This document shows positions 1 to 64,000 of a DNA stretch of 64,000 nt, one piece after another. A program made the translations under genes and the position numbers. A model generated the notes under the pieces. That model had not been told where the DNA came from. It saw nothing but the letters and a program-made list of their open reading frames with translations, and did no database searches. This DNA comes from an uncultured Chloroflexia bacterium (GTDB lineage Bacteria > Chloroflexota > Anaerolineae > CG2-30-64-16). Each line of letters begins with the position of its first letter. Within the stretch, counting starts at the first letter, position 1. The stretch covers positions 192,001-256,000 of the forward strand of contig CAWEMM010000009.1 of NCBI GenBank assembly GCA_963810095.1. The letters run 5' to 3'.

Positions 1-1345
1 TGTTGTCCGACGAGATCAGCTTTAGCGCTTCTTCCTGCGCGACCTGGATGCCCTGTTCGAGCAGGCCGCCTCCGGGGAAGAGCAGGGTGGTGATGGCTTG
101 CGCTTGCATGAGCGCCTTGATCGCCAGGGTCAGGTTCGGGTCGAGTCGCAACCCATGCCGGCGCAGGACATCCATCCCCGTGTTGAGGGATTGCGCAAAG
201 TCCATCGTCCCTGCGCCCTTCATGTACGGGCCCAGAGACCGCTGGAAGTCTTTGTTGTACCCCGCCTCGTCGAGATTAGCCTGGAACGGCACACTCAGGC
301 TCTTGAGGACTGCGGCGGAGGACTCGACGTCCCGATTTTGCAGTGCCAGAAGCAGCTGAACGAAATTGAGGCGCTGTGCCACTGTGATCTCGCCAACCAT
401 GCCCGTGTCGATGAATGTCACGTCCCCCGTTGTCGTGTTCACGAGGATGTTGCCGGGATGCGGATCGGCATGGAAGAAGCCGTCGATCATCAGCATCTTC
501 ACCATCGCACGCAGCGTGTTCGTGGCCAGCATCTCGCGGTTAATCCCTGCGGCGTCGATGGCTTCCAGATTGCTGATCTTGACCCCGCGCACGAATTCCA
601 TGGTCAGCACCCGGCTCGTGGAGTAGTCGGGGAATGTCTTGCAGATGTGGATGCCCGGGCAGCCGGCCAGGTTTTCCGCCAAGCGCATGGCGTTGTAGGC
701 CTCGCCGACATAATTCAACTCGAGAAGCGCATTGCTGCCGAACTCGTCGACCATGCCCGCCAGGTCGAACGCCTGCATGCTCCGGATGCGCCGGGTAAAG
801 ACCCGCGAGGCGTTCGACAGGATGCCAATGTCGGCCTTCATCTGCCTGCGGATGCCGGGGCGCTGGAGCTTGACGACGACTTCGGTGCCGTCATGCAGCA
901 CCGCGCGGTGCACCTGGGCGGTGGAAGCGGCAGCCAGCGGCCTGATGCTGAATTCGGCGAAGAGGTCTTCGGGCGCGCCGTTTAGCTCCTCCATGAGGAT
1001 TTGGCGCACCTCGTCTTCCCCGAAGGGCGGCACGTTACTCTGGAGCTTCTCCAGCTCGACCTGCCATTCTGAGGGGAGGGTCGATGCCTGGCTGGAAACG
1101 ATCTGCCCGATTTTGACGTAGGTCGGGCCGAGCTCCTCCATCATCAGGCGGATCTTGGTGGGAAGTTCCGGGACTTCAAGGTCCTTGGGCAAGTCCCACA
1201 CCCACGCCTGCATGCTCTGGCGCAGCGAGCCGAGGTAACCGGGCCGGTCGAGGATGATGTCGAAGCCGTAGCGCAGGAAGACGCTGTACACCTGCTGGAG
1301 CCGCAGGTTCTCGCGGAAGGAGTCCAATCCAGATGCTTGTTCCAT
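1..1345 (-). CDS. AarF/ABC1/UbiB family atypical protein kinase (3' end runs off window)
   Basis: Translated by hand from ATG at 1345 (MEQASGLDSFRENLRLQQV...). Motifs ELGPTYVKIGQ, PLAAASTAQVHRA, VVVKLQRP, GFFHADPHPGN and FIDTGMVG. Missing from the ORF track because there is no stop in the window. Confidence 0.93.
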   Translation of the reverse strand, partial: MEQASGLDSFRENLRLQQVYSVFLRYGFDIILDRPGYLGSLRQSMQAWVWDLPKDLEVPELPTKIRLMMEELGPTYVKIGQIVSSQASTLPSEWQVELEKLQSNVPPFGEDEVRQILMEELNGAPEDLFAEFSIRPLAAASTAQVHRAVLHDGTEVVVKLQRPGIRRQMKADIGILSNASRVFTRRIRSMQAFDLAGMVDEFGSNALLELNYVGEAYNAMRLAENLAGCPGIHICKTFPDYSTSRVLTMEFVRGVKISNLEAIDAAGINREMLATNTLRAMVKMLMIDGFFHADPHPGNILVNTTTGDVTFIDTGMVGEITVAQRLNFVQLLLALQNRDVESSAAVLKSLSVPFQANLDEAGYNKDFQRSLGPYMKGAGTMDFAQSLNTGMDVLRRHGLRLDPNLTLAIKALMQAQAITTLLFPGGGLLEQGIQVAQEEALKLISSDN

Positions 1346-1350
1346 GGCGA

Positions 1351-1998
1351 TCAGGCCTCCGGCTCAGTGGCATTGGCTGCAAGCGTAGCCTTGTTGTCTT
1401 CTGCCGCGGGCGCAGCGTGCGCCACGGCGTCTGCGGTCTTCGTATTGAGGGCCGGCAGCGCTGCCGCCTCCGCATCGGTCTCGACTTCCAGCTCGCCCGG
1501 GCTGAGCTGCGACTTGCGCGCGATGCGTGCCGGCACGATGCGGGTCCGGTAAAACTGGCGGTCCTTGATCCGCTCGCGAATCTCCGGGTACTTCTCCGCG
1601 ACGATTGGCGGGTTGAGGCCCAGCAACGCCTCGAGGACGGCTGTCGCCAGCCCGAGCAGGAGGCCGCCCAGCAGCGCCGCGAAGAGCGTCTCAACCCGCA
1701 GCAGGTCGGGCAGCAGCCAGGACAGCAGGAACAGGATGATCGCGTTGATCACGGCCAACACCAAGCCGGCGGTGGCGAAGATGAACCGTAGGGTCAGGAA
1801 GGCGATGACCGGCTTGACGAATGCGTTAAGCACGCCAAGCACCAACGAGAGGATCAACCAGTCTAGCACCCGCCGGTCGACGAAGTAGACGTTGGGGAGG
1901 AGCAACACCGTAAACAGCAGCGACAGCATGTTCACGAGGATGCGCACGACAAACATGCGCGGGTTGAAGTTTTGTTTCCAAAGCCTTAATCGGTTCAT
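1351..1998 (-). CDS. Phage-holin-superfamily-IV/YvlD-like 4-TM membrane protein with a soluble C-terminal tail
   Basis: Hydrophobic helices with LGVLNAFVKPVIAFLTL..FATAGLVLAVINA signature; start MNRLRLW at 1998 with GGAGG SD; directly upstream of the kinase. Confidence 0.8.
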   Translation of the reverse strand: MNRLRLWKQNFNPRMFVVRILVNMLSLLFTVLLLPNVYFVDRRVLDWLILSLVLGVLNAFVKPVIAFLTLRFIFATAGLVLAVINAIILFLLSWLLPDLLRVETLFAALLGGLLLGLATAVLEALLGLNPPIVAEKYPEIRERIKDRQFYRTRIVPARIARKSQLSPGELEVETDAEAAALPALNTKTADAVAHAAPAAEDNKATLAANATEPEA

Positions 1999-2301
1999 TC
2001 TTCCTCCTTGCAGAGGTGGGCAGGGCAGGGCGCATACGCCCAACCTGGGAGGAACGCGGTTGCCGTCTTGCCGCGACGCGACAGCCACCGCCTCGGCAAC
2101 GATTGCGGGCGCGCAAATCATACACCTGTTACGTTACGCGTGCCATCGTATGAAAATATAGTCTGCAAGCGCGGTGATGAGTGGGGCCTTGGGCCACGGC
2201 GGGCCGATCGGTAGTCCGCCCACTACATCCGAGCGTGACTTCGCGTATCTTTACCGCCGGACTGCTGACTGCGGCCCGCGGGAGAATGGAGGCGCAAGCA
2301 A

Positions 2302-3003
2302 ATGACGGTATCAGAAGTCGTACCGGGACTCTACCAGGTGGGATTGGGCATGGTAAATGCGTATTTGCTGCGGCAGAAAGACCAGCTCACGTTGGTTGAT
2401 ACCGGGGTGGCGGGCAGTGCCGCAAAGATTCTGGCGGCGGTGAACGAGTTGGGCGCGCGCCCGCAGGACCTCAAGCGCATCCTCGTTACGCATCTGCATG
2501 CCGATCACACGGGGAGTCTCGCGGAGTTGAAGCGCCAGACCGGGGCCACCGTCTACATGCATCCCGCGGACGCTGCGCTCGTGCGCCAGGGAGTGGCCAG
2601 CCGGCCAGCGCACCCCGCGCCCGGCCTCTTCAAGCGCATCGTCGTGCCGATCGCCATGCGCCGGCCCGCACGCATTGAGCCGGCCGAAGCGGACATGGAC
2701 CTGGCGGACGGCCAGGAGCTCGACATCGCAGACGGGCTCTGCGTCGTGTCGGCGCCCGGCCATGCGGCCGGCCAGGTCGTCTTCCTTTGGCCGAAAAACG
2801 GCGGGGTTCTCATCGCGGCGGACGCGGCGGCGAACTTCCGCGGCAAGCTGGACTATCCGATCCTGTTTGAGGATATGGCCGAGGGCGTGCGAAGCCTGCA
2901 AAAGCTGGCCGGGCTTGACTTCCAAGTGGCTGTGTTTGGCCACGGCCGCCCATCCGTCGGGCATGCGGCCGAGCGATTCCGGGCGAAGTGGGGGCCCGGC
3001 TAA
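2302..3003 (+). CDS. MBL-fold metallo-hydrolase
   Basis: LVDTG, THLHADHTG (HxHxDH), PGH and GHG motifs. Confidence 0.92.
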   Translation: MTVSEVVPGLYQVGLGMVNAYLLRQKDQLTLVDTGVAGSAAKILAAVNELGARPQDLKRILVTHLHADHTGSLAELKRQTGATVYMHPADAALVRQGVASRPAHPAPGLFKRIVVPIAMRRPARIEPAEADMDLADGQELDIADGLCVVSAPGHAAGQVVFLWPKNGGVLIAADAAANFRGKLDYPILFEDMAEGVRSLQKLAGLDFQVAVFGHGRPSVGHAAERFRAKWGPG

Positions 3004-3078
3004 TGCGCCGCACCCCCACTTCAAGGGGCAAAGCCCCGGACAGACTTCCTGATCGTCTGCGTCGTCGCGCCCCGGTGG

Positions 3079-4041
3079 CTAACGCGGGCGAACGGACGGT
3101 GCGCTCGTTGGGGCGGGCGCGGCAGCATCTTGCGCCGCGGCCGCCAGGCCGGCGAGCACTGCGATATTGACGAGCATGCACCACAAGCAGACGGCCGCAG
3201 CCACGTAGACGACCGCCAGGAAGGGGCTTGCGCCGCTCAGCATCATCACGCCGCCGACGAGCATCTCCAGCGCGAACGCCAGGGCGCCGACCCAAGCCGC
3301 CTTCCGGACGCCGTTGACACCGGCCGCGCGCACCGCCGTCACGATGAACGCGACGACCAGCAGCGCGGCGGCGACTGAGACGACGAGCCGCACCACCTGG
3401 GGCCACCCCGGCAGGTCGACGGGCAGGATGCGCCAGATGGGCCAGCTCAGGCAGCGCGTCAGCGAGCCCGCGCCCGCCACGAGGATGCCGCCCACATACA
3501 CGGCGTAAACCGTCGCCAGCGTTGCGATGCCCAGCGCGGCGAAGGACGATGAGGTCGAAAGCCGGTCGGGAAGCGCCGGGTTGTCGCGCCGCGCAAACGC
3601 AGCAGTCGTCGCGGTGGTCATCAGGGTCAGCACGATCAGCGCGGAGCCGAGATCCAGCGCGGCCACTCCCCGTGCGAGGCCGGTCAGCACCGCGAAGGCG
3701 CCGAATACCACGACGGCCAGGGTGAAGAAGATGGCGATCAGGGGCAGACGGGTGACGAGGAGGTCATGGCGGGCCCGGCGCCAGCCCACGACGGCCGCCG
3801 CAATGATCAACGGGGTTGTCAACGCGGCGATGAGCCGGTGGGTGTACTCGATAATCGAATGAATCTGCGGCGGCGGGATGGCCCGGCCGAAGCAGCCGGG
3901 CCAGTCAGGACAGGCGGCGCCCGACTCCGTCGCACAAACGACGGCGCCCATGGTGACGAGCAGGCCTGTGAATACGGTGGCCACGAGCAGCAAGTTGCGG
4001 TGTCCGCGAGTGATTCCTGAAGGGTTCGCTACGTTGCTCAC
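3079..4041 (-). CDS. COX15/CtaA (heme A synthase)-like membrane protein with degenerate heme ligands
   Basis: SGAACPDWPGC, IEYTHRLIA, about 8 TM helices; the other three canonical His positions appear substituted. Confidence 0.8.
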   Translation of the reverse strand: MSNVANPSGITRGHRNLLLVATVFTGLLVTMGAVVCATESGAACPDWPGCFGRAIPPPQIHSIIEYTHRLIAALTTPLIIAAAVVGWRRARHDLLVTRLPLIAIFFTLAVVVFGAFAVLTGLARGVAALDLGSALIVLTLMTTATTAAFARRDNPALPDRLSTSSSFAALGIATLATVYAVYVGGILVAGAGSLTRCLSWPIWRILPVDLPGWPQVVRLVVSVAAALLVVAFIVTAVRAAGVNGVRKAAWVGALAFALEMLVGGVMMLSGASPFLAVVYVAAAVCLWCMLVNIAVLAGLAAAAQDAAAPAPTSAPSVRPR

Positions 4042-4120
4042 ACTCTTCTCCGTTCGTCTTCGAGGAGCAGGGTCAAAACGTCATTCCACGCATGCTTTCG
4101 ACAAGCAGTGGCTGCGGCCC

Positions 4121-6224
4121 TTATTCTATCACATTCGCGGCTATCTGCACGATCCGGCCGTCCCCCGTACCGATGAAGAGCAGACGATCCTGGGCAAATG
4201 TTGGGGAGAGTGCGAGTGCCGTGGGCACAACGCCGGTTCCGGCATCCATCTCGGCCCACGTCTGCCCCCCATCGCCCGAGTGGTACAGGTGGCCCCACGT
4301 ACTCCGCTGCTCGCCTTCGTAGCGCGCCCCGCTGGCCACCAGATAAACCTCACGCCGCGCTTCGTTTGGGCCGTATGCGATCTGCATCTGTGCTGCACCG
4401 GGATTGGCGCTGTCACCACCCGCCTGCAGCACCCGCTGCCACGTTTGCCCCGCATCGGCCGAGCGGTACAGGTCGCCCACGACGTCCCCGGCGAACATCA
4501 CACCCCACCGGCTGAACCCGGGCGCAAGGCTGAGCAGCCGCGGTCCGCCGGTGGAGGGAGCCGTCAACTCGCGCCAGTGCTCGCCCCGGTCGTTCGACAG
4601 TTGCACGCTTCCCCCGCCGGCTTTCATACCATAGACGGCCACCGTGCCGTCCTGCTCAAACTCCGGGGAGAGCGCGATCACGGGCGCGAGACTGGTGGGC
4701 AGCGTCTGCCATGTCACGCCTCCGTCGACGCTTCGCTGCAGTCCGTTCTCGTACACCGACGCGAAGGCGGTGCGGTCGCGGGCAAAGGCGGGCGAAAGCG
4801 CCAGGTCGTGCACGGCCATGTGCGGCAACCCTTTGCCCGCGGGCAGCCAGGTCGTGCCGCCGTCGGTAGACCTGAAGATGCCGTTGCCCCGGATCCCCGC
4901 CAGCAACGTGCGATCTTTCGCATACGCCGGCGACACCGCCAGTGCCGACACCCGTGCGCAAAGGGCGGGCAGCCCACTGCCGGCGGCGAGCCACTGCTTG
5001 CCGCCATCACGGGTGAACGCAAGCGGGCCGCTGTCCACCTGGTTGAAAACGTAACAGGTCGTGTCGGGGTAGGGCGCAGACCACGAAGCGAACAAGGTGT
5101 TGTCCTGCTGCCAGGCCGGCGAGGGAGCCACAACGTTCACGGGGGCAGCGGGCAGCGTCTTAATCGGCGCCGGCGCTTTGGCCGAGGTGACGAGGCGAGC
5201 CGCGGGCCAGGGTCGAATAGTCCCGCCGTCGACGAAGTAGAGCCGGTCGCCGGCGGGGTCGTACGCGGCCAGTTCACCCTTGACCGGTTGAGCGGCGACT
5301 GCAAGCAGGCGCATGTCTTTCGGATCGAAGATGCGGACGCTGCCCTCGGCGCTCTGGTACAGGCGCGCCCGTTTGGTGTCGAGCTGGAACGCGCCGCCCC
5401 CGCTCCAGCCTGTGCTCCGGTAGTCCGCCTTGCCGTCCCGCTCGGTCCAAATCGTGCCGATGCCGAAACGGTGCCAACCTTCGGCGTAGAAGTTGCCGCC
5501 CGCGGCCAGCCCGCTGAAGCCATCCGTTCCGACCCGGCTCGTCTCGGCTCCTTTTGCCAGGTCGTAGGCGACAACCGTGAAGCCCACCCACGGCGTGCAG
5601 GCATAGGATGTGAACTGCAGATAGACCAGCCGTCGTTCGGCGTCAAAGAAGGTGCGCTCGATGGGCAGTGGATCCGGGCGAAGCCATGCGGCAGCGGTCC
5701 TGGACCGGGACGTCGAAGCTCGTCGAGGCAAGCTCTTGCCCTGTATTCGGGTCGAGCACGTTCATGCGGTTTCCGGCGAAGACGAGCAGGTGCCCGGTTT
5801 GGACGTCGAACTGGGGCGCCGGAAGCGGCCTCCGGGACGCCGGAGCCACGCCCTTCACGTCGAGCGTGCGCAGCGTCTTTCCAGATCGGGAGTCGAGAAC
5901 CGCGACCTGGTCGGGGCCGGAGATCACGAACAGCCTGTTTCCTTTTGCGTCCAGGGCAAAGGGGTTGCTGTAGGCAAAGGATGCGAGGCTGCGCCCGTCC
6001 GTTGCCGAGAAGACGCCGATATGGTGCTCCTGGCCGTCGGCCAGCACGAGCGCGTACAGGCGCGCATCCGGGCCGTCGACGAGGAGGGGCAAGGCCAGCG
6101 TGGTGACGGGAACGCGGGCGGGCGCGCCTAAAGCGGCTGGAACCGGCGCGGCGGCCATGATGAGCAGCAGCAGCCAGGTCAGCGTGAACAGACCGGTCGG
6201 AAGATGTCCTCTAGCCACACGCAC
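4121..6224 (-). CDS. Secreted beta-propeller protein: YVTN/WD40-like N-terminus plus BNR/Asp-box repeats (frameshift near 5700)
   Basis: Joins ORFs 5643..6491 and 4121..5731. GTG start with hydrophobic signal peptide; repeated S/TxDGGxTW Asp-boxes and 'ALSPxFxxD' repeats. Confidence 0.75.
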
Positions 6225-6284
6225 CTCGTCCTCTTGACGCCGGCGGGCGCGCGCCGGTTTCGCCAGGATAAACCAGGACTGTAG

Positions 6285-6290
6285 TATAAT
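6285..6290 (+). promoter_or_regulatory. Putative -10 element (TATAAT) for the CBS-ACT gene
   Basis: Perfect TATAAT about 45 nt upstream of AGGAGG SD/ATG 6337 in a GC-rich genome; no clear -35. Confidence 0.45.
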
Positions 6291-6336
6291 CAGGTTCAGT
6301 CCTAACCGCCACGCGCTCCAAAGCAGGAGGCCACCC

Positions 6337-6984
6337 ATGTTCGTCAAAGACTTGATGACGCCCCACCCGATTACCATTACGCCTGAAAGCTCGATCACCG
6401 CGGCCGAGCGAGTGATGAAGGAAAACAACATCCGCCACCTGCCCGTGGTGAGCCCGGGCGGCGCGCTGATCGGCCTGATCACCCGCACCACGCTCGAACA
6501 GGTCCTGCCCTCAAAGCTGACGACACTTTCGGTCTACGAACTCCACTATCAACTAGACAAGATCAACGTGCGGCAGGCGATGCTGCGCCAGGTCGTCACC
6601 GTGGGCGAAGACGTGCCGATCGAGCAGGCGGCCCGGATGATGTGGGAGAAGAAGATCGGCTGTTTGCCGGTGATGCGCGGCAACACGCTCGTGGGCATCG
6701 TGACCGACATCGACCTCATGCGCACCATGTTCGACCTCCTCGGCGCCCGACAGCCGGGCGTGCGGCTGACCTTGAAGGTGCCGGGCAGGCCGGGCGAATT
6801 TGCGAAGGTCACCGGGGCGATCGCTGCGCAGCAGGGCGACATTATGGGGCTGGGCGTGCTGCCGACCGACGAGCCGCTGACGTGGTGGGTCGTAGCAAAA
6901 GTGCGCTTTGTGGAACAGGAGCGCCTGGTGCAGGCAGTACGGGCGATCGAAGAGGTGGAGATCGTCGACGTGCGGTCTGAGTAA
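6337..6984 (+). CDS. CBS-pair plus ACT domain protein (AcuB-like)
   Basis: MFVKDLMT..IRHLPVV, KIGCLPV..GIVTDID and C-terminal ACT (PGRPGEFAKV). Confidence 0.9.
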   Translation: MFVKDLMTPHPITITPESSITAAERVMKENNIRHLPVVSPGGALIGLITRTTLEQVLPSKLTTLSVYELHYQLDKINVRQAMLRQVVTVGEDVPIEQAARMMWEKKIGCLPVMRGNTLVGIVTDIDLMRTMFDLLGARQPGVRLTLKVPGRPGEFAKVTGAIAAQQGDIMGLGVLPTDEPLTWWVVAKVRFVEQERLVQAVRAIEEVEIVDVRSE

Positions 6985-7003
6985 CGGAGACTGGCAGGCA
7001 AGT

Positions 7004-7032
7004 AAGGGCCTCCGAATTCGGGGGCCCTTTTT
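7004..7032 (+). terminator. Intrinsic terminator
   Basis: AAGGGCCTCCG-AATT-CGGGGGCCCTT followed by a T tract, between convergent genes. Confidence 0.8.
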
Positions 7033-7053
7033 GTTCTGCACTGGGTTGGGGTG

Positions 7054-7521
7054 CTATTGCCCTGGGACCTCGGGCGCCTCGCCCATCAATCCCTCCGCGA
7101 TCTGGGCCGCAGCGGCAACAAATGCGGGGCAGAGCGTCGTGAACACTTTGCGCGCCCGGGCATCGGCCAGCCCTTCGGGCGTGCGTTGGTCGGCCTGAAT
7201 CAGGTCACGACAGTGCAGGCTGCCGGTCTTCTCTTCGAAGCGGCGCACGAACTCGGCCGCGACCGCGTACGCCCGCTCCTTGGCCGCCTTATCCAGTCTT
7301 GCGTCCCCATAACGCAGACCAAGCGCCATCAGCGCACCCGATGCTGCGCCACACACCTCGCCCTGCCGGCCAATGCCGCCGCCAAACGGTGCGGCAAGGC
7401 GTAGGGCAGCGTCGAGCGGCAGGCCGAGTTCTTCGGCAAACGCGGACAGCGTTGACTGAGAGCAGTTGTAGCCCTCGCGAAAGCGGGCAAGGGCGATCTC
7501 CGCGGCGGATGACTCGGACAT
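7054..7521 (-). CDS. C-GCAxxG-C-C family putative redox protein
   Basis: GYNCSQS, FGGGIG, VCGAASG, LHCRDL and TLCP motifs. Confidence 0.92.
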   Translation of the reverse strand: MSESSAAEIALARFREGYNCSQSTLSAFAEELGLPLDAALRLAAPFGGGIGRQGEVCGAASGALMALGLRYGDARLDKAAKERAYAVAAEFVRRFEEKTGSLHCRDLIQADQRTPEGLADARARKVFTTLCPAFVAAAAQIAEGLMGEAPEVPGQ

Positions 7522-7564
7522 GGGTTGGATAAACTCCTGGCAGGTCGATCTGTGTGGGCCGGCC

Positions 7565-7834
7565 TCACTCAGGCCGGGTCGCTTCTTCCAGCATGATTAA
7601 ATAGCTCAGCGCCTCTTCCGCGTTCGTCCCGCACATCTCGGGCATCGGGCGCAGGTTGACGCACACTTGCGGGCGATCGGGCTGGCCGAAGAGCTTGCAC
7701 AGGTTGTCGGCGGTCAGTTGGACACATCGCACGCCGGCCGGCTTACCCTCGGGCATTCCTGGGATGGGTGAGGAAATCGATAGGGCGATGCAGCACGCCC
7801 CGCAGCCAACCCGGCACGCGAAGCCTTCGCTCAT
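7565..7834 (-). CDS. YkgJ family cysteine-cluster protein
   Basis: CRVGCGACC..GKPAGVRCVQL..CKLFG..RPQVC..EMCG. Confidence 0.9.
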   Translation of the reverse strand: MSEGFACRVGCGACCIALSISSPIPGMPEGKPAGVRCVQLTADNLCKLFGQPDRPQVCVNLRPMPEMCGTNAEEALSYLIMLEEATRPE

Positions 7835-8835
7835 TCGTATTTCGCCAGCGTTTCGGCGAACCCGCGCACTGCCGCGCCGACGAGTGCGGCCCGGGGATGC
7901 ATGATCAAGTGCACCGGCACCTGCGCCAGGACGTCTTGAAAGCGCCCCTTATCGCGGAAAGACCGGACGAAAGACTCGTTGTTCACCAGCCGCGGCAGGA
8001 TGCGGGGTGGAATACCTCCGCCAATGAAGACGCCGCCTGTCGCCAGCACTTTCAGCGCCAGGTTCCCTGCTTCCGCAGCCAGGATGCAGACAAAAACGTC
8101 CAGCGTCATCTGGCACAACCTGCACGGCCGCTCGGTGTCCAGTCCTGCGTTGACGATGACGGGGGTCGGATCGACCGCCGCCGCGAGTTGCTCGGCCAGC
8201 CACCCGGGCTCCTCGGCTGCGCCGCTCGCCGCCAGGTAATCATAGATGTTGGGAATGCCGATGCCCGAACAGACACGTTCAAAGCTAACGTGGCCCAGCT
8301 TGCCCATCAGGTACCGGAGCAGGTCGATCTGCAGCTCGTCGCCCGGTGCGAAGCTGGCATGCCCGCCCTCCGATGGGTGTGACCTGTACCGCGTGCCATC
8401 CCACGTCAGGAACGCCTCGCCCAGGCCGGTGCCGGGTGCGATGACGGCGACCGCGCCGCGGGGCACGGCGAACCCGGGAATGAGCGTGCGGATATCGTCG
8501 TCGGCCAGGTGGGGCACAGCATTGGCAATGGCGTCCAGGTCATTCAGAAGGCGCGCACTGCGCACCCCCAGCGCCTGCGCCAGTTGTCGCTCGTCCATCA
8601 CCCAGGGCAGGTTGGTGATCTCGGCGCGGCCTTCGATCACCGGCCCGGCTACGCCAAAGACCGCGGATTCGACGGGCAGCTTGACCTCGTTGAGAAAAGA
8701 CAGGGCGATGTCTTCCAGGCTGTCATAGGCCGAGCTCGGGTAAGACTTTTCGACCAGCGGCCGGCGCGCGCCGGCGTCCGTCGAGAAGATGCCCAGCACC
8801 GTCTTTGTTCCGCCGATATCGCCCGCGAGGAGCAT
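7831..8835 (-). CDS. glk: Glucokinase
   Basis: LAGDIGGTKT, GVAGP, LLNDL, GTGLG, PSEGGH, ERVCSG and GGVFIGGGI; start MLLAG at 8835. Confidence 0.93.
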   Translation of the reverse strand: MLLAGDIGGTKTVLGIFSTDAGARRPLVEKSYPSSAYDSLEDIALSFLNEVKLPVESAVFGVAGPVIEGRAEITNLPWVMDERQLAQALGVRSARLLNDLDAIANAVPHLADDDIRTLIPGFAVPRGAVAVIAPGTGLGEAFLTWDGTRYRSHPSEGGHASFAPGDELQIDLLRYLMGKLGHVSFERVCSGIGIPNIYDYLAASGAAEEPGWLAEQLAAAVDPTPVIVNAGLDTERPCRLCQMTLDVFVCILAAEAGNLALKVLATGGVFIGGGIPPRILPRLVNNESFVRSFRDKGRFQDVLAQVPVHLIMHPRAALVGAAVRGFAETLAKYE

Positions 8836-9041
8836 GGAGCCTCCTTGATAGGTGCAGAAAGTTGTCGATCCGGCCCCGATGGTACCACGATTGGGCCGGT
8901 CCGCAAACAAACTCCAGTTCCATCCCGGGCAGAAAAAGGGCCTGGCGCCAGGCTGCCCTGACTCCAGGCCCTTGTCATCTTCGACTGCGGACGGCAGCAC
9001 CGGCATTCGATGCCGTCGCCCGCAGCACGGTTCTACGGTCG

Positions 9042-12000
9042 CTACCGCTGGATCAGCGGCAGGAAGATCCTGTAGGGTAGCGCCGGCGCTGCCCCGAAGG
9101 AGAAGGCCTCATTGATAGCCGTCGCGGCGATGCCCGGAGCCGTGCTGCCTCCGACCACATAGACGGTGGCGCCGATGGCCCCACCCGCGGCCCCGTGCCT
9201 TGCCGTCGGCATCGGGGTCAGCGTGCGCCAGCTATTGTCCGCCGGATCGAATTCCTCGTTCGCGTCGAACACGCCGTTTGCGTTCTCGCCGCCGATGACG
9301 AGCGCCCGGCCGTTCAGCACCGCGACGACCGGCGCCCGGCGCCCCGTCGGCATGTCATTCAGCGTCAGTTCGGTCCACGTGCCTTTGGTCGGATCGAACA
9401 TCTCCACGGAAGTCGGCGTGCTCACGCTTTCGCCTCCACCCGAGAAGCGCGTGCGGCCGCCGAACACGTAGATCTTGCCGTTGAGAACTGCCGAGCCCGG
9501 GTTGTCGCGCGCCACGACCAGGGACGGCCCGCTCCGCCAACTGTTGTTGGCGGGATTGAAGATCTCGACGCTGGCCAGTGACACGCCGGCCGCGTCCATG
9601 CCGCCGATGACCCAGATCTCGTTGTTGAGCACCTGGGCCGTCGCCCCGCCACGCCCCGTAGCAAGGGGCGGCAGATCGGTCCACGTGTTGTTCGTCGTGT
9701 CGTAAACCGCTGCATTCGGGACCGCGCCGCTAAAGGGCATGCTCGATCCACCGAAGACGAAGAGCTTGTTGCCCAGGGCGACGGCGGCCGGGTTCTCGAC
9801 CGCGGGGTAGGTGGCCGGCACGTCTGCGCCGGTCGACCAGCTATCCGTCGCCGGATCGTAGATGCGCAAGCTCTTCTTCGGTCCGACGCCGTCTTTGCCC
9901 ATGACAAGATAGAGCTTGTTGTTCAGCACCGCGCTCCCCGCGTCGAGCAGGGCCGTCGTCATCGGCTTCTTATTCGTCCAGCTCCCCACCGGCTTGGGCG
10001 TGAGGACGGTGATCTTCCCCCCACCTGTGGCCGAGCCGTGTTCGCCCACGTACAAGCGGCCGTCTGGCCCCTCGGTAAGCGGCAGCGGGTCCATGAAGCC
10101 GGTCACCAGCCGTTCTGAGAGCACGACGCTTTTGCCGTCCGGCGACAGCTTGACGCGCACAATGTCGTCACCCACGGAGTAGTTGGTGATCAGGAGGTCG
10201 CCCTGGAGCTGGCCGCCAAACGCGTTGGAGCGGTAGGCGATGATGGCGTTGGCCGACTTGTTCATGCCCAGGTTGAGGAGCGGCGGCACGTAATTGGGCA
10301 GCGGGGCAACGCCTTGCCAATGGCCGTCCTTGAAGACGCATTCGTTGCGATACGGATTGGGATGGCCGTAGTACTTGCCCTGGAAAATGATGTTCAGCAG
10401 GTCGGGCTGGATGCCCGGATCGTCCACCGCCAGATCGCCGGGGCCGGTGCAAGGCGGCGTTGGGCTCGGCGGGTACGTGCCGAGGACGCCCAGGCCGTTA
10501 TCCGGCCCGTAGATGTTGCCGTTCGGATGGAACACGAAGTCGTACATGTTCCGCGTCCCGGTGGAGTAAGTGCGCACGTCGCACGTCGCCGGGATGTCGA
10601 AGCTCCCGAGCGGCGTCGCGCAGTCGCCCTTGAACCCCGGCGCCTTGACGTCGGCCACCAGGAGCGCGGCAGACAGCGGCTGTTCGACCCGGTCGCCGAA
10701 CTCGTTGTTGGCGCTGTTCGGCGCACCGGTGCCCGTGTTGCCGCCCTGGGCGATGTAGAGCTTGCCGTCCGGCCCGAAGTGGAGCGAATTGGTCGAGTGG
10801 TTAGCCAACGCGCGCGGTAGGCCGGTGATGATGTCCTCGCGCTGGAAGGCCGGGCCGGCGAAGCGCGAGACGATGCCCGAGTTCGGCGCGCCGGCGAACA
10901 TGCCGTTGTTCATCGTCCCATCAGAGTGTGCGACCCACAGGATCTCGTTGGCCGCCGTCGACGCGGGATCTTCCGTAATCCCGAGTACGAGCCTGCCGGT
11001 CAGCGTGTGAATCAGGTCGTTGCTCGCCACCGTGAGGTCCGGGTTGAACCGGATGGCCCGGATGTTGCCCCAGGTCTCCGTCGCATAGAGTCGCCCGTCC
11101 TTCGCCATGACGAGCGACGACGGGTAGCTAAACGGAATCGAGGTGCGGTCAAAGGCGAATGCACCCGCCGAAGGGCCGATGGGCTGTGAGGTCAAGGAGA
11201 AGTTGTCGAACTGGAATACTGTGGGTCCGCCGGCAAAGCGGTGCGTCGCGAACACGCCGCCGAACACGCGCGTCCCAAGCGCGGGGTCGATGCCCGCCGC
11301 ATCCGCATTGAAGAGCCCCGGCGGCACGTCGAAGGTGCTCATCTCCGCGTAGCTTACCCCATCCAGGCTATAGAAGCCGGTCATGGTGTGAGCGACAGGG
11401 TCGCCGCGCATCCGGAGATATACCTTGGTCGTGCCAGCAGGGAACGCAGCGCCCACAACCTGCTGCTGTGTCACGCCCGCCCGTTCCTCCACGAACTGCG
11501 CCCGCGTGCCCGCAGGGTCGTAGACGACGACCAGCTTCAGGTAGTTGTCGTTGTCGATGCCGTACCAGAGGCCGGCCTGCTGGAAGTTCGGAACCAGCGC
11601 CGGCAAGTTGACGACGGTGGTGTCCAGGATCGAGATCTGGTCCGCCGCGTCGATGCCCACGCCCAGGGCATTGTCCTGGTTGTTGGCTGCTTGGGTCGCA
11701 ATGCCGGCTGTCGTCGTGATCTTTAGCACGCTGGCCGCCGTGTCGACCTCGAGATTGGCAGGGATGTACCCCGTGCCACCCGCCGTGGGCTTGTCCACCC
11801 AGGTGAACCCCGTGCCGACGCCGTTACCGGCCTGCAACCCACCGTGATCTGCGCTGAAGTCGAGCACGTACGGCGCGGCCACCTTGACCTGGGTACAGTC
11901 AAGGGGGGCGCAATTGGTGTCCGGCGCCAGTACGACCAGGTTCGCCGTGATGCTGGCGGGGGCGAGGCCCTCTGCCGTGGCCGTCAGGGTCGCAGTGTAT

Positions 12001-12782
12001 CTGCCGGGCGCCATATCCTGCGCGTTGAATTCGACGATCTGCGAGCCCGGGGCCACGCCCTGTTTCGGATCGCCGATGGGCGAGTCCGACTTCAAGCGGA
12101 GCCAGGGAGCGTCAGACTCGATGCTGTAGCGGACGACGCCGCCCTGGTTGGTCATCATCTGGAGCGCGCGCTCGGTGCGTCCTCCGGGCAGGAGCGTTTC
12201 CTCGAGCGGCATCGCGTCGAAGAGTAGGGCCGGGCCCCCGTTGTGGACCTGCACACGGGTGGTCTTGATGATCGTGCGGCCGTCCGCGAGGTCAATCGCT
12301 GCGACGATGGTGTGTGGACCGTCGGGTAACGTACCCGTGTCGAAGCGTCCCTGGCGCCCGAGCGTGAACGGTGCCTGGTTCGCAACCGCAAATGGTTCCG
12401 CAGATGACGTCAGCGTTTCGATCGAGCCCGCCGGCGGATCGATGTAGTAGCGGACGCGTTCGATTCCTACCGCAGGCGCAATAGCGATACTGGGCGTCCC
12501 TGCCAGAACACCGACCTCCGAAACCGGCGCGTCCCGGTCGGGCGCAACTTTCAGCCGCAGTTCATAGTTTTCTGTCCCCGGTCCCGCTTGAGAAGCGGGT
12601 GTCGCCGGTTGCGGTGCCGCGTGCACAGGCGCCAGCGGCAAAACGAGAAGCGCGAACATCACCAACAGCGGGGCCCAACGGCGGACTCGACCCATTCCCC
12701 CGGCGCGCGAAGTGCGTCCGTCGCGCGCGGCCGAATGTGTCATCCCGCGAGAAGTCTTCTCACCGGGTCGACCCTCAGTCAT
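9042..12782 (-). CDS. Large secreted multidomain protein: Ig/BACON-like, ConA-like, glucose/sorbosone-dehydrogenase-type propeller, six Kelch repeats, C-terminal FLPLI motif
   Basis: Signal peptide (WAPLLVMFALLVLPLAPVHA); NHSTNSLHFGPDGKLYIAQG and GTRNMYD (GSDH-like); Kelch GG..Y/FDP..W repeats; ends YRIFLPLIQR. Confidence 0.8.
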   Translation of the reverse strand: MTEGRPGEKTSRGMTHSAARDGRTSRAGGMGRVRRWAPLLVMFALLVLPLAPVHAAPQPATPASQAGPGTENYELRLKVAPDRDAPVSEVGVLAGTPSIAIAPAVGIERVRYYIDPPAGSIETLTSSAEPFAVANQAPFTLGRQGRFDTGTLPDGPHTIVAAIDLADGRTIIKTTRVQVHNGGPALLFDAMPLEETLLPGGRTERALQMMTNQGGVVRYSIESDAPWLRLKSDSPIGDPKQGVAPGSQIVEFNAQDMAPGRYTATLTATAEGLAPASITANLVVLAPDTNCAPLDCTQVKVAAPYVLDFSADHGGLQAGNGVGTGFTWVDKPTAGGTGYIPANLEVDTAASVLKITTTAGIATQAANNQDNALGVGIDAADQISILDTTVVNLPALVPNFQQAGLWYGIDNDNYLKLVVVYDPAGTRAQFVEERAGVTQQQVVGAAFPAGTTKVYLRMRGDPVAHTMTGFYSLDGVSYAEMSTFDVPPGLFNADAAGIDPALGTRVFGGVFATHRFAGGPTVFQFDNFSLTSQPIGPSAGAFAFDRTSIPFSYPSSLVMAKDGRLYATETWGNIRAIRFNPDLTVASNDLIHTLTGRLVLGITEDPASTAANEILWVAHSDGTMNNGMFAGAPNSGIVSRFAGPAFQREDIITGLPRALANHSTNSLHFGPDGKLYIAQGGNTGTGAPNSANNEFGDRVEQPLSAALLVADVKAPGFKGDCATPLGSFDIPATCDVRTYSTGTRNMYDFVFHPNGNIYGPDNGLGVLGTYPPSPTPPCTGPGDLAVDDPGIQPDLLNIIFQGKYYGHPNPYRNECVFKDGHWQGVAPLPNYVPPLLNLGMNKSANAIIAYRSNAFGGQLQGDLLITNYSVGDDIVRVKLSPDGKSVVLSERLVTGFMDPLPLTEGPDGRLYVGEHGSATGGGKITVLTPKPVGSWTNKKPMTTALLDAGSAVLNNKLYLVMGKDGVGPKKSLRIYDPATDSWSTGADVPATYPAVENPAAVALGNKLFVFGGSSMPFSGAVPNAAVYDTTNNTWTDLPPLATGRGGATAQVLNNEIWVIGGMDAAGVSLASVEIFNPANNSWRSGPSLVVARDNPGSAVLNGKIYVFGGRTRFSGGGESVSTPTSVEMFDPTKGTWTELTLNDMPTGRRAPVVAVLNGRALVIGGENANGVFDANEEFDPADNSWRTLTPMPTARHGAAGGAIGATVYVVGGSTAPGIAATAINEAFSFGAAPALPYRIFLPLIQR

Positions 12783-13112
12783 CTTACCCTCCATATATAG
12801 TTGTGCTCGATACGACTTATCCGTCGATCTCAATACGGCGAAGCAATCCCTGCAGAAGTCGGGGCCTGCACGCTCTAGTACACCACTCAGCGCGGCGTTT
12901 GTCATCGGCCCGGCGACCGAGGCGCGTGCTTCATTTGTCCCATTTGTTGCAGGTTGGCGCCTCACACGCACATCCATGGGAACACCGTCGGACCTAACCT
13001 CGTTATTATCGACTGGAAGGATCGGGTCTCAGTCCTGGTCTGAATCGCGCGCGTCGGTCGGCTGCTCGACCAGAGAATAACTGGATCACCGATCCGGTGA
13101 ATTGACGGGTTC

Positions 13113-14390
13113 ATGAAGCTAATTCGAAATGCAATCGCGCTCGTGGGGACCCAGGCGGTCACCTCGCTGCTGGGTTTCGTCTACTGGTGGTTGGCGGCGC
13201 GCCGTTTTCCGGCGTCGGAAGTCGGCGTCGCTTCTGCCACGGTCTCCGCGATGACGTTACTGGGCACACTTGGCATGTTGGGACTCGGGACCCTGCTGAT
13301 CGGCGAGCTGCCACGACAGCGCGGCCGCGCGCCCCAAATGGTGACGACGTCCGTCCTCGTCGCCGGTGGAGCGAGCGCAGCGTTTGCGTTGCTCTTCGCA
13401 TTTCTCGCGCCCCTGATCTCCGCCGAGCTGAGCTTCCTGGCTACGAACGTCCAGCATCTCGGCGTCTTCGTCGTGGGGGCGGCCGTCACAAGCATGAGCC
13501 TGGTGCTCGATCAAGCCGCGGTCGGCGTGATGCGCAGCAGCCTTCAATTCTGGCGCAACCTGATCTTCTCGGCGGTGAAACTGCTGGCCCTCGTGGTCCT
13601 GGCACTCTGGCTGCACGAGGTGGCCGGTTTCAGCATCTTTGCGACCTGGGTGCTGGGGATCCTGGTCTCGCTGGCGGCGGTGGTATTGATCGAGATTGCG
13701 CTGGGGAAGTTCCATGCTGGGTACCGGCCGCGTTGGGAAGTGCTGCAAGGCAAGGGGCGCTCGGCGCTGCAGCACCACGGGCTCAACCTGGTGCTGCTCG
13801 GCCCGGGCCTCTTCCTGCCGTTGGTCGTGACCGCAATGCTCTCGGCCGAGATCAACGCGTATTTTTACACGGCCTGGATGATCAACAATATCGTGATGTT
13901 CGTCCCCGTGGCGCTGGGCACAATCCTTTACGCGGGAGGCTCGGAGCACCCCGAGAATCTGCGGCGTACCCTGAGAATGACACTCGGCGTCTCGCTGGCC
14001 TATGGGCTGGTCATGAACCTCGTCGTACTAGTGGCCGGACCGCGGCTGCTGGGATTCTTCGGCCCCGCCTATCAGCAAGCCGCGCCGACGTTGGTTATTC
14101 TCAACCTGAGCGTCATCCCGGTCATCATCAGCGAGCACTTCGTCGCGTTGCGGCGCATCGAGCGGCGGCCTGAGAGCGCGCTGCTGCCGCTGGGGTTGAG
14201 CAGCGTGCTCAAGATCGTCGGCGCGGCAATCGGCGCGCGGGTGGCGGGATTGACCGGCCTGAGCGTCGGCATCGTGGTCGCAAGCTACGTAGTCGCCGTC
14301 TTTCTGCTGCCGGCCGTGCTAAAGGTATTTGGGGCGGGCGAATGGCTCAAGTCCCGAGCGTGGCGCGGAAGTCAAGGGGACCCGCTGTAG
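13113..14390 (+). CDS. Oligosaccharide flippase (Wzx/MOP superfamily)
   Basis: About 12 TM helices; N-terminal 'LIRNAIAL..TSLLGFVYWWLAARRF..EVG'. Confidence 0.85.
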   Translation: MKLIRNAIALVGTQAVTSLLGFVYWWLAARRFPASEVGVASATVSAMTLLGTLGMLGLGTLLIGELPRQRGRAPQMVTTSVLVAGGASAAFALLFAFLAPLISAELSFLATNVQHLGVFVVGAAVTSMSLVLDQAAVGVMRSSLQFWRNLIFSAVKLLALVVLALWLHEVAGFSIFATWVLGILVSLAAVVLIEIALGKFHAGYRPRWEVLQGKGRSALQHHGLNLVLLGPGLFLPLVVTAMLSAEINAYFYTAWMINNIVMFVPVALGTILYAGGSEHPENLRRTLRMTLGVSLAYGLVMNLVVLVAGPRLLGFFGPAYQQAAPTLVILNLSVIPVIISEHFVALRRIERRPESALLPLGLSSVLKIVGAAIGARVAGLTGLSVGIVVASYVVAVFLLPAVLKVFGAGEWLKSRAWRGSQGDPL

Positions 14391-14423
14391 CGCAATCGTT
14401 CTCTCCTGCTAAGGACTGCTTAA

Positions 14424-15605
14424 GTGACACGAATGACAAGGGCTGAGGCGCCGCGGCGCATGGCAGGTGGCTTGCTTGGGCTCTACGCCCTGGCGATTTT
14501 CTTGTGGAGCATCTGGCGCGGTCGCAGCGCGGCCCGGAAGCCGGTCGCAGCGGCGCCAGCGGATAACGGCAATTGGCCGTTCGTGTCTATCATCATCCCG
14601 GCGTGGCGCGATCGCGCGGCCCTCGAAGCCTGCCTGCGCTCGCTCCGGGAGGTCGACTATCCGGACTACGAGGTGATCCTTGTGGCCGGCGGCCCCGACG
14701 GGACGTACGCTGCCGCTTGCGCTGCCGCGGCGGGCGACCGGCGCATCCAGGCCATCGAGCAGCTTCCGCGGGGCAAAAACGCCGCGCTGAACCAGGGCCT
14801 CACTGCGGCCAGTGCCGGCACGCTGGTCCTGCTGGACGCCGACTCCGAAGTATCGCCGGAATGGCTTAAGGGGTTGGTGGGCGCGCTGCAAAGAGATGTT
14901 GCCGCGAGCACAGGTAATTATGTGCCCATGCACGAGACGCCGGTTTCCCTGTGGGGCGACCTCGCAAAGGTCTACGAGTACGAGGTGCGCGGCCGGGTGA
15001 TTCTGCAGGGCAGCGGCGGCATCGCAGTACGCAGGGAAGCGCTCGAGGTCATCGGTCCGTTCCCCGAGGAGCGCATCTCGAGCGATTGGGACCTGGACGC
15101 CCGGCTCGCGCTCGGCGGCTACCCGCGGGTGTTCGTGCCCGGGGCCACCATCCGATCGCACCGGCCCGCAACGGTGCGCGAGTGGTGGCGGAACGAGTTG
15201 CGCTGGCGGAGGCTGCATCTGCGTTCGTTGTTCCGGCTAAAGGACGGCCTCCTGTCCGACCCTGCCCAAGCACTGCGGCACTTTTATCCGTATATCGCCT
15301 CGTGGACGGCGGCGGCTGCGACGGGCGCGGCGCTCGGCGCACAGCTAACGGGCTCGGCACGCCTGCGCGAGGCCTCCTGGTTGGGTTGGGGCCTGCTGAC
15401 CTCGCTCTTTCTGTCTCGTGACGTGGCGCCGGTGGTTTCCGTCATCGCATTCCGGCCGTCGAAACGCTGGCTGCCCCTGGTTCCCCTCGCGCCCGTCATG
15501 AGCATCATGACCTGGGCGGCCTGCCTCGTGGCTTCTGTGACGCGCAACCGCGCTGCGCTGCAGTTTAAGGGTGCACGGTCTGGAGCGACCGCCCCGCGCA
15601 AGTAG
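14424..15605 (+). CDS. Membrane-anchored glycosyltransferase family 2
   Basis: VSIIIPA, GKNAALN, LLDADS (DxD), ELRW in place of QxxRW, flanking TM helices. Confidence 0.85.
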   Translation: MTRMTRAEAPRRMAGGLLGLYALAIFLWSIWRGRSAARKPVAAAPADNGNWPFVSIIIPAWRDRAALEACLRSLREVDYPDYEVILVAGGPDGTYAAACAAAAGDRRIQAIEQLPRGKNAALNQGLTAASAGTLVLLDADSEVSPEWLKGLVGALQRDVAASTGNYVPMHETPVSLWGDLAKVYEYEVRGRVILQGSGGIAVRREALEVIGPFPEERISSDWDLDARLALGGYPRVFVPGATIRSHRPATVREWWRNELRWRRLHLRSLFRLKDGLLSDPAQALRHFYPYIASWTAAAATGAALGAQLTGSARLREASWLGWGLLTSLFLSRDVAPVVSVIAFRPSKRWLPLVPLAPVMSIMTWAACLVASVTRNRAALQFKGARSGATAPRK

Positions 15606-15701
15606 ACTATTCATTTCTCGCTCGTCCCTACGGCCGGTGCTTGTGGTACACTCACTCCCGGAGAGTGTCACCGCGCGAAGCGACCCACCGGAGGAGGCGC
15701 T

Positions 15702-16328
15702 ATGCAAACAATTGACCTGAAGAAGCTGTACAAGCCCCTGTATTTGCCACCCGCCGGCAAAGTGATGCTCGTTGACGTCCCCGAGCTTCAGTTCCTCATG
15801 ATTGATGGCGCGATCGAGCAAGGCGAGGGGCCGGGAACTTCGCCCGGCTTCGAGCAAGCCATGGGCGCCCTCTACGGCGCAGCTTATACGCTGAAGTTCA
15901 TGCTGAAGAAGCGTGAGACGGATCCCGTCGATTACCCCGTCATGGCGCTCGAAGGGCTCTGGCGCATCGCGTCCGGCGAGTTCGATCCCCTCGTCAAGGA
16001 TAATTGGACCTACACCCTGATGATTCTCACGGCCGACGTCGTCACCCAGGACGATTTTCGCCGCGCCGTCGCCCAACTGGACGCCAAGAAGCCGAATCCG
16101 GCAAACCGGGCGCTGCGCCTCGAGCGCTTCCGCGAGGGGTTGTGCGTCCAGGCGCTGCACCTGGGGCCCTACGCGACCGAGCCGGCAACCCTCGAGCGGA
16201 TGCGGCAACTGGCCGAGGCAGAAGGGTACACGCTGCGCCACGGTCATCACGAGATCTACATGGGCGACCCCCGCCGCGCCGATCCTGAGAAGCTGAAGAC
16301 GGTCTTGCGCTATCCAATCGAGAAGTGA
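15702..16328 (+). CDS. GyrI-like small-molecule-binding domain protein
   Basis: DLKKLYKPLY, ALEGLW, WTYTLMI, LHLGPYATE and HHEIYMGDPRR. Confidence 0.88.
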   Translation: MQTIDLKKLYKPLYLPPAGKVMLVDVPELQFLMIDGAIEQGEGPGTSPGFEQAMGALYGAAYTLKFMLKKRETDPVDYPVMALEGLWRIASGEFDPLVKDNWTYTLMILTADVVTQDDFRRAVAQLDAKKPNPANRALRLERFREGLCVQALHLGPYATEPATLERMRQLAEAEGYTLRHGHHEIYMGDPRRADPEKLKTVLRYPIEK

Positions 16329-16427
16329 TAGAAATTCTGTTTTAGGAGTCTCCTTTACTGACCGTATGTTCTATCGTGCTAGACTACTGTCATATTGTAT
16401 TGAACTAGACGGAGGCTCCGTATTGAT

Positions 16428-16868
16428 ATGGCGACTAACAACGGGAACAATAACGCCGGGACAAACGGGGATGCCACACGCAGCACCGATCTGCGCGATT
16501 CCCCGATGATGCGACACTTGCTCGATGCACTCGAAGAGGGCACCGACATCGGGCAGTATGGGCGACTGGTCTTTGCGATGGTCGCGCGGCACTTCATGGA
16601 CGAGGACGAGATCACGCGGCTGCTGGCCGGCCAACCCAGTATGGACGAGCAGCAGGCCAAAGCAATGGTGCTCCAGGTGCAGGGTCGTGACTACAACCCG
16701 CCCAAGCGGCAGCGCATTCTCGAATGGCAGGCGCAGCAGGACTTCCCCATCTGCCCCGAGCCGGACGACCCGCAGGCGTGCAACGTCTATCGCGAACTGC
16801 AGTTCCCCGACGAGATCTACGAGCGGATCGGGGAGTTCTGGGAAGAGAAGGCCAGGGCCGAAGAGTAG
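16428..16868 (+). CDS. Conserved hypothetical protein resembling the primase large subunit (PriL/PriX) C-terminal domain
   Basis: GGAGG SD and own terminator; pattern MRHLLDAL..G.DIG.YGR..F......M..DEI..L....P..DE......V......YNPP........ICP matches PriL-CTD by eye. Confidence 0.7.
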   Translation: MATNNGNNNAGTNGDATRSTDLRDSPMMRHLLDALEEGTDIGQYGRLVFAMVARHFMDEDEITRLLAGQPSMDEQQAKAMVLQVQGRDYNPPKRQRILEWQAQQDFPICPEPDDPQACNVYRELQFPDEIYERIGEFWEEKARAEE

Positions 16869-16888
16869 GCCCTGAGGTCGAGGTACAC

Positions 16889-16925
16889 GCGGGAGCAGTG
16901 CACGATGACTGCTCCCGCTTTTTTT
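16889..16925 (+). terminator. Intrinsic terminator
   Basis: GCGGGAGCAGT-loop-ACTGCTCCCGC plus T7. Confidence 0.9.
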
Positions 16926-17040
16926 GTGTCCGACCGGGACGTAGAGCAGCTCGCGCCCTTTTCATAACGACGACGTCTTAACGTGCAGGGTCGGGACGCA
17001 TTCAGTGTCCTCGACCGCGCGAGGAAGGAGGACCTCACAG

Positions 17041-17460
17041 ATGAGACGCATGTACGGCTTGATTTGTCTTGTGGCCATCGTCGCAATGCTGCTCGTTGCC
17101 GCGCCGGCTTCGGCCGCGCCGTCGGCGACCGGCGGTGGCTCTGGTTGCGGCCAGTTCTACACGGTCCGCTGGGGCGACACGCTTAACAAGATCGCGGTCC
17201 GTTACGGCACGACGGTCGCCGCACTGATGAACCTGAACGGCATCACGAACCCGAACAAGATCACCGCCGGGCAGACCCTCTGCGTCAAGCCTGGCGGCGC
17301 CGTACCCTGGGGCTTTCTGTACACCGTGAAGGCTGGCGACACGCTCTATTCGATCGCCCGGCGTTACGGCTGGAGCGCCGCATACCTGGCCTCGGTCAAT
17401 CACATTTCGAACCCTAACCGGATCTACATCGGCCAGGTCCTGCTGATTCCCTACCACTAA
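17041..17460 (+). CDS. Secreted protein with two LysM domains
   Basis: Signal peptide; [24 protein letters not shown] and [24 protein letters not shown]. Confidence 0.93.
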
Positions 17461-17471
17461 GTCTCTACCGC

Positions 17472-17571
17472 GAAATGGGACACTGATGCCACTGATTGGC
17501 CTGATCCCCACGGTCCTTTGGGAAAAAGACCGTGATAATCAGTCCGATCCGTCGAATCAGTGTCCTATTTC
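17472..17571. repeat. REPIN/MITE-like inverted-repeat element, family A, copy 1
   Basis: GAAATGGGACACTGAT...ATCAGTGTCCTATTTC termini with CTGAT at 9-bp spacing; homologous copies at 30502 and 61387. Confidence 0.85.
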
Positions 17572-17591
17572 AATCCCGCCTCGGATGAGCC

Positions 17592-18497
17592 TCAAGCCCT
17601 CGCAAGAATCTGAGCGAGCACCAAGACCCCCGGCGCGCCGCCGTCGCCATCTTCGATACTCCAACAGGCCGACAAGACCGCGCCCACGAGTGCGCAGGCA
17701 ACGAGGCGCTGCCGATCAAGCCCCAACAGTTCGCGGAGAATGTCGAGGCGCCTGCGTGTGACCCGCTCCAGATCCGGCCATCCAAGCACGTCGGGCGGAT
17801 TGTACAGCAGGGGACCCACCTCGAAGGCGGGCTCGGCGGCCACGCCTTTCGGGTCGATCACCAGCCACGGCTCGCGTTCGCCGCGCAACACGTTCCAGTG
17901 GTGAAAGTCACCGTGGATCAGGACCGGCGGGTGCGCGTCGGTCAGCAGTTCACCGAGCAACCCAAGCGCAGTGGCAATCATCGCGGGCGGCAGAGGTCCC
18001 TCGCCCTTTGTCGCCACGTGACGTTCGGGATATTGGCGCAAAGCCCGCGTCCAGCGCGCCAGGTCGGGAAACCGGTGCTGAGGTGGCAGGGGGCGCCACA
18101 GCTTCTGCATCATCTGCCCCGCCACTAACGTCGCCTCGTCGTCATCCGGCAGTCCGGCCAGAGGTTCTCCGGGCCGCACGCGCTCCATCAGCAACGCACC
18201 CAAATCAGGGTCGGCCTCATACAACGCCGCTGCGCCTTGGCTATCGTACAGCCTCAGCGCTTCGATCTCGCTGGAGAGCTCGGGATTGGGAACGCCCAGC
18301 TTGAGGACGGCTTCCGAACCGTCCGCGCGCACGACGGGGGCGACGTAATTGTAGGAGAGCGGAAAAGGTGCGAGCGCACGAAGGTTCCAGCGCTGTTCGC
18401 AGTATGTGATCAGCGCGGGCAGCCGGGCGAGGAAAGCCGGGCCATCGGTGGGCCAGGCGCCCGTGACCGATAGGACGAAGGCGGGCGGTAGCTCCAC
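17592..18497 (-). CDS. Aminoglycoside/hydroxyurea antibiotic resistance kinase (APH(6)-like)
   Basis: LSYNYVAP, AVLKL, LLMER, LIHGDFHHWNVL and WLVIDPKG. Confidence 0.88.
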   Translation of the reverse strand: MELPPAFVLSVTGAWPTDGPAFLARLPALITYCEQRWNLRALAPFPLSYNYVAPVVRADGSEAVLKLGVPNPELSSEIEALRLYDSQGAAALYEADPDLGALLMERVRPGEPLAGLPDDDEATLVAGQMMQKLWRPLPPQHRFPDLARWTRALRQYPERHVATKGEGPLPPAMIATALGLLGELLTDAHPPVLIHGDFHHWNVLRGEREPWLVIDPKGVAAEPAFEVGPLLYNPPDVLGWPDLERVTRRRLDILRELLGLDRQRLVACALVGAVLSACWSIEDGDGGAPGVLVLAQILARA

Positions 18498-18499
18498 TG

Positions 18500-19237
18500 C
18501 TACTTGACGATCAATTCGTCGATTTGGATCTGCACGCCTTCTGCGGGGAGCCGGATCACGAGATGGTGGGTGCCGGGCGCGACGGCTGAGAAGAGAAAAT
18601 TGCCGAGTTCGTCAATTTGCGTCGCCGCGCCCAGCTCGCCCTCGTCCATGCTCGCCGCGGCCCCGGTGAAGTCCACAGGACCGGCGACCAGCCCCGCCAC
18701 CGCCCTCCCCGGCAGTCCCATGCGCTCGATCCAGCTGTCGACGGTCACCAGAACGTCCAGGGCGCTATACATCGCGGGCGCAGCTTCCGAGCTGTGGGGT
18801 AGGGCGCGCAGCGCGGGGGCAAAATCAGGCCCGCCCCCGCCCGCACCGGGCCCGACTTGCTGCGCGACGAGGGTGCGGAGCGACCCAAGGACGACTCCGA
18901 CCGCGTCCGCGACGGGCTGGCGCAGGTGCTGCATGAAGGCCGCGAGATCGCCAAGCTCCTTGCGGCAGGCCGGGCAAAGCCGGAGGTGCTCGGCCACCTC
19001 AGCAGCGTGCTGATCGTTTAGCAGGCCCAGGTGGTGCTCGCCGAGAGTGAGGGCGGGGGGACACCCTGCACGGTGAAGCAGCCCTTGCAGGGAGCGCTGC
19101 TCCCGCCGCAGAAGGAACGCCCGCTCCCGGCATGCCCGGCAGGCGGCGATGTGCTCCCGAATAGAAACGCTTGCTGCGTTATCTGCATAGGCCAGAAAGT
19201 CACTGAGTTCTGGCGTCACAGGTCCTATGCAGTCCAT
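18500..19237 (-). CDS. Cytoplasmic anti-sigma factor with two zf-HC2 motifs and a C-terminal beta-sandwich
   Basis: HIAACRAC and HLRLCPAC; C-terminal 'TQIDELGNFLFSAVAPGTHHLVI'; no TM helix; follows the ECF gene. Confidence 0.8.
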   Translation of the reverse strand: MDCIGPVTPELSDFLAYADNAASVSIREHIAACRACRERAFLLRREQRSLQGLLHRAGCPPALTLGEHHLGLLNDQHAAEVAEHLRLCPACRKELGDLAAFMQHLRQPVADAVGVVLGSLRTLVAQQVGPGAGGGGPDFAPALRALPHSSEAAPAMYSALDVLVTVDSWIERMGLPGRAVAGLVAGPVDFTGAAASMDEGELGAATQIDELGNFLFSAVAPGTHHLVIRLPAEGVQIQIDELIVK

Positions 19238-19303
19238 GATTCGATCCTTTCCACCGCTTGATTCAATACTCCTATCATGCTGAACGTCGCAGGCATGGAT
19301 TAT

Positions 19304-19996
19304 TCAGGCATACGGCTCCAGGAACTTCTTCAGACTCTCGTTGCGCCGCAAGCGCTCCAGTACGTTCTGCTTGGTGCGGTAGACGTCCTGCACGGAGGCG
19401 AAGCTGGCGCCGTACTCTTCGTACACTTCGCCCGGCTTCATGAGAAGGGCATAACAGCAGTGTAGGACGATGCGCTCCTTCTCAGATCGCATTTCGCCCC
19501 CCACCGCCCGCCAGATCTCGGCCTTCTCTGCAGGTGACAGGGCTTCTTCGAGCGCGGCCGGTTCGGGCACCAGGGCGTCAGGGTCGTCAGGCTCGAGCGG
19601 GACGGTCGGTTCCGTGGCGCGCACGTAATCGGCAACGCTGCAGTGTGCGCACAACTGGAGGTAACGCAGCAGGGACCGGAGATCGGGGAAGTGTGCGAAG
19701 CGCGCCGGAGGAATCGCGATCCACAGTCGCTCAAACGCCGTGTTGGCGAACAGCTCTGCGTCCTCGCCCGTCTGAACGAACTTCGGATGGCGCCGGACCC
19801 AACCGTCCACCAGGTTCCGATAGTTCGCCATGAGCAGTTCGAAGGCGCCGGCGTCACGCTGGGCCAGCGCCCGCCGAAACAGCTCGTAGCAATAGCGGGT
19901 GTCATGGGCCAGGCGCTTGAAGAACCGCTCGGTCTCTTCGTGGCAGCGCCGCGCGACTTCGCGGAGCGCAGCGCCGCGGTGGCTGTCGGTGAGCAT
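19304..19996 (-). CDS. ECF-type sigma-70 factor
   Basis: YCYELFRRAL..AFELL..Y..LV..WV, FERLW, LRYLQLCAH (region 2); C-terminal HTH 'MKPGEV..VQDVYRTKQNVLERLRR'. Confidence 0.82.
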   Translation of the reverse strand: MLTDSHRGAALREVARRCHEETERFFKRLAHDTRYCYELFRRALAQRDAGAFELLMANYRNLVDGWVRRHPKFVQTGEDAELFANTAFERLWIAIPPARFAHFPDLRSLLRYLQLCAHCSVADYVRATEPTVPLEPDDPDALVPEPAALEEALSPAEKAEIWRAVGGEMRSEKERIVLHCCYALLMKPGEVYEEYGASFASVQDVYRTKQNVLERLRRNESLKKFLEPYA

Positions 19997-20100
19997 AGCG
20001 GTCCTTGCACCCAGGAATTGTGTGACGGGTCTTTGGTGCGAAAGTATAAGTGAGCACTGAATGTGAAGTCAATGAGACAAACAATCAGTTTTTGGACATT

Positions 20101-20661
20101 TCAGGGCGTCTCGAGTCGCAGCAGCGCCAGGGCCATCGCGGCCGCCCACGCCATGACCTTGAACTCGCCCTGCACGAGACCCTGGCGCACCTCTTCACGC
20201 GTCAGCAGAAGTGTCTCTTGTTCCTCCAGGTCGTCGCTCTCGGTCTTCCCGACGAAACGCGCGCCGCGCGCCAGGTAGAAGTGGCCGCTGCCCATCCCGC
20301 GGTTGGCATCGACGGGATAGACGCCCAGGTCGGTCCAGTCGGCCGCCTCGTAACCCGACTCTTCCCGTAGCTCACGCTTGGCGGCGCTCAGGGGGTCTTC
20401 CCCCGGTTCCATGTACCCGCCCACGACCGCGAGCGAAGGACGGTCCAGCGCATACTTGATCTGCCGGAAGCACAGCAAGCGCCCGTCCTCCGTTTCCGCC
20501 ACGATATTGACGTAGTCCGGGGTGATCACCCACGCCCAGTCGTCGATCACCTTGCCGTTCGGCCACTCAACCTGGCGGGATTCGACCGTCAGGTACTTGC
20601 CGCTTTCGAACACGGTCCGCTTGGAATGCGTTGCCGGTCGCGGGAACGTCTTCTCGTCCAT
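20101..20661 (-). CDS. NUDIX hydrolase (ADP-ribose pyrophosphatase-like)
   Basis: Nudix box GGYMEPGEDPLSAAKRELREESG. Confidence 0.9.
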   Translation of the reverse strand: MDEKTFPRPATHSKRTVFESGKYLTVESRQVEWPNGKVIDDWAWVITPDYVNIVAETEDGRLLCFRQIKYALDRPSLAVVGGYMEPGEDPLSAAKRELREESGYEAADWTDLGVYPVDANRGMGSGHFYLARGARFVGKTESDDLEEQETLLLTREEVRQGLVQGEFKVMAWAAAMALALLRLETP

Positions 20662-20662
20662 C

Positions 20663-22089
20663 TCAACCTTCCAGGAGCAAGGCTTCGGGGTCTTCAATCA
20701 GCGTTTTCAGCCGCACGAGGAATTGAACAGCCTCGCGCCCGTCGATCACCCGGTGGTCGTAGCTTAGTGCGACATACATCATGGGCCTAATACCCACCTC
20801 GCCATTCAGTGCGACAGGCCGCTGCTCGATCTTGTGCATGCCGAGGATCGCCACTTGGGGCGGGTTGAGGATGGGCGTGCTGAGCAGCGAGCCGAAGACG
20901 CCGCCGTTGGTGATCGTGAACGTGCCGCCGCGCAGGTCCTCCAACGACAGGGCGCCGTTCCGGGTCTTCTGCGCCAGCGCCTCGATAGCTTGCTCGATCT
21001 GCGCAAACGTCATCCGGTCCGCGTCGCGCACCACGGGCACCACCAGCCCTTCTTCCGCGCCGATGGCGATGCCGATATCGTAGTAATGCTTGAGCACCAG
21101 CTCGTCACCCTGCAGCTCGGCATTCACCTGGGGAAAGGCCTTGAGCGCGCCGATGCTGGCCTTGACAAAGAAGGACATGAAGCCCAGGCCCACACCGTGG
21201 TGTTCCTTGAACGATTCCTTGTGCTTCGCCCGCAGCGCCATCACCGCGCTCATGTCGAGCTCGTTGAACGTCGTCAGCATGGCGGCCGTCTGCTGTGCCT
21301 CCACAAGCCGCCGGGCGATGGTCTGCCGCCGGCGGGAGAACCGCACGCGTTCCTCCGGCCTCCCAGATGCCCCCGCCCGAACGCGGCCTGAGGCCGGGTC
21401 GAAGGTGGGGCGGACGCAGGCGCCGGCTGCGCCTCCGTGGGTGCGGCAGCTCGCGGCGCTTCGGCGGCGGGACGGGCCGCCGGTTCTGCCCGCCGGCTTG
21501 CAGCGAACGCCTCCACGTCCTCGCGCGTGATCCGGCCGGATGGCCCGGCAGGGACCTGGGAGAGGTCCACACCGAGCTCGTCGGCGACCCGTCGTGCCAG
21601 GGGGCTGGTCTTGCCTTCGTCACTCTGCGGCGCCGCGCTCCCGGTTACTGCCGGCGCCGGCGTATTCGCCCGAGCGGTTTCTCCTTCGACTGCCGCGGCT
21701 GCCTGCGCGGTGGCTCGTCCGGCCGGCACCCGGTCCCCCTCGCCGTCGCCGCGGCCGCCTTCGGCCGGCAAGGTCGCCAGGGTGGACGACTTTGCCTGAG
21801 GTGGTTCGGGTGGCGCTGCCGCCCCGCCCGCCGCTTCAGGCTTGCGGCTGCCGGCCGGTTCGATCGAGCCGAGCACTTCGCCCACGCGCACATCCTCGCC
21901 TTGCTGCCGTAATATATTGCCGAGCACGCCATCGCCCTCTGCGCTGACCTCGACATCGACCTTGTCCGTTTCGAGGCGCACGATGGCTTCGCCCGTCTTC
22001 ACCGCGTCCCCTTCGGCCTTTAGCCACTCCGCGACCGTCGCCTCCACCACAGACTCGCCCAACTCGGGAACCCGTATCTCACTCGCCAT
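20663..22089 (-). CDS. sucB: 2-oxoglutarate dehydrogenase E2 (frameshift near 21380)
   Basis: Lipoyl domain [11 protein letters not shown]3-binding [16 protein letters not shown], catalytic [18 protein letters not shown]; split across two ORFs. Confidence 0.93.
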
Positions 22090-22143
22090 CTCAGCCCTCC
22101 TCCCCCTGTGCCGCCGATAACTGTATTCCACCCAACGAAGAAC

Positions 22144-24946
22144 TCATTCGCCAAAGGCCCGCTGGATCAGCGCATTCTGGTTCACGACGTGCCACGCGGT
22201 CGACCCTTCGGAGGGACTTGACGCGCGCGGCCGGCCAATGTACCGCACGGGCGGCTCGCCGCGCCCGCACCCACCGAGCAGGTCCTGCAGCTTCGGCCGG
22301 ACAAAGTCCCACGCGCCCATGTTCTCGGGTTCTTCCTGCAGCCAGACGACCTCTTCGACGCGGCCGTAACTCTCGATCAGGGACGCCACCTCTTCCGTTG
22401 GGAACACGTACAATTGCTCGAGCCGCGCAATAGCGACGTCGGCATGTTCGTCGCGCTGCTTCGCCGCGGCCAGGTCGAAGTAAACCTTGCCGCTGCACAG
22501 GATGAGGCGTCTCACTGCCTCCCGGCGGTCCGACGCCAGCGCGTCGTCGATCACGGGCTGCCAACGCCCCTGCGCCAAGTCGGCCAGGGTGGAGGCCGCG
22601 GCCGGGTTGCGCAGCAGGCTCTTGGGCGTCAGCACGATTAGCGGCAGCGGGTCTTCGCCCAGCAGCGCGGCCTGCCGGCGTAACAGGTGGAAATACTGGC
22701 TCGCGGTGCTCGGGTAAGCCACCCGCATGTTCGTTTCAGCCGCGGCCTGCAGGAACCGCTCGACCCGTGCGCTCGAGTGATCTGGCCCCTGGCCCTCATA
22801 GCCGTGGGGCAGCAGCAGCACGAGCGACGGCGTGTGCCCCCACTTCGCGCGGGCCGACACCAGGTACTCGTCGATGAGTACCTGCGCGCCGTTGATGAAG
22901 TCGCCGTACTGCGCCTCCCAGATGACGAGGCGCGAGGGGTCATAGGTGCTGTACCCGTACTCGAATCCGACCAGGCCGGCCTCCGAGAGCGGGCTGTTGT
23001 GGATCTCGAACGCGGCCCGGGCCTGGGGCAGCGCCTGGAGGGGGATGAACTTGGCCCCGTTCGCCACGTCGTGCCACACGGCGTGCCGGTGGCTGAACGT
23101 GCCCCGCTCGACGTCCTCGCCGGTGAAGCGGACTGGCGTTCCGTCGCACAGAATGGATGCCAACGCCAGCGACTCCGCCGTCGACCAGTCTACGCCGATC
23201 TCCGCCTCGGCTGCGGCGGCAAAGGCTTTCCTGCGCCGGTCGAGCACGCGTGACAGCTTCGGATTGACGCTGAAGCCTTCCGGCGCGGACAGCAGCGCAT
23301 CATTCAGGGCCCGCAGCTCGGCTGCGACGACGGCCGTCGGCGCGCGTTTGGCGGCACCCCTTGGCGGCGCGGCGGGAGGCTCCTCGTCCACGTCACGCTC
23401 GGGCTGCAGCGCATTCGCCACCTCCTGCAGCTCGGCCAGGCGTGCCTGCAGCATCTCTTCGGCCCGCCCGGCCGGCAGATCGCCCCGCCGCGCCAACTCG
23501 CTGGCCCACAGGGTGCGCACGCTTGGATGCCCGTCGATGGCCTGGTACATAAGCGGTTGCGTAAAGCTGGGGTCGTCGCCCTCGTTGTGCCCGTAGCGGC
23601 GGTATCCCACCAGGTCGATGAGGAAATCGCGCTCGAACTCGTGCGCGTAGGCGTAGGCGATGCGCGCGGCTTCGATGCAAGCCTCGGGATCGTCGGCGTT
23701 TACGTGGATGACGGGGATCTTGAAGCCTTTGGCCAGGTCGCTCACGTACAGGGTGCTGCACACCTCAGGGCGCAGCGCGGTGAAGCCCACCTGGTTATTC
23801 GCGATGATGTGGACGGTGCCCCCGGTCCGGAACCCCTCCGTGTTTTGCAGGTTGAGCGTCTCGGCGACGATGCCCTGGCCGGGGAACGCAGCGTCGCCGT
23901 GGATCAGGATGGGCAGCACGAGCCGGTCGTCAAGCCGAGGCGGGCCGGGCTGGTCCACTTTGCTCATGGCCGCCCGGGCCATGCCCTCGACGATCGGGTT
24001 GACGAACTCCAGGTGCGAGGGATTGGCGACCATCGATACCTCGACATTGACGGCCTCGCCCCCTCGCAGCGCGCGGCGCGCACCCTTGTGGTACTTCACG
24101 TCGCCGGTCCAGCCCAAGTCGTCCCGGATCATCCAGTGCTGGCCCTCCAGCGGGTCCTTGAACTCCGCCAGGATCTGCACATACGGCTTGTTGAGCACGT
24201 GGGCCAACACGTTCAGCCGCCCGCGGTGCGCCATACCCAGAAAGATCGACGGCACGCCGGCCTCGGCGGCCTCGCCAATGATCTCGTCGAGGATCGGAAT
24301 CATCGTATCCAGGCCCTCGACGGAGAAACGCGTCTTGCCGGGATAGAATTTCTGAAGGAACTGCTCGAACGCCTCGACCTGGGTCAGCCGGTCGAGCAGT
24401 GCCAGGGGATCGATGGGGTCTTGCGGGGGACGGAAACGGCCCGACTCGACCGCATCGCGCAGCCAGGCGCGCGCCTCAGGATTGCGGAGATGCGCAAAGT
24501 CGAAGCCGAGGTGCGACTGGTAGACGCGGCGCAATCGCTCGATCGCCTCCAGCCCGTTCGCCGCCTCGTCGCCAAGCGGCCCGCCGACCAGGTGCGGGGG
24601 CAACGCCTCGAGGTCAGCCTCGGTAACGGCGTGGCTTGCCAGGTCGAGGCTTGGGTCGCCGGGAAGCGGGGAGCCCAGCGGGTCGATCTGCGCGGCCAGG
24701 TGGCCGTAGTCACGGATGGCGTTGGCGAGATTGACCAGGCCCATCACGGTTTCGTTGCAGGGGACGGCGATCGGGCCGGCAGCGTCCCGCTGCCTGCCCT
24801 GCGTCGACCCGTGGCGCAGGCGGGGCGAGACGGTCAAAGGCCTCTCGGGTGGCCGCGTCGACCGAATTCGGGTCGCGTACGTAACGCTCGTACAGCTCTT
24901 CGACATAAGCCGCGTTCGGGCCGGCAAACTCAGTCCAGATATTCAT
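22144..24946 (-). CDS. sucA: 2-oxoglutarate dehydrogenase E1 (frameshift near 24800)
   Basis: FAGPNAAYVEELY, GMAHRGRLN, GDVKYH, NPSHLE, HGDAAFPGQG, WEAQYGDF and LPHGYEGQGPDHSS. Confidence 0.95.
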
Positions 24947-25085
24947 CGCTTCTCTCGGCACTTCAATCAAAACACGAGAGCAGAATATCCGGTTTATGGT
25001 AGAGGTTCTGTAAGGGGATGATCAGTAGGGGCGAAACGGCCCGCCCGGCTCACTCCTGGCGGGCCCTGGCATTGTGGAGAGCGGC

Positions 25086-25884
25086 TCAATACCCCCGCAG
25101 ATCCGTACTCGAGCGGCGAGGCAGGCCTTCCTTCGGCGTTCGCTTCAGCACCACGTACTCGATGCCGTGTTCGGCACAGAAGGCGCGCTTCTCAGGCTTG
25201 TCGCCATCTTCGTTCACCGCGTACATGTGCGGCCGGATCAGCGCGATTTCGGGTTCGGCATCCATCCACCCCATGCCCGAGGTGACGAGTGAGTGCTTTA
25301 CATAACGGCACGAGCCGACCACGTAACGGCGCTCGTCCTCGGGGAAGAGGGGATGGCCCTCGCCCTTGAGCAGGCGGACGTTGGCGTCGTGCCCCACCAC
25401 CACGTATAGGTCGCCAAGCTGCGAGCATTCCTCGAAGAACCGCACGTGCCCCGAGTGGAACCAGTCGTAGCATCCGGTGACGACGACCCGTTTCCGGTCC
25501 GGGATCCATGCGCGCAGGATCGAACTGGGCGGCAGGGAAGCCGGCCAGCTCCTCCGGCTCGATGACTTCCAGCCCCAGGCCGTGGCGCTGGCAGAACGCG
25601 CGCTGCTCGGCGGTGTCTTCGCCCGCGCGCACCACCCACTGCGCCGCAGTTGCTATGGCCCCGGGGTCGACCGGCCAGGTCAGCACCTGGTCGACGAACC
25701 GCACCGCCTCCAGCACGTAACGCCGTTCGTCGAGCGGGAACTTGCAGCTGACGTTGGCCTGCTGCACCAACTCGTCGGGCCAGAGCGCCACGCTGAGAGG
25801 GCCGCGCTTTGCCGCTGCTTCCAGAAAGCGGATGTGGCCCGAACGCAAGTCGTCAAAAGCGCCCGAAACGAAGACTTCGCTCAA
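25086..25884 (-). CDS. Tandem-domain cytidylyl/adenylyltransferase-like nucleotidyltransferase (frameshift near 25490)
   Basis: TTG start overlapping the upstream TGA. Domain 1 VSGAFDDLRSGHIRFL; domain 2 VTGCYDWFHSGHVRFF..GHDANV..KG..P..PEDERRY..RSSTDLR (RfaE-II/TagD-like HxGH fold). Confidence 0.8.
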
Positions 25885-26696
25885 CTTTCCCTCCGCTCTT
25901 CCGTCGTCCGCTCTGCCGCGGCCCGCACCCGCACCTGGAAGCCGCCCGGCACCGGGTCCTCCGACACGACATACAGGTACCCCCCGCCGCAGCCCGAGTA
26001 CATGGCGCCCGCGTACGCGCGCCTGGTAGTGCGCCAGCAGCGCCATCAGGTCGACGGCGATGGTCGGATGGCGTACGACGTGTGGGAGCAGGGTTTGCCA
26101 GCAGCGCATCGTTTCGTTCATCGACTCGGCCAGCCCGCGGCGTCACGGGCTACGATTGCCGCGTAACAATCCTTGCCCGACTGCCCGAGCCGCCGCACCC
26201 ACGCCGCGTCGAGGTTTTGTATACCCAGGGGGCTGTACCCCGGCAGACGTTGGACGACCGGGACCATCCAGATCACCTGCTCGAGCCACCGCGCCACCTT
26301 GGGCTCGTTGCACGATTCGACGTGACACGGAAACCACCCGCCCTCGACCTCACTGTCGTAGTCCAGCCGGTTGACGCCGGGGTAGATGAGCCCTGCCATG
26401 TCCTGCGAGCCGCTGGGCTCTGGCTTGCCAGCGTTCTCGGCCTGGTAAAGCTCGCGGACCAAGTCTGCCGGGTCGCGGCCGGGAAGCTGGGGACCCCACA
26501 GCTGAGCGGCCACGTTGCGCGTGCTCGTCCCCATGCCGCAGCGGTCCATGAAGCGCACGGTGGGCTCGATGTTGACGACGACCATCGAGCCCGGCGCGTC
26601 AGGATTCAGCCGCGAGACGAAAGGTTGGTCGATCCAGCCCCCCGCAAAAGCCATGCGATAGGGGATCTTGCCGATGATATCGGCGATATCGGGCAT
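25881..26696 (-). CDS. GHMP-kinase-like sugar kinase (frameshifts near 26130 and 26005)
   Basis: IPYRMAFAGGWIDQP, RCGMGTST (P-loop-like), SGSQDMAG and rejoined C-terminal GAMYSGCGGGYL. Confidence 0.75.
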
Positions 26697-26708
26697 AGCT
26701 CCCTCATG

Positions 26709-26741
26709 AGAAACCTGGTTTCTGTCAGAAACCAGGTTTCT
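26709..26741. repeat. REP doublet family B (AGAAACCWGGTTTCT x2)
   Basis: Two 15-bp palindromes 3 nt apart; copies at 42294 and inside the PKS at 57686. Confidence 0.85.
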
Positions 26742-26759
26742 TAGCCTCAATGGTTGTGC

Positions 26760-27809
26760 CTAAATGTGATCGGTGACGACCTGCTTGCCGGCCTTCCGGT
26801 CTTCGTACTGGCTCTCGATCCACTTGAAGGTCTTTGCCATGCCTTCGCGCAGCGGCGTGCTCGGCTCCCAGCCCAGCACCTGCTTGATGAAGGTATTATC
26901 GCTGTTCCGGCCGGCCACGCCCTTCGGCGCGGTCGGATCGTAAGTGCGGTTCAGCTTGGCCCCCGCGATGTCCTCGACGATGCTCACCAATTCGTTGATC
27001 GACACAAGTTCGCTCGACCCGAGATTGATGGGCGTCGCGAGCAGTTCGTCGCAGTGCGTGATCATGTCAATGCCATGGACGCAGTCGTCGATGTACATGA
27101 AGGAGCGGGTCTGGGTGCCGTCGCCCCAAATCTCGATCTCGTACTTGCCCGTGTCCTGGGCTTCAACCACCTTGCGGCACATCGCCGCCGGCGCCTTCTC
27201 GCGGCCGCCGTACCACGTCCCGAGCGGTCCGTAGACGTTGTGGAACCGGGCAATGAAGGTCTTCATGCCGCGCTCGGCGGTGTATTCCTGGCAGACCATC
27301 TCGGAGAACAGCTTCTCCCAGCCGTAACCGCGCTCGGCCATTGCGGGATAGGCGTCCGATTCCTTGAGCGCGCGCACGTTCGGGTCTTTCTGAAGCAGCG
27401 TATTGTAAGCGCATGCGGACGAGGAATAGAAGAAACGGCGCACGCCGGCCCGATACGCGGCCTCGGTCATGTGCATGCCAATCAGGACGCTGCGCATACA
27501 CTCGATGCGGAAACGCTCGATGAACCCCATGCCGCCCATGTCGGCGGCGAGGTTGTAAACCTCGGTCGCGCCCTCGCAGGCGCGTACGGCGTTTTCCCAT
27601 TCGCTCACGTCCAGGTTGAGCGACTCGACCCCCGGCACACGCTGATACCACTGGTACAGCGGCTTCTTGTCGACCGCCCGGATGCGGGTGTAGCCGAGGT
27701 CATGGAAGTAGCGGGCGAGCGCGCCGCCGATGAAGCCACCGGCGCCGGTGATGACGATCAACTCGTCCGGGGCAAGGTCACGTTGGATGTTCGGATAGGA
27801 CTGAGCCAT
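26760..27809 (-). CDS. GDP-mannose 3,5-epimerase-like extended SDR
   Basis: ITGAGGFIG, NLAADMGGMGFI, YSSSAC, YGWEK, RFHNVYGP.GTW.GGREKAPAA.CRK, WGDG.QTRSF and GRNSDN, all characteristic of plant GME including the catalytic Cys, Tyr and Lys. Confidence 0.9.
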   Translation of the reverse strand: MAQSYPNIQRDLAPDELIVITGAGGFIGGALARYFHDLGYTRIRAVDKKPLYQWYQRVPGVESLNLDVSEWENAVRACEGATEVYNLAADMGGMGFIERFRIECMRSVLIGMHMTEAAYRAGVRRFFYSSSACAYNTLLQKDPNVRALKESDAYPAMAERGYGWEKLFSEMVCQEYTAERGMKTFIARFHNVYGPLGTWYGGREKAPAAMCRKVVEAQDTGKYEIEIWGDGTQTRSFMYIDDCVHGIDMITHCDELLATPINLGSSELVSINELVSIVEDIAGAKLNRTYDPTAPKGVAGRNSDNTFIKQVLGWEPSTPLREGMAKTFKWIESQYEDRKAGKQVVTDHI

Positions 27810-27852
27810 TAGATTCTCCCTTGAGTGGTTCTGATAACGCAAGTTAGTATTC

Positions 27853-27923
27853 ACCACAAAGGCACCACGGCACCACGTTCACAAAGTTCTTCCTGTGCCT
27901 TCGTGTCTTCGTGTCTTTGTGGT
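27853..27923. repeat. Inverted repeat with 8-bp internal periodicity (family C)
   Basis: ACCACAAAGGCACCACGGCAC ... GTGCCTTCGTGTCTTCGTGTCTTTGTGGT. Confidence 0.75.
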
Positions 27924-27927
27924 TCGT

Positions 27928-28941
27928 TCAAGCTCCCCTGCAAACAGGCCCGGTGGAGCGGCGGACGACGAGCTCCGTCGGCAAGACGATTTCGGTTGGC
28001 TCCGCCGGCCCGCCCTTTTCCAGCCGCTGCAGCAACAGCTCGGCCCCGCACCGGCCCATCTCGTAGGCAGGTTGGCTGGCGACGGTCAGGAACGGATCGA
28101 GAATCAGCCCATCGGGCAGGTCGTCGAACCCGGCAAGCGAAATGTCGTCTGGCACGCGCAAGCCCGCTTCGCGCAGCGCAGCGAACGCGCCGATCGTGAT
28201 GAAGTTGTTGGTCGCGAAGAGTGCCGTCGGCCGGGGCGTGAGCGCGAGCGCCTGCTGCGCCATCGCCTTCCCGCTGAGGGTCTCGGGCTTGCCATAAAGC
28301 ACCCGGGCCGCGTCAAAGGCCAGCCCGGCATCCAGCATGGCGCGCCGCGCGCCGGCGATGCGATCGACCGCCACTGAGGCGTCTGGCGCTGCGCTGAGAA
28401 CGGCGATGTCGCGGTGTCCCAACTCGACGAGGTGGCGCACCATGGCATACGCCCCGCCTTCAGAATCACAGCGGACGGTGTCGACCGGCGCGCCGGCAAT
28501 GCGGCGATCCAGGATCACCACTCCGACGCCGCGCCGGCGGGCCAGGTCGGCCGCCTGAGACGACGACGCTGCGGGCACCAGCAGCAGGCCGTCCACCTGT
28601 TTCTGCAGCAGCACCCGAACGTGGGCCGCCTCTTCCTCTTCCGACTCGTCGGTGTTGCAGAACATCACCGAGAATCCCTGGCTGCTCGCGGCGTCCTCGA
28701 CGCCACGCGCCATCGTCGTGAAGAATGGGTTGCCGATGTCTGTGAGCACGAGTGCCAGGGTGTGTGTCCGCTTGACGTGCAGGCTGCGTGCGAGTGCGTT
28801 TGGCACGTAGCCGAGCTCGACGACCGTTGCCATCACGCGGTCGCGCACCTCGGGGCTGGCGTACCCAGAGTTGTTGATGACGCGCGAGACGGTCATGGTC
28901 GAGACGCCGGCCTTGCGGGCCACGTCGGAGATGGTGCTCAT
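27928..28941 (-). CDS. LacI family transcriptional regulator
   Basis: TISDVARKAGVSTMTVSRVIN, YVPNALARSL, NPFF, VPDDISLAGFDD and LVVRRS. Confidence 0.96.
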   Translation of the reverse strand: MSTISDVARKAGVSTMTVSRVINNSGYASPEVRDRVMATVVELGYVPNALARSLHVKRTHTLALVLTDIGNPFFTTMARGVEDAASSQGFSVMFCNTDESEEEEAAHVRVLLQKQVDGLLLVPAASSSQAADLARRRGVGVVILDRRIAGAPVDTVRCDSEGGAYAMVRHLVELGHRDIAVLSAAPDASVAVDRIAGARRAMLDAGLAFDAARVLYGKPETLSGKAMAQQALALTPRPTALFATNNFITIGAFAALREAGLRVPDDISLAGFDDLPDGLILDPFLTVASQPAYEMGRCGAELLLQRLEKGGPAEPTEIVLPTELVVRRSTGPVCRGA

Positions 28942-28949
28942 TGTCTTGC

Positions 28950-29002
28950 TGTTACGGATAACATGATATGGATAACATACCATGTCTTCCGTCCTGTGTC
29001 AA
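28950..29002 (-). promoter_or_regulatory. Sigma-70 promoter with tandem LacI-type operators
   Basis: Minus strand TTGACA-17 nt-TATGTT with TG extension. Palindrome TGTTACGGATAACA at 28950-28963 and degenerate TGATATGGATAACA at 28964-28977 overlapping the -10 and start region. Confidence 0.8.
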
Positions 29003-29084
29003 GAGTGGGGTGAGGTTAAGGAGCGTTTCTCCATGAGGTCCACCGCGCCCTTCCGGCACGCTGTCCGAAAGCGGAATAGGCGCG

Positions 29085-30218
29085 TCAGACCGAGTCGAGA
29101 AGGGCCCAGGCTTCGCGGGCCATGACCGCCTCGAACGGGTCAGGCATGGGAGCATCCGCGCCCTGGCTGACCGCGCTCGCGCCACCTCGGGCAATTTCGA
29201 GGTTGCTCATGACCAGGCGGAACAGGCCGATCCGAAGGGCTGCACCGGCCGCGAAGCCGAAGCGCACCTGCTGGGCATCGACACGGCAGCCACTATCGCG
29301 GAGGCCGTCCACGTAGGATTGGAAGAGGCGGTCGGCTACTTGTTCCGGAGGCGAGGCAGTGAGGCTGCTCTGGGCGCCGAGGGTGAGTTGGCCCAGGTCG
29401 CTGCCGAGCGGTTCGAGGCCCACGAGCGCCCAGTCGAGGGCAACTGTCTCTTCTTCTCCGCCCGGCCCCAGGCGCGATACGAGGTTGGTGGGGTAGGTGT
29501 CACCATGACTGAGGGCCAGTGGCAATGTGTCGAGCCGGGCGAGGAAGCGATCGCGGGCGGCAAGCATCCGACGAAACGGATCGGCCTCGCCCCCAGGATA
29601 CCGGGCCGCGACCAGCGGGTGATCCCAGGGGATGTCCTGCAACTCGGGCGTCGCCAGCCACTGCCGGTGCCGCTCGCGGCTCAACCAGGGATAGGCCGGC
29701 AATCCATCCCCAGACGAATACAGGCCGTTGAGCCGGCCCAGATGCCGGGCGGCCAGGGCGTACCGATCGAGGGACCAGCCGGTGCTCTGTGCGGAGCCAA
29801 GGTCTTCCAGCCATAGCGCTGCCATGTCGCCCGGCAAGTCAACGGCCTCGTAGCAACTGGGGGCAGCGAGCCCCGGTGGAAGAGAATCAAGGAGGCCCAC
29901 CCGGTAGGCCAGCACCTCGCGGCGCCAATAGTTCCAGTGCCCCTGGTTGTCCCCCTCGCCCATGTTCGTCCAGCCGGAATTGGCCGGGGACTGGATCAGC
30001 TTCAAGATCACCGACCACGGCAAGTCGCGGGCGCCGTCATGTGCGGTGCCTTCAATGCGGTAGACGCCAAGGCTGACCGGGTTCCCAAAGCCTCCGCCGA
30101 GCTGGCACACATGCCAGTCGGTGACTTGCAGGTTAGCGAGGTGCAGCGACTTCCTGACGACCGGCTTGAGAGTGGACTCGTCCAGGGCCGATAAGATGGG
30201 GGGAAGGGAGTTCGTCAT
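29085..30218 (-). CDS. APH/choline-kinase-like phosphotransferase
   Basis: WSVILKLI, YWRREVLAY, LWLEDL, SHGDTYPTNL and ALDWA; start MTNSL after AGGAG. Confidence 0.82.
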   Translation of the reverse strand: MTNSLPPILSALDESTLKPVVRKSLHLANLQVTDWHVCQLGGGFGNPVSLGVYRIEGTAHDGARDLPWSVILKLIQSPANSGWTNMGEGDNQGHWNYWRREVLAYRVGLLDSLPPGLAAPSCYEAVDLPGDMAALWLEDLGSAQSTGWSLDRYALAARHLGRLNGLYSSGDGLPAYPWLSRERHRQWLATPELQDIPWDHPLVAARYPGGEADPFRRMLAARDRFLARLDTLPLALSHGDTYPTNLVSRLGPGGEEETVALDWALVGLEPLGSDLGQLTLGAQSSLTASPPEQVADRLFQSYVDGLRDSGCRVDAQQVRFGFAAGAALRIGLFRLVMSNLEIARGGASAVSQGADAPMPDPFEAVMAREAWALLDSV

Positions 30219-30335
30219 GCTCAATCTTTCTCCTGCGCCCTCGCTGCCAAGGTAGGGCAGCGAGTTCGGAACGGTAACACGAGTGATATACAAACGCAAG
30301 AGCAAACCACGAGGGCGCGGTGCGGGAGGTTTTGG

Positions 30336-30456
30336 AACACGAAGGCTCGAAGGTTGAAGGAGAGCACGAAGCGGGAAGTGCGCGAAGCACGAAGCGGGAA
30401 GTGCGGGAAGCACGCATACCGATGCGGCAGCCTTCGTGCTTTGCGTCTTTGCCGCG
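30336..30456. repeat. Degenerate CACGAAG-periodic repeat containing a 23-nt tandem duplication
   Basis: AGCACGAAGCGGGAAGTGCGSGA twice, with a complementary CCTTCGTGCTTTGCGTCTTTG arm downstream. Confidence 0.6.
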
Positions 30457-30501
30457 TCTTATAGTCTAGACCTTCACCCCAGGCTGGTGGACAACGAGGG
30501 A

Positions 30502-30601
30502 TGAAATGGGACACTGATTGAACGGATTCGACTGATTATCACGGTTTCTGACCGAAGACAGTGCAGATCAGTTCAATCAGTTGCATCAGCGTCCTATTTC
30601 A
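30502..30601. repeat. Family A element, copy 2 (opposite orientation)
   Basis: TGAAATGGGACACTGATTGAACGGATTCGACTGATTATCACGG ... CAGATCAGTTCAATCAGTTGCATCAGCGTCCTATTTCA. Confidence 0.85.
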
Positions 30602-30659
30602 GATCGGTGTTCCAAACCACCAAAGGTCGCCCCAACAGACAGGGTCTTGCCGGCCGCTT

Positions 30660-32485
30660 TCAGCAGCTTGCGATCACTCGCCGGAAGAACTCCACGCAGC
30701 GCGGGCGCGTGGTGGTCAAACATAAAGAGCTCCCGCTGCCGCCAGGTGTTTTGCTGCACCTGCGCCAGCCGCGGACCGGTCGCGAATCTGCTCGCCCAGG
30801 TCGTGGATGTCTTTGAACAGGAACCCGGTTTCCAGGCGCCGGACGACGGTCTGGGTGGCGACGATGGACCCCGTGTTGTCACCCTGAAGCTGGGGCACGC
30901 CGCTGACCGCCAGCGTGGCCAACCGGGCCGGGATGTTCAGATCGTCCCAGTTCGAGCGGCGGATTTCGCCCTGATTCTCGCTCTTGAAGAAGTGCAGCCA
31001 GCCGGCGTCGTATTGGCTGAACTCGGCCAACCAGCGGTCCTGGCTGACGTTTGCGTGAAGGTGTAGGTGGCGCGGCGCCAGGCTCCCGGCCTTCTCGATC
31101 CACTGCTTCCATTGGCCCTGGGTGAAGTCGCCGTAGAAGTGCAGGTGGATGCCCTCGCGCGCCAGTTCCTCGACCGTGTGAGGGTGAAGGCCGATGGGCC
31201 GGCCCGGCACCACCGTGTGGATTTCGCCGTCTTGCTCCGACAGCCGCGGCGAACGCTCGCCGAGGAACCAGTCCTGTTTGGGCAGGTCGCCGTCCAGCAC
31301 CAGCACGGGCCGGCCGTCGTCCTTGATCCCAGGCAGCACGGTCTCCGTCCACTGCTGCATTTCGTCCGAGCAATAGATCAGGGCGTCCGCCCCCCGGTAC
31401 AGGTCGACCATCTGCTGCCAGTGGCCCTTTTCCAGGGAGATGAACGGCCCTTCCTTGTAATGCCAGACGAACGGAATGCCGGGGTTCGCTTTCAATACCT
31501 CGTGGCAGAACGGCACGGCCTGCCAGTTGAGCAGCGCGTAGATCACGTCAGGCTGCAACTCGCGCACGGCCTGCTGCCAGTTCTCGCGCGGCAGGTCCTT
31601 CACATGCCCGAAGGCCAGCGGACCGACCGCGTTATACCAGTACGGCTCGTCCATCCACAGGCCGTACAGCTCGTGCCCGAGCTCCTCCAGCGCCATCACC
31701 CGGTCCGCGTTATAGGCCAACTCGCCCACTAGCAGGATCCTGAGGCCGTCGGGTGCCCGCGGCGTGTCGGGCCGCGAGGTGTAGCGGGCGTACTGCTTCT
31801 CTTCGTCGATGAAGTTGCCGACCGTGGTATGGAAACGCAGCGGGCCCTTAACGTCGTAATACTGGCGGTAAGGCATGATGCCCCCCACCGGCTCGCGCAC
31901 GATCTTGTGTCGCTGACGGGGGTGGTCGACCCATTCGCAGGTTAGCTGGCCGGTGTTCACGAAGGCGCCGCGCGCCCGCAGGCGCGCCCACATCATGCGC
32001 TCCATGTCGTCCGTCACCAGCTCTTTGCGCTCGAGCCAGCGGTCCGCGGTCTTCCGGTGCATCACCTGGACCGGCTGCAGGGTGTAGTCTGGAATCTGGC
32101 CGGGCGCGGAGCGGTTGTAGTGGTGCCGGACGTGCGAGTAGGCGGCAACAGCATCGGGGTTCGCCTCCAGCGCGGCGGCGAGCGTCCGCAGGTGCGCAGC
32201 ATAGTAGACGTCGTCGGATGGCAGGTAAGCGATTAGCTCCCCCTGCGCCCGGTCCAGCCCCCGATTCAAAGCCGCTCCCAGCCCGATGTTCTCGGGCAAG
32301 CGCTCGTAGTGTATTCGGGCATCGGCCAGGAAGGGCTCCACCGCGGCCGCAGTCGCGTCGGGCGAGCCGTCGTCGACAATCAGCAATTCCCAGTCGCTCA
32401 GTTCCTGGGCCACCAGGCTTTCGATCGCCCGGGCGATGAACGCTTCCTGCTTGAACGTGGGCATTAGCACCGTGACGAGCGGCAT
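30660..32485 (-). CDS. Two-domain glycosyltransferase, GT2 N-terminus plus GT-B-like C-terminus (frameshifts near the 3' end)
   Basis: VTVLMPTF, IVDDGS, AYLPSDD; second domain LRILLVGEL..PDVIYALLN..SQYDAGWLH; rejoined end ..FDHHAPAL/VEFFRRVIASC*. Confidence 0.82.
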
Positions 32486-32517
32486 ATCGGCTCCTTCATT
32501 TGCGGTCAGTCTACGCC

Positions 32518-32552
32518 AGAGACGTCCGAGGTCTCCGAGACCCCGAAGGTCT
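32518..32552. repeat. Degenerate REP-like doublet (AGAC..CGAGGTCT type)
   Basis: AGACGTCCGAGGTCT-CCG-AGACCCCGAAGGTCT, same 15-3-15 layout as family B; single copy in the window. Confidence 0.5.
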
Positions 32553-32743
32553 GCACTACGACCGATTGTACAGTGAGGAACGAGTTGCGACTGTAAGAAA
32601 GCACATACAATGAGTATCAAACTTATGTCACACGAGCACACATTTCATTGCGCCTGTCCGCCGAACTGTGGCGGCAATTACCCTCCCGGCAGGCAAAAGG
32701 GAGCATAATCGTTGTTGGCGTACTAAACAGCAGGGGAAGCGTG

Positions 32744-34093
32744 ATGAGTGGAGTTAACGAGTTGAACAATCGTCAAGTAGGCATTGACCAAGTGGAATTT
32801 GTGGTCGGCCGCCAGCCGGTCACGATGGAATTTCTTACCGGTTTCGAAAGCACGTTCATGCCCGACCAGGATATGGACGTCCTGGAGACGACCCGGCATT
32901 TAGACCACTTCCACCACGATCTCGAACTGGTGGCCGCGGCCGGCATTCACACGCTGCGCTATCCCGTTCCCTGGCACCGCATCGAGCGCGAGGCCGGCAG
33001 CTACGACTGGTCATGGATGGACGCGGTGATGCGGTCGCTGGCAGACTTGGGGCTCGACCCGATCGTCGACCCCATTCACCATACCTCGTTCCCTGCCTGG
33101 CTGGATCAAGGATTCCTGGACGATCGGTTCGTCGAAGCGTACACCGGCTTTGTACAGGCGTTTGCCGATCGCTATCCGTGGGTGCGGCGCTACACGCCCT
33201 TCAACGAGCCTATGCCGACCACGCTTTTTTGCGCGGACCAGGGCATCTGGAAGCCGTATGCACGACACGAGCGCCACTGGCTGCGAATGGCACGCAATGT
33301 CGCGTTTGCCGTCGCGCGTGTCTCTCGGCTTCTTAAGCAGGGGAACCCGAACATCGAGATTGTCCACGTCGACACGTGCGAAGCGCACCATGCCATGGAC
33401 GCGAAATCGGAGCCCTGGGCGCGCTACCTGAACCAGCGCCGCTTCCTCCTGCACGATCTGATCCTCGGCCGCGTAAATCAGGAGCACCCCCTTCACTGGT
33501 TCGTGGAGGAGCACGGGCTGTCCGTCGAGGACGGCATTTCAGAAGCAGACCTGGATTGGTTGGCCGAGAACCCGGCGCGCATCGACGTGCTGGGCCTGGA
33601 CTATTATGCCCACGCCGAGCAGCAGTTTCACGAGAGCGGCTCCAACATCCCCAGCCTCGCGCCGTACGGGTTCGCGGAGGTGGCGCGGCAGTACATCGAG
33701 TACTTCAACCTGCCTATCATGCTGACGGAGACGAATATTCGCGGCTACGTGTCTGACCGGCTGAGCTGGCTGAAGTACATGGTCGAGCAGTCAGAGCTGC
33801 TCGTGGCACAGGGCGCCGATCTGCGCGGCTTCTGCTGGTTTCCGTTCATCGACAGCACCGACTGGGACTCGCTCCTCAGCTGTGCGTGCAATCACCTCGA
33901 TCCGGTTGGCGTCTACTGGCTGGACGAGGACCGCGACAGGCACGCCTCGGAGTTCTCGGACGTGTACGCCGCGCTGGCACGCGGGCAGATCACGTCGCGC
34001 GAGATACCGGCCTACGTGTTCCAGGAACCGGTCAGCACCGAATTGCAGGGGTTCATGCCGCAGATGCAGCACTGGGATTGGCAGCAGCCGTGA
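32744..34093 (+). CDS. Glycoside hydrolase family 1-like protein
   Basis: FLTGFEST, LRYPVPWHRIE, YDWSWMD, TPFNEP (acid/base), GLDYY and LTETN (nucleophile). Confidence 0.87.
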   Translation: MSGVNELNNRQVGIDQVEFVVGRQPVTMEFLTGFESTFMPDQDMDVLETTRHLDHFHHDLELVAAAGIHTLRYPVPWHRIEREAGSYDWSWMDAVMRSLADLGLDPIVDPIHHTSFPAWLDQGFLDDRFVEAYTGFVQAFADRYPWVRRYTPFNEPMPTTLFCADQGIWKPYARHERHWLRMARNVAFAVARVSRLLKQGNPNIEIVHVDTCEAHHAMDAKSEPWARYLNQRRFLLHDLILGRVNQEHPLHWFVEEHGLSVEDGISEADLDWLAENPARIDVLGLDYYAHAEQQFHESGSNIPSLAPYGFAEVARQYIEYFNLPIMLTETNIRGYVSDRLSWLKYMVEQSELLVAQGADLRGFCWFPFIDSTDWDSLLSCACNHLDPVGVYWLDEDRDRHASEFSDVYAALARGQITSREIPAYVFQEPVSTELQGFMPQMQHWDWQQP

Positions 34094-34968
34094 GCCCCTT
34101 CCATCTCCCACCCGGTGAGGGCCTGTTTAAGGAACTCCCCAACGGCTTTCGAATCCCGACGTACGGCCTGGGCACCTGGGGTGTTGGCGGGCGGCAACGG
34201 GCCGACGCATCGCGGGATCGTGAGGAGATCTCCGTCATCTCCGCAGCCATCGACCTGGGCGTGCGTCATATCGACACGGCCGAGCTCTACGGTGCGGGCC
34301 ACGCCGAGGAACTGGTCGGCGCGGCCATCAAGGGCCACCGGCGCTCGCAGCTCTTCCTCGCATCCAAGGCGCCGGCCCACCGGCTGACGCGCAGGGAAAT
34401 CGTGCTGGCCGCCGAGGAAAGCCTGCGCCGGCTGAACACCGAATACCTCGATCTGTACCTGGTCCATCACCCGAGCGACGAGGTCCCGGTTGGGGAAACG
34501 ATGGCAGGCATGGACGAACTGGTGCGGCGCGGCCTGGTACGCTACGTCGGGGTGAGCAACTTCAGCGCTGGCCGCCTCGCGGCGGCACAGGCCGTGTCGC
34601 CCCAGCCGATCGTGGCGAACCAGGTGCACTACAGCATTCGCGTCCGCCAAGCCGAGCGCAGCGGACTGCTCCGGTACTGCCAGGAGCACGATGTGATGCT
34701 GGTGGCATGGCAGCCCGTCGAGCAGGGGCTGTTCGGCGATTTGCTGCATGTGGTTGCGGCCAGTTACGACGCCACACCGGTCCAGGCCGCACTCAACTGG
34801 CTCATCTCGCAGCCCAACGTGGTCGCGATTGCCCGCACGAGCCGGATCGAGCATCTGCGGGAAAACCTGGCGGCGCTGGGGTGGAGGATGGAACCCCGGG
34901 ACATCGAGTTGCTGCGGGCCGAGTATCACGACCAGGTCGACGCCTCAGAAACCTACGCGCTGCGCTGA
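34090..34968 (+). CDS. Aldo/keto reductase
   Basis: GLGTWG, IDTAELYG, LASK, YLDLYLVH, GVSNF and NQVHYS; GTG start overlaps the GH1 stop. Confidence 0.92.
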   Translation: MSPFHLPPGEGLFKELPNGFRIPTYGLGTWGVGGRQRADASRDREEISVISAAIDLGVRHIDTAELYGAGHAEELVGAAIKGHRRSQLFLASKAPAHRLTRREIVLAAEESLRRLNTEYLDLYLVHHPSDEVPVGETMAGMDELVRRGLVRYVGVSNFSAGRLAAAQAVSPQPIVANQVHYSIRVRQAERSGLLRYCQEHDVMLVAWQPVEQGLFGDLLHVVAASYDATPVQAALNWLISQPNVVAIARTSRIEHLRENLAALGWRMEPRDIELLRAEYHDQVDASETYALR

Positions 34969-34983
34969 CCTGAAGCGCAAAAC

Positions 34984-35017
34984 AAAAAGCCAGGCTCCTG
35001 TCGGAAGCCTGGCTTTT
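34984..35017. terminator. Bidirectional intrinsic terminator
   Basis: AAAAAGCCAGGCT-loop-AGCCTGGCTTTT between convergent genes. Confidence 0.85.
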
Positions 35018-35057
35018 CGGGGTCCGGTCGCCAATCAGCGCCGTTCGCTGCCTGCTG

Positions 35058-36251
35058 TTACTTGCGACCCTGGACGCGCGGCTCGGGTGCGCGGACAACC
35101 GTGGCCGGAATAGTCGTCAGCAGGGTGGGCGTTGCACCCGCCTGTGCTGCCTCGGTGCGGCTCATGCCCTTCATGCGGGCGTACAGCGTCAGCGCCTGCG
35201 CGGTAACCTGGTCCATGTTGTAATAGCGATACGTGGCCAGCCTGCCGACGAAGTGGACGTTCGGCGTCGAATCCGCCAGTTCCTTGTACTGCTTGTACAG
35301 TTCCTGGTTCTCGGGCCTCGGCACCGGATAATACGGATCGCCCTCGGCGCGGGGGTGTTCGTAGACGATCGACGTCTTGGGATGGACCTGGCCCGTCAGG
35401 TACTTGAACTCGGTGACGCGCGTGTACGAGTGCTCGTTCGGATAGTTCACGACCGGCGCCGTCTGGAACGTTTCGACGTCGTGCGTTTCGTGCTTGAACT
35501 CGAGCGACCGGTATGGCAGCTTGCCATACACGTAATCAAAGAACTCGTCCACCGGCCCCGTGTAGATCATCTCGCGGAACGGGATCAGGCCGAGCACTTC
35601 GCGATAGTCCGTGTTGAGCATGATCTTGATATTGGGATGATCGAGCATGTTCTCGAACATGCGCGTGTACCCGTGGAGTGGCATGGCCTGGTAGGTGTCG
35701 GTGAAGTAGCGGTTGTCGCGGTTCGTCCGGATAGGCACCCGAGCAGTCACCGACGCGTCCAGTTCCGACGGGTCGAGGTCCCACTGCTTGCGGGTGTAGT
35801 TCCGGAAGAACTTCTCGTACAACTCACGGCCCACCTTGCTCACCACCACGTCCTCCGAGGTCCGCACGGGGTCGCGCGGTTCGGCGAGCGAGGCGATGAA
35901 TTCGCCCATCTCCTGCGAGTTCAAGTGCATGTTGTATAGCTGGTTGATGGTGTCAAGGTTGATCGGCATTGGCACCAGTTGGCCGTCGACGCTGGCCTGG
36001 ACGCGGTGTTCGTATGGCCGCCAGAGCGTGAAGCGCGACAGGAAGTCGAACACTTCTTTGCTGTTGGTATGGAAGATGTGCGGGCCATACCGGTGCACCA
36101 GGATGCCGGCCTCGTTATACTGGTCGTACGCGTTCCCCCCGACGTGCGGGCGCCGATCGACGAGCAGGACCCGCATATCCGAGCCTGCTGCCAACCGTTC
36201 TGCCAACACGCTTCCGGCGAACCCGGCGCCGACGATAAGGTAATCAAACAT
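35058..36251 (-). CDS. glf: UDP-galactopyranose mutase
   Basis: IVGAGFAG, GGNAYD, YGPHIFHT, YTRKQW, LPYRSL, PYYPVP and GRLATYRYYNMDQV. Confidence 0.96.
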   Translation of the reverse strand: MFDYLIVGAGFAGSVLAERLAAGSDMRVLLVDRRPHVGGNAYDQYNEAGILVHRYGPHIFHTNSKEVFDFLSRFTLWRPYEHRVQASVDGQLVPMPINLDTINQLYNMHLNSQEMGEFIASLAEPRDPVRTSEDVVVSKVGRELYEKFFRNYTRKQWDLDPSELDASVTARVPIRTNRDNRYFTDTYQAMPLHGYTRMFENMLDHPNIKIMLNTDYREVLGLIPFREMIYTGPVDEFFDYVYGKLPYRSLEFKHETHDVETFQTAPVVNYPNEHSYTRVTEFKYLTGQVHPKTSIVYEHPRAEGDPYYPVPRPENQELYKQYKELADSTPNVHFVGRLATYRYYNMDQVTAQALTLYARMKGMSRTEAAQAGATPTLLTTIPATVVRAPEPRVQGRK

Positions 36252-36302
36252 TTATCTACTCTCCACTCATTGACGCCGGCAAAGCCGGCCTTCTCAATAC
36301 AA

Positions 36303-37541
36303 CTACAGTCGTTCCACATCAACGCCCGCAGCCGCGGGAGACATCGCTGCCATTTCGTCGGCAACTGTCCTTGCGGCGCAGGCTTGAATCAATCCGTCCA
36401 TGTCAGACCAGGTGCGGTCCCATGAATTCTCTTTGAGGAACTCGTCTACCTTGGCCAACCACGCCGCACGTTCGTCTGGCGTGGCTGCAAGCGCGGCTTC
36501 CACGGCCGCCACCGTTTCTTCGGGCGAGTCTGCTATGCGCACGAGCCCGCTTTCCCCGTAGGGCCGGACGACGTCGCGAATGCTGGTCGACACAACCGGG
36601 CGGCCGCCCGCCAGGTACTCCGGCGTCTTGGTGGGCGAAATGAACCGCGTCGAGTCGTTGTGGGCGAATGGCATCAGTGCCACATCCCATCCCGCCAGGT
36701 ACTGGGGCAACACGTCGTACGGTTTCTGGCCGAGGTAATGAATGTTTGGCGCCTGGGGCGCACTCTTCGGATCGATCTTCACGATCGGCCCGATCAGCAC
36801 CAGGTGCCAATCTGGCCGCAAACGGGCGACCTGCTCGACAAGCTGCAGATCCATGCGCTCGTCGATCACGCCGAAAAAGCCGAGCCGCGGGTGGGGGATG
36901 CCGGCCTGGTCGGCGAGCAAAGGGTTCGCCGCCTCGTCTTGGGCCACGCGCGCCTGCCCGAAATGATGTGCGTCGATGCTGCTCGGGAAAAGATGGACGC
37001 GGGGGTGCTGCTTGCGCTTGGCCTCAAATAGGCTCGGCCCACCCGTGAAGACCACGTCGGCCCGATCGAAGAGCTCGAGTTCGAGCTCCCTAAGCTGTGG
37101 ATTGGCGCCCTTGAACATGGACAACTCGTCCATGCAGTCATACACGGTGGCTGCCGGCGCCAACTCACGGGTGAACCGGAGCGCCCACGGGGTGTAGTAC
37201 CAGACGACGTAACGGTCGACCCCTTGCTCGGCCAGGAACTGCCGCACGAGCCCGGCTTTATAGTCCTCGCGCGCCGCGCCGGCCAGTTCTTCCGGCAAAT
37301 AGGGCCGGACAACCCACAGCTGCGGCAGCTTCTGCATGACTTCCAACCGAGGCTCCCCGGGGGTGGGCAGCGCCTCCTCCCAAAAGAAGACACGCCGCGT
37401 GCGCGCCGCTCGGCTCAGCAGGTGCTGCGGTCGTTGGTATACAAAATCCCATCTCAAATGAGAAAGCACCAGTAGATCTGACGTCCCGAGGTCCGTGATT
37501 GTGCTCCCTGCCGCGCGAGTCAGCTGGCCATCTCGCATCAT
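36303..37541 (-). CDS. GT4-like glycosyltransferase of the glf-associated type (start uncertain, alternative 37574)
   Basis: SHLRWDFVYQRPQHL, YDCMDELS, GFFGVIDER, ISPTKTPEYLAGG and SWDRTW. Confidence 0.9.
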   Translation of the reverse strand: MMRDGQLTRAAGSTITDLGTSDLLVLSHLRWDFVYQRPQHLLSRAARTRRVFFWEEALPTPGEPRLEVMQKLPQLWVVRPYLPEELAGAAREDYKAGLVRQFLAEQGVDRYVVWYYTPWALRFTRELAPAATVYDCMDELSMFKGANPQLRELELELFDRADVVFTGGPSLFEAKRKQHPRVHLFPSSIDAHHFGQARVAQDEAANPLLADQAGIPHPRLGFFGVIDERMDLQLVEQVARLRPDWHLVLIGPIVKIDPKSAPQAPNIHYLGQKPYDVLPQYLAGWDVALMPFAHNDSTRFISPTKTPEYLAGGRPVVSTSIRDVVRPYGESGLVRIADSPEETVAAVEAALAATPDERAAWLAKVDEFLKENSWDRTWSDMDGLIQACAARTVADEMAAMSPAAAGVDVERL

Positions 37542-37763
37542 GCCTGTCCACCCTTCTATATCGATTCGCTCCAACTCAGCTCATGCCCGGTTCACCGGCA
37601 CGCCGCGCGACCGACTGGATCGCGCACGCGCCCATCAGTACAATTTTGTTGCAAAAAGTCACTTAACGGAAGGGCGGATTGCTGTATTTATGGCCGAAAT
37701 CTCGGGGAGCCCGCCCGCCCCGCAACAAGACATGATCCACTTCGGGGCTCGATTCAGCGTTCG

Positions 37764-37781
37764 TGTTATAATCCCTACATG
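37764..37781 (+). promoter_or_regulatory. Extended -10 promoter (TGtTATAAT) 6 nt before ATG, probably a leaderless transcript
   Basis: TGTTATAAT at 37764-37772, ATG at 37779, no SD. Confidence 0.65.
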
Positions 37782-39018
37782 ACGTTCGACCTTTCCCAAC
37801 TGCCTGAGCCCGGCAAGAAACGCCTGGCCGTGCGCCTGACGCCCGCCGCGCAGCGCGCCGTTCACCAGGGCCATCCCTGGGTTTTCGACCACGCGATCCG
37901 GTCGGTCAGCCCGCAAGGCCGGCCGGGCGATCTTGCGGTCATCTTTGACGATTACCGGCGTTTCCTCGCCGTTGGCCTGTACGATCCTGATTCGCCGATT
38001 CGCATTCGGCTGCTGCAGCAGGGAGCACCGGCGACCGTGGACGGCGCCTGGTTCAGCGGCAGGCTCAGGGCCGCGGCCGCGATACGCGAGCCCCTGGCCG
38101 CGACCGGGACTACCGGATACCGGCTCGTGCACGGCGAGAACGACGGATTGCCCGGCCTCGTCATCGACCGTTATGCCGGAACGCTCGTCGTCAAGCTTTA
38201 CACGCTGGCCTGGCTGCCCTGGCTCTCGACCCTGCTCGGGGTCATCGACGATGTCCAGCCGTCCGAAACGATTGTGCTCCGGCTGAGCCGCGACGCCGCA
38301 GCCAATCCGGGCCTCCCGCACGGCGTGCGCGATGGCACCGTGCTGCGCGGGCCCGCGCCCGCCGCGCCCGTCCAGTTCCACGAGAACGGCCTGCTCTTCG
38401 CTGCCGACGTGCTGAACGGTCAAAAGACCGGCTTCTTTCTGGATCAGCGCGACAACCGCGCGCGTTCGCCGGCTGGCCGCCCGCTGTCGCACCCTCAACG
38501 CGTTTGCCTACAGCGGCGGCTTCTCGGTCTACGCTGCCGCGGGGGGCGCGCCGTCGGTTGTCAGCCTCGACCTGAGTGCCGCAGCGCTGAAGGATGCCGA
38601 GCTCAATTTCCGGCTCAACCGGGAGATCCCAGCCGTGGCAGCTTCTCGCCACCAGACGATCGCGGGAGATGCCTTCGAAGAACTGGGCACACTCGCCCGT
38701 GGTGGCGCGAGGTTCGACCTGGTGATCGCAGATCCCCCCGCCTTTGCCAAGCGCGAGAGCGAAGCGGCCCGGGCGCTGCAGTCGTATGCCCGGCTGACGA
38801 AGCTGGTGCTGGGTGTGACCCGGCCCGGGGGGACGGTGGTCCTGGCCTCGTGCTCGAGCCGGGTCAGTGCGGCCGACTTCTTCGGCGCGGTGACCGGCGC
38901 GGCGCTTGAAGCAAAACGGCCGCTCCGCGAGATCGAGCGGACGGGCCACGCACTCGATCATCCGGTCGGCTTTCCCGAGGGCGCGTACTTGAAATGCCTT
39001 TTTGCGGTTGCCCCCTGA
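37779..39018 (+). CDS. RlmI-like class I SAM-dependent rRNA methyltransferase (frameshift near 38470)
   Basis: GHPWVF, YRLVHGENDGLPGLVIDRY, GQKTGFFLDQRDNR, LNAFAYSGGF, DPPAF, SCS and DHP..FPEGAYLK. Confidence 0.88.
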
Positions 39019-39108
39019 GCGCAGGGTGGGCGCGCGGCTGGCTGAGCCGCTCCGCCGACTCTGTTCGGCTGCGGGCGCCCCGCTGAGGAATGTTCCTGGA
39101 AACGATTG

Positions 39109-41121
39109 ATGGCTACCGATACTGATACTTTCTACGACGAACCGGAGCTCGAACAGCTTTCTCCCGAAGAAGAGGCGCTGGCGCAGCCGATTAAGTGTCC
39201 CGACATGGCCCCCCTCTTTGCGGCCGGCGGGCCGGTCCACCAGCTGCTCGGCGAGCGTTACCGCCCCAGGCCGGGGCAGGTTCACATGGCCGAGCAAATT
39301 GCCGGGCTGCTGCGCCAGCCGGGGCATGCGCTGATCGAGGCAGGAACGGGCATCGGCAAGTCCTTTGCTTACCTGATCCCGGCCATCTGGTCGGGCACGC
39401 CCGCGGTGGTCAGCACGTCGAACAAGGCTCTGATGGCCCAGTTGTGGCACAAGGACGTCCCTGCACTGCAGGCGATCGCCCCGCGGCCCATCAAGGCGGT
39501 GCTGCTTAAGGGCCGCTCGAACTACCTCTGCGCTCTGCGCATGCGCGATCTGACACCCCGCCAGCGCAAGCTGTCCGCCTTTGGGGGCGACCTGGAGCGT
39601 GTGCAGGAGGGCCTGGCCCGGGTGCCCACGGGCGACGTGGAGGAGATGGGCCTGCCGCCCGGCATGGCTGCGAACCTCACCGTCGATTTCCGCGGCTGCG
39701 AAGGTTTCAAGTGTCCCGAGTTCCGTTCCTGCTTCTTTGAGCGCGCTCGGGCCGCTGCCCAGCAAGCCGACCTGGTGATTACCAACCACGCGGTGCTCTG
39801 CTTCAACGTGCTGCAGCAGGCCAACTCTGCGCTGCCCGTGCGCCCGCTGCTCATCGTGGACGAGGCGCACGAGCTGCCGGGATATGCGGTCAACGCGCTG
39901 TCCGAATCGCTCGAGTACGAGACGCTGCCGAGCCTGGTGAACCACCCCATCGCAAAAGACGTGGCCGACAACGAGCTGCGGCGCCAGGCGGCCGAGTACA
40001 ACCAGGCCTTCTTTGCCGCGCTGAGCAGCCAGCGTCCCAGTCGTTTCGCCACCCGTTGGGCCCTGCAGGGCGAAATCCAGGAAGGGCTGCGACTGTTCGA
40101 CGTGCTCAGCACCATCGGCAAGAAGCTGAGCGGCTACCAGCCGGATAAGGACGCGGAGGGCCAATTCGAGGCGTTGCAGCGCCAGGCCGCCGAAGCCGTG
40201 TTTACGGTGCGGGCACTGTCGGTGCCTGAGTCCGAGTCCGCCATTCGAATATGTGAGTTGGCCGACGAACGGACCTCGGGCGAGATCGGCGGGCTGAAAA
40301 TCACCTACCGGCCGCTCGAAGTGCAGTCGCGCCTGCAGTCCGACCTCTTCGGGGAGTGGCCCCGGGTGGTCTGCACGAGTGCGACGCTCGCGCTGGGGAG
40401 CGACCTGGGCTGGTTTCAGCGCAGCGTGGGCGCGGTCAGCGAGAAGCGGCCCACCGCGCTGGTGCGCATTCCGAGTCCTTTCGACTTCAAGCGGAACGTC
40501 CTCATCTACACCCCGCCCGGCCTGGTCCCACTCTACGAAGGGGCGGCAGAGGAACGCTACCTGCAGAAGCTGGCCGCGGAGGTGCGGCGGCTGGTTCTCG
40601 CCAGTGGCGGGCGGGCGTTCGTGCTCTGCACGAGCAAGCGCCGGGCCGGACAGCTCTTTGAGATCGTCGCGCCCGGGCTGCCCTTCCTGTGCCTGAGCCA
40701 GGACGGCCGGACGTCGCGCCGCGACCTGCTCGAGCGGTTCCAGGCGGACGGACACGCCGTGCTCTTTGCCACGCGCAGCTTCTGGGAAGGGGTCGACGTC
40801 CCAGGTGAAGCCCTGTCGCTCGTGATCCTCGACAAGATCCCGTTCCTGCCCCAGGATGACCCGGTGTTAAAGCGGCAGGAGAAGCTGATTGCCGACCGGC
40901 AGGGCAACCCGTTCAACGAGCTCCAGCTGAGCCACGCGATCCTCACGCTGCGACAGGGCGCGGGCCGCCTGGTGCGCACGGAGGACGACCGGGGGGTCAT
41001 CGCCCTCCTCGACTCACGCATCCTCGAAAAGTCCTACGGCCAGAAGATTCTGGCCGCGCTGCCCGACGGCCGGCCGACGCGGAAGTTCGAGGATGTGGCG
41101 GCGTTCTTCGAGGCCAAGTGA
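39109..41121 (+). CDS. DinG/YoaA-family ATP-dependent DNA helicase with Fe-S cysteines
   Basis: RPGQ (Q motif), EAGTGIGKS, KGRSNYLC, C..C..C, DEAH, TSATL, FWEGVD and QGAGRLVR. Confidence 0.93.
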   Translation: MATDTDTFYDEPELEQLSPEEEALAQPIKCPDMAPLFAAGGPVHQLLGERYRPRPGQVHMAEQIAGLLRQPGHALIEAGTGIGKSFAYLIPAIWSGTPAVVSTSNKALMAQLWHKDVPALQAIAPRPIKAVLLKGRSNYLCALRMRDLTPRQRKLSAFGGDLERVQEGLARVPTGDVEEMGLPPGMAANLTVDFRGCEGFKCPEFRSCFFERARAAAQQADLVITNHAVLCFNVLQQANSALPVRPLLIVDEAHELPGYAVNALSESLEYETLPSLVNHPIAKDVADNELRRQAAEYNQAFFAALSSQRPSRFATRWALQGEIQEGLRLFDVLSTIGKKLSGYQPDKDAEGQFEALQRQAAEAVFTVRALSVPESESAIRICELADERTSGEIGGLKITYRPLEVQSRLQSDLFGEWPRVVCTSATLALGSDLGWFQRSVGAVSEKRPTALVRIPSPFDFKRNVLIYTPPGLVPLYEGAAEERYLQKLAAEVRRLVLASGGRAFVLCTSKRRAGQLFEIVAPGLPFLCLSQDGRTSRRDLLERFQADGHAVLFATRSFWEGVDVPGEALSLVILDKIPFLPQDDPVLKRQEKLIADRQGNPFNELQLSHAILTLRQGAGRLVRTEDDRGVIALLDSRILEKSYGQKILAALPDGRPTRKFEDVAAFFEAK

Positions 41122-41231
41122 GGACCGGCGGGCACCGGATCACAATGGTGCCTGGGGGCGTCTTTGTTTCCTGCGCTGGCGGCGACCTGCCTGGACTTGC
41201 TTTGATCGTAAGATCGGTGAAAGGATGACGG

Positions 41232-41729
41232 ATGAAACTGACTCACGTGCGCTTGCTGGTCAACGACTTCGATGCGTGTTTCCGCTTTTACCGCGACATG
41301 ATGGGCTTCCAGGTGCAGTGGGGCGCCGAGGGCTCGGGCTACGCCGACTTCCGCGGCCGCGGCGAGGCGATGGTCGCGCTCTTCAGCAGGCAAGAGATGG
41401 CCGAGACGCTCGGGGAGGCTGTCTTGCCCTCTGAGCTCTCCTGCCAGGACCGCGCCATGCTGATCTTTGAGGCAGCGGATTTGGACTCGACCGTCGAGGC
41501 GCTAAGGGCACGGGGCGTGCAGTTCGTTACCGAGCTCCAGGAGCGCCCGGACTGGGGCATTCGCACCGTCCATCTCCGCGATCCCGACGGCAACTTGATC
41601 GAGATCAACAGCCCGCTGTTGGAATCCCAGTGGTCGGACGAGCTGGCGGACGAAGCAGAGCATTACACGACCACCGGCGGGGCCGCGAATCCGGGCAGCA
41701 CGATCGGCGACACGAGCCTTCAGCAATAG
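41232..41729 (+). CDS. VOC/glyoxalase family protein
   Basis: HVRLLV..FYRDMMGF..WGIRTVHLRDPDGNLIEI. Confidence 0.9.
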   Translation: MKLTHVRLLVNDFDACFRFYRDMMGFQVQWGAEGSGYADFRGRGEAMVALFSRQEMAETLGEAVLPSELSCQDRAMLIFEAADLDSTVEALRARGVQFVTELQERPDWGIRTVHLRDPDGNLIEINSPLLESQWSDELADEAEHYTTTGGAANPGSTIGDTSLQQ

Positions 41730-41801
41730 CCTGGTGGCGGACCGCGCATCATGGGCCGGAAGCGGCTTTGACGCGCTATTGGGATCCGGGGAGGGGATGC
41801 G

Positions 41802-42284
41802 ATGATCACACCGCAACAGCTGGCAGAAGCATTCGGGCGCAACGTCACGATCGCCCAGCTGCAGGCAAAGGGCCTGACGCACGCGGACTCGCTTCTGCAA
41901 CCGCTGTTTCGGGGCAATTGCCTGAACTGGGTGCTGGGGCACATGCTCACCAACCGCGACGCCATACTCGGTTGGCTGGGCGAAGGCTCGGTGGGCGGCG
42001 AACGCGCAGAACGCTACCGTCGCGAGAGCGACCCGGTTACCGGTCCGGCAGACGAGCTGCTCCCGTTGGACGAGCTGCTCACCCTGCTCACGGCGTCTCA
42101 GGAGAAACTGGCAGCCGCCCTCACGGCGCTGAGCGACGAGGATCTCGAGCGCGAGGTTGTGCTGGGCACCCGCGCCTCGCCGCTCCGCAACCGGCTTTTC
42201 TTCCTCTACTTCCACGACACCTATCACGTGGGGCAGACCGAGTTGCTGCGGCAGTTGGCCGGGGTGAACGATCAGGTAATCTAG
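41802..42284 (+). CDS. DinB family protein
   Basis: GNCLNWVLGH and FHDTYHVGQ His motifs. Confidence 0.88.
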   Translation: MITPQQLAEAFGRNVTIAQLQAKGLTHADSLLQPLFRGNCLNWVLGHMLTNRDAILGWLGEGSVGGERAERYRRESDPVTGPADELLPLDELLTLLTASQEKLAAALTALSDEDLEREVVLGTRASPLRNRLFFLYFHDTYHVGQTELLRQLAGVNDQVI

Positions 42285-42293
42285 GGGGCAAAC

Positions 42294-42325
42294 AGAAACC
42301 TGGTCTCGGAAGAAACCAGGTTTCT
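42294..42325. repeat. REP doublet family B, copy 2
   Basis: AGAAACCTGGTCTCG-GA-AGAAACCAGGTTTCT between convergent genes. Confidence 0.8.
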
Positions 42326-42344
42326 TGCTGCCTCGCCCCGGCGA

Positions 42345-43304
42345 TCAGATCTCCGTCATGTGTCGGTCCCAGATCGAGCGGGCCAGGGCCGGACCATCCG
42401 CCGGGAGGCCGTATCGGCTGAAGTACTGGCACACTCGGACGACGTCGCGCTCAAACAGCGGAAACGCGGCCGCATGCACCGACGGATCGACCGACTGTGG
42501 AAAGTCGATGATGCGGTAGTCTCCCTGCCAGTAAAGCACGTTGAACGCAGATAGGTCTGCATGCACGCGTCCGTGGCCGAGCATCGTCTCGACGTCGGCC
42601 AACAGCGCATCGAAGAGCTGGCGAGCCTCGGTGCGCTCCAGCGTGACGCCTTGCAGGGTGGATGCCGGGTGCTTGAGATCCCCCACATACTCCATCAGGA
42701 TCGTATTGTTTGCGAAGGCGACCGGTTCCGGAACTCTCACGCCGGCTGCGTGCAGGGCCTGGAGCGAGACGTATTCATGGGCCAGCCACGACACGTGCTC
42801 CATCTCTTTGCCCTTGCGCGTCCCGGCCTTGATCGCCATCAGCGCGCGCCGGTCGCGCACCGCTTGCCCACGCACGCCCAGCACCTCGCGTCCCTGGCGG
42901 TAGAGCGCGTCGTTGCGCAGGTTCCGAAACTGCCGCGGGCGATAGACCTTGGCCGCGATTAGGTCGTGGGAGGCGGCGCTGGCGCCCCGGCAGCAGTAGA
43001 CCGTCGCCTCTTTGCCGCCCTTCACCTTCCGCAGGACATCCGAGATGAGCCGCCGGTCGTAGAACGCGCTGAGATAGTTGCGGATCCAGACGCGCTCGTA
43101 GCGCGCGCCCTGGTAAGTCGGGTTGAAGGCCGTCGCCTGCGCGTCCGGATCGTCCGCGTGCGCCAGGATTTCGTCGATTACGGCCTGGTCGCTATACCGG
43201 TCGGCCCGCTCGCCGCGCAAGCCCTTCGTCTGGGTCGCGCCGCGCTTCAACGCGCGCGGGTCAAATTCCTCATCCAACCATTGATCGGTTCGAAAACGAG
43301 CCAA
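42345..43304 (-). CDS. RIO1-family atypical kinase/ATPase
   Basis: KGGKEATVY, AAKVYR, VRVPEP, ILMEYVG, VHADLSAFNVL and IIDFPQ; TTG start after GAGG. Confidence 0.9.
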   Translation of the reverse strand: MARFRTDQWLDEEFDPRALKRGATQTKGLRGERADRYSDQAVIDEILAHADDPDAQATAFNPTYQGARYERVWIRNYLSAFYDRRLISDVLRKVKGGKEATVYCCRGASAASHDLIAAKVYRPRQFRNLRNDALYRQGREVLGVRGQAVRDRRALMAIKAGTRKGKEMEHVSWLAHEYVSLQALHAAGVRVPEPVAFANNTILMEYVGDLKHPASTLQGVTLERTEARQLFDALLADVETMLGHGRVHADLSAFNVLYWQGDYRIIDFPQSVDPSVHAAAFPLFERDVVRVCQYFSRYGLPADGPALARSIWDRHMTEI

Positions 43305-43323
43305 AGTAGCATCCTCACCAGTT

Positions 43324-43364
43324 AAAAACAAAGCGGCTGCAAGCTCGCATGCGCCTGCAACCGC
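43324..43364 (-). terminator. Intrinsic terminator in the RIO1 5' leader (attenuator)
   Basis: Minus strand GCGGTTGCAGGC-GCATGCGA-GCTTGCAGCCGC-TTTGTTTTT, ending about 20 nt before the RIO1 start. Confidence 0.75.
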
Positions 43365-43398
43365 GCGGTGTACGGCGGCCCGGTCGGGCCAATCCGAT

Positions 43399-43479
43399 CT
43401 ATCCCGCTGTCCTGGAGCGCGCACGTGAGCACGTATTGGACGATGCACCTGCCACTACATAGCCGGGTCTGGTCACCAT
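43399..43479 (-). CDS. Putative 26-aa leader peptide (MVTRPGYVVAGASSNTCSRARSRTAG)
   Basis: AAAGGAGG SD at 43493-43500, 13 nt from ATG; lies between the promoter and the leader terminator. Confidence 0.5.
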   Translation of the reverse strand: MVTRPGYVVAGASSNTCSRARSRTAG

Positions 43480-43519
43480 AGGCCTTCGTGCGCCTCCTTT
43501 CTGGATGAGTCTGTTGTCT

Positions 43520-43548
43520 ACAGTATCACACCGAGTGTGACCTGTCAA
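43520..43548 (-). promoter_or_regulatory. Sigma-70 promoter of the RIO1 leader with a palindrome in the spacer
   Basis: TTGACA-17 nt-TACTGT with TG extension; spacer contains TCACAC-N3-GTGTGA (43526-43540). Confidence 0.72.
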
Positions 43549-43576
43549 AACGCGGCGGAGCGCCGCGACCTGTAAT

Positions 43577-43615
43577 GAACGGCCCTCGGGGCGTCAAACA
43601 CCTCGAGGGCCGTTC
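43577..43615. terminator. Hairpin after the lipoprotein operon
   Basis: GAACGGCCCTCGGGG-loop-CCTCGAGGGCCGTTC; weak U tract. Confidence 0.65.
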
Positions 43616-43632
43616 GTTAGCTACATCGCCGG

Positions 43633-44943
43633 TCAGGGCGTGGTTGTGCCCGAACCAGAGCTGCCCGTGCCCGTTCCCGCGCCGGTCGTGCCGGTGCCGG
43701 TCGTGCTGCCCCCAGCCGTCATCTGGCTGAGGAAGTCCTTGACGAATTGCTGCATGGCCTGCTGATCGCAGGTGCCGCTCGTCTGGTAGACGGTCACGAT
43801 CACGTTACCGCCCATGGCCGACGTGGAGCTGCTGGACGAATCCGAGCTGCTAGTGCTGGTCGAACCCGTGCCGAGGTCGAGCAGAGCCGAGGTCACCGGT
43901 GCCGAGGTCGAGCCAGAGCTGCTCGTGCCCGAGGTCGAGCCGCTCATGTCGCTGTTCTGGCCCCAGATGTAGGTGCGCGAGGCGCAGACTGCATCGTACT
44001 GGTTGGTCGTGTCCTTGAAGTTGGAAACCGTTACTGCTTGGAAGCCGCCGACCGTGGCCGTCATCATGTCGCTCGAGCCGACGCCAGTCGTCGAGCCGGT
44101 GGTGCTGCCCGTGCCGGTGCCCGTGGTGTCCGTCATCGTGCCCGTGGCGCCGGTGCTGCTGCCGGTGCTCGAAGTCGAGCCGGAGCCGCTCGTGCCAGAG
44201 TTGGTCATGTCGCTCTGAATCCAGTCCTGGAGCGAGGTCGCCGTCACGTCGGTCGCCCGGCGCAGTTCGACGACATAGGTGTTACCCTGGTACTGGCCCG
44301 TCATGGTGAAGACGTCACCCGAGCTCAGGCTCGAGCCGGCGGCGCCGGTTGAGCCCGTGCCGGTGGTGTCCGTCATCGTGCCGGTGGCGCCGGTGCTGCT
44401 GCCGGTACCGGTGCTGTTCGCCGAGCCAACGCCGGCGGTGAAGCCGGTCGGCATGGCGAAAGTCCAGCCGCCCAGCGCATTCTGCGCGCCTGTCGACGAC
44501 GTGTTGCCCGTACCGGTGCTGCTGCCCGTTCCAGAGCCGGTGCCCGTGGTATCCGTCATCGTGCCCGTGGCGCCGGTGCTGCTGCCCGTGCCGGTACCCG
44601 TAGTGTCCGTCATCGTGCCCGTGGCGCCGGTGCTGCTGCCCGTGCCGGTACCCGTGGTGTCCGTCATCGTGCCCGTGGCGCCGGTGCTGCTGCCCGTGCC
44701 CGAGCCCGTGGTATCCGTCATCGTGCCCGTCGCGCCGGTGCTGCTGCCCGTGCCGGAGCCGGTACCCGTGGTATCCGTCATCGTGCCCGTCGCGCCTGTG
44801 CTGCTGCCCGTGCCCGTGCCGGTGCTGCTGCCGCTACTCGGGTTGCTCGCCTGGCCCTGGCCGGCACAACCTGCCAGGACCATGACGAATATCACCGCCA
44901 TCACCATGGCCATAAACCGGAAATTCTTCACACTTCCCTCCAT
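43633..44943 (-). CDS. Lipoprotein with Thr/Gly/Ser repeats and an interrupted PsbP-like domain
   Basis: Lipobox VLAGC; 7 copies of [14 protein letters not shown]; folded segments align with the two upstream lipoproteins. Alternative start GTG 44931. Confidence 0.8.
44520..44830 (-). repeat. Intragenic tandem repeat, 5 units of 54-60 nt
   Basis: Near-identical CCGTCATCGTGCCCGTSGCGCCGGTGCTGCTGCCCGT units, in frame, encoding [16 protein letters not shown]. Confidence 0.9.
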
Positions 44944-45058
44944 GTCTGTACGTCTCTCAAAATGTTTGGCTCTTGCCAATGTCAATCTCAACGAGGATAG
45001 ACTATCCGGTGTTCCAAGTCATCGTCCAAATTGCGTATTTCCGCCCGTCGCCTGCCTC

Positions 45059-46440
45059 TCACTTCGGCTGCGTCATTTTGGCGGCCAGGTCCTCCAGCAC
45101 ACTCGGGTTGCACGTCTGGCCGTTGGCCTGTGCTACCGTGGCCGTATAGCCGCGCTTGCCGCCGCCCGCCGGATTGTCCGCGACGATATACATGCGCACC
45201 GCCGGGCACTGGTACCCCTGCATCTTCACCCCGCTCGCCATCGCGATCTGGGTCGAATTCCCTTGCGAGGTATAGTCGAGGCGGACTCCCTGCATGTCGA
45301 TGCCCAAGTCCGCCAGGTCTGCCCGGGCCCATTCCTCCACGCCCACCTCGGGCGCATCGCGCACCCAGACCATGTCGGCCAGATAGGCGTTGCCCTGGTA
45401 GTCACCTTGCAGGTGAGCCGTATCGCCAAGGCGATCCATCGTCCACCCTTCGGGATACGCGAACGAGAACGCATTGAAGAAGCGCGGTCTGCTGCCAGCC
45501 CGCGCCCGTGGGACTGGGCGTAGCCGTAGGGGCAACCTGGGTTGCTGCCGCGGTCGGGCTTGCCTCGGGACGGACGGGCGTCGCAACGGGCTGCTCCGTC
45601 CCCCCCACTTGGGCCAGGTAGGCGTCGACAAACGCGCTCGAGGGCCTGCGGATCGCACGCTGCCCCTTCCGCCTGCGACACGACCCCCAGCGCCTGCCGC
45701 TGGTTGCGCCCGGCCGGGTTGGCGGTCCAGAGGTACACGTATGCCACCGGACAAGCGTAGTCAGGGTCCTTCACGCCGCCCACCACGGCGATCTGTACGT
45801 TTCCGGCCTGCGCGTAGCGGACGTTCGCGCCGTCGATGCCCATCCGCTGGAGGTCCCCGCTCACCCATTCCTGCAGCGACCCCGCGTGGACCTGCACGCT
45901 CCTGGTCAGCTGGAACACGACATCGCGGTTCTGCCACGATCCGGTCATCAGCAAGGCGTCGCCGCGTTCGCGCACGGTCCAACCGGGCGGGTAGGCGAAT
46001 GGGAAGGCGTCTTTGAAGCGTCCGAGCTGCCAGCCACCTTGCTTGGCTTCCCCTTGGCCGCCAAACAAGCGCGAGCTGAAGCTCTGCCACCAGGTGGCGA
46101 CGTCGGGGCGCCCGTTGCCCTGGGATGCAGGCAGAGTGTCGCCTGCGTTACCCTGGTTTGCCTTGGCCTTGCCTTTGCCGTTGCCGTTGTTGCCCTCGTT
46201 CTTGCCGTTCTTGCCCTTATCCTGGTTACCCTTGCCGTTATTGCCCTTATCGTCTTTTCCGGGGTTCGGCTTGTCGGCCCTCGGTCCGGGTTGGAACGAG
46301 GCTGCGTACGAGCCGGCTTCGGTGCTGCTTCCGGGCAGGCGCGCCGTGTCTTGCGCGGCCATACTTTGTGCAGCGCAGCCCGACAGCGCCATTGCCGCCC
46401 CCATTGTCAAGGCAAAGAAAGTGCCCTTGAAGCCCTTCAT
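45059..46440 (-). CDS. Lipoprotein with K/G/N-rich linker and two PsbP-like domains (frameshifts near 45630 and 45490)
   Basis: Lipobox ALSGC; F..AF.FAYP.GWT ... CP...Y ... C motif occurs twice across ORFs 45226..46461 and 45059..45754. Confidence 0.75.
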
Positions 46441-46457
46441 TTTCGATCCTCCTGGTA

Positions 46458-47135
46458 TCAACTTCGCACCTCCGCGATCAACGCGTCGGCAAGTCGCTCC
46501 ACGTTGGCCGCGTCGCAGGCCGTCTTATCCGTCTGCGAAACGGTCAGAACCAGGTAGTTCTGCTCGCCGGCGAGTTTGTCGGTGCGGGCATATACCCTCA
46601 CGGCCGGGCACGACCCTTCAGGTTGCCCCGGCAGATGCAGATTCGTCACCTTGAGTGCCGGTAGGGTCTGGATAGTTGCGTCCACCCTGGGTGCACCGCC
46701 CTGACCGATCTGCTCCAGGTCCTGCTTCGCCCATGCCCCTAAGTCCTCCGTCTTGACGCCGGTGGGCCTGACGATTTCAACCTTGTATTCGTGCTCGCCA
46801 TAAGCGCCGGTTAGCACGATCTCGCCGGTTCCGGGCCGGTCGACCGTCCAGCCGTTCGGATACCCGACGTCCCACACGTCGAAGAACCGGTGCCGCTCCC
46901 ACGCCCCGACCTCGCCCGTCTGCGGCGTGCTGCCCAAGATCGACGGCGTCTCGGCCGCAGCTTGGCTTGAGCCGCCCTGTTGAACCGGATCCACCACGTC
47001 TGGTGCAGGTGTATACGATTGTTCGCCCGTCGTGCTGCCGACGCCATCCTGGCCCGCAAATCCGCTTGCGCCGCAGCCCGCTAGCAGTACTGCCAACACG
47101 GCGAGAGCGGCGAAGAGACTCCACAATTTCTTCAT
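46458..47135 (-). CDS. Lipoprotein with one PsbP-like domain
   Basis: Lipobox LLAGC; FFDVWDVGYPNGWTV...SCPAVRVY...TVSQTDKTACD. Confidence 0.8.
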   Translation of the reverse strand: MKKLWSLFAALAVLAVLLAGCGASGFAGQDGVGSTTGEQSYTPAPDVVDPVQQGGSSQAAAETPSILGSTPQTGEVGAWERHRFFDVWDVGYPNGWTVDRPGTGEIVLTGAYGEHEYKVEIVRPTGVKTEDLGAWAKQDLEQIGQGGAPRVDATIQTLPALKVTNLHLPGQPEGSCPAVRVYARTDKLAGEQNYLVLTVSQTDKTACDAANVERLADALIAEVRS

Positions 47136-47185
47136 CAAGCTTACTCCAAACGCATTAAGTGTCATTTTCAACACGATCGTTCAGC

Positions 47186-47227
47186 AAAAAAAGTTCCGCC
47201 ACCACCGCAGCTGCGGTGGTGGCGGAA
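47186..47227 (-). terminator. Intrinsic terminator
   Basis: TTCCGCCACCACCGCA-GC-TGCGGTGGTGGCGGAA with an A7 tract on the + side (U tract on -). Confidence 0.9.
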
Positions 47228-47252
47228 TCTGCGCCAGGTCAGTTTGGGACGA

Positions 47253-49493
47253 CTAGTTCGTCATCGTCGCATTGTTCATGATGACCGGCAGGAACATGCG
47301 CGACCCGCGCGTCGGGCTTGCCGTAGGCGTGGCTGTTTCGGTCGCCGTCGCCGTCGGGGTCGCCGTATGGGTCGGGGTGCTGGTCGGCGTATGGGTCGGC
47401 GTCGACGTCTCGGTCGCCGTGGGCGTAGCGGTCGGTGTAGGCGTGTCCTGCGGTTGGAACCGGATCAGCAGCCGCGCCGCCATCGCCGGATTGCTTTCGT
47501 AAGCCGCCCACGTCGCATAGTTTTGGGCGCCGGGAGCCGGGTCGACCAGCAGCGCCAGGTTATTGCCCGACTGCCAGTCCTGCCGGTCCAGAATTTCCTG
47601 CACAACCGACGTGAGGTCGGGAGAGTTCACCCATCCGCCCGCCCGGCTCGTGAGCGTCCAGCTTACCACGGACGAAGTGCGGGGCCGGTTGCTGATCTCG
47701 CGATAGCCGCCATAGAAGTCCTCCGCCTCGCCCCGGTCGTCGCCCGCCAGAACGAGCGGGACGGGCAGCCCACTCTGATACCGGGCATCGAGTTGCAGCG
47801 TGGCGGACATCACCCGGGCGCCGTGCGGGATCTCGATGTTCCGGAAGAGGAAGCCTCCGCTGTAGAGCGCGCCATCGGTGTTGCCGCCCGTCGTCACAGT
47901 GTCGAGCAGCGGGTAGACAACCCCGGTGTCGGTTCGCTCGTGCGCGTCGTCGTAGCAGTTGGCGATCTGCCGCTCGAGCAGCCCGGCCGCAGGTCCCGGC
48001 ACGCTTGACGTCGGATGCGGGGTGGCTGTGCCGAGGCAGGCCGCTCGCGTGGGGCTCGGGGTCGGCGTGACTTCAGGGGCGCCGGCATAGACGAAAACCG
48101 CGCCTGCGTCGATCCGCTCGACGGGATCAAAGCCCGGCGTCCCGATCGCGAGGTCTGCAAAGCCATCGTTGTTGAAGTCGGCCCCGGCGCCACTCTGGCC
48201 GTACAGGTCGCCGGCGGCCATTCCCGCCTGGCTCCATGCCGGCGGCGTAACGAGGCCGGTCGCCGAGCCGTAATAGAGCTCGGCAGCGCCGGCTTCGGAC
48301 CCGGTGGCGGGCGCCCCGATCAGAACGTCGTCGAAGCCGTCGCTGTTCGTGTCGCCTACGACGGCGATCGTCGCGCCGAAACCTGCCAGTGACGCGCCGC
48401 CATCCAGCGGTGTGCCCGTTGCCGGCAGCCCTCCGGATGCGCCCATGAAGTACGTAACCCGGCCCGTCTGACCGGACGGCCCGGTATACTGGGGGGCGCC
48501 GACAAAGACGTCGGCCAGGCCGTCGCCGTTGATGTCGCCTGCTGCGACCGCGGCCCCGCACTGCGCCTGGTCCTGGTCGCACTCGAAGGTCCAACCGGGC
48601 GTCGTCGCAACGCCGCCTGCGCCGCCGGCAAACAGGAATGCCGCGCCCTCGTTCGGCTGGCCGTTCGAGTACATGGGCGCGCCGGCGACCACGTCGGCTG
48701 CGCCGTCACCGTCGGTGTCACCAACTGCCACGCTCTGCCCGAAGCGCGCACCCGCCTGGTTGATCTCCAAGGTCGCCGCGCCGGACGTCGAGGGACCCGT
48801 GCCAGACCCGTAGTACACGAACACCGCGCCCTCGTCGACCTCGCCGTTATCCCAGCCGGGCGCGCCGACAACCAGATCGGAGAAGCCGTCGGCGTTTACG
48901 TCGCCACCTCCCAGGGCCAGGCCGAAGAGGCTGGACGGCTGCCCCGTGACCTCAAATGCAGGTGTCGGACTCAGGCCGGCCGCGGTCCCAAGATACACGT
49001 CAACCCGGCCGGCGTCGATATTGGCGCCGTCATCATAGTAGACGCCCGCGACGGCCACGTCTGCATAGCCGTCGCCGTTCACGTCGCCGATGCCGGCCAC
49101 GCTGAGCCCATACTGCTCGCCGCTCTGGGCGCCCGTGAGGGTCAGGGCGGGCGCGGGGGAGAGGCCCGTGGACGAGCCGTAGTAAATCTGTGCGCTGCCG
49201 GCGTCGGTCAGGGTGGGATCACCGACCAGGTCGGCGAGCGGCGCGCCGGCGATCAGATCGGCATAGCCGTCGCCGTTGATGTCGCCTGCGCTGGCCATGC
49301 TGCGCCCCAGCGCGTCGCCAGCCGAGCCGCCCTCCAGAACAACCGTGGGCGTAGTTACCGGGGCGGAAGGGGCCGCCACCCGTGGGGCCCGTGCCGTGCC
49401 GGCCTGCTGCGCCAGGCTGCTCGATGCCAGGGGCACGAGCAGTGCGAGCAGCAGCAAACCGGTGAAAAGGGGAGAGTACTTCTTCACTGACAT
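47253..49493 (-). CDS. Secreted FG-GAP (integrin-alpha-like propeller) protein with beta-sandwich domain, PT-rich linker and C-terminal FLPVI motif
   Basis: Signal peptide; seven GDxNGDGxADxxxGAP repeats; [31 protein letters not shown] domain; TPTAT repeats; ends [10 protein letters not shown]. Confidence 0.88.
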
Positions 49494-49708
49494 TGCCTGA
49501 CCTCCTCGAACTCTTCGATACGTCGTACAACGTCCCGCCTGAAGTACGGCATACGCGGCGGACAGTGGGCCGTGTATGCGCGCCATGTTAGCATATGGCA
49601 AGCGTATTTGAGAAAAGCACCGCGACGACGGCGCGCAACCGAATGCACCTGGAAGCGTACTATAGTAAGGAACGTTCAACTATCCCGCAGGTGACACGGA
49701 GGTTTCAC

Positions 49709-50077
49709 ATGAGCGAAAATTCGGCTCCTGATTTCAGGCGACATCGTCATAACGACGCCCCGCCCTGGGTGCTGGGCGGCGTCTTGATCGCAATCGGCGT
49801 CTTTTTGTTGCTCAGCAATGTTACCGGGCGGGGCACGGGCAATTGGTGGGCGCTCTTCATCCTGATCCCGGCCATTGGATCGCTTGCGACGGCTTGGCGA
49901 ATGTATCAGACCTCGGGCCAGATCACCGAGGTCGTTATTGGTCCCCTCGTCGGCGGCGTGATCCTGTTGTTTGTGTTCGCCATGTTGTTTTTCGGTTTCA
50001 ACTGGGGCTTGTTCTGGCCGGTGCTGTTGATCCTGGCGGGCGTCGGCGCGCTGATCGGAGTGTTCGCCCGCCGGTAA
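49709..50077 (+). CDS. Small membrane protein (LiaF/DUF5668-like)
   Basis: GGVLIAIGVFLLL..WWALFILIP..FWPVLLILAG; GGAGG SD. Confidence 0.75.
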   Translation: MSENSAPDFRRHRHNDAPPWVLGGVLIAIGVFLLLSNVTGRGTGNWWALFILIPAIGSLATAWRMYQTSGQITEVVIGPLVGGVILLFVFAMLFFGFNWGLFWPVLLILAGVGALIGVFARR

Positions 50078-50080
50078 GTT

Positions 50081-50188
50081 AAATGGAACGCTGATGACGT
50101 TCGTGCTCAGGATCCTCGCTGGTTTGCCCGGAATGGCTCCATGGCTCAGCGGTGACTATTGAGGGTGGACGTCATCAGCGTTCTGTTT
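50081..50188. repeat. Diverged family-A-like inverted repeat
   Basis: AAATGGAACGCTGATGACGT ... ACGTCATCAGCGTTCTGTTT between convergent genes. Confidence 0.65.
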
Positions 50189-50210
50189 TTTTGGCGGCAG
50201 TAGAGTGGTT

Positions 50211-50465
50211 TCAGGCGGCGCGCAACCCGTTGCGCCGCGCCAGCTTTGCAGCGTCCCTGCGGTTAGCCAGTTCCAGCTTCTCAAGAATGTGGAGCACGTG
50301 GTTGCGGACCGCCTGCTCGCTTACGTACAGGCGCTGCGCAATCTCCTCGTTCGACGCATCCACGGAAAGCTGTTGCATCACCTTCAATTCGGTGCGATTG
50401 AGCCGGTCCAATGGGTGCGCGTCCTCAGACAGCACGCGAAATGCGGTCAATCCTGGTGAATCCAT
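50211..50465 (-). CDS. Stand-alone LuxR/GerE-type HTH regulator
   Basis: LNRTELKVM..ASNEEIAQRLYVSEQAVRNHVLHILEKL; GGAGG SD before ATG 50465. Confidence 0.85.
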   Translation of the reverse strand: MDSPGLTAFRVLSEDAHPLDRLNRTELKVMQQLSVDASNEEIAQRLYVSEQAVRNHVLHILEKLELANRRDAAKLARRNGLRAA

Positions 50466-50825
50466 AGGTCTATCCTCCAAGGGAAAAGACGCCTTCACAT
50501 CATAAACTGATGGCGTCTCAGCGTCGTGCAGGAAGCGACGCGGCCAATCTACTCTACACCACTTCTAACGCAGCAACATCGGCGGGATTACGGGCAGAGC
50601 CCTACAACTTTTGTCCTATTTTCTCTCGAATTCCTGATCAGATTTCATACAACTTCCCCGCTACGCTGGTGTTAACGCTTCTGGTGCGCGCGACGGGTGC
50701 CGGTCCAAGGGGCGATTTGGCCGCTGACGAGGGCCGGTCTATACTGAAGTGTAGCTTTAGTTACACCTCGCTTCGTGTTCGCGCATTGCCGTTCGCACAA
50801 TTCCAGTCCGGAGGTTCCATCGCCC

Positions 50826-52466
50826 ATGCCTGGCCTCGATTCCGAAACTCTGCAAATGGTGCTGGCCACGCTTCAGAAATACGCCGACAAAAAGCTCCCC
50901 GAAAAGCTCCTGCTTGAACTGGATCACAACGATGAGTTCCCGCGCAAGGTTCTGAAAGAGCTCTATGACCCGCGGCATCTGGGTTTGCACCTGGTCTTCA
51001 TCCCGGAGTCGTTCGGCGGGTTGGGCGGCGGCGCATACGATATATACCGCGTCTCAGAAGTCATGGCGGCCGTCGACCTGGGGATTGCGACAGGCGTGCT
51101 TGCTACATTCCTGGGCAGCGACCCGATCACGGTGGGCGGCACCCCGGAACAGCAGGCCCACTGGATGGGCCGTATCGCGGAAGAGGGCCTGCTCGTCGCC
51201 TACGGCGCCACCGAACCCCAGGCCGGCAGCGACCTAGGGGCGCTGAAAACCCGCGCGGAGCCGGTCGCCGTGGACGGTACGGTGACGGGGTACAAGATCA
51301 CCGGACGCAAACAGTGGATCTCGAACGGCGGGGAAGCGGACGTCTACACCGTGCTCGCACTGGCCCCCGGCGGACCGACCTGGTTTATTCTCGAGCGCGG
51401 CGCAGAGGGGTTCACGCAGGGTAAGCCCGAGGACAAGCACGGCATCCGGGCGAGCAACACGGCGGCCCTCTTCCTCGAGGACGTTTTTGTCCCAATCGAC
51501 CGATTGGTCGGTGGGGTCGAAGGGCAGGGCCTCATCCAGGCGCAGGCGGTGTTCGGCTACACCCGGCTGATGGTGGCCGCGTTCGGCTTGGGTGCGGGCT
51601 GGGCCGCGCTGAAGCGCGCGATCCGCTACTCGCAGCAGCGGATCCAGGCCGGCGCCCCTCTCTCTCAGAAGCAGGGCTACACCCACAAGCTGATCGTCCC
51701 CAACGCGTGCCGGCTTGAAGCGGCCCGCTCGTATATCGAGTGGACCGCCGCCCGGATCGACGACGGCGCCGGCAATCTACAGACGGAGGGGGCGGTCGCC
51801 AAGTACGTTGCGACCGAGGGCGGCAACCGGGCGGCCGAAGACAGCATCCAGGCCATGGGCGGCTACGGCTACGCCAAGGAATACATGGTCGAGAAGATCA
51901 AGCGCGACGTCCGCATCACCACGATCTACGAAGGCACGTCCGAGATCATGGAATGGACCATCGCGCGCGACCGGTGGCAGGAACACCTCAAGACGCGGGG
52001 CGGCTACTATCTCGACTGGGCCACGCGGCTGGAAGCTGCACATGCACAGCACGCCGACACGGGTGCGGGAACCGCGGCCCTTGCCGTGCGAGCACTGGCG
52101 GTCGTGCTGGAACGGTGCCGCACGGAGCGACTGACGCGCAACCAACACGTCCTCTTCCGCCTCGGCGAGCTGATCGCCTGGGCGGAGACGGCTGCGGTGT
52201 TCAGCGAGCGCACGGCCGGGTATCCGACCGCAGCGATCAACCTATCGCCCGAGACCGAAAGGACGATGGCCCGCATCTATGCCCGCGAAGCCGCCTTGAA
52301 AGTCGCAGTCGACGGCCTCCGGATCGTCGCCGGCGCGCTGCCGGCGGCCGCAGCACCGGACCTGGCATCGCAGTTGGGCCTGCCGGCCATTTATGCCGGC
52401 CAGGCCGGCCTGCTCGAAGACATGGACGCGGTCGCGCTCAAGCTGAACGAGGCGTTCCCCGGCTGA
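50826..52466 (+). CDS. Acyl-CoA dehydrogenase with C-terminal helical extension
   Basis: [37 protein letters not shown] and IYEGTSEI (catalytic Glu kept). Confidence 0.93.
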
Positions 52467-52619
52467 GCCGGCGTGGCGCCTGGCGCGCGGTTCGACGATG
52501 AAGCATTTCGGGCACATAGCGTCAAGTGTTGCGTTGCGGCCGCGCCGCGGCCCCGGCGTTCCGACCAACCGGCGCCACAAGTTTTGATTCTACCCCTCTA
52601 TCGCTGGAGGAAAGCAGAC

Positions 52620-55600
52620 ATGGGTGACCCTGCAGAGAGGGCGGTCGCCATCGTCGGCCTCGGCGCGATGATGCCCGACGCCGGCGATGCGCGTGCCTTC
52701 TGGACCAACATCACGCAGAAGCGCTACAGCATCACCGAGGTGCCTCCTGAGCGGTGGCGCGTCTCCGACTATTATGACCCCGACCCCGCAGCGCCGGACA
52801 AGACTTATTCGAAAATCGGGGCATGGGTGCGCGGGTTCGAGTTCGATTGGAAGCAGCACCGGATTCCGCCCAAGGTCGCGGCTGCCATGGACGAGGGTCA
52901 GCAGTGGGCAGTTACCATCGCCGCGCAGGCTCTGACCGACTACGGGTATCCTAATCGCCCGCTGGACACCGACCGCACCGGCGTCATCCTTGGCAATGCG
53001 ATCGGCGGCGAGCAGCACTACATAACGACTCTTCGGGTCATGTCGCCCGAACTCGTGCGCCTGCTCGACGACGTCGAGTCCTTCCGTGCACTTCCGGAAG
53101 CCACTCGCCAACGCGTCCTGTCCGAATGGCGCCGGGCCATCGGGCAGGCATTTCCCGAGATCACCGAAGACACCATGCCGGGCGAGCTGCCCAACATCAT
53201 TGCGGGCCGTGTCGCCAACGTGCTTAACCTCCGCGGCCCCAGCTTCATCGCCGACGCAGCCTGCGCCTCGTCCTTCGCGGCGATCGCCTCCGCGGTCGAG
53301 TTGCTGGCCGAAGGCCGCTGCGATGCGGTGATAGCCGGAGGTGTCGATCGCAACATGGGACCGTCGACCTTCGTCAAGTTCTGCAAGATCGGCGCGCTGA
53401 GTGCGACCGGCACCCGGCCCTTTGGCGACGGCGCAGATGGCTTCGTGATGGGCGAGGGTGCGGGTGCGTTCCTCTTGAAACGGTTGTCCGACGCGGAAGC
53501 GGCCGGCGACACGATCTACGCGGTCATCCGCGGCATCGGCGCGTCCTCGGATGGTAAGGGGAAAGGCATTACCGCGCCCAACCCCGTGGGCCAGATGCTG
53601 GCCGCCCGCCGGGCGTGGGAGAATGCAGGCCTCGACCCCGCCACCGCAACGCTTCTCGAAGCACACGGCACGAGCACGCGCGTCGGCGACGTGACCGAGG
53701 TCGAGAGCCTCAGCCAGGTCTTCGGCCACGCTCCGAAGGGCGCGATCGCGCTCGGCTCGGTCAAGAGCAACATCGGGCATCTGAAGGCCGGCGCGGGCGC
53801 GGCTGGGCTTCTCAAGACCGTCTGGGCGATGCATGAGAAGCTGCTGCCGCCCACGCTCAATGCCCGGCCGTCCAATCCGAAGGTGGACTTCTCGCAGACC
53901 CCGTTCGAGCTCAATCACGAGCTCCGTGAATGGCCCGCCGCTGGCGGCCAAACCCGGCGGGCCGGGGTCAGCGCGTATGGCTTCGGCGGTACGAATTTTC
54001 ACCTGGTGCTTGAAGAGCACGTGCCGGGCATGCTGGCGGGCAATGGGCGAAAGGTGCACGCCGTCGCCGCGCCCGAACAGGTGCCGGCGCCGCGGATGGC
54101 CGCAGCGACTGAGCGGGCGCCGGTGCCAGCCGGTGCGCCTACCGGTTCAGAGCAACCCCTGCCCCGCGCTCCCCTCGCCCGCCCCGCGCCCCTCCAGGGC
54201 ATCCTGGCGCTCTCGGCAGATGATCCTCAGGCGCTCAGCGCGAAGGTGGAAGCGACGCTGGCACGGGTTGCGAACGGCTGGTGCCCGCCGCTCCAACTCC
54301 CCGCGGCGGCCGACGTGGCCGGTGCGGAGCGCCTGGTGATCGATTTTGCCGGCCGCCAGGAGCTCGAAGAGCGGCTCGTGAAGGCGCGGAAGGCCATTTC
54401 CCTCGGCACGCCGGCCGCCTGGAAGCCGCTGGCTTCCCAAGGGGTGTACCGGGGCAGCGGGCCGATGCCCGGCAAGATCGCATTCCTCTTCCCCGGGCAG
54501 GGCAGCCAGACGCTGAACATGGCGCGCAAGATCGCCGGCGTCGCACCCAGCGTGGCCGCGATGTTCTCAGAAGCGGACGGCATCATGCAGCCCATCCTCG
54601 GCCGGCCGCTGAGCAAGTTCGTCTGGGTCGACGCGACCGAGCCGGACGACGTCAAGCGGGCCGAGGACGAGCTTCGCCAAACGGCCATCACCCAGCCCGC
54701 GATGCTGACGGTCGACGCCGCGCTGCAGCGGCTGCTTGCGGATTACGGCTTCCGTCCCGACTACCTCATGGGTCACTCATTGGGCGAATACGCCGCGCTG
54801 GTGGCCTCGGGCGTCATGCCCTTCGCGCACGCACTGGAGGCCACTGCCGCCCGCGGCCAGGAGATGACGCGGGTCAGCGTGAACGATCCGGGTTGGATGG
54901 CCGCCGTCATCGGTCCCTATGAAAAAGTTGCTCAGGTGCTCAAGGAAATCGACGGCTACGTCGTCGCCGCCAACCTCAACAGCCACAACCAGACGGTGAT
55001 TGGCGGAGCAACCGAGGCAGTCAAGAAGGCGATCGAGCGATTCAATAAGTCCGGGCTCAAAGCGATGCGCATCCCGGTCAGCCACGCGTTTCACACGCAG
55101 ATCGTCGCCTCCGCTGCCCGACCGCTGCGCCAGGTGCTCGACCGGCTCAGTTTCAGCTCGCCCCAAATCCCGGTCATTGCCAACGTCACGGGCGAGTTGT
55201 ACCCCTCCGACCCGCAGCACGTCAAGGACTACCTGGAACGCCAGATTGCCTCGCCGGTACAGTGGGCCAAGGGGCTGGAAACGCTTTATGGCTTGGGCGT
55301 GCGCGTCTTCATGGAAGTGGGGCCCAAGAAGGTGCTGAAGGGGTTTGTGGACAACGTGCTGGCGGGCCGTCCCGACCTCGTCTCGCTTTTCACCAATCAC
55401 CCGGACTTCGGCGAGATTGCGATGTTCAACCAGGCGATCTGCGGCCTGTACGCGGCCGGCTATACGCCGTCCGAAGCCCCCGGCGTCGCGGTCCCCGTCG
55501 TCGCCCACGCTCCCGTTCCCGACCCGACGCTCTCGGCCCTCGGGAAAAATCCGGACAACGGTGCGGTGCGCCCGCTGTCCACACCCGTTCATACGGCGAC

Positions 55601-58600
55601 CCCGGCCGTCGCCAATTTCGAGGAATCTATGGCAGCCACCCCATCCTCCGAATCGCTTACCGCGCTCGCCCAGGTCCTGGCCCAGGCACTTCAGTCTGTA
55701 CCGGCCAACGCGCAAGCTGCGCCTCGTACGCCCGACCGTAACGACGTCCCGCTCGGCTCGGTCGTCATTTCCGGCGCCGGCCTCGGTTTGCCGGGCACGC
55801 GGCAAGCGCTTTATGGACCCCGACAATGCGCTGCGTATCCTGCGCGGCGAGCAGTTCATCGAGCTGTTGCCCGAGAGCGCGCGTGAAGCGATGGTGGGCA
55901 AGCGCATTACCCGGCTGGTGAAGGCCGAGGATGGCAGCGGCAGCTTCGAGACGATCGAAAACACGGCCGACGTGATCAAGTTGGCCGGGCAGCCGGGGCA
56001 GTTCGACCTGGCCGAGGAATTCGGCGTCCCAGAAAAGCTGGTCGAGGCACTGGACCTTGCGTCGCAGATCGCCATGGCCGCGGGCCTCGACGCTCTCCGT
56101 GAGTCAGGGATCCCGCTCGTGCAGACCTACAAGAAGACGAGCAAGGGCACCTATCTGCCGGATCGCTTCGTGCTGCCCCAGGCGCTGCGCGACGAGACCG
56201 GCGTGATCTTTGCGAGCGCCTTCCCCGGGCTCGATCGCTTTGCCGAGGAGTTGAAGCGCTATCACCGGTGGGAGGGCAAGGTCCAGCAGTTGGCGGCGCT
56301 GGAGGACTTGCGCGAGTACGCGGCGGCCGACGCCGGCGACGATGCGCTGCTGCGCGAGATCGACCGCCGCATCCATGCGCTGCGGGCCGACATGCAGCGC
56401 GACCCGTATACCTTTGACCGGCGCTTCCTCTTCCGCGTCCTGTCCATGGGACACAGCCAGTTCGCCGAGTTCATCGGCGCACGCGGCCCCAACACCCAGG
56501 TCAACGCCGCGTGCGCAAGCACGGCCCAGGCGGTCGCGTTGGCGGAAGACTGGATCAGGTCGGGTCGCTGCCGCCGCGTCCTCGTCATCGGGGGCGACGC
56601 GACCACCAGCGACAACATGCTCGAGTGGCTCGCGGCGGGCTTCCTGTCGGCGGGCGCGGCCGCGACCGATGACAGGGTGCAGGATGCAGCGCTGCCTTTC
56701 GACCGGCGGCGGCACGGCATGCTGACCGGGATCGGCTCCGTGGCGCTGGTCGTGGAGAGCGAGGACGCGGTGCGCGAGCGTGGGATGCGGGGCATCGCCG
56801 AGGTGCTGGCGACGGAGACGGCCAACAGTGCCTTCCACGGCACCCGCCTCGACGTCGAGCACATCACCCTCGTGATGGAGCGCCTCGTCAGCTCGGCCGA
56901 GCGCCGCTTTGGCATCAATCGCTATGCTGTCGCAGGGCAAACGGTCTTCATGTCGCACGAGACCTTCACGCCGGCCCGGGGCGGCAGCGCGGCCGCGGAG
57001 GTAATGGCCCTACGCAACTGCTTCGGCCCCGCGGCAGATGAGATCGTCGTCGCAAACACCAAGGGTTTCACCGGCCATACAATGGGCGCCGGCGTCGAGG
57101 ATGTGGTGGCGATCAAGGCCCTGGAACACGGCGTAGTGCCGCCTGTCCCCAACTTTAAGGAGCCCGATCCCGAGCTGGGCGCGCTGAACCTGAGCCGAGG
57201 GGGCCGCTATGGCGTCCAGTACGCCCTGCGCCTGGCCGCCGGCTTCGGGTCACAGATCAGCATGACCCTGTGCCGTCGCATTCCCGGCGGCCTTGACCGG
57301 GTCGACAACAAGCCGCGCTACGGGCGCTGGCTGGCCGACGTGAGCGGGTACGACCAGCCCGAACTGGAAGTCGTCCGGCGCACGCTGCGCATCAAGGGCG
57401 AGGGCGCGCCGCAACGCATGCCGGTGGGCAGCGCCTGGCAGTACGGCACCGGTCCAAGCGTGCGTGCGGCGGCCCCCGGCGACACCGGCGGCGCGTTCCG
57501 CCCCATGCCGATGGCGGCCGTAAGGCGAGTCATGGCTGCAGGCCAGGGGGCGCATGCGGTCGAGCTTCCGACAGTCCCGCACCCGGCGCCTGCCCAACCG
57601 GCGGCTCCGCCGAAGCAGGAGGAGCCGGCCCCGGCCGTCGAAGCCGTCCGCGTGGTCGCGCCGGATCTTGGCGCAGAGAACCGGGAGAAACCAGGTCTCT
57701 CCGAGAAACCCGGTTTCGTGCCCGCTGGGGCGGCGCCGGCTGATGCGGTGACGCCGCAGGTGTTGGCGATCGTCGCCGCGAAGACGGGTTACCCGCAGGA
57801 CATGCTCGACCTGGAGCTGGACCTGGAGGCGGACCTGGGCATCGACACGGTGAAGCAGGCGGAGACGCTCGCGGCGATTCGCGAGGCCTTCGGCATCCCG
57901 CTGCAGGAGAACCTGTCGCTGCGCGATTACCCGACGCTGCAAAGCGTGGTGGGGTTCGTCTATAAGTTCCGGCCCGACCTGGCCGCAGGCGAGTTGGAAC
58001 GCGAAGACGCTAAGGCGCCGGCAAGCGGGCGCAGCGAAGACGCGACGCACGAAGGCCGGCCGATAGAGGCGGTTTCGACCCCCGTTGGGCGCTCGGCGCC
58101 CGCTGTGGCAAAGGCGGCTGATGCGGTGACGCCGCAGGTGCTGGCAATCGTGGCCGACAAGACTGGGTATCCGCAGGACATGCTCGACCTGGAGCTGGAC
58201 CTGGAGGCGGACCTGGGCATCGACACGGTGAAGCAGGCGGAGACGCTCGCGGCGATCCGCGAGGCCTTCGGCATCCCGTTGCAGGAGAACCTGTCGCTGC
58301 GCGATTACCCGACGCTGCAGAGCGTGGTCGGCTTCGTGTACAAGTTCCGGCCGGACCTGGCGGCAGGAGAGCTGGAACGCGGAGACGCGAAGGCGCCGGC
58401 AAGCGGGCGCCGCGAAGATGCGAAGCACGAAGGTCGCGAAGGCCGGTCGATGGAAGTAGTCTCGGCCCCCGTTGAGCCCGCTGCGCCCGCTGTGGCAAAG
58501 CCGGCTGATGTGGTGACGCCGCAGGTGCTGGCGATTGTAGCGGACAAGACCGGCTACCCGCAGGACATGCTCGACCTGGAGCTGGACCTCGAGGCGGACC

Positions 58601-61376
58601 TGGGCATCGACACGGTGAAGCAGGCGGAGATGTTCGCGGTCGATTCGCGAGGCCTTTGGCATTCCGCTACAGGAGAACCTGTCGCTGCGCGATTACCCGA
58701 CGCTGCAAAGCGTGGTCGGCTTTGTGTACAAGTTCCGGCCGGACCTTGCTGCAAAAACCGCAGCGGGCGATGGGACCAGAGCTGAGCAGCCCTCGGTACC
58801 TCTCGTCCCCTCAGTCGCCCCTGATTCCTCTGTGGCAGAGACCGCGGGGCGGCGATATTCGATCGAGGACGCAAACCGGATTCCGCGTCGCGTGCCTGTT
58901 GCCAGCCTGCGGCCCGCGCTGAGCCTCTGCAAGCCAACCGGCGTGGAACTCCGCGCAGGTTCGCGGGTGGTCGTAATGGCCGACGAGGGTGGCGTGGGCA
59001 AAGCGCTGGAAGCGCGCTTGCGTAAGCTGGGCGTCACTGTCCTCGGGCTCGAACCCGGCATTCCGACGGCCGATCTCGAAGGCCGGCTCAAGGCGTGGCT
59101 GGCCGAGGGGCCGGTGCAGGGGGTCTACTGGCTGCCCGCACTCGACGTCGAACCTGGCCTCGATAAGCTTGATTTGGCGGGATGGCGGGAGGTGAACCGC
59201 CGCCGCGTGAAGAACCTGTATGCCGCCATGCGAGCGCTGTACGACTCGGTCGCCGGCTCGGGCGCATTCCTGGTCTCAGCGACCCGGCTCGGCGGCCTGC
59301 ACGGCTATGGGCCGGGCGGCGCGAGTGCACCTGCCGGCGGCGGCGTTTCGGGCTTCACGAAAGCCTACGCCATGGAGCAGGGGCTGCGCGAGGGCAAGCG
59401 GCTGACCGTGAAGGTCGTCGACTTCGAGCAGGGCGCCAAGCCCACCGACGCGGCCTCGATGCTGGTCGAAGAGACCTTATACGACCCCGGCGTGATCGAG
59501 GTCGGGCGGCACGGTAGCATGCGCTATTCGGTCACGCTGCAGGAGCGCCCCGCACAACACGGCGGCCCCGGCTTGCAACTGGGACCCGGCACCGTGTTTC
59601 TCGTTACCGGCGCGGCGGGCGGCATCACCAGCGAGATCGTGGCCGACCTCGCGGCTGCCAGCCAGGGCGTCTTCTACCTGCTGGACCTGGCAGCACTGCC
59701 CCCGCGGGACGACGGGCACGTGGCGGCTTTCCGCAAGGGGCGCGATGCGCTGAAGGCGGTGCTGATCGAAGAGGCGCGCAGCCGCAGCAACAAGCCCACC
59801 CCGGCAGCTATCGACAAGCAGATTGCCGCAACCGAGCGGTCCGAGGCGGCGCTGCGCGCAGTGGAAGCGGTCGAAGCGGCAGGCGGCACGGCGCACTATC
59901 ACAGCGTCGACCTTCGGGAGGCCGAGGCGTGTGCGGCCGTCATCTCCGACGTCCGGCAGCGCTACGGCCGGCTCGACGTGTTCGTCCATGCGGCCGGCTT
60001 GCTCGTGGACCGCACGCTGCCCAACAAGGAGCCCGCCCAGTTCGATCTCGTCTTCGATGTCAAGGCGGACGGTTGGTTCAATCTGATGTCGGCTGCCGCC
60101 GATCTGCCCATCTGCGCGGCGGTCGCATTCAGCTCCGTGGCGGGGCGGTTCGGCAACAACGGCCAGACGGACTACTCGGCCGCAAACGATCTCTTGTGCA
60201 AGCTGAGCAGCGGCCTGGCCCGCAGCCGGCCCGGGGCCCGGGGCATCGCCATCGACTGGACCGCGTGGGGTGGAATCGGCATGGCTTCCCGGGGTTCCGT
60301 GCCGCAGATCATGGAGGCGCTCGGCGTCGACATGCTCCCGCCTGAGTGCGGCGTGCCGACCGTGCGTCGGGAGCTGATCAGCGGGAACGCTGCGGGTGAG
60401 GTGGTGGTTGCGGGGCGGTTGGGCGCGTGGCTGGAAGAGCGCGACCCCAGCGGGGGGCTCGACGCCGAAAAGGCGGGCGCGTTCCTGGCAAGCCGCCAAC
60501 CGCGCCTGCCAATGGTGGAAAAGATCGTCGCGTGCAAGCTGTACGGCGGCGTGGAGATCGAGACGACGTTGGACCCGAGGGAGCAGCCCTTCCTTTTCGA
60601 CCATGCGCCCGACCCCGAGACGCCCTGGCTGCCCGGCGTGATGGCGACGGAAGCGTTGGCCGAGGCTGCAGTCGTGCTCGCGCCCGGGTATCACGTGGCC
60701 GCAGTCGAAAACGTGCAGATGCTCGGTGCGTTCAAGTTCTTCCGGATGGAGCCGCGCACGCTGTACCTCAGCGCGGTGGTCACGGCGGGCGGCGGTGGAG
60801 AGCTAGTGGCTCGGGCGACGCTGCGCTCGATCACCCGGCCGGCGAAAGACAACGTGCCGCCGCAGGTCAAGGAGCACTTCGTCGCCGACGTGCGGCTGCA
60901 GCGCAACGCACCCTCGGTCGACAAGGTGACGTTTGAGCCGCCCGCGAAATCCCTGCTCGACACGGGACGAGAGGAAATCTACAAGCTTTTCTTCCACGGC
61001 CCCGCTTACCAGGTGCTGGAATCCGCCGGGGTGCGGAAGGTAGAGGCGGTCGGCGTACTCCCCCGGCAGCTGCCGCCCGATCTCAGTCACAAAGAGCCGA
61101 ACGGCCATGCGATCCTGATGGCGCCCGCGGCTGATCGAGTCCATGTTCCAGGCGGCCGCGTTCTGGAACGTGCGGCAGAAGGGCGCAATGGCCTTCCCGC
61201 TCGGCGTCGGCTCGGTCACGACCTATCGCGACCCCGCCACGGCCAACGGCAAGCGGCTGTATGCCGTCGTAAGCACCTCAGACCAGGGGCAAACCTTCGA
61301 CGGCCGGGTGGTCGACGAAGAAGGCGAGGTGTACGTGGAACTGCGTGGCTACCGGACCGTGGCCCGGCCGGCCTAA
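52620..61376 (+). CDS. Iterative type I PKS/Pfa-like lipid synthase KS-AT-KS-ACP-ACP-ACP-KR-DH (about 2900 aa; frameshifts near 55800, 58640 and 61125)
   Basis: KS1 DAACASS/EAHGTST/NIGHLK; AT PGQGSQ/GHSLG/HAFH; KS2 [22 protein letters not shown]; three ACPs [14 protein letters not shown]; [16 protein letters not shown]; DH DHAP..WLPGV and FHGPAYQ. Rejoined from four ORFs. Confidence 0.88.
57740..58750 (+). repeat. Three near-identical ACP-coding repeats (about 245 nt) with repeat-derived linkers
   Basis: Units starting GCTGATGYGGTGACGCCGCAGGTG near 57740, 58118 and 58505. Confidence 0.92.
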
Positions 61377-61386
61377 GCAACCAAAC

Positions 61387-61589
61387 TGAAATGGGACACT
61401 GATACAACTGAGTGAACTGATCCACACTGACCTTTTGAACCTGTCGCCAGGCGAAAATGCTCTGGCCGGTCTCCGACCGAGCCAGGGGGCACGGTCAGAG
61501 ACCGGCCCCAGCCAACATTTTCACGCTGCGACTCGTTTGGTAAAGATCGTGATAATCAGTCGAATCCGTCCAATCAGTGTCCCATTTCA
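61387..61589. repeat. Family A element, copy 3, with a nested GGCCGGTCTC..GAGACCGGCC REP-like pair (61459-61511)
   Basis: Same two arms as copies 1 and 2 but about 100 nt longer; an extra lone arm at 61630-61668. Confidence 0.85.
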
Positions 61590-61667
61590 CCCCTCGTTGT
61601 CCAGCAGCGCAGGGCGAAGGTCTAAAACCGAAATGGCACGCTGATACAACTGATTGAACCGATCTGC

Positions 61668-61685
61668 TGGTACAATCCTCGTATG
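61668..61685 (+). promoter_or_regulatory. Extended -10 (TGgTACAAT) 6 nt before the PPTase ATG, probably leaderless
   Basis: TGGTACAAT at 61668-61676, ATG at 61683, no SD. Confidence 0.6.
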
Positions 61686-62396
61686 TATCCTTCACCCGAC
61701 CCGCGCATCTTCTGCCTGCTCCAGTCCACCTCCGCGCATCCCGGGCTCGCCGCCGCCGAGCCCCCGCCCGGTCTGCTTTCGGCGGCCGAGCAGGCCCGCT
61801 GCGAGAAGTTCGCGGTGCCAAAGCGCCGTCGTGACTGGCTGCTGGGACGCTGGACCGCCAAACACCTCGTCCGGGCATACCTTGCCGAAGCTCGAGATAG
61901 GCTAGTTCCGCTGGACGAGATCGAGGTTCTCGCCGGCGACGACGGCGCGCCCTACGTCCAGGTGGGCGAGCCGCTCCCGCTCAGTCTCTCCATCAGCCAC
62001 AGCGGAGTCGAGAGCTTCTGTGCGGTGTGCCGGGCAAAGGACGGGCACGTTGGTGCGGATATCGAGCAGGTCGAGCCGCGCGAAACCGGCTTGGTGCATA
62101 CCTTCTTCACCCCTGCCGAGATCGCAGTGGTCGACGCGGCCGTGGCCTCCGAGCGCGACGCGTACATTACCGCGATCTGGAGTGCGAAGGAAGCGGTGCT
62201 GAAGACGCTGCGCCTCGGCCTGCGCGCCGACACCCGGCAGGTCGAGGTCGCCATCTCACGGCTCAGCCCAGAGTGGCGTGCATTCTCCGTGGTCGTCGAC
62301 TCAAGGCTCCTTCCCTCGCCCGTGTCGGCTGTCGCCGGCTGGTCTCGCATCGATCCCCGCCGCGTCCTCTCACTCGCCATGCTCGCCCTCGGCTAA
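61683..62396 (+). CDS. Sfp-type 4'-phosphopantetheinyl transferase
   Basis: LSAAEQAR..KRRRDWLLGR, GAP, LSISHS, VGADIE and WSAKEAVLK. Confidence 0.93.
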   Translation: MYPSPDPRIFCLLQSTSAHPGLAAAEPPPGLLSAAEQARCEKFAVPKRRRDWLLGRWTAKHLVRAYLAEARDRLVPLDEIEVLAGDDGAPYVQVGEPLPLSLSISHSGVESFCAVCRAKDGHVGADIEQVEPRETGLVHTFFTPAEIAVVDAAVASERDAYITAIWSAKEAVLKTLRLGLRADTRQVEVAISRLSPEWRAFSVVVDSRLLPSPVSAVAGWSRIDPRRVLSLAMLALG

Positions 62397-62522
62397 CCCG
62401 GCCCCAATTCGCCCATCGCTCCCCGCCCGTTCCACCGGCCGGCTGCAGCATCATGTGCGTTTCCTCCCTGCCTTCGCGCCGCGGTTCCCCGTTTTGTTCC
62501 GAACGAGTTTTGAAACTCCTTC

Positions 62523-62577
62523 TACAAACCCCTTGACAACATTATACAAACATGATATATATGTCCAAGGTTTGTAT
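62523..62577 (+). promoter_or_regulatory. Promoter with operator-like repeats upstream of the ABC transporter
   Basis: TTGACA at 62533, TGA-TATATA 17 nt later; inverted pair ATACAAAC (62544)/GTTTGTAT (62570) and a third TACAAAC at 62523. Confidence 0.65.
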
Positions 62578-62617
62578 CGACAAGCAATCGTCGCAGCGCA
62601 AGTGGAGGAGCAAAGGC

Positions 62618-63772
62618 ATGGGTTTCTACCTCGCCCTGAAAGAAATCTGGCGCACCCGGGGGCGCTTCATCCTGTTCAGCATGGTCATCGCACTGATCAC
62701 GATGCTGGTTCTGTTCGTCGCCGCCCTCGCCGAGGGCTTGGGCTCGGGCAACCGGGAATACATCCAGAAGCTCAACGCGGACCTGATCGTCTACCAGTCG
62801 AAGACGGACCTGAGCGCCGGTGCAAGCCGGATCGGGACCTCCAAGCTCAACGAGATCCGCCGGGTGGACGGCGTTTCGGCCGTGGGGCCCATTGGCGTCG
62901 CCAGCGTGACCCTGACCCGAAACGGCGAGAAGGTGCTCAATGTGGCGCTGGTCGGCGTCGAGCCTGGCATGCCGGGCGAGCCGCCCGCGCTGCAGGGGCA
63001 GGGCCTGGGCAGCCGCCGGGCGCGTGAGGCGGTTTTGGACCGCAACGTGGCACTGCGGGCCAAGGTCGGCGTGGGCGACGTGATCACGATCAAGTCGATC
63101 CAGGGGACAAACGAGGAATATTACGACCTGAAGGTGGTCGGCATCAGCGACGGCCGCCAGTACAGCCTGCAGCCTTCGGTCATCGTACCCTTCCGCACCT
63201 GGGACGAACTCCGGCCCCAGCCCGCGAAGGGCGGCTCGGGCAACGCCGAACTGGTCGCCAACATCGTTGGCGTGCAGCTGGCGAACCCGCAGGACTGGGA
63301 GGCCATGGCGCAACGCATCCAGAACGAGGTGTCCGACGTGCAGGTGGTCGACCGGGTGACGGCGTACCAGGCGACGCCGGGCTACAGCGCCCAGCAGAGC
63401 ACGCTCGACACGCAGCGCTACTTTGCCCTGTTGATCGGCATCCTGGTCATCGGCGGCTTCTTCCAGATCCTGACGCTGCAGAAGGTAGCGCAGATCGGCA
63501 TGCTGAAGGCCATCGGCGCCTCCAACCGGGTGGTCGGCACTGCGGCGATCATCCAGATCATTGCGGTCACGGTCATGGGTGTGGCCCTGGGCGCGGCCTT
63601 CTCGCTGGCCCTGTCGCTCGGCTTTCCGCCCACTGTGCCGATCATCTTCTCGCCCGCGGCGGTCTCTGCAGCTGTGCTCTCGCTGCTCCTGATCGGCCCC
63701 ATCGGCGGCCTGGTCTCGGTTCGCTACTCGCTGAAGGTCGAGCCGCTCACGGCTCTGGGCCTCGCGCAATGA
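62618..63772 (+). CDS. ABC transporter permease (FtsX/MacB/HrtB-like)
   Basis: LALKEIW..RF..TM, extracellular domain, QKVAQIGMLKAIGAS, C-terminal TMs and VEPLTALG. Confidence 0.9.
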   Translation: MGFYLALKEIWRTRGRFILFSMVIALITMLVLFVAALAEGLGSGNREYIQKLNADLIVYQSKTDLSAGASRIGTSKLNEIRRVDGVSAVGPIGVASVTLTRNGEKVLNVALVGVEPGMPGEPPALQGQGLGSRRAREAVLDRNVALRAKVGVGDVITIKSIQGTNEEYYDLKVVGISDGRQYSLQPSVIVPFRTWDELRPQPAKGGSGNAELVANIVGVQLANPQDWEAMAQRIQNEVSDVQVVDRVTAYQATPGYSAQQSTLDTQRYFALLIGILVIGGFFQILTLQKVAQIGMLKAIGASNRVVGTAAIIQIIAVTVMGVALGAAFSLALSLGFPPTVPIIFSPAAVSAAVLSLLLIGPIGGLVSVRYSLKVEPLTALGLAQ

Positions 63773-63889
63773 CATCGGAATTGGATGCAGATTGAACGGG
63801 TGGAGCGGATTCCGAAGGTTTATCTGAGACAACTCAACGCCGGTCAATGAGTCCGATCGGCGTCCCAGTGGGGAATTGTGGAGTAAAGA

Positions 63890-64000
63890 ATGTTTGCACT
63901 CGAGACGCGTGATGTGTTGAAGGCTTATGGGTCTGGGACCTCGGTGACCAGGGCCGTGGACGGAGTGTCGATTGGCGTGCGCAGCGGTGAGTTCGTGGCA
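63890..64000 (+). CDS. ABC transporter ATP-binding protein (LolD/MacB-like), 5' part only
   Basis: MFALETRDVLKAYGSGTSVTRAVDGVSIGVRSGEFVA after GGAG SD; truncated by the window end. Confidence 0.85.
   Translation, partial: MFALETRDVLKAYGSGTSVTRAVDGVSIGVRSGEFVA

What the first reader, a model, noticed from the sequence alone, without database searches (positions are those of the whole stretch)
50826..62396. Unusual lipid/polyketide locus: acyl-CoA dehydrogenase, KS-AT-KS-ACP3-KR-DH synthase and PPTase, with no ER or release domain
Seen: two KS domains both keep the catalytic Cys and both His, but KS2 is highly divergent ([10 protein letters not shown] instead of HGTST, long helical insertion) and sits between AT and ACPs. 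The AT has the malonyl-type HAFH. No enoyl reductase, thioesterase, or PfaB/C/D partner is present. Established: PfaA is KS-AT-ACPn-KR-DH with a separate KS-CLF and ER. Inference: the co-oriented flavin acyl-CoA dehydrogenase could act as a trans enoyl reductase or desaturase, and KS2 could perform a terminal head-to-head condensation. This is a candidate route to unusual Chloroflexota lipids such as long-chain diols, alkenes or waxes.
Basis: partly seen in the sequence, partly recalled or inferred. Interest (0 to 1): 0.8.

Follow-up and report, generated by a model that had tools for sequence, protein, structure and literature searches.

The report
Two-ketosynthase lipid synthase with flavoenzyme partner
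This is one member of a widespread but never characterised family of giant bacterial lipid-making enzymes, and the family turns out always to travel with one special flavoenzyme and to carry threonine where every other such enzyme has its cofactor-bearing serine.

Summary
The window encodes an acyl-CoA dehydrogenase (ACAD, 50826-52466), one megasynthase (52620-61376) and an Sfp-type PPTase (61683-62396). The synthase is one gene. Its three frame breaks are one-base insertions (55801, 58639-58642, 61124-61126). Contigs of 4 of 4 public runs lack the first. Relatives hold intact 3028-3175 aa frames.

The layout KS-AT-KS2-ACP3-KR-DH plus PPTase is the "Type R" secondary lipid synthase of Shulse and Allen (2011). 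It is catalogued, and I found no product in print. This scan met the family before on other DNA. At least 551 species genomes hold it.

Three things go beyond the catalogue:
- KS2 is no chain-length factor. It is a complete FabF-fold ketosynthase with an invariant Cys-His-Lys-His set.
- The VLCAD-like ACAD lies directly upstream in 64 of 64 testable loci. It occurs in exactly the 8 of 41 relatives that hold the synthase. Acidobacterial loci add EtfBA and an Fe-S oxidoreductase.
- Every tandem ACP (261 in loci, 408 in database proteins) has Thr, never Ser, at the phosphopantetheine site.

Best reading, inferred: a self-contained iterative fatty-acid-type synthase. The ACAD supplies the missing enoyl reduction and the linked PPTase loads the Thr carriers. 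The head-to-head condensation idea is not supported.

The parts
50826..52466 (+). VLCAD-like acyl-CoA dehydrogenase (546 aa): an ACAD core plus a roughly 160-aa helical C-terminal domain
   Evidence: Pfam ACAD N, M and C domains. Best PDB match is MCAD at 8.7e-60, with the catalytic Glu kept. The model (pLDDT 88.7) aligns over residues 21-562 with the long ACADs 2z1q and 3owa, and over 22-529 with human VLCAD. Start ATG with GGAGG.
52620..61376 (+). One megasynthase gene, KS1-AT-KS2-ACP3-KR-DH, read in three frames because of three one-base insertions
   Evidence: Intact orthologues of 3175 and 3028 aa. TIGR02813 PfaA scores 1247 bits against a cut-off of 1010 on the intact orthologue.
52638..54024 (+). 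KS1, a type I PKS/Pfa-type ketosynthase with Cys-His-His
   Evidence: Pfam; motifs. Best PDB matches are type I PKS KS domains (7zma 7.5e-148) and 6riw at 2.8e-67.
54483..55340 (+). Acyltransferase, GHSLGE and HAFH (malonyl-type motif)
   Evidence: In the family: 43 of 43 and 42 of 43 full-length proteins.
55801..55801 (+). Frameshift 1: one extra base inside the first strand of KS2
   Evidence: Contigs of 4 of 4 public runs leave one letter out here.
55735..57280 (+). KS2, a FabF-fold ketosynthase with a two-helix insertion and an invariant Cys, His, Lys, His
   Evidence: Model pLDDT 85.7; FabF 4jpf Z 39.8, 402 of 411 residues aligned, rmsd 2.2.
57724..57987 (+). ACP1, with Thr at the phosphopantetheine position (GIDTVKQ)
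58102..58365 (+). ACP2, with Thr at the phosphopantetheine position
58489..58753 (+). ACP3, with Thr at the phosphopantetheine position. It is broken by frameshift 2, one extra base within 58639-58642.
   Evidence: The C-terminal half in the next frame is identical in protein sequence to ACP1 and ACP2.
58898..60271 (+). KR with its structural pre-domain ([14 protein letters not shown])
60545..61373 (+). PKS-type double-hotdog dehydratase ([16 protein letters not shown]). It is broken by frameshift 3, an extra C in the CCC run 61124-61126.
61683..62396 (+). Sfp-type 4'-phosphopantetheinyl transferase, dedicated to this synthase
   Evidence: Pfam ACPS and 4PPT_N. Sfp motifs ISHSG, GADIE, WSAKEAVLK. 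Downstream in 46 of 47 loci. It is one of three PPTases in the genome.
61388..61653 (.). Three copies of a dispersed repeat in the synthase-PPTase spacer (61388-61411 +, 61565-61588 -, 61630-61653 +)

Best explanation
The locus is an ordinary, intact member of the Type R secondary lipid synthase family. It looks broken here only because the long-read consensus carries three one-base insertions.

Shown:
- One roughly 2,900-aa protein, KS1-AT-KS2-ACP3-KR-DH, preceded by a VLCAD-like ACAD and followed by its own Sfp-type PPTase.
- All catalytic motifs are present.

Inferred mechanism:
- It is an iterative, malonyl-fed, fatty-acid-type synthase.
- The AT loads malonyl units onto the tandem carriers.
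- KS1 (type I/Pfa-like) and KS2 (FabF-derived) share the condensations, probably dividing them by chain length.
- KR and DH produce the trans-2-enoyl thioester.
- The missing enoyl reduction is supplied in trans by the ACAD running in the reductive direction, with electrons from ETF. In Acidobacteriota the ETF is encoded next door together with an Fe-S ETF:quinone-type oxidoreductase.
- The carriers bear Thr in place of the universal Ser, and the linked PPTase is needed to load them. This would make the system orthogonal to the cell's AcpS/AcpP machinery.

The product is probably a long, largely saturated acyl chain. How it is released is unknown.
For: Identity
- Domain order.
- TIGR02813 scores 1247 against a cut-off of 1010.
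- The Type R description (KS-MAT-CLF-ACP3-6-KR plus PPTase; Roseiflexus, Koribacter, Solibacter, Elusimicrobium; an ACC gene in Koribacter) comes from PMC3098273 passages.
- Roseiflexus-labelled proteins are 73% identical in KS2. A Roseiflexus locus has the same gene order.

One gene
-.

KS2 is active-looking
- Cys258, His406, Lys441 and His446 are invariant in 71 of 71 sequences.
- FabF fold, Z 39.8.
- It is closer to FabF than to its own KS1 (1e-20 to 1e-37 against about 1e-4 to 1e-7).

ACAD coupling
- Adjacent and co-oriented in 63 of 64 loci by the script's rule. The 64th (L083) is also adjacent, overlapping.
- The ACAD C-terminal domain is found in exactly the 8 of 41 relatives with strong KS2 hits and in 0 of the other 33, always beside the synthase.
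- The ACAD is 58-77% identical across phyla, more conserved than KS1-AT at 52-67%.
- The catalytic Glu is invariant in 64 of 64.

Redox partners
- EtfB and EtfA lie upstream in 23 of 80 loci, with a CCG/4Fe-4S protein in 17.
- The genome has two ETF alpha genes elsewhere.
- Since KR and DH already make the 2-enoyl intermediate, an extra 2,3-dehydrogenase would be redundant, whereas an ER is missing.

Long-chain substrates
- VLCAD-type two-domain fold.

Carrier-tethered substrate, weak
- ACAD with ACP scored ipSAE 0.33 (runs 0.36, 0.33, 0.32), best of 3 controls 0.00.
- That mark was reached by 116 of 157 solved complexes and 2 of 215 mismatches. At 0.60 or under it was reached by only 18 of the 157 and by both mismatches.
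- The runs agree in at least 95% of contacts and partner pLDDT is at least 82. My own alignments and a riding FAD were used, so the counts hold only roughly.

Malonyl supply
- A carboxyltransferase follows in 26 of 47 loci, with biotin carboxylase. Acidobacteriota loci have a multidomain ACC.

Thr carriers
- 261 of 261 strict-motif ACPs in 85 loci and 408 of 408 in 120 database proteins have Thr.
- PDB alignments put this Thr under the Ser of PigH, CurA and type II ACPs.
- Every other carrier detected in the same genome whose attachment motif could be read has Ser.
- E. coli ACP S36T cannot be modified (PMC3340395 passage).
- The PPTase is linked in 46 of 47 loci and is the third PPTase in the genome.
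Against: - No experiment exists for any member, and the product is unknown.
- The direction of the ACAD reaction is not shown. ACAD-ETF-quinone chains normally run oxidatively.
- Most Chloroflexota loci, this window included, have no ETF genes beside the ACAD.
- No release enzyme is conserved in the neighbourhood.
- The ACAD-ACP prediction is only weak support.
- A paralogous synthase in the same genome (G000:C7) has neither ACAD nor PPTase beside it. One relative (G016) has an orthologue-like PPTase but no synthase.
- Thr-linked phosphopantetheine has, to my knowledge and in two text searches, never been demonstrated.
- Frameshifts 2 and 3 were not checked against reads. No near-identical contig crossed site 2, and site 3 lay outside the stretch laid.
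Confidence: 0.6

Rival explanations
1. The ACAD works in its usual oxidative direction. The ER-less synthase makes a polyene or hydroxy/enoyl chain. The ACAD introduces or shifts a double bond on the starter, an intermediate or the finished chain, and passes electrons to ETF and on to the quinone pool.
For: - The Fe-S/EtfBA/ACAD order in 17 acidobacterial loci is the standard oxidative chain.
- KS-AT-ACP-KR-DH synthases without an ER are known to make polyenes (recalled: enediyne PKSE).
- ACAD-fold enzymes dehydrogenate carrier-tethered substrates: ColB1 7xp7 and prolyl-ACP dehydrogenase 4irn appear in the lists (titles only).
Against: - KR plus DH already deliver the 2-enoyl thioester each cycle, so a 2,3-dehydrogenase adds nothing obvious.
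- The ACAD is as strictly conserved as a core catalytic domain.
- Dedicated ACC genes suggest a heavy malonyl demand, as in bulk lipid synthesis.
Confidence: 0.2
2. One reading: KS2 performs a terminal head-to-head (OleA- or Pks13-like) condensation of two long chains, giving diols, alkenes or wax-type lipids.
For: - A second KS placed after the AT is unusual.
- Acyl-CoA carboxylase-type CT and BC genes follow the PPTase in many Chloroflexota loci. In principle these could make long-chain carboxyacyl extenders, as for Pks13 (recalled).
- Roseiflexus, a Type R holder, makes alkane-1,2-diol lipids (recalled, not checked).
Against: - KS2 has the FabF fold and the Cys-His-His plus Lys set of malonyl-decarboxylating elongases, invariant in 71 of 71. 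This is not the OleA-type site (recalled).
- The AT carries the malonyl-type HAFH motif in 42 of 43 proteins.
- Acidobacterial loci carry an ACC with the ACC_central region, a domain Pfam names for acetyl-CoA carboxylases.
Confidence: 0.07
3. The Thr carriers are not phosphopantetheinylated at all. The tandem ACP-like domains are structural or regulatory, and the catalytic domains act on the free housekeeping AcpP or on CoA esters.
For: - S36T blocks modification of E. coli ACP.
- KS2 is FabF-like, and FabF uses free AcpP.
- No paper on Thr-linked phosphopantetheine was found.
Against: - A dedicated Sfp-type PPTase with intact catalytic motifs is linked in 46 of 47 loci.
- The whole helix-II recognition motif around the Thr is invariant.
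- ACPs are kept in 1-6 tandem copies, as in PUFA synthases where copy number sets throughput (the throughput point is recalled).
Confidence: 0.1
4. The frameshifts are real and the synthase is a decaying pseudogene or a set of split genes.
For: The deposited sequence reads in three frames. Sites 2 and 3 were not verified against reads.
Against: - Site 1 is contradicted by contigs of 4 of 4 runs.
- Every catalytic motif is intact.
- The two halves of ACP3 on either side of site 2 match ACP1 and ACP2 exactly.
- Site 3 is a homopolymer-length error.
- The paralogue on C7 and the AcpS gene are also split into several frames in this assembly.
Confidence: 0.03

Closest known systems
Type R secondary lipid synthase gene cluster (Shulse and Allen 2011, PMC3098273; Roseiflexus, Ca. 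Koribacter, Ca. Solibacter, Elusimicrobium)
   Same: A pfaA homologue with KS-MAT-second KS-like domain-ACP(3-6)-KR, a PPTase gene downstream, and sometimes an ACC gene. Roseiflexus-labelled members are 73% identical in KS2.
   Different: Nothing at locus level; this is a member. The paper calls the second domain a CLF. In the passages and word counts I saw (0 hits for dehydrogenase, serine or threonine), it mentions neither the DH, nor the ACAD, nor the Thr carriers. Its figures and supplements were not seen.
Canonical PUFA synthase PfaABCDE (marine Gammaproteobacteria)
   Same: The PfaA-type KS-AT-tandem ACP-KR-DH backbone passes the TIGR02813 cut-off. There is a linked Sfp-type PPTase, and synthesis is iterative.
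   Different: No PfaB, no PfaC (KS-CLF plus FabA-type DH pair) and no PfaD ER. A FabF-type KS is inserted in the PfaA-like chain, an ACAD partner is present, and the carriers have Thr instead of Ser.
VLCAD/ACAD9-type two-domain acyl-CoA dehydrogenases (2uxw, 7s7g, 3b96; bacterial 2z1q, 3owa)
   Same: The same fold over the core and the extra C-terminal helical domain: 483-510 residues aligned, Z 34.5-37.3, rmsd 2.8-3.2. The catalytic Glu is kept.
   Different: 25-27% identity. This one is fixed beside a synthase rather than in beta-oxidation. MCAD cavity-floor residues (Gln95 and Glu99, recalled) align with Ala and Leu here (alignment).
ETF-dependent ACADs that act as enoyl-CoA reductases (butyryl-CoA dehydrogenase/Etf 5ol2, caffeyl-CoA reductase CarC 6fah, acryloyl-CoA reductase AcrC)
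   Same: These are among the closest sequence and fold relatives. NF042972 AcrC is the top NCBIfam hit at 224.6 bits, below its cut-off of 640. 5ol2 and 6fah appear. ETF genes are adjacent in 23 of 80 loci.
   Different: Those enzymes act on short CoA esters in fermenters. This one has the VLCAD-type extra domain and a synthase partner. Its direction and substrate are untested.
FabF (beta-ketoacyl-ACP synthase II) and type II PKS ketosynthases
   Same: KS2 shares the whole fold and the catalytic residues.
   Different: KS2 is embedded in a type I chain and carries a roughly 55-residue two-helix insertion and a divergent N-terminal half. The FabF profile covers only positions 136-403 and scores 138 bits against a cut-off of 494.
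Chain-length factor (CLF/KS-beta)
   Same: Position next to a KS, and the label used in the 2011 catalogue.
   Different: A CLF lacks the active-site Cys (recalled). KS2 keeps Cys, both His and Lys in 71 of 71 sequences.

Membership tests
Type R secondary lipid synthase cluster (Shulse and Allen 2011) | A single pfaA homologue with KS-MAT-(second KS-like domain)-ACP(3-6)-KR | tested here: met
   Pfam order KS, AT, KS, 3 PP-binding, KR, DH in the window. The same order, with 3-6 ACPs, is found in intact orthologues.
Type R secondary lipid synthase cluster (Shulse and Allen 2011) | A PPTase gene downstream of the synthase | tested here: met
   Window 61683-62396; 46 of 47 related loci.
Type R secondary lipid synthase cluster (Shulse and Allen 2011) | Sequence kinship with the named members (Roseiflexus, Acidobacteria) | tested here: met
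   Roseiflexus-labelled P0030 and P0044 are 73% identical in KS2. The Roseiflexus and Acidobacteriota loci L066 and L073-L095 have the same genes. The type strains themselves were not fetched.
PfaA family (NCBIfam TIGR02813) | Score above the curated cut-off | tested here: met
   1247.4 bits against 1010.1 on the intact orthologue L011. The window's own broken pieces were not scored as a whole.
Canonical Pfa (PUFA) synthase system | Partner genes pfaB (AT), pfaC (KS-CLF-FabA-type DH2) and pfaD (ER) | tested here: not met
   None in the locus or in 80 related loci. TIGR02814 was not found in the genome, which is 88.5% complete. pfaB and pfaC were not searched genome-wide.
Chain-length factor | Loss of the active-site cysteine | tested here: not met
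   Cys is invariant in 71 of 71 KS2 sequences. It aligns with the FabF Cys.
OleA-type head-to-head condensing enzyme | FabH/thiolase-like OleA architecture and a non-decarboxylative site | tested here: inconclusive
   All 50 top fold matches are FabF-type or type II KS, and the His-His-Lys set is kept. OleA itself was not compared, and its site residues are recalled.
Acyl-CoA dehydrogenase superfamily | Three ACAD domains and the catalytic glutamate | tested here: met
   Pfam PF02771, PF02770 and PF00441. The Glu in YEGT is invariant in 64 of 64.
VLCAD/ACAD9-type long ACADs | An extra C-terminal helical domain after the ACAD core | tested here: met
   The model aligns to 2z1q and 3owa over residues 21-562 and to VLCAD over 22-529. 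Pfam and NCBIfam give no sequence hit for this part. ESM Atlas lead to PF21263 and PF21343 at 0.90.
Canonical carrier protein (PF00550) | Serine in the (D/H)S(L/I) motif as the phosphopantetheine site | tested here: not met
   Thr in 3 of 3 window ACPs, 261 of 261 in loci and 408 of 408 in database proteins. It aligns under the Ser of solved carriers.
Sfp-type PPTase | Two-domain PPTase with the Mg/CoA motifs | tested here: met
   PF01648 and PF17837. ISHSG, GADIE and WSAKEAVLK align with Sfp.

The most novel reading that the evidence does not exclude
Type R synthases are a self-contained, orthogonal type I fatty-acid synthase built on two biochemical novelties.
- Their tandem carriers hold phosphopantetheine on threonine, installed only by the co-encoded PPTase. 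This would be the first natural Thr-linked carrier arm.
- Their enoyl reduction is done in trans by a VLCAD-like acyl-CoA dehydrogenase driven backwards by ETF, and in Acidobacteriota by menaquinol through a dedicated Fe-S oxidoreductase. It would be a flavin/ETF-dependent enoyl-ACP reductase class unrelated to FabI, FabK, FabL, FabV or PfaD.
Probability: 0.35. Interest if true: 0.85.

Novelty: new member of a known kind. Interest (0 to 1): 0.6.

Why it matters
This synthase sits in at least 551 species genomes of abundant soil, sediment and wastewater bacteria (Chloroflexota, Acidobacteriota and others). I found no report of what it makes.

The locus itself is an ordinary member of a class catalogued in 2011. 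Three family-wide traits documented here turn an unexplained cluster type into clear experiments:
- an obligatory VLCAD-like ACAD partner;
- a FabF-type second ketosynthase that is not a CLF;
- threonine at every carrier site.

If the ACAD is the reductase, it is a new way of closing the fatty-acid cycle and links lipid synthesis to the ETF/quinone pool. If the Thr carriers are loaded, the rule that phosphopantetheine sits on serine has an exception. Motif-based genome-mining tools would need adjusting, and the PPTase-carrier pair could serve as an orthogonal tagging system.

Tried and rejected
- My first KR-DH query was cut out of frame (start 58900). Its 30-45% figures are void. The corrected query (58898) gives 45-66% identity in 60 loci.
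- Rfam scan of 49500-64000 at E up to 0.1: no match.
- PfaD-type ER (TIGR02814) in the genome: none (the genome is 88.5% complete).
- Pfam and NCBIfam on the ACAD C-terminal 163 aa: no family. Only the fold comparison placed it.
- Reads at frameshift 2: no near-identical contig crosses 58639-58642. Frameshift 3 lay outside the stretch laid.
- Run shares were low (0.22 at best), so I draw no habitat conclusion.
- Literature: no paper was found on a Type R product, on this domain string beyond the 2011 catalogue, on an ACAD or ETF partner of a PUFA-type synthase, or on Thr-linked phosphopantetheine. Subscription journals are mostly outside the library.
- The CLF reading of KS2 is rejected (Cys kept). 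The OleA-type reading is judged unlikely.
- G016 has an orthologue-like PPTase (47% identity) but no synthase beside it; a two-component system lies there instead. This is unexplained.
- No conserved thioesterase, acyltransferase or reductase gene was found among 80 neighbourhoods.
E-values and fold ranks were used instead.

Full report
**What is there.** On the + strand the window holds the following.
- An acyl-CoA dehydrogenase (ACAD).
- A very large synthase that reads in three frames: 52473-55886, 55345-58785 and 58712-61402.
- A PPTase at 61683-62396.

Pfam gives KS and AT in the first frame. It gives a divergent KS plus PP-binding domains in the second, and KR plus a PKS-type DH in the third. 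Start sites with GGAGG ribosome sites are ATG 50826 for the ACAD and ATG 52620 for the synthase. The flanking genes are unrelated: an FG-GAP repeat protein on the other strand, a LiaF-like membrane protein, and a MacB/FtsX-type permease.

**The three frames are one gene.**
- At the first junction the KS2 strand ...GLGLPGT continues in the next frame as GKRFMDPDN. The orthologue reads it straight through.
- At the second junction the third ACP is split in mid-helix. Its downstream half is identical in protein sequence to ACP1 and ACP2.
It is an extra C in a CCC run at 61124-61126. The true stop is 61374-61376.
- Relatives hold single open frames of 3175 aa (G031) and 3028 aa (G012) with the same domain order.
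- I laid contigs of four public runs from two studies on 55300-59000. All four leave out one letter at 55801 and show 0-1 other differences over about 200 bases. One of these samples may be the assembly's own source. That does not matter for this purpose.
- Site 2 was not crossed by any near-identical contig. Site 3 lay outside the stretch laid.
- The same assembly (16 contigs) also splits the paralogous synthase on contig C7 and the AcpS gene into several frames.

I read all three breaks as consensus indel errors.

**What kind it is.**
- The intact orthologue passes NCBI's PfaA model, 1247 bits against a cut-off of 1010.
- Passages of Shulse and Allen 2011 (PMC3098273) describe a "Type R" cluster. 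It has one pfaA homologue, KS-MAT-CLF-ACP(3-6)-KR, followed by a PPTase gene. It is found in Roseiflexus, Ca. Koribacter, Ca. Solibacter and Elusimicrobium, with an ACC gene in Koribacter. The product is uncharacterised.
- The KS2 region finds 3545 proteins at E up to 1e-10 among the 8000 candidates scored. The best 120 are 64-78% identical. Their labels include Anaerolineae, Promineifilum, Caldilineales, Kouleothrix and Roseiflexus.
By record titles, 53 of the best 80 loci are Chloroflexota lineages and 22 are Acidobacteriota lineages. One each is labelled Myxococcota, Binatia, Deferribacteres, delta proteobacterium and Acidithiobacillales.
- The family is patchy. Only 8 of 41 relatives have it.
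- I found no later paper that names a product.
- Earlier agents of this scan reached the same filing on other DNA.

**KS2.** The catalogue calls it a CLF. It is not one.
- Cys, the first His ([13 protein letters not shown]), Lys and the second His (NTKGxTGH) are invariant in 71 of 71 sequences. They align with the FabF residues.
- A model of the G031 orthologue (pLDDT 85.7) superposes on FabF over 402 of 411 residues (Z 39.8, rmsd 2.2). All 50 listed matches are FabF-type or type II ketosynthases.
- KS2 resembles free FabF genes (1e-20 to 1e-37) far more than its own KS1 (about 1e-4 to 1e-7).
- KS1 resembles type I PKS ketosynthases, and also 6riw (2.8e-67). That entry, as I recall, is the PfaC KS-CLF of Moritella.

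So KS2 looks like a recruited FabF and points to decarboxylative elongation. By analogy with PUFA synthases, where two ketosynthases divide the cycles by chain length (recalled), I infer a similar division here.

**The ACAD.**
- Of the 80 loci, 64 have enough upstream DNA to test. By my script's rule 63 have this ACAD directly upstream on the same strand. The 64th (L083) does too, with a small overlap.
- The ACAD is 58-77% identical across phyla. KS1-AT is 52-67% identical and KR-DH 45-66%.
- Its C-terminal 163 residues occur in exactly the 8 relatives that have the synthase and in none of the other 33. Each copy lies beside the synthase.
- The core is MCAD-like with the catalytic Glu kept.
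- A confident model (pLDDT 88.7) shows that the extension is the VLCAD/ACAD9-type helical domain. Residues 21-562 align with the long bacterial ACADs 2z1q and 3owa, and residues 22-529 with human VLCAD.
- In one acidobacterial locus I annotated the order fully. It runs Fe-S (CCG plus 4Fe-4S) protein, EtfB, EtfA, ACAD, synthase, multidomain ACC, PPTase.
- EtfBA is adjacent in 23 of 80 loci, with the Fe-S protein in 17. The lead for this check came from earlier notes of the scan.
- This window has no ETF genes nearby, but the genome has two ETF alpha genes elsewhere.
- Chloroflexota loci usually continue with a carboxyltransferase (26 of 47) and a biotin carboxylase.
- No other gene is conserved around the synthase, so no release enzyme is evident.

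**Which way the ACAD runs.**
- The synthase has KR and DH but no ER. No PfaD-type ER was found in the genome.
- A 2,3-dehydrogenase would duplicate what KR plus DH already produce, whereas a reductase would complete the cycle.
- Enoyl reduction by an ACAD with reduced ETF has precedents among its closest relatives: butyryl-CoA dehydrogenase/Etf, caffeyl-CoA reductase and acryloyl-CoA reductase.
- With menaquinol as donor the reduction is thermodynamically feasible (recalled potentials).
- A joint prediction of ACAD with ACP gave only weak support. The score was 0.33 and the best control 0.00. That mark was reached by 116 of 157 solved complexes and 2 of 215 mismatches. At 0.60 or under it was reached by only 18 of the 157 and by both mismatches. 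The runs agree in at least 95% of contacts, and partner pLDDT is at least 82.

I put the reductase reading at roughly even odds or a little better. The oxidative reading stands at about one in five.

**Threonine carriers.** This was not in the finding. Every ACP of the family reads DLEADLG(I/V)D-T-VKQAE.
- Thr sits at that position in 3 of 3 window ACPs and in 261 of 261 strict-motif ACPs across 85 loci.
- A looser motif in 84 of those loci gives 263 Thr, 3 Ala, 1 Gly and no Ser.
- In the 120 database proteins, 408 of 408 have Thr. Those proteins may overlap the loci.
- HMMER alignments to solved carriers put this Thr under the attachment Ser of PigH, CurA and type II ACPs.
- Every other carrier detected in the same genome whose attachment motif could be read has Ser. 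This covers the NRPS/PKS carriers and AcpP. Only the two Type R synthases have Thr.
- E. coli ACP S36T "cannot be post-translationally modified" (PMC3340395, passage).
- The linked PPTase keeps the Sfp catalytic motifs and follows the synthase in 46 of 47 loci. The miss is the second copy in G012.
- It is the third PPTase of this genome, beside an NRPS-linked one and AcpS.
- Orthologues at 45% identity or more occur in all 8 synthase-bearing relatives and in one other genome, G016, where no synthase lies nearby.
- The 2011 paper has no occurrence of serine or threonine. Two text searches found nothing on Thr-linked phosphopantetheine.

I infer that the dedicated PPTase loads the Thr. That would explain why it is never lost and would insulate the system from the housekeeping enzymes. 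This is untested.

**Verdict.**
- The locus is a normal member of a catalogued but uncharacterised class.
- The head-to-head idea is not supported.
- The ACAD idea is strengthened.
- The threonine carriers are the most surprising feature of the family.

Noticed in passing
window 57724-58753 (ACP1-3) and all related loci: All tandem ACPs of this synthase family have Thr instead of the universal Ser at the phosphopantetheine attachment position (GIDTVKQ). Every other carrier detected in the same genome whose attachment motif could be read has Ser.
   Followed up: yes
G000:C7 about 176000-184500 (L013 8044-16487); also G007:C58 (L015): A second, paralogous KS-AT-KS2-ACP2-KR-DH synthase, also with Thr carriers. 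It has no ACAD or PPTase beside it. A NUDIX-domain protein lies directly upstream in both genomes. In G000 it is split into at least five frames.
   Followed up: partly
window 61388-61411 (+), 61565-61588 (-), 61630-61653 (+); also 17472, 30503, 30577: A dispersed repeat, GAAATGGGACACTGAT...ACTGA, often in inverted pairs about 75 bases apart. It has 79 copies in the genome against 0 for the reversed control, and three copies sit in the synthase-PPTase spacer. It looks like a REP/MITE-type element. No Rfam match.
   Followed up: partly
L073-L095 (Acidobacteriota loci), e.g. L075 1107-22122: The acidobacterial versions carry a CCG/4Fe-4S oxidoreductase and EtfB and EtfA in front of the ACAD. A eukaryote-like multidomain acetyl-CoA carboxylase (about 1860 aa in 18 loci) lies between the synthase and the PPTase.
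   Followed up: partly
G000:C11 about 78000-144000: A large NRPS/PKS cluster with at least 15 Ser-type carrier domains and its own Sfp-type PPTase (C11:143717), in the same genome.
   Followed up: no
G000:C7:16331-16652: The AcpS-type PPTase gene is split into two frames. This is another sign of indel errors in this assembly.
   Followed up: no
G016:C4:45462-46154 (L124 9427-10185): An orthologue-like copy of the Type R PPTase (47% identity) sits in a 97%-complete relative that shows no Type R synthase. It lies next to a two-component system.
   Followed up: partly
window 47253-49679 (-) and 62552-63772 (+): The neighbours of the locus are an 808-aa FG-GAP repeat protein and a MacB/FtsX-type permease. 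Neither is conserved beside the synthase in relatives.
   Followed up: partly
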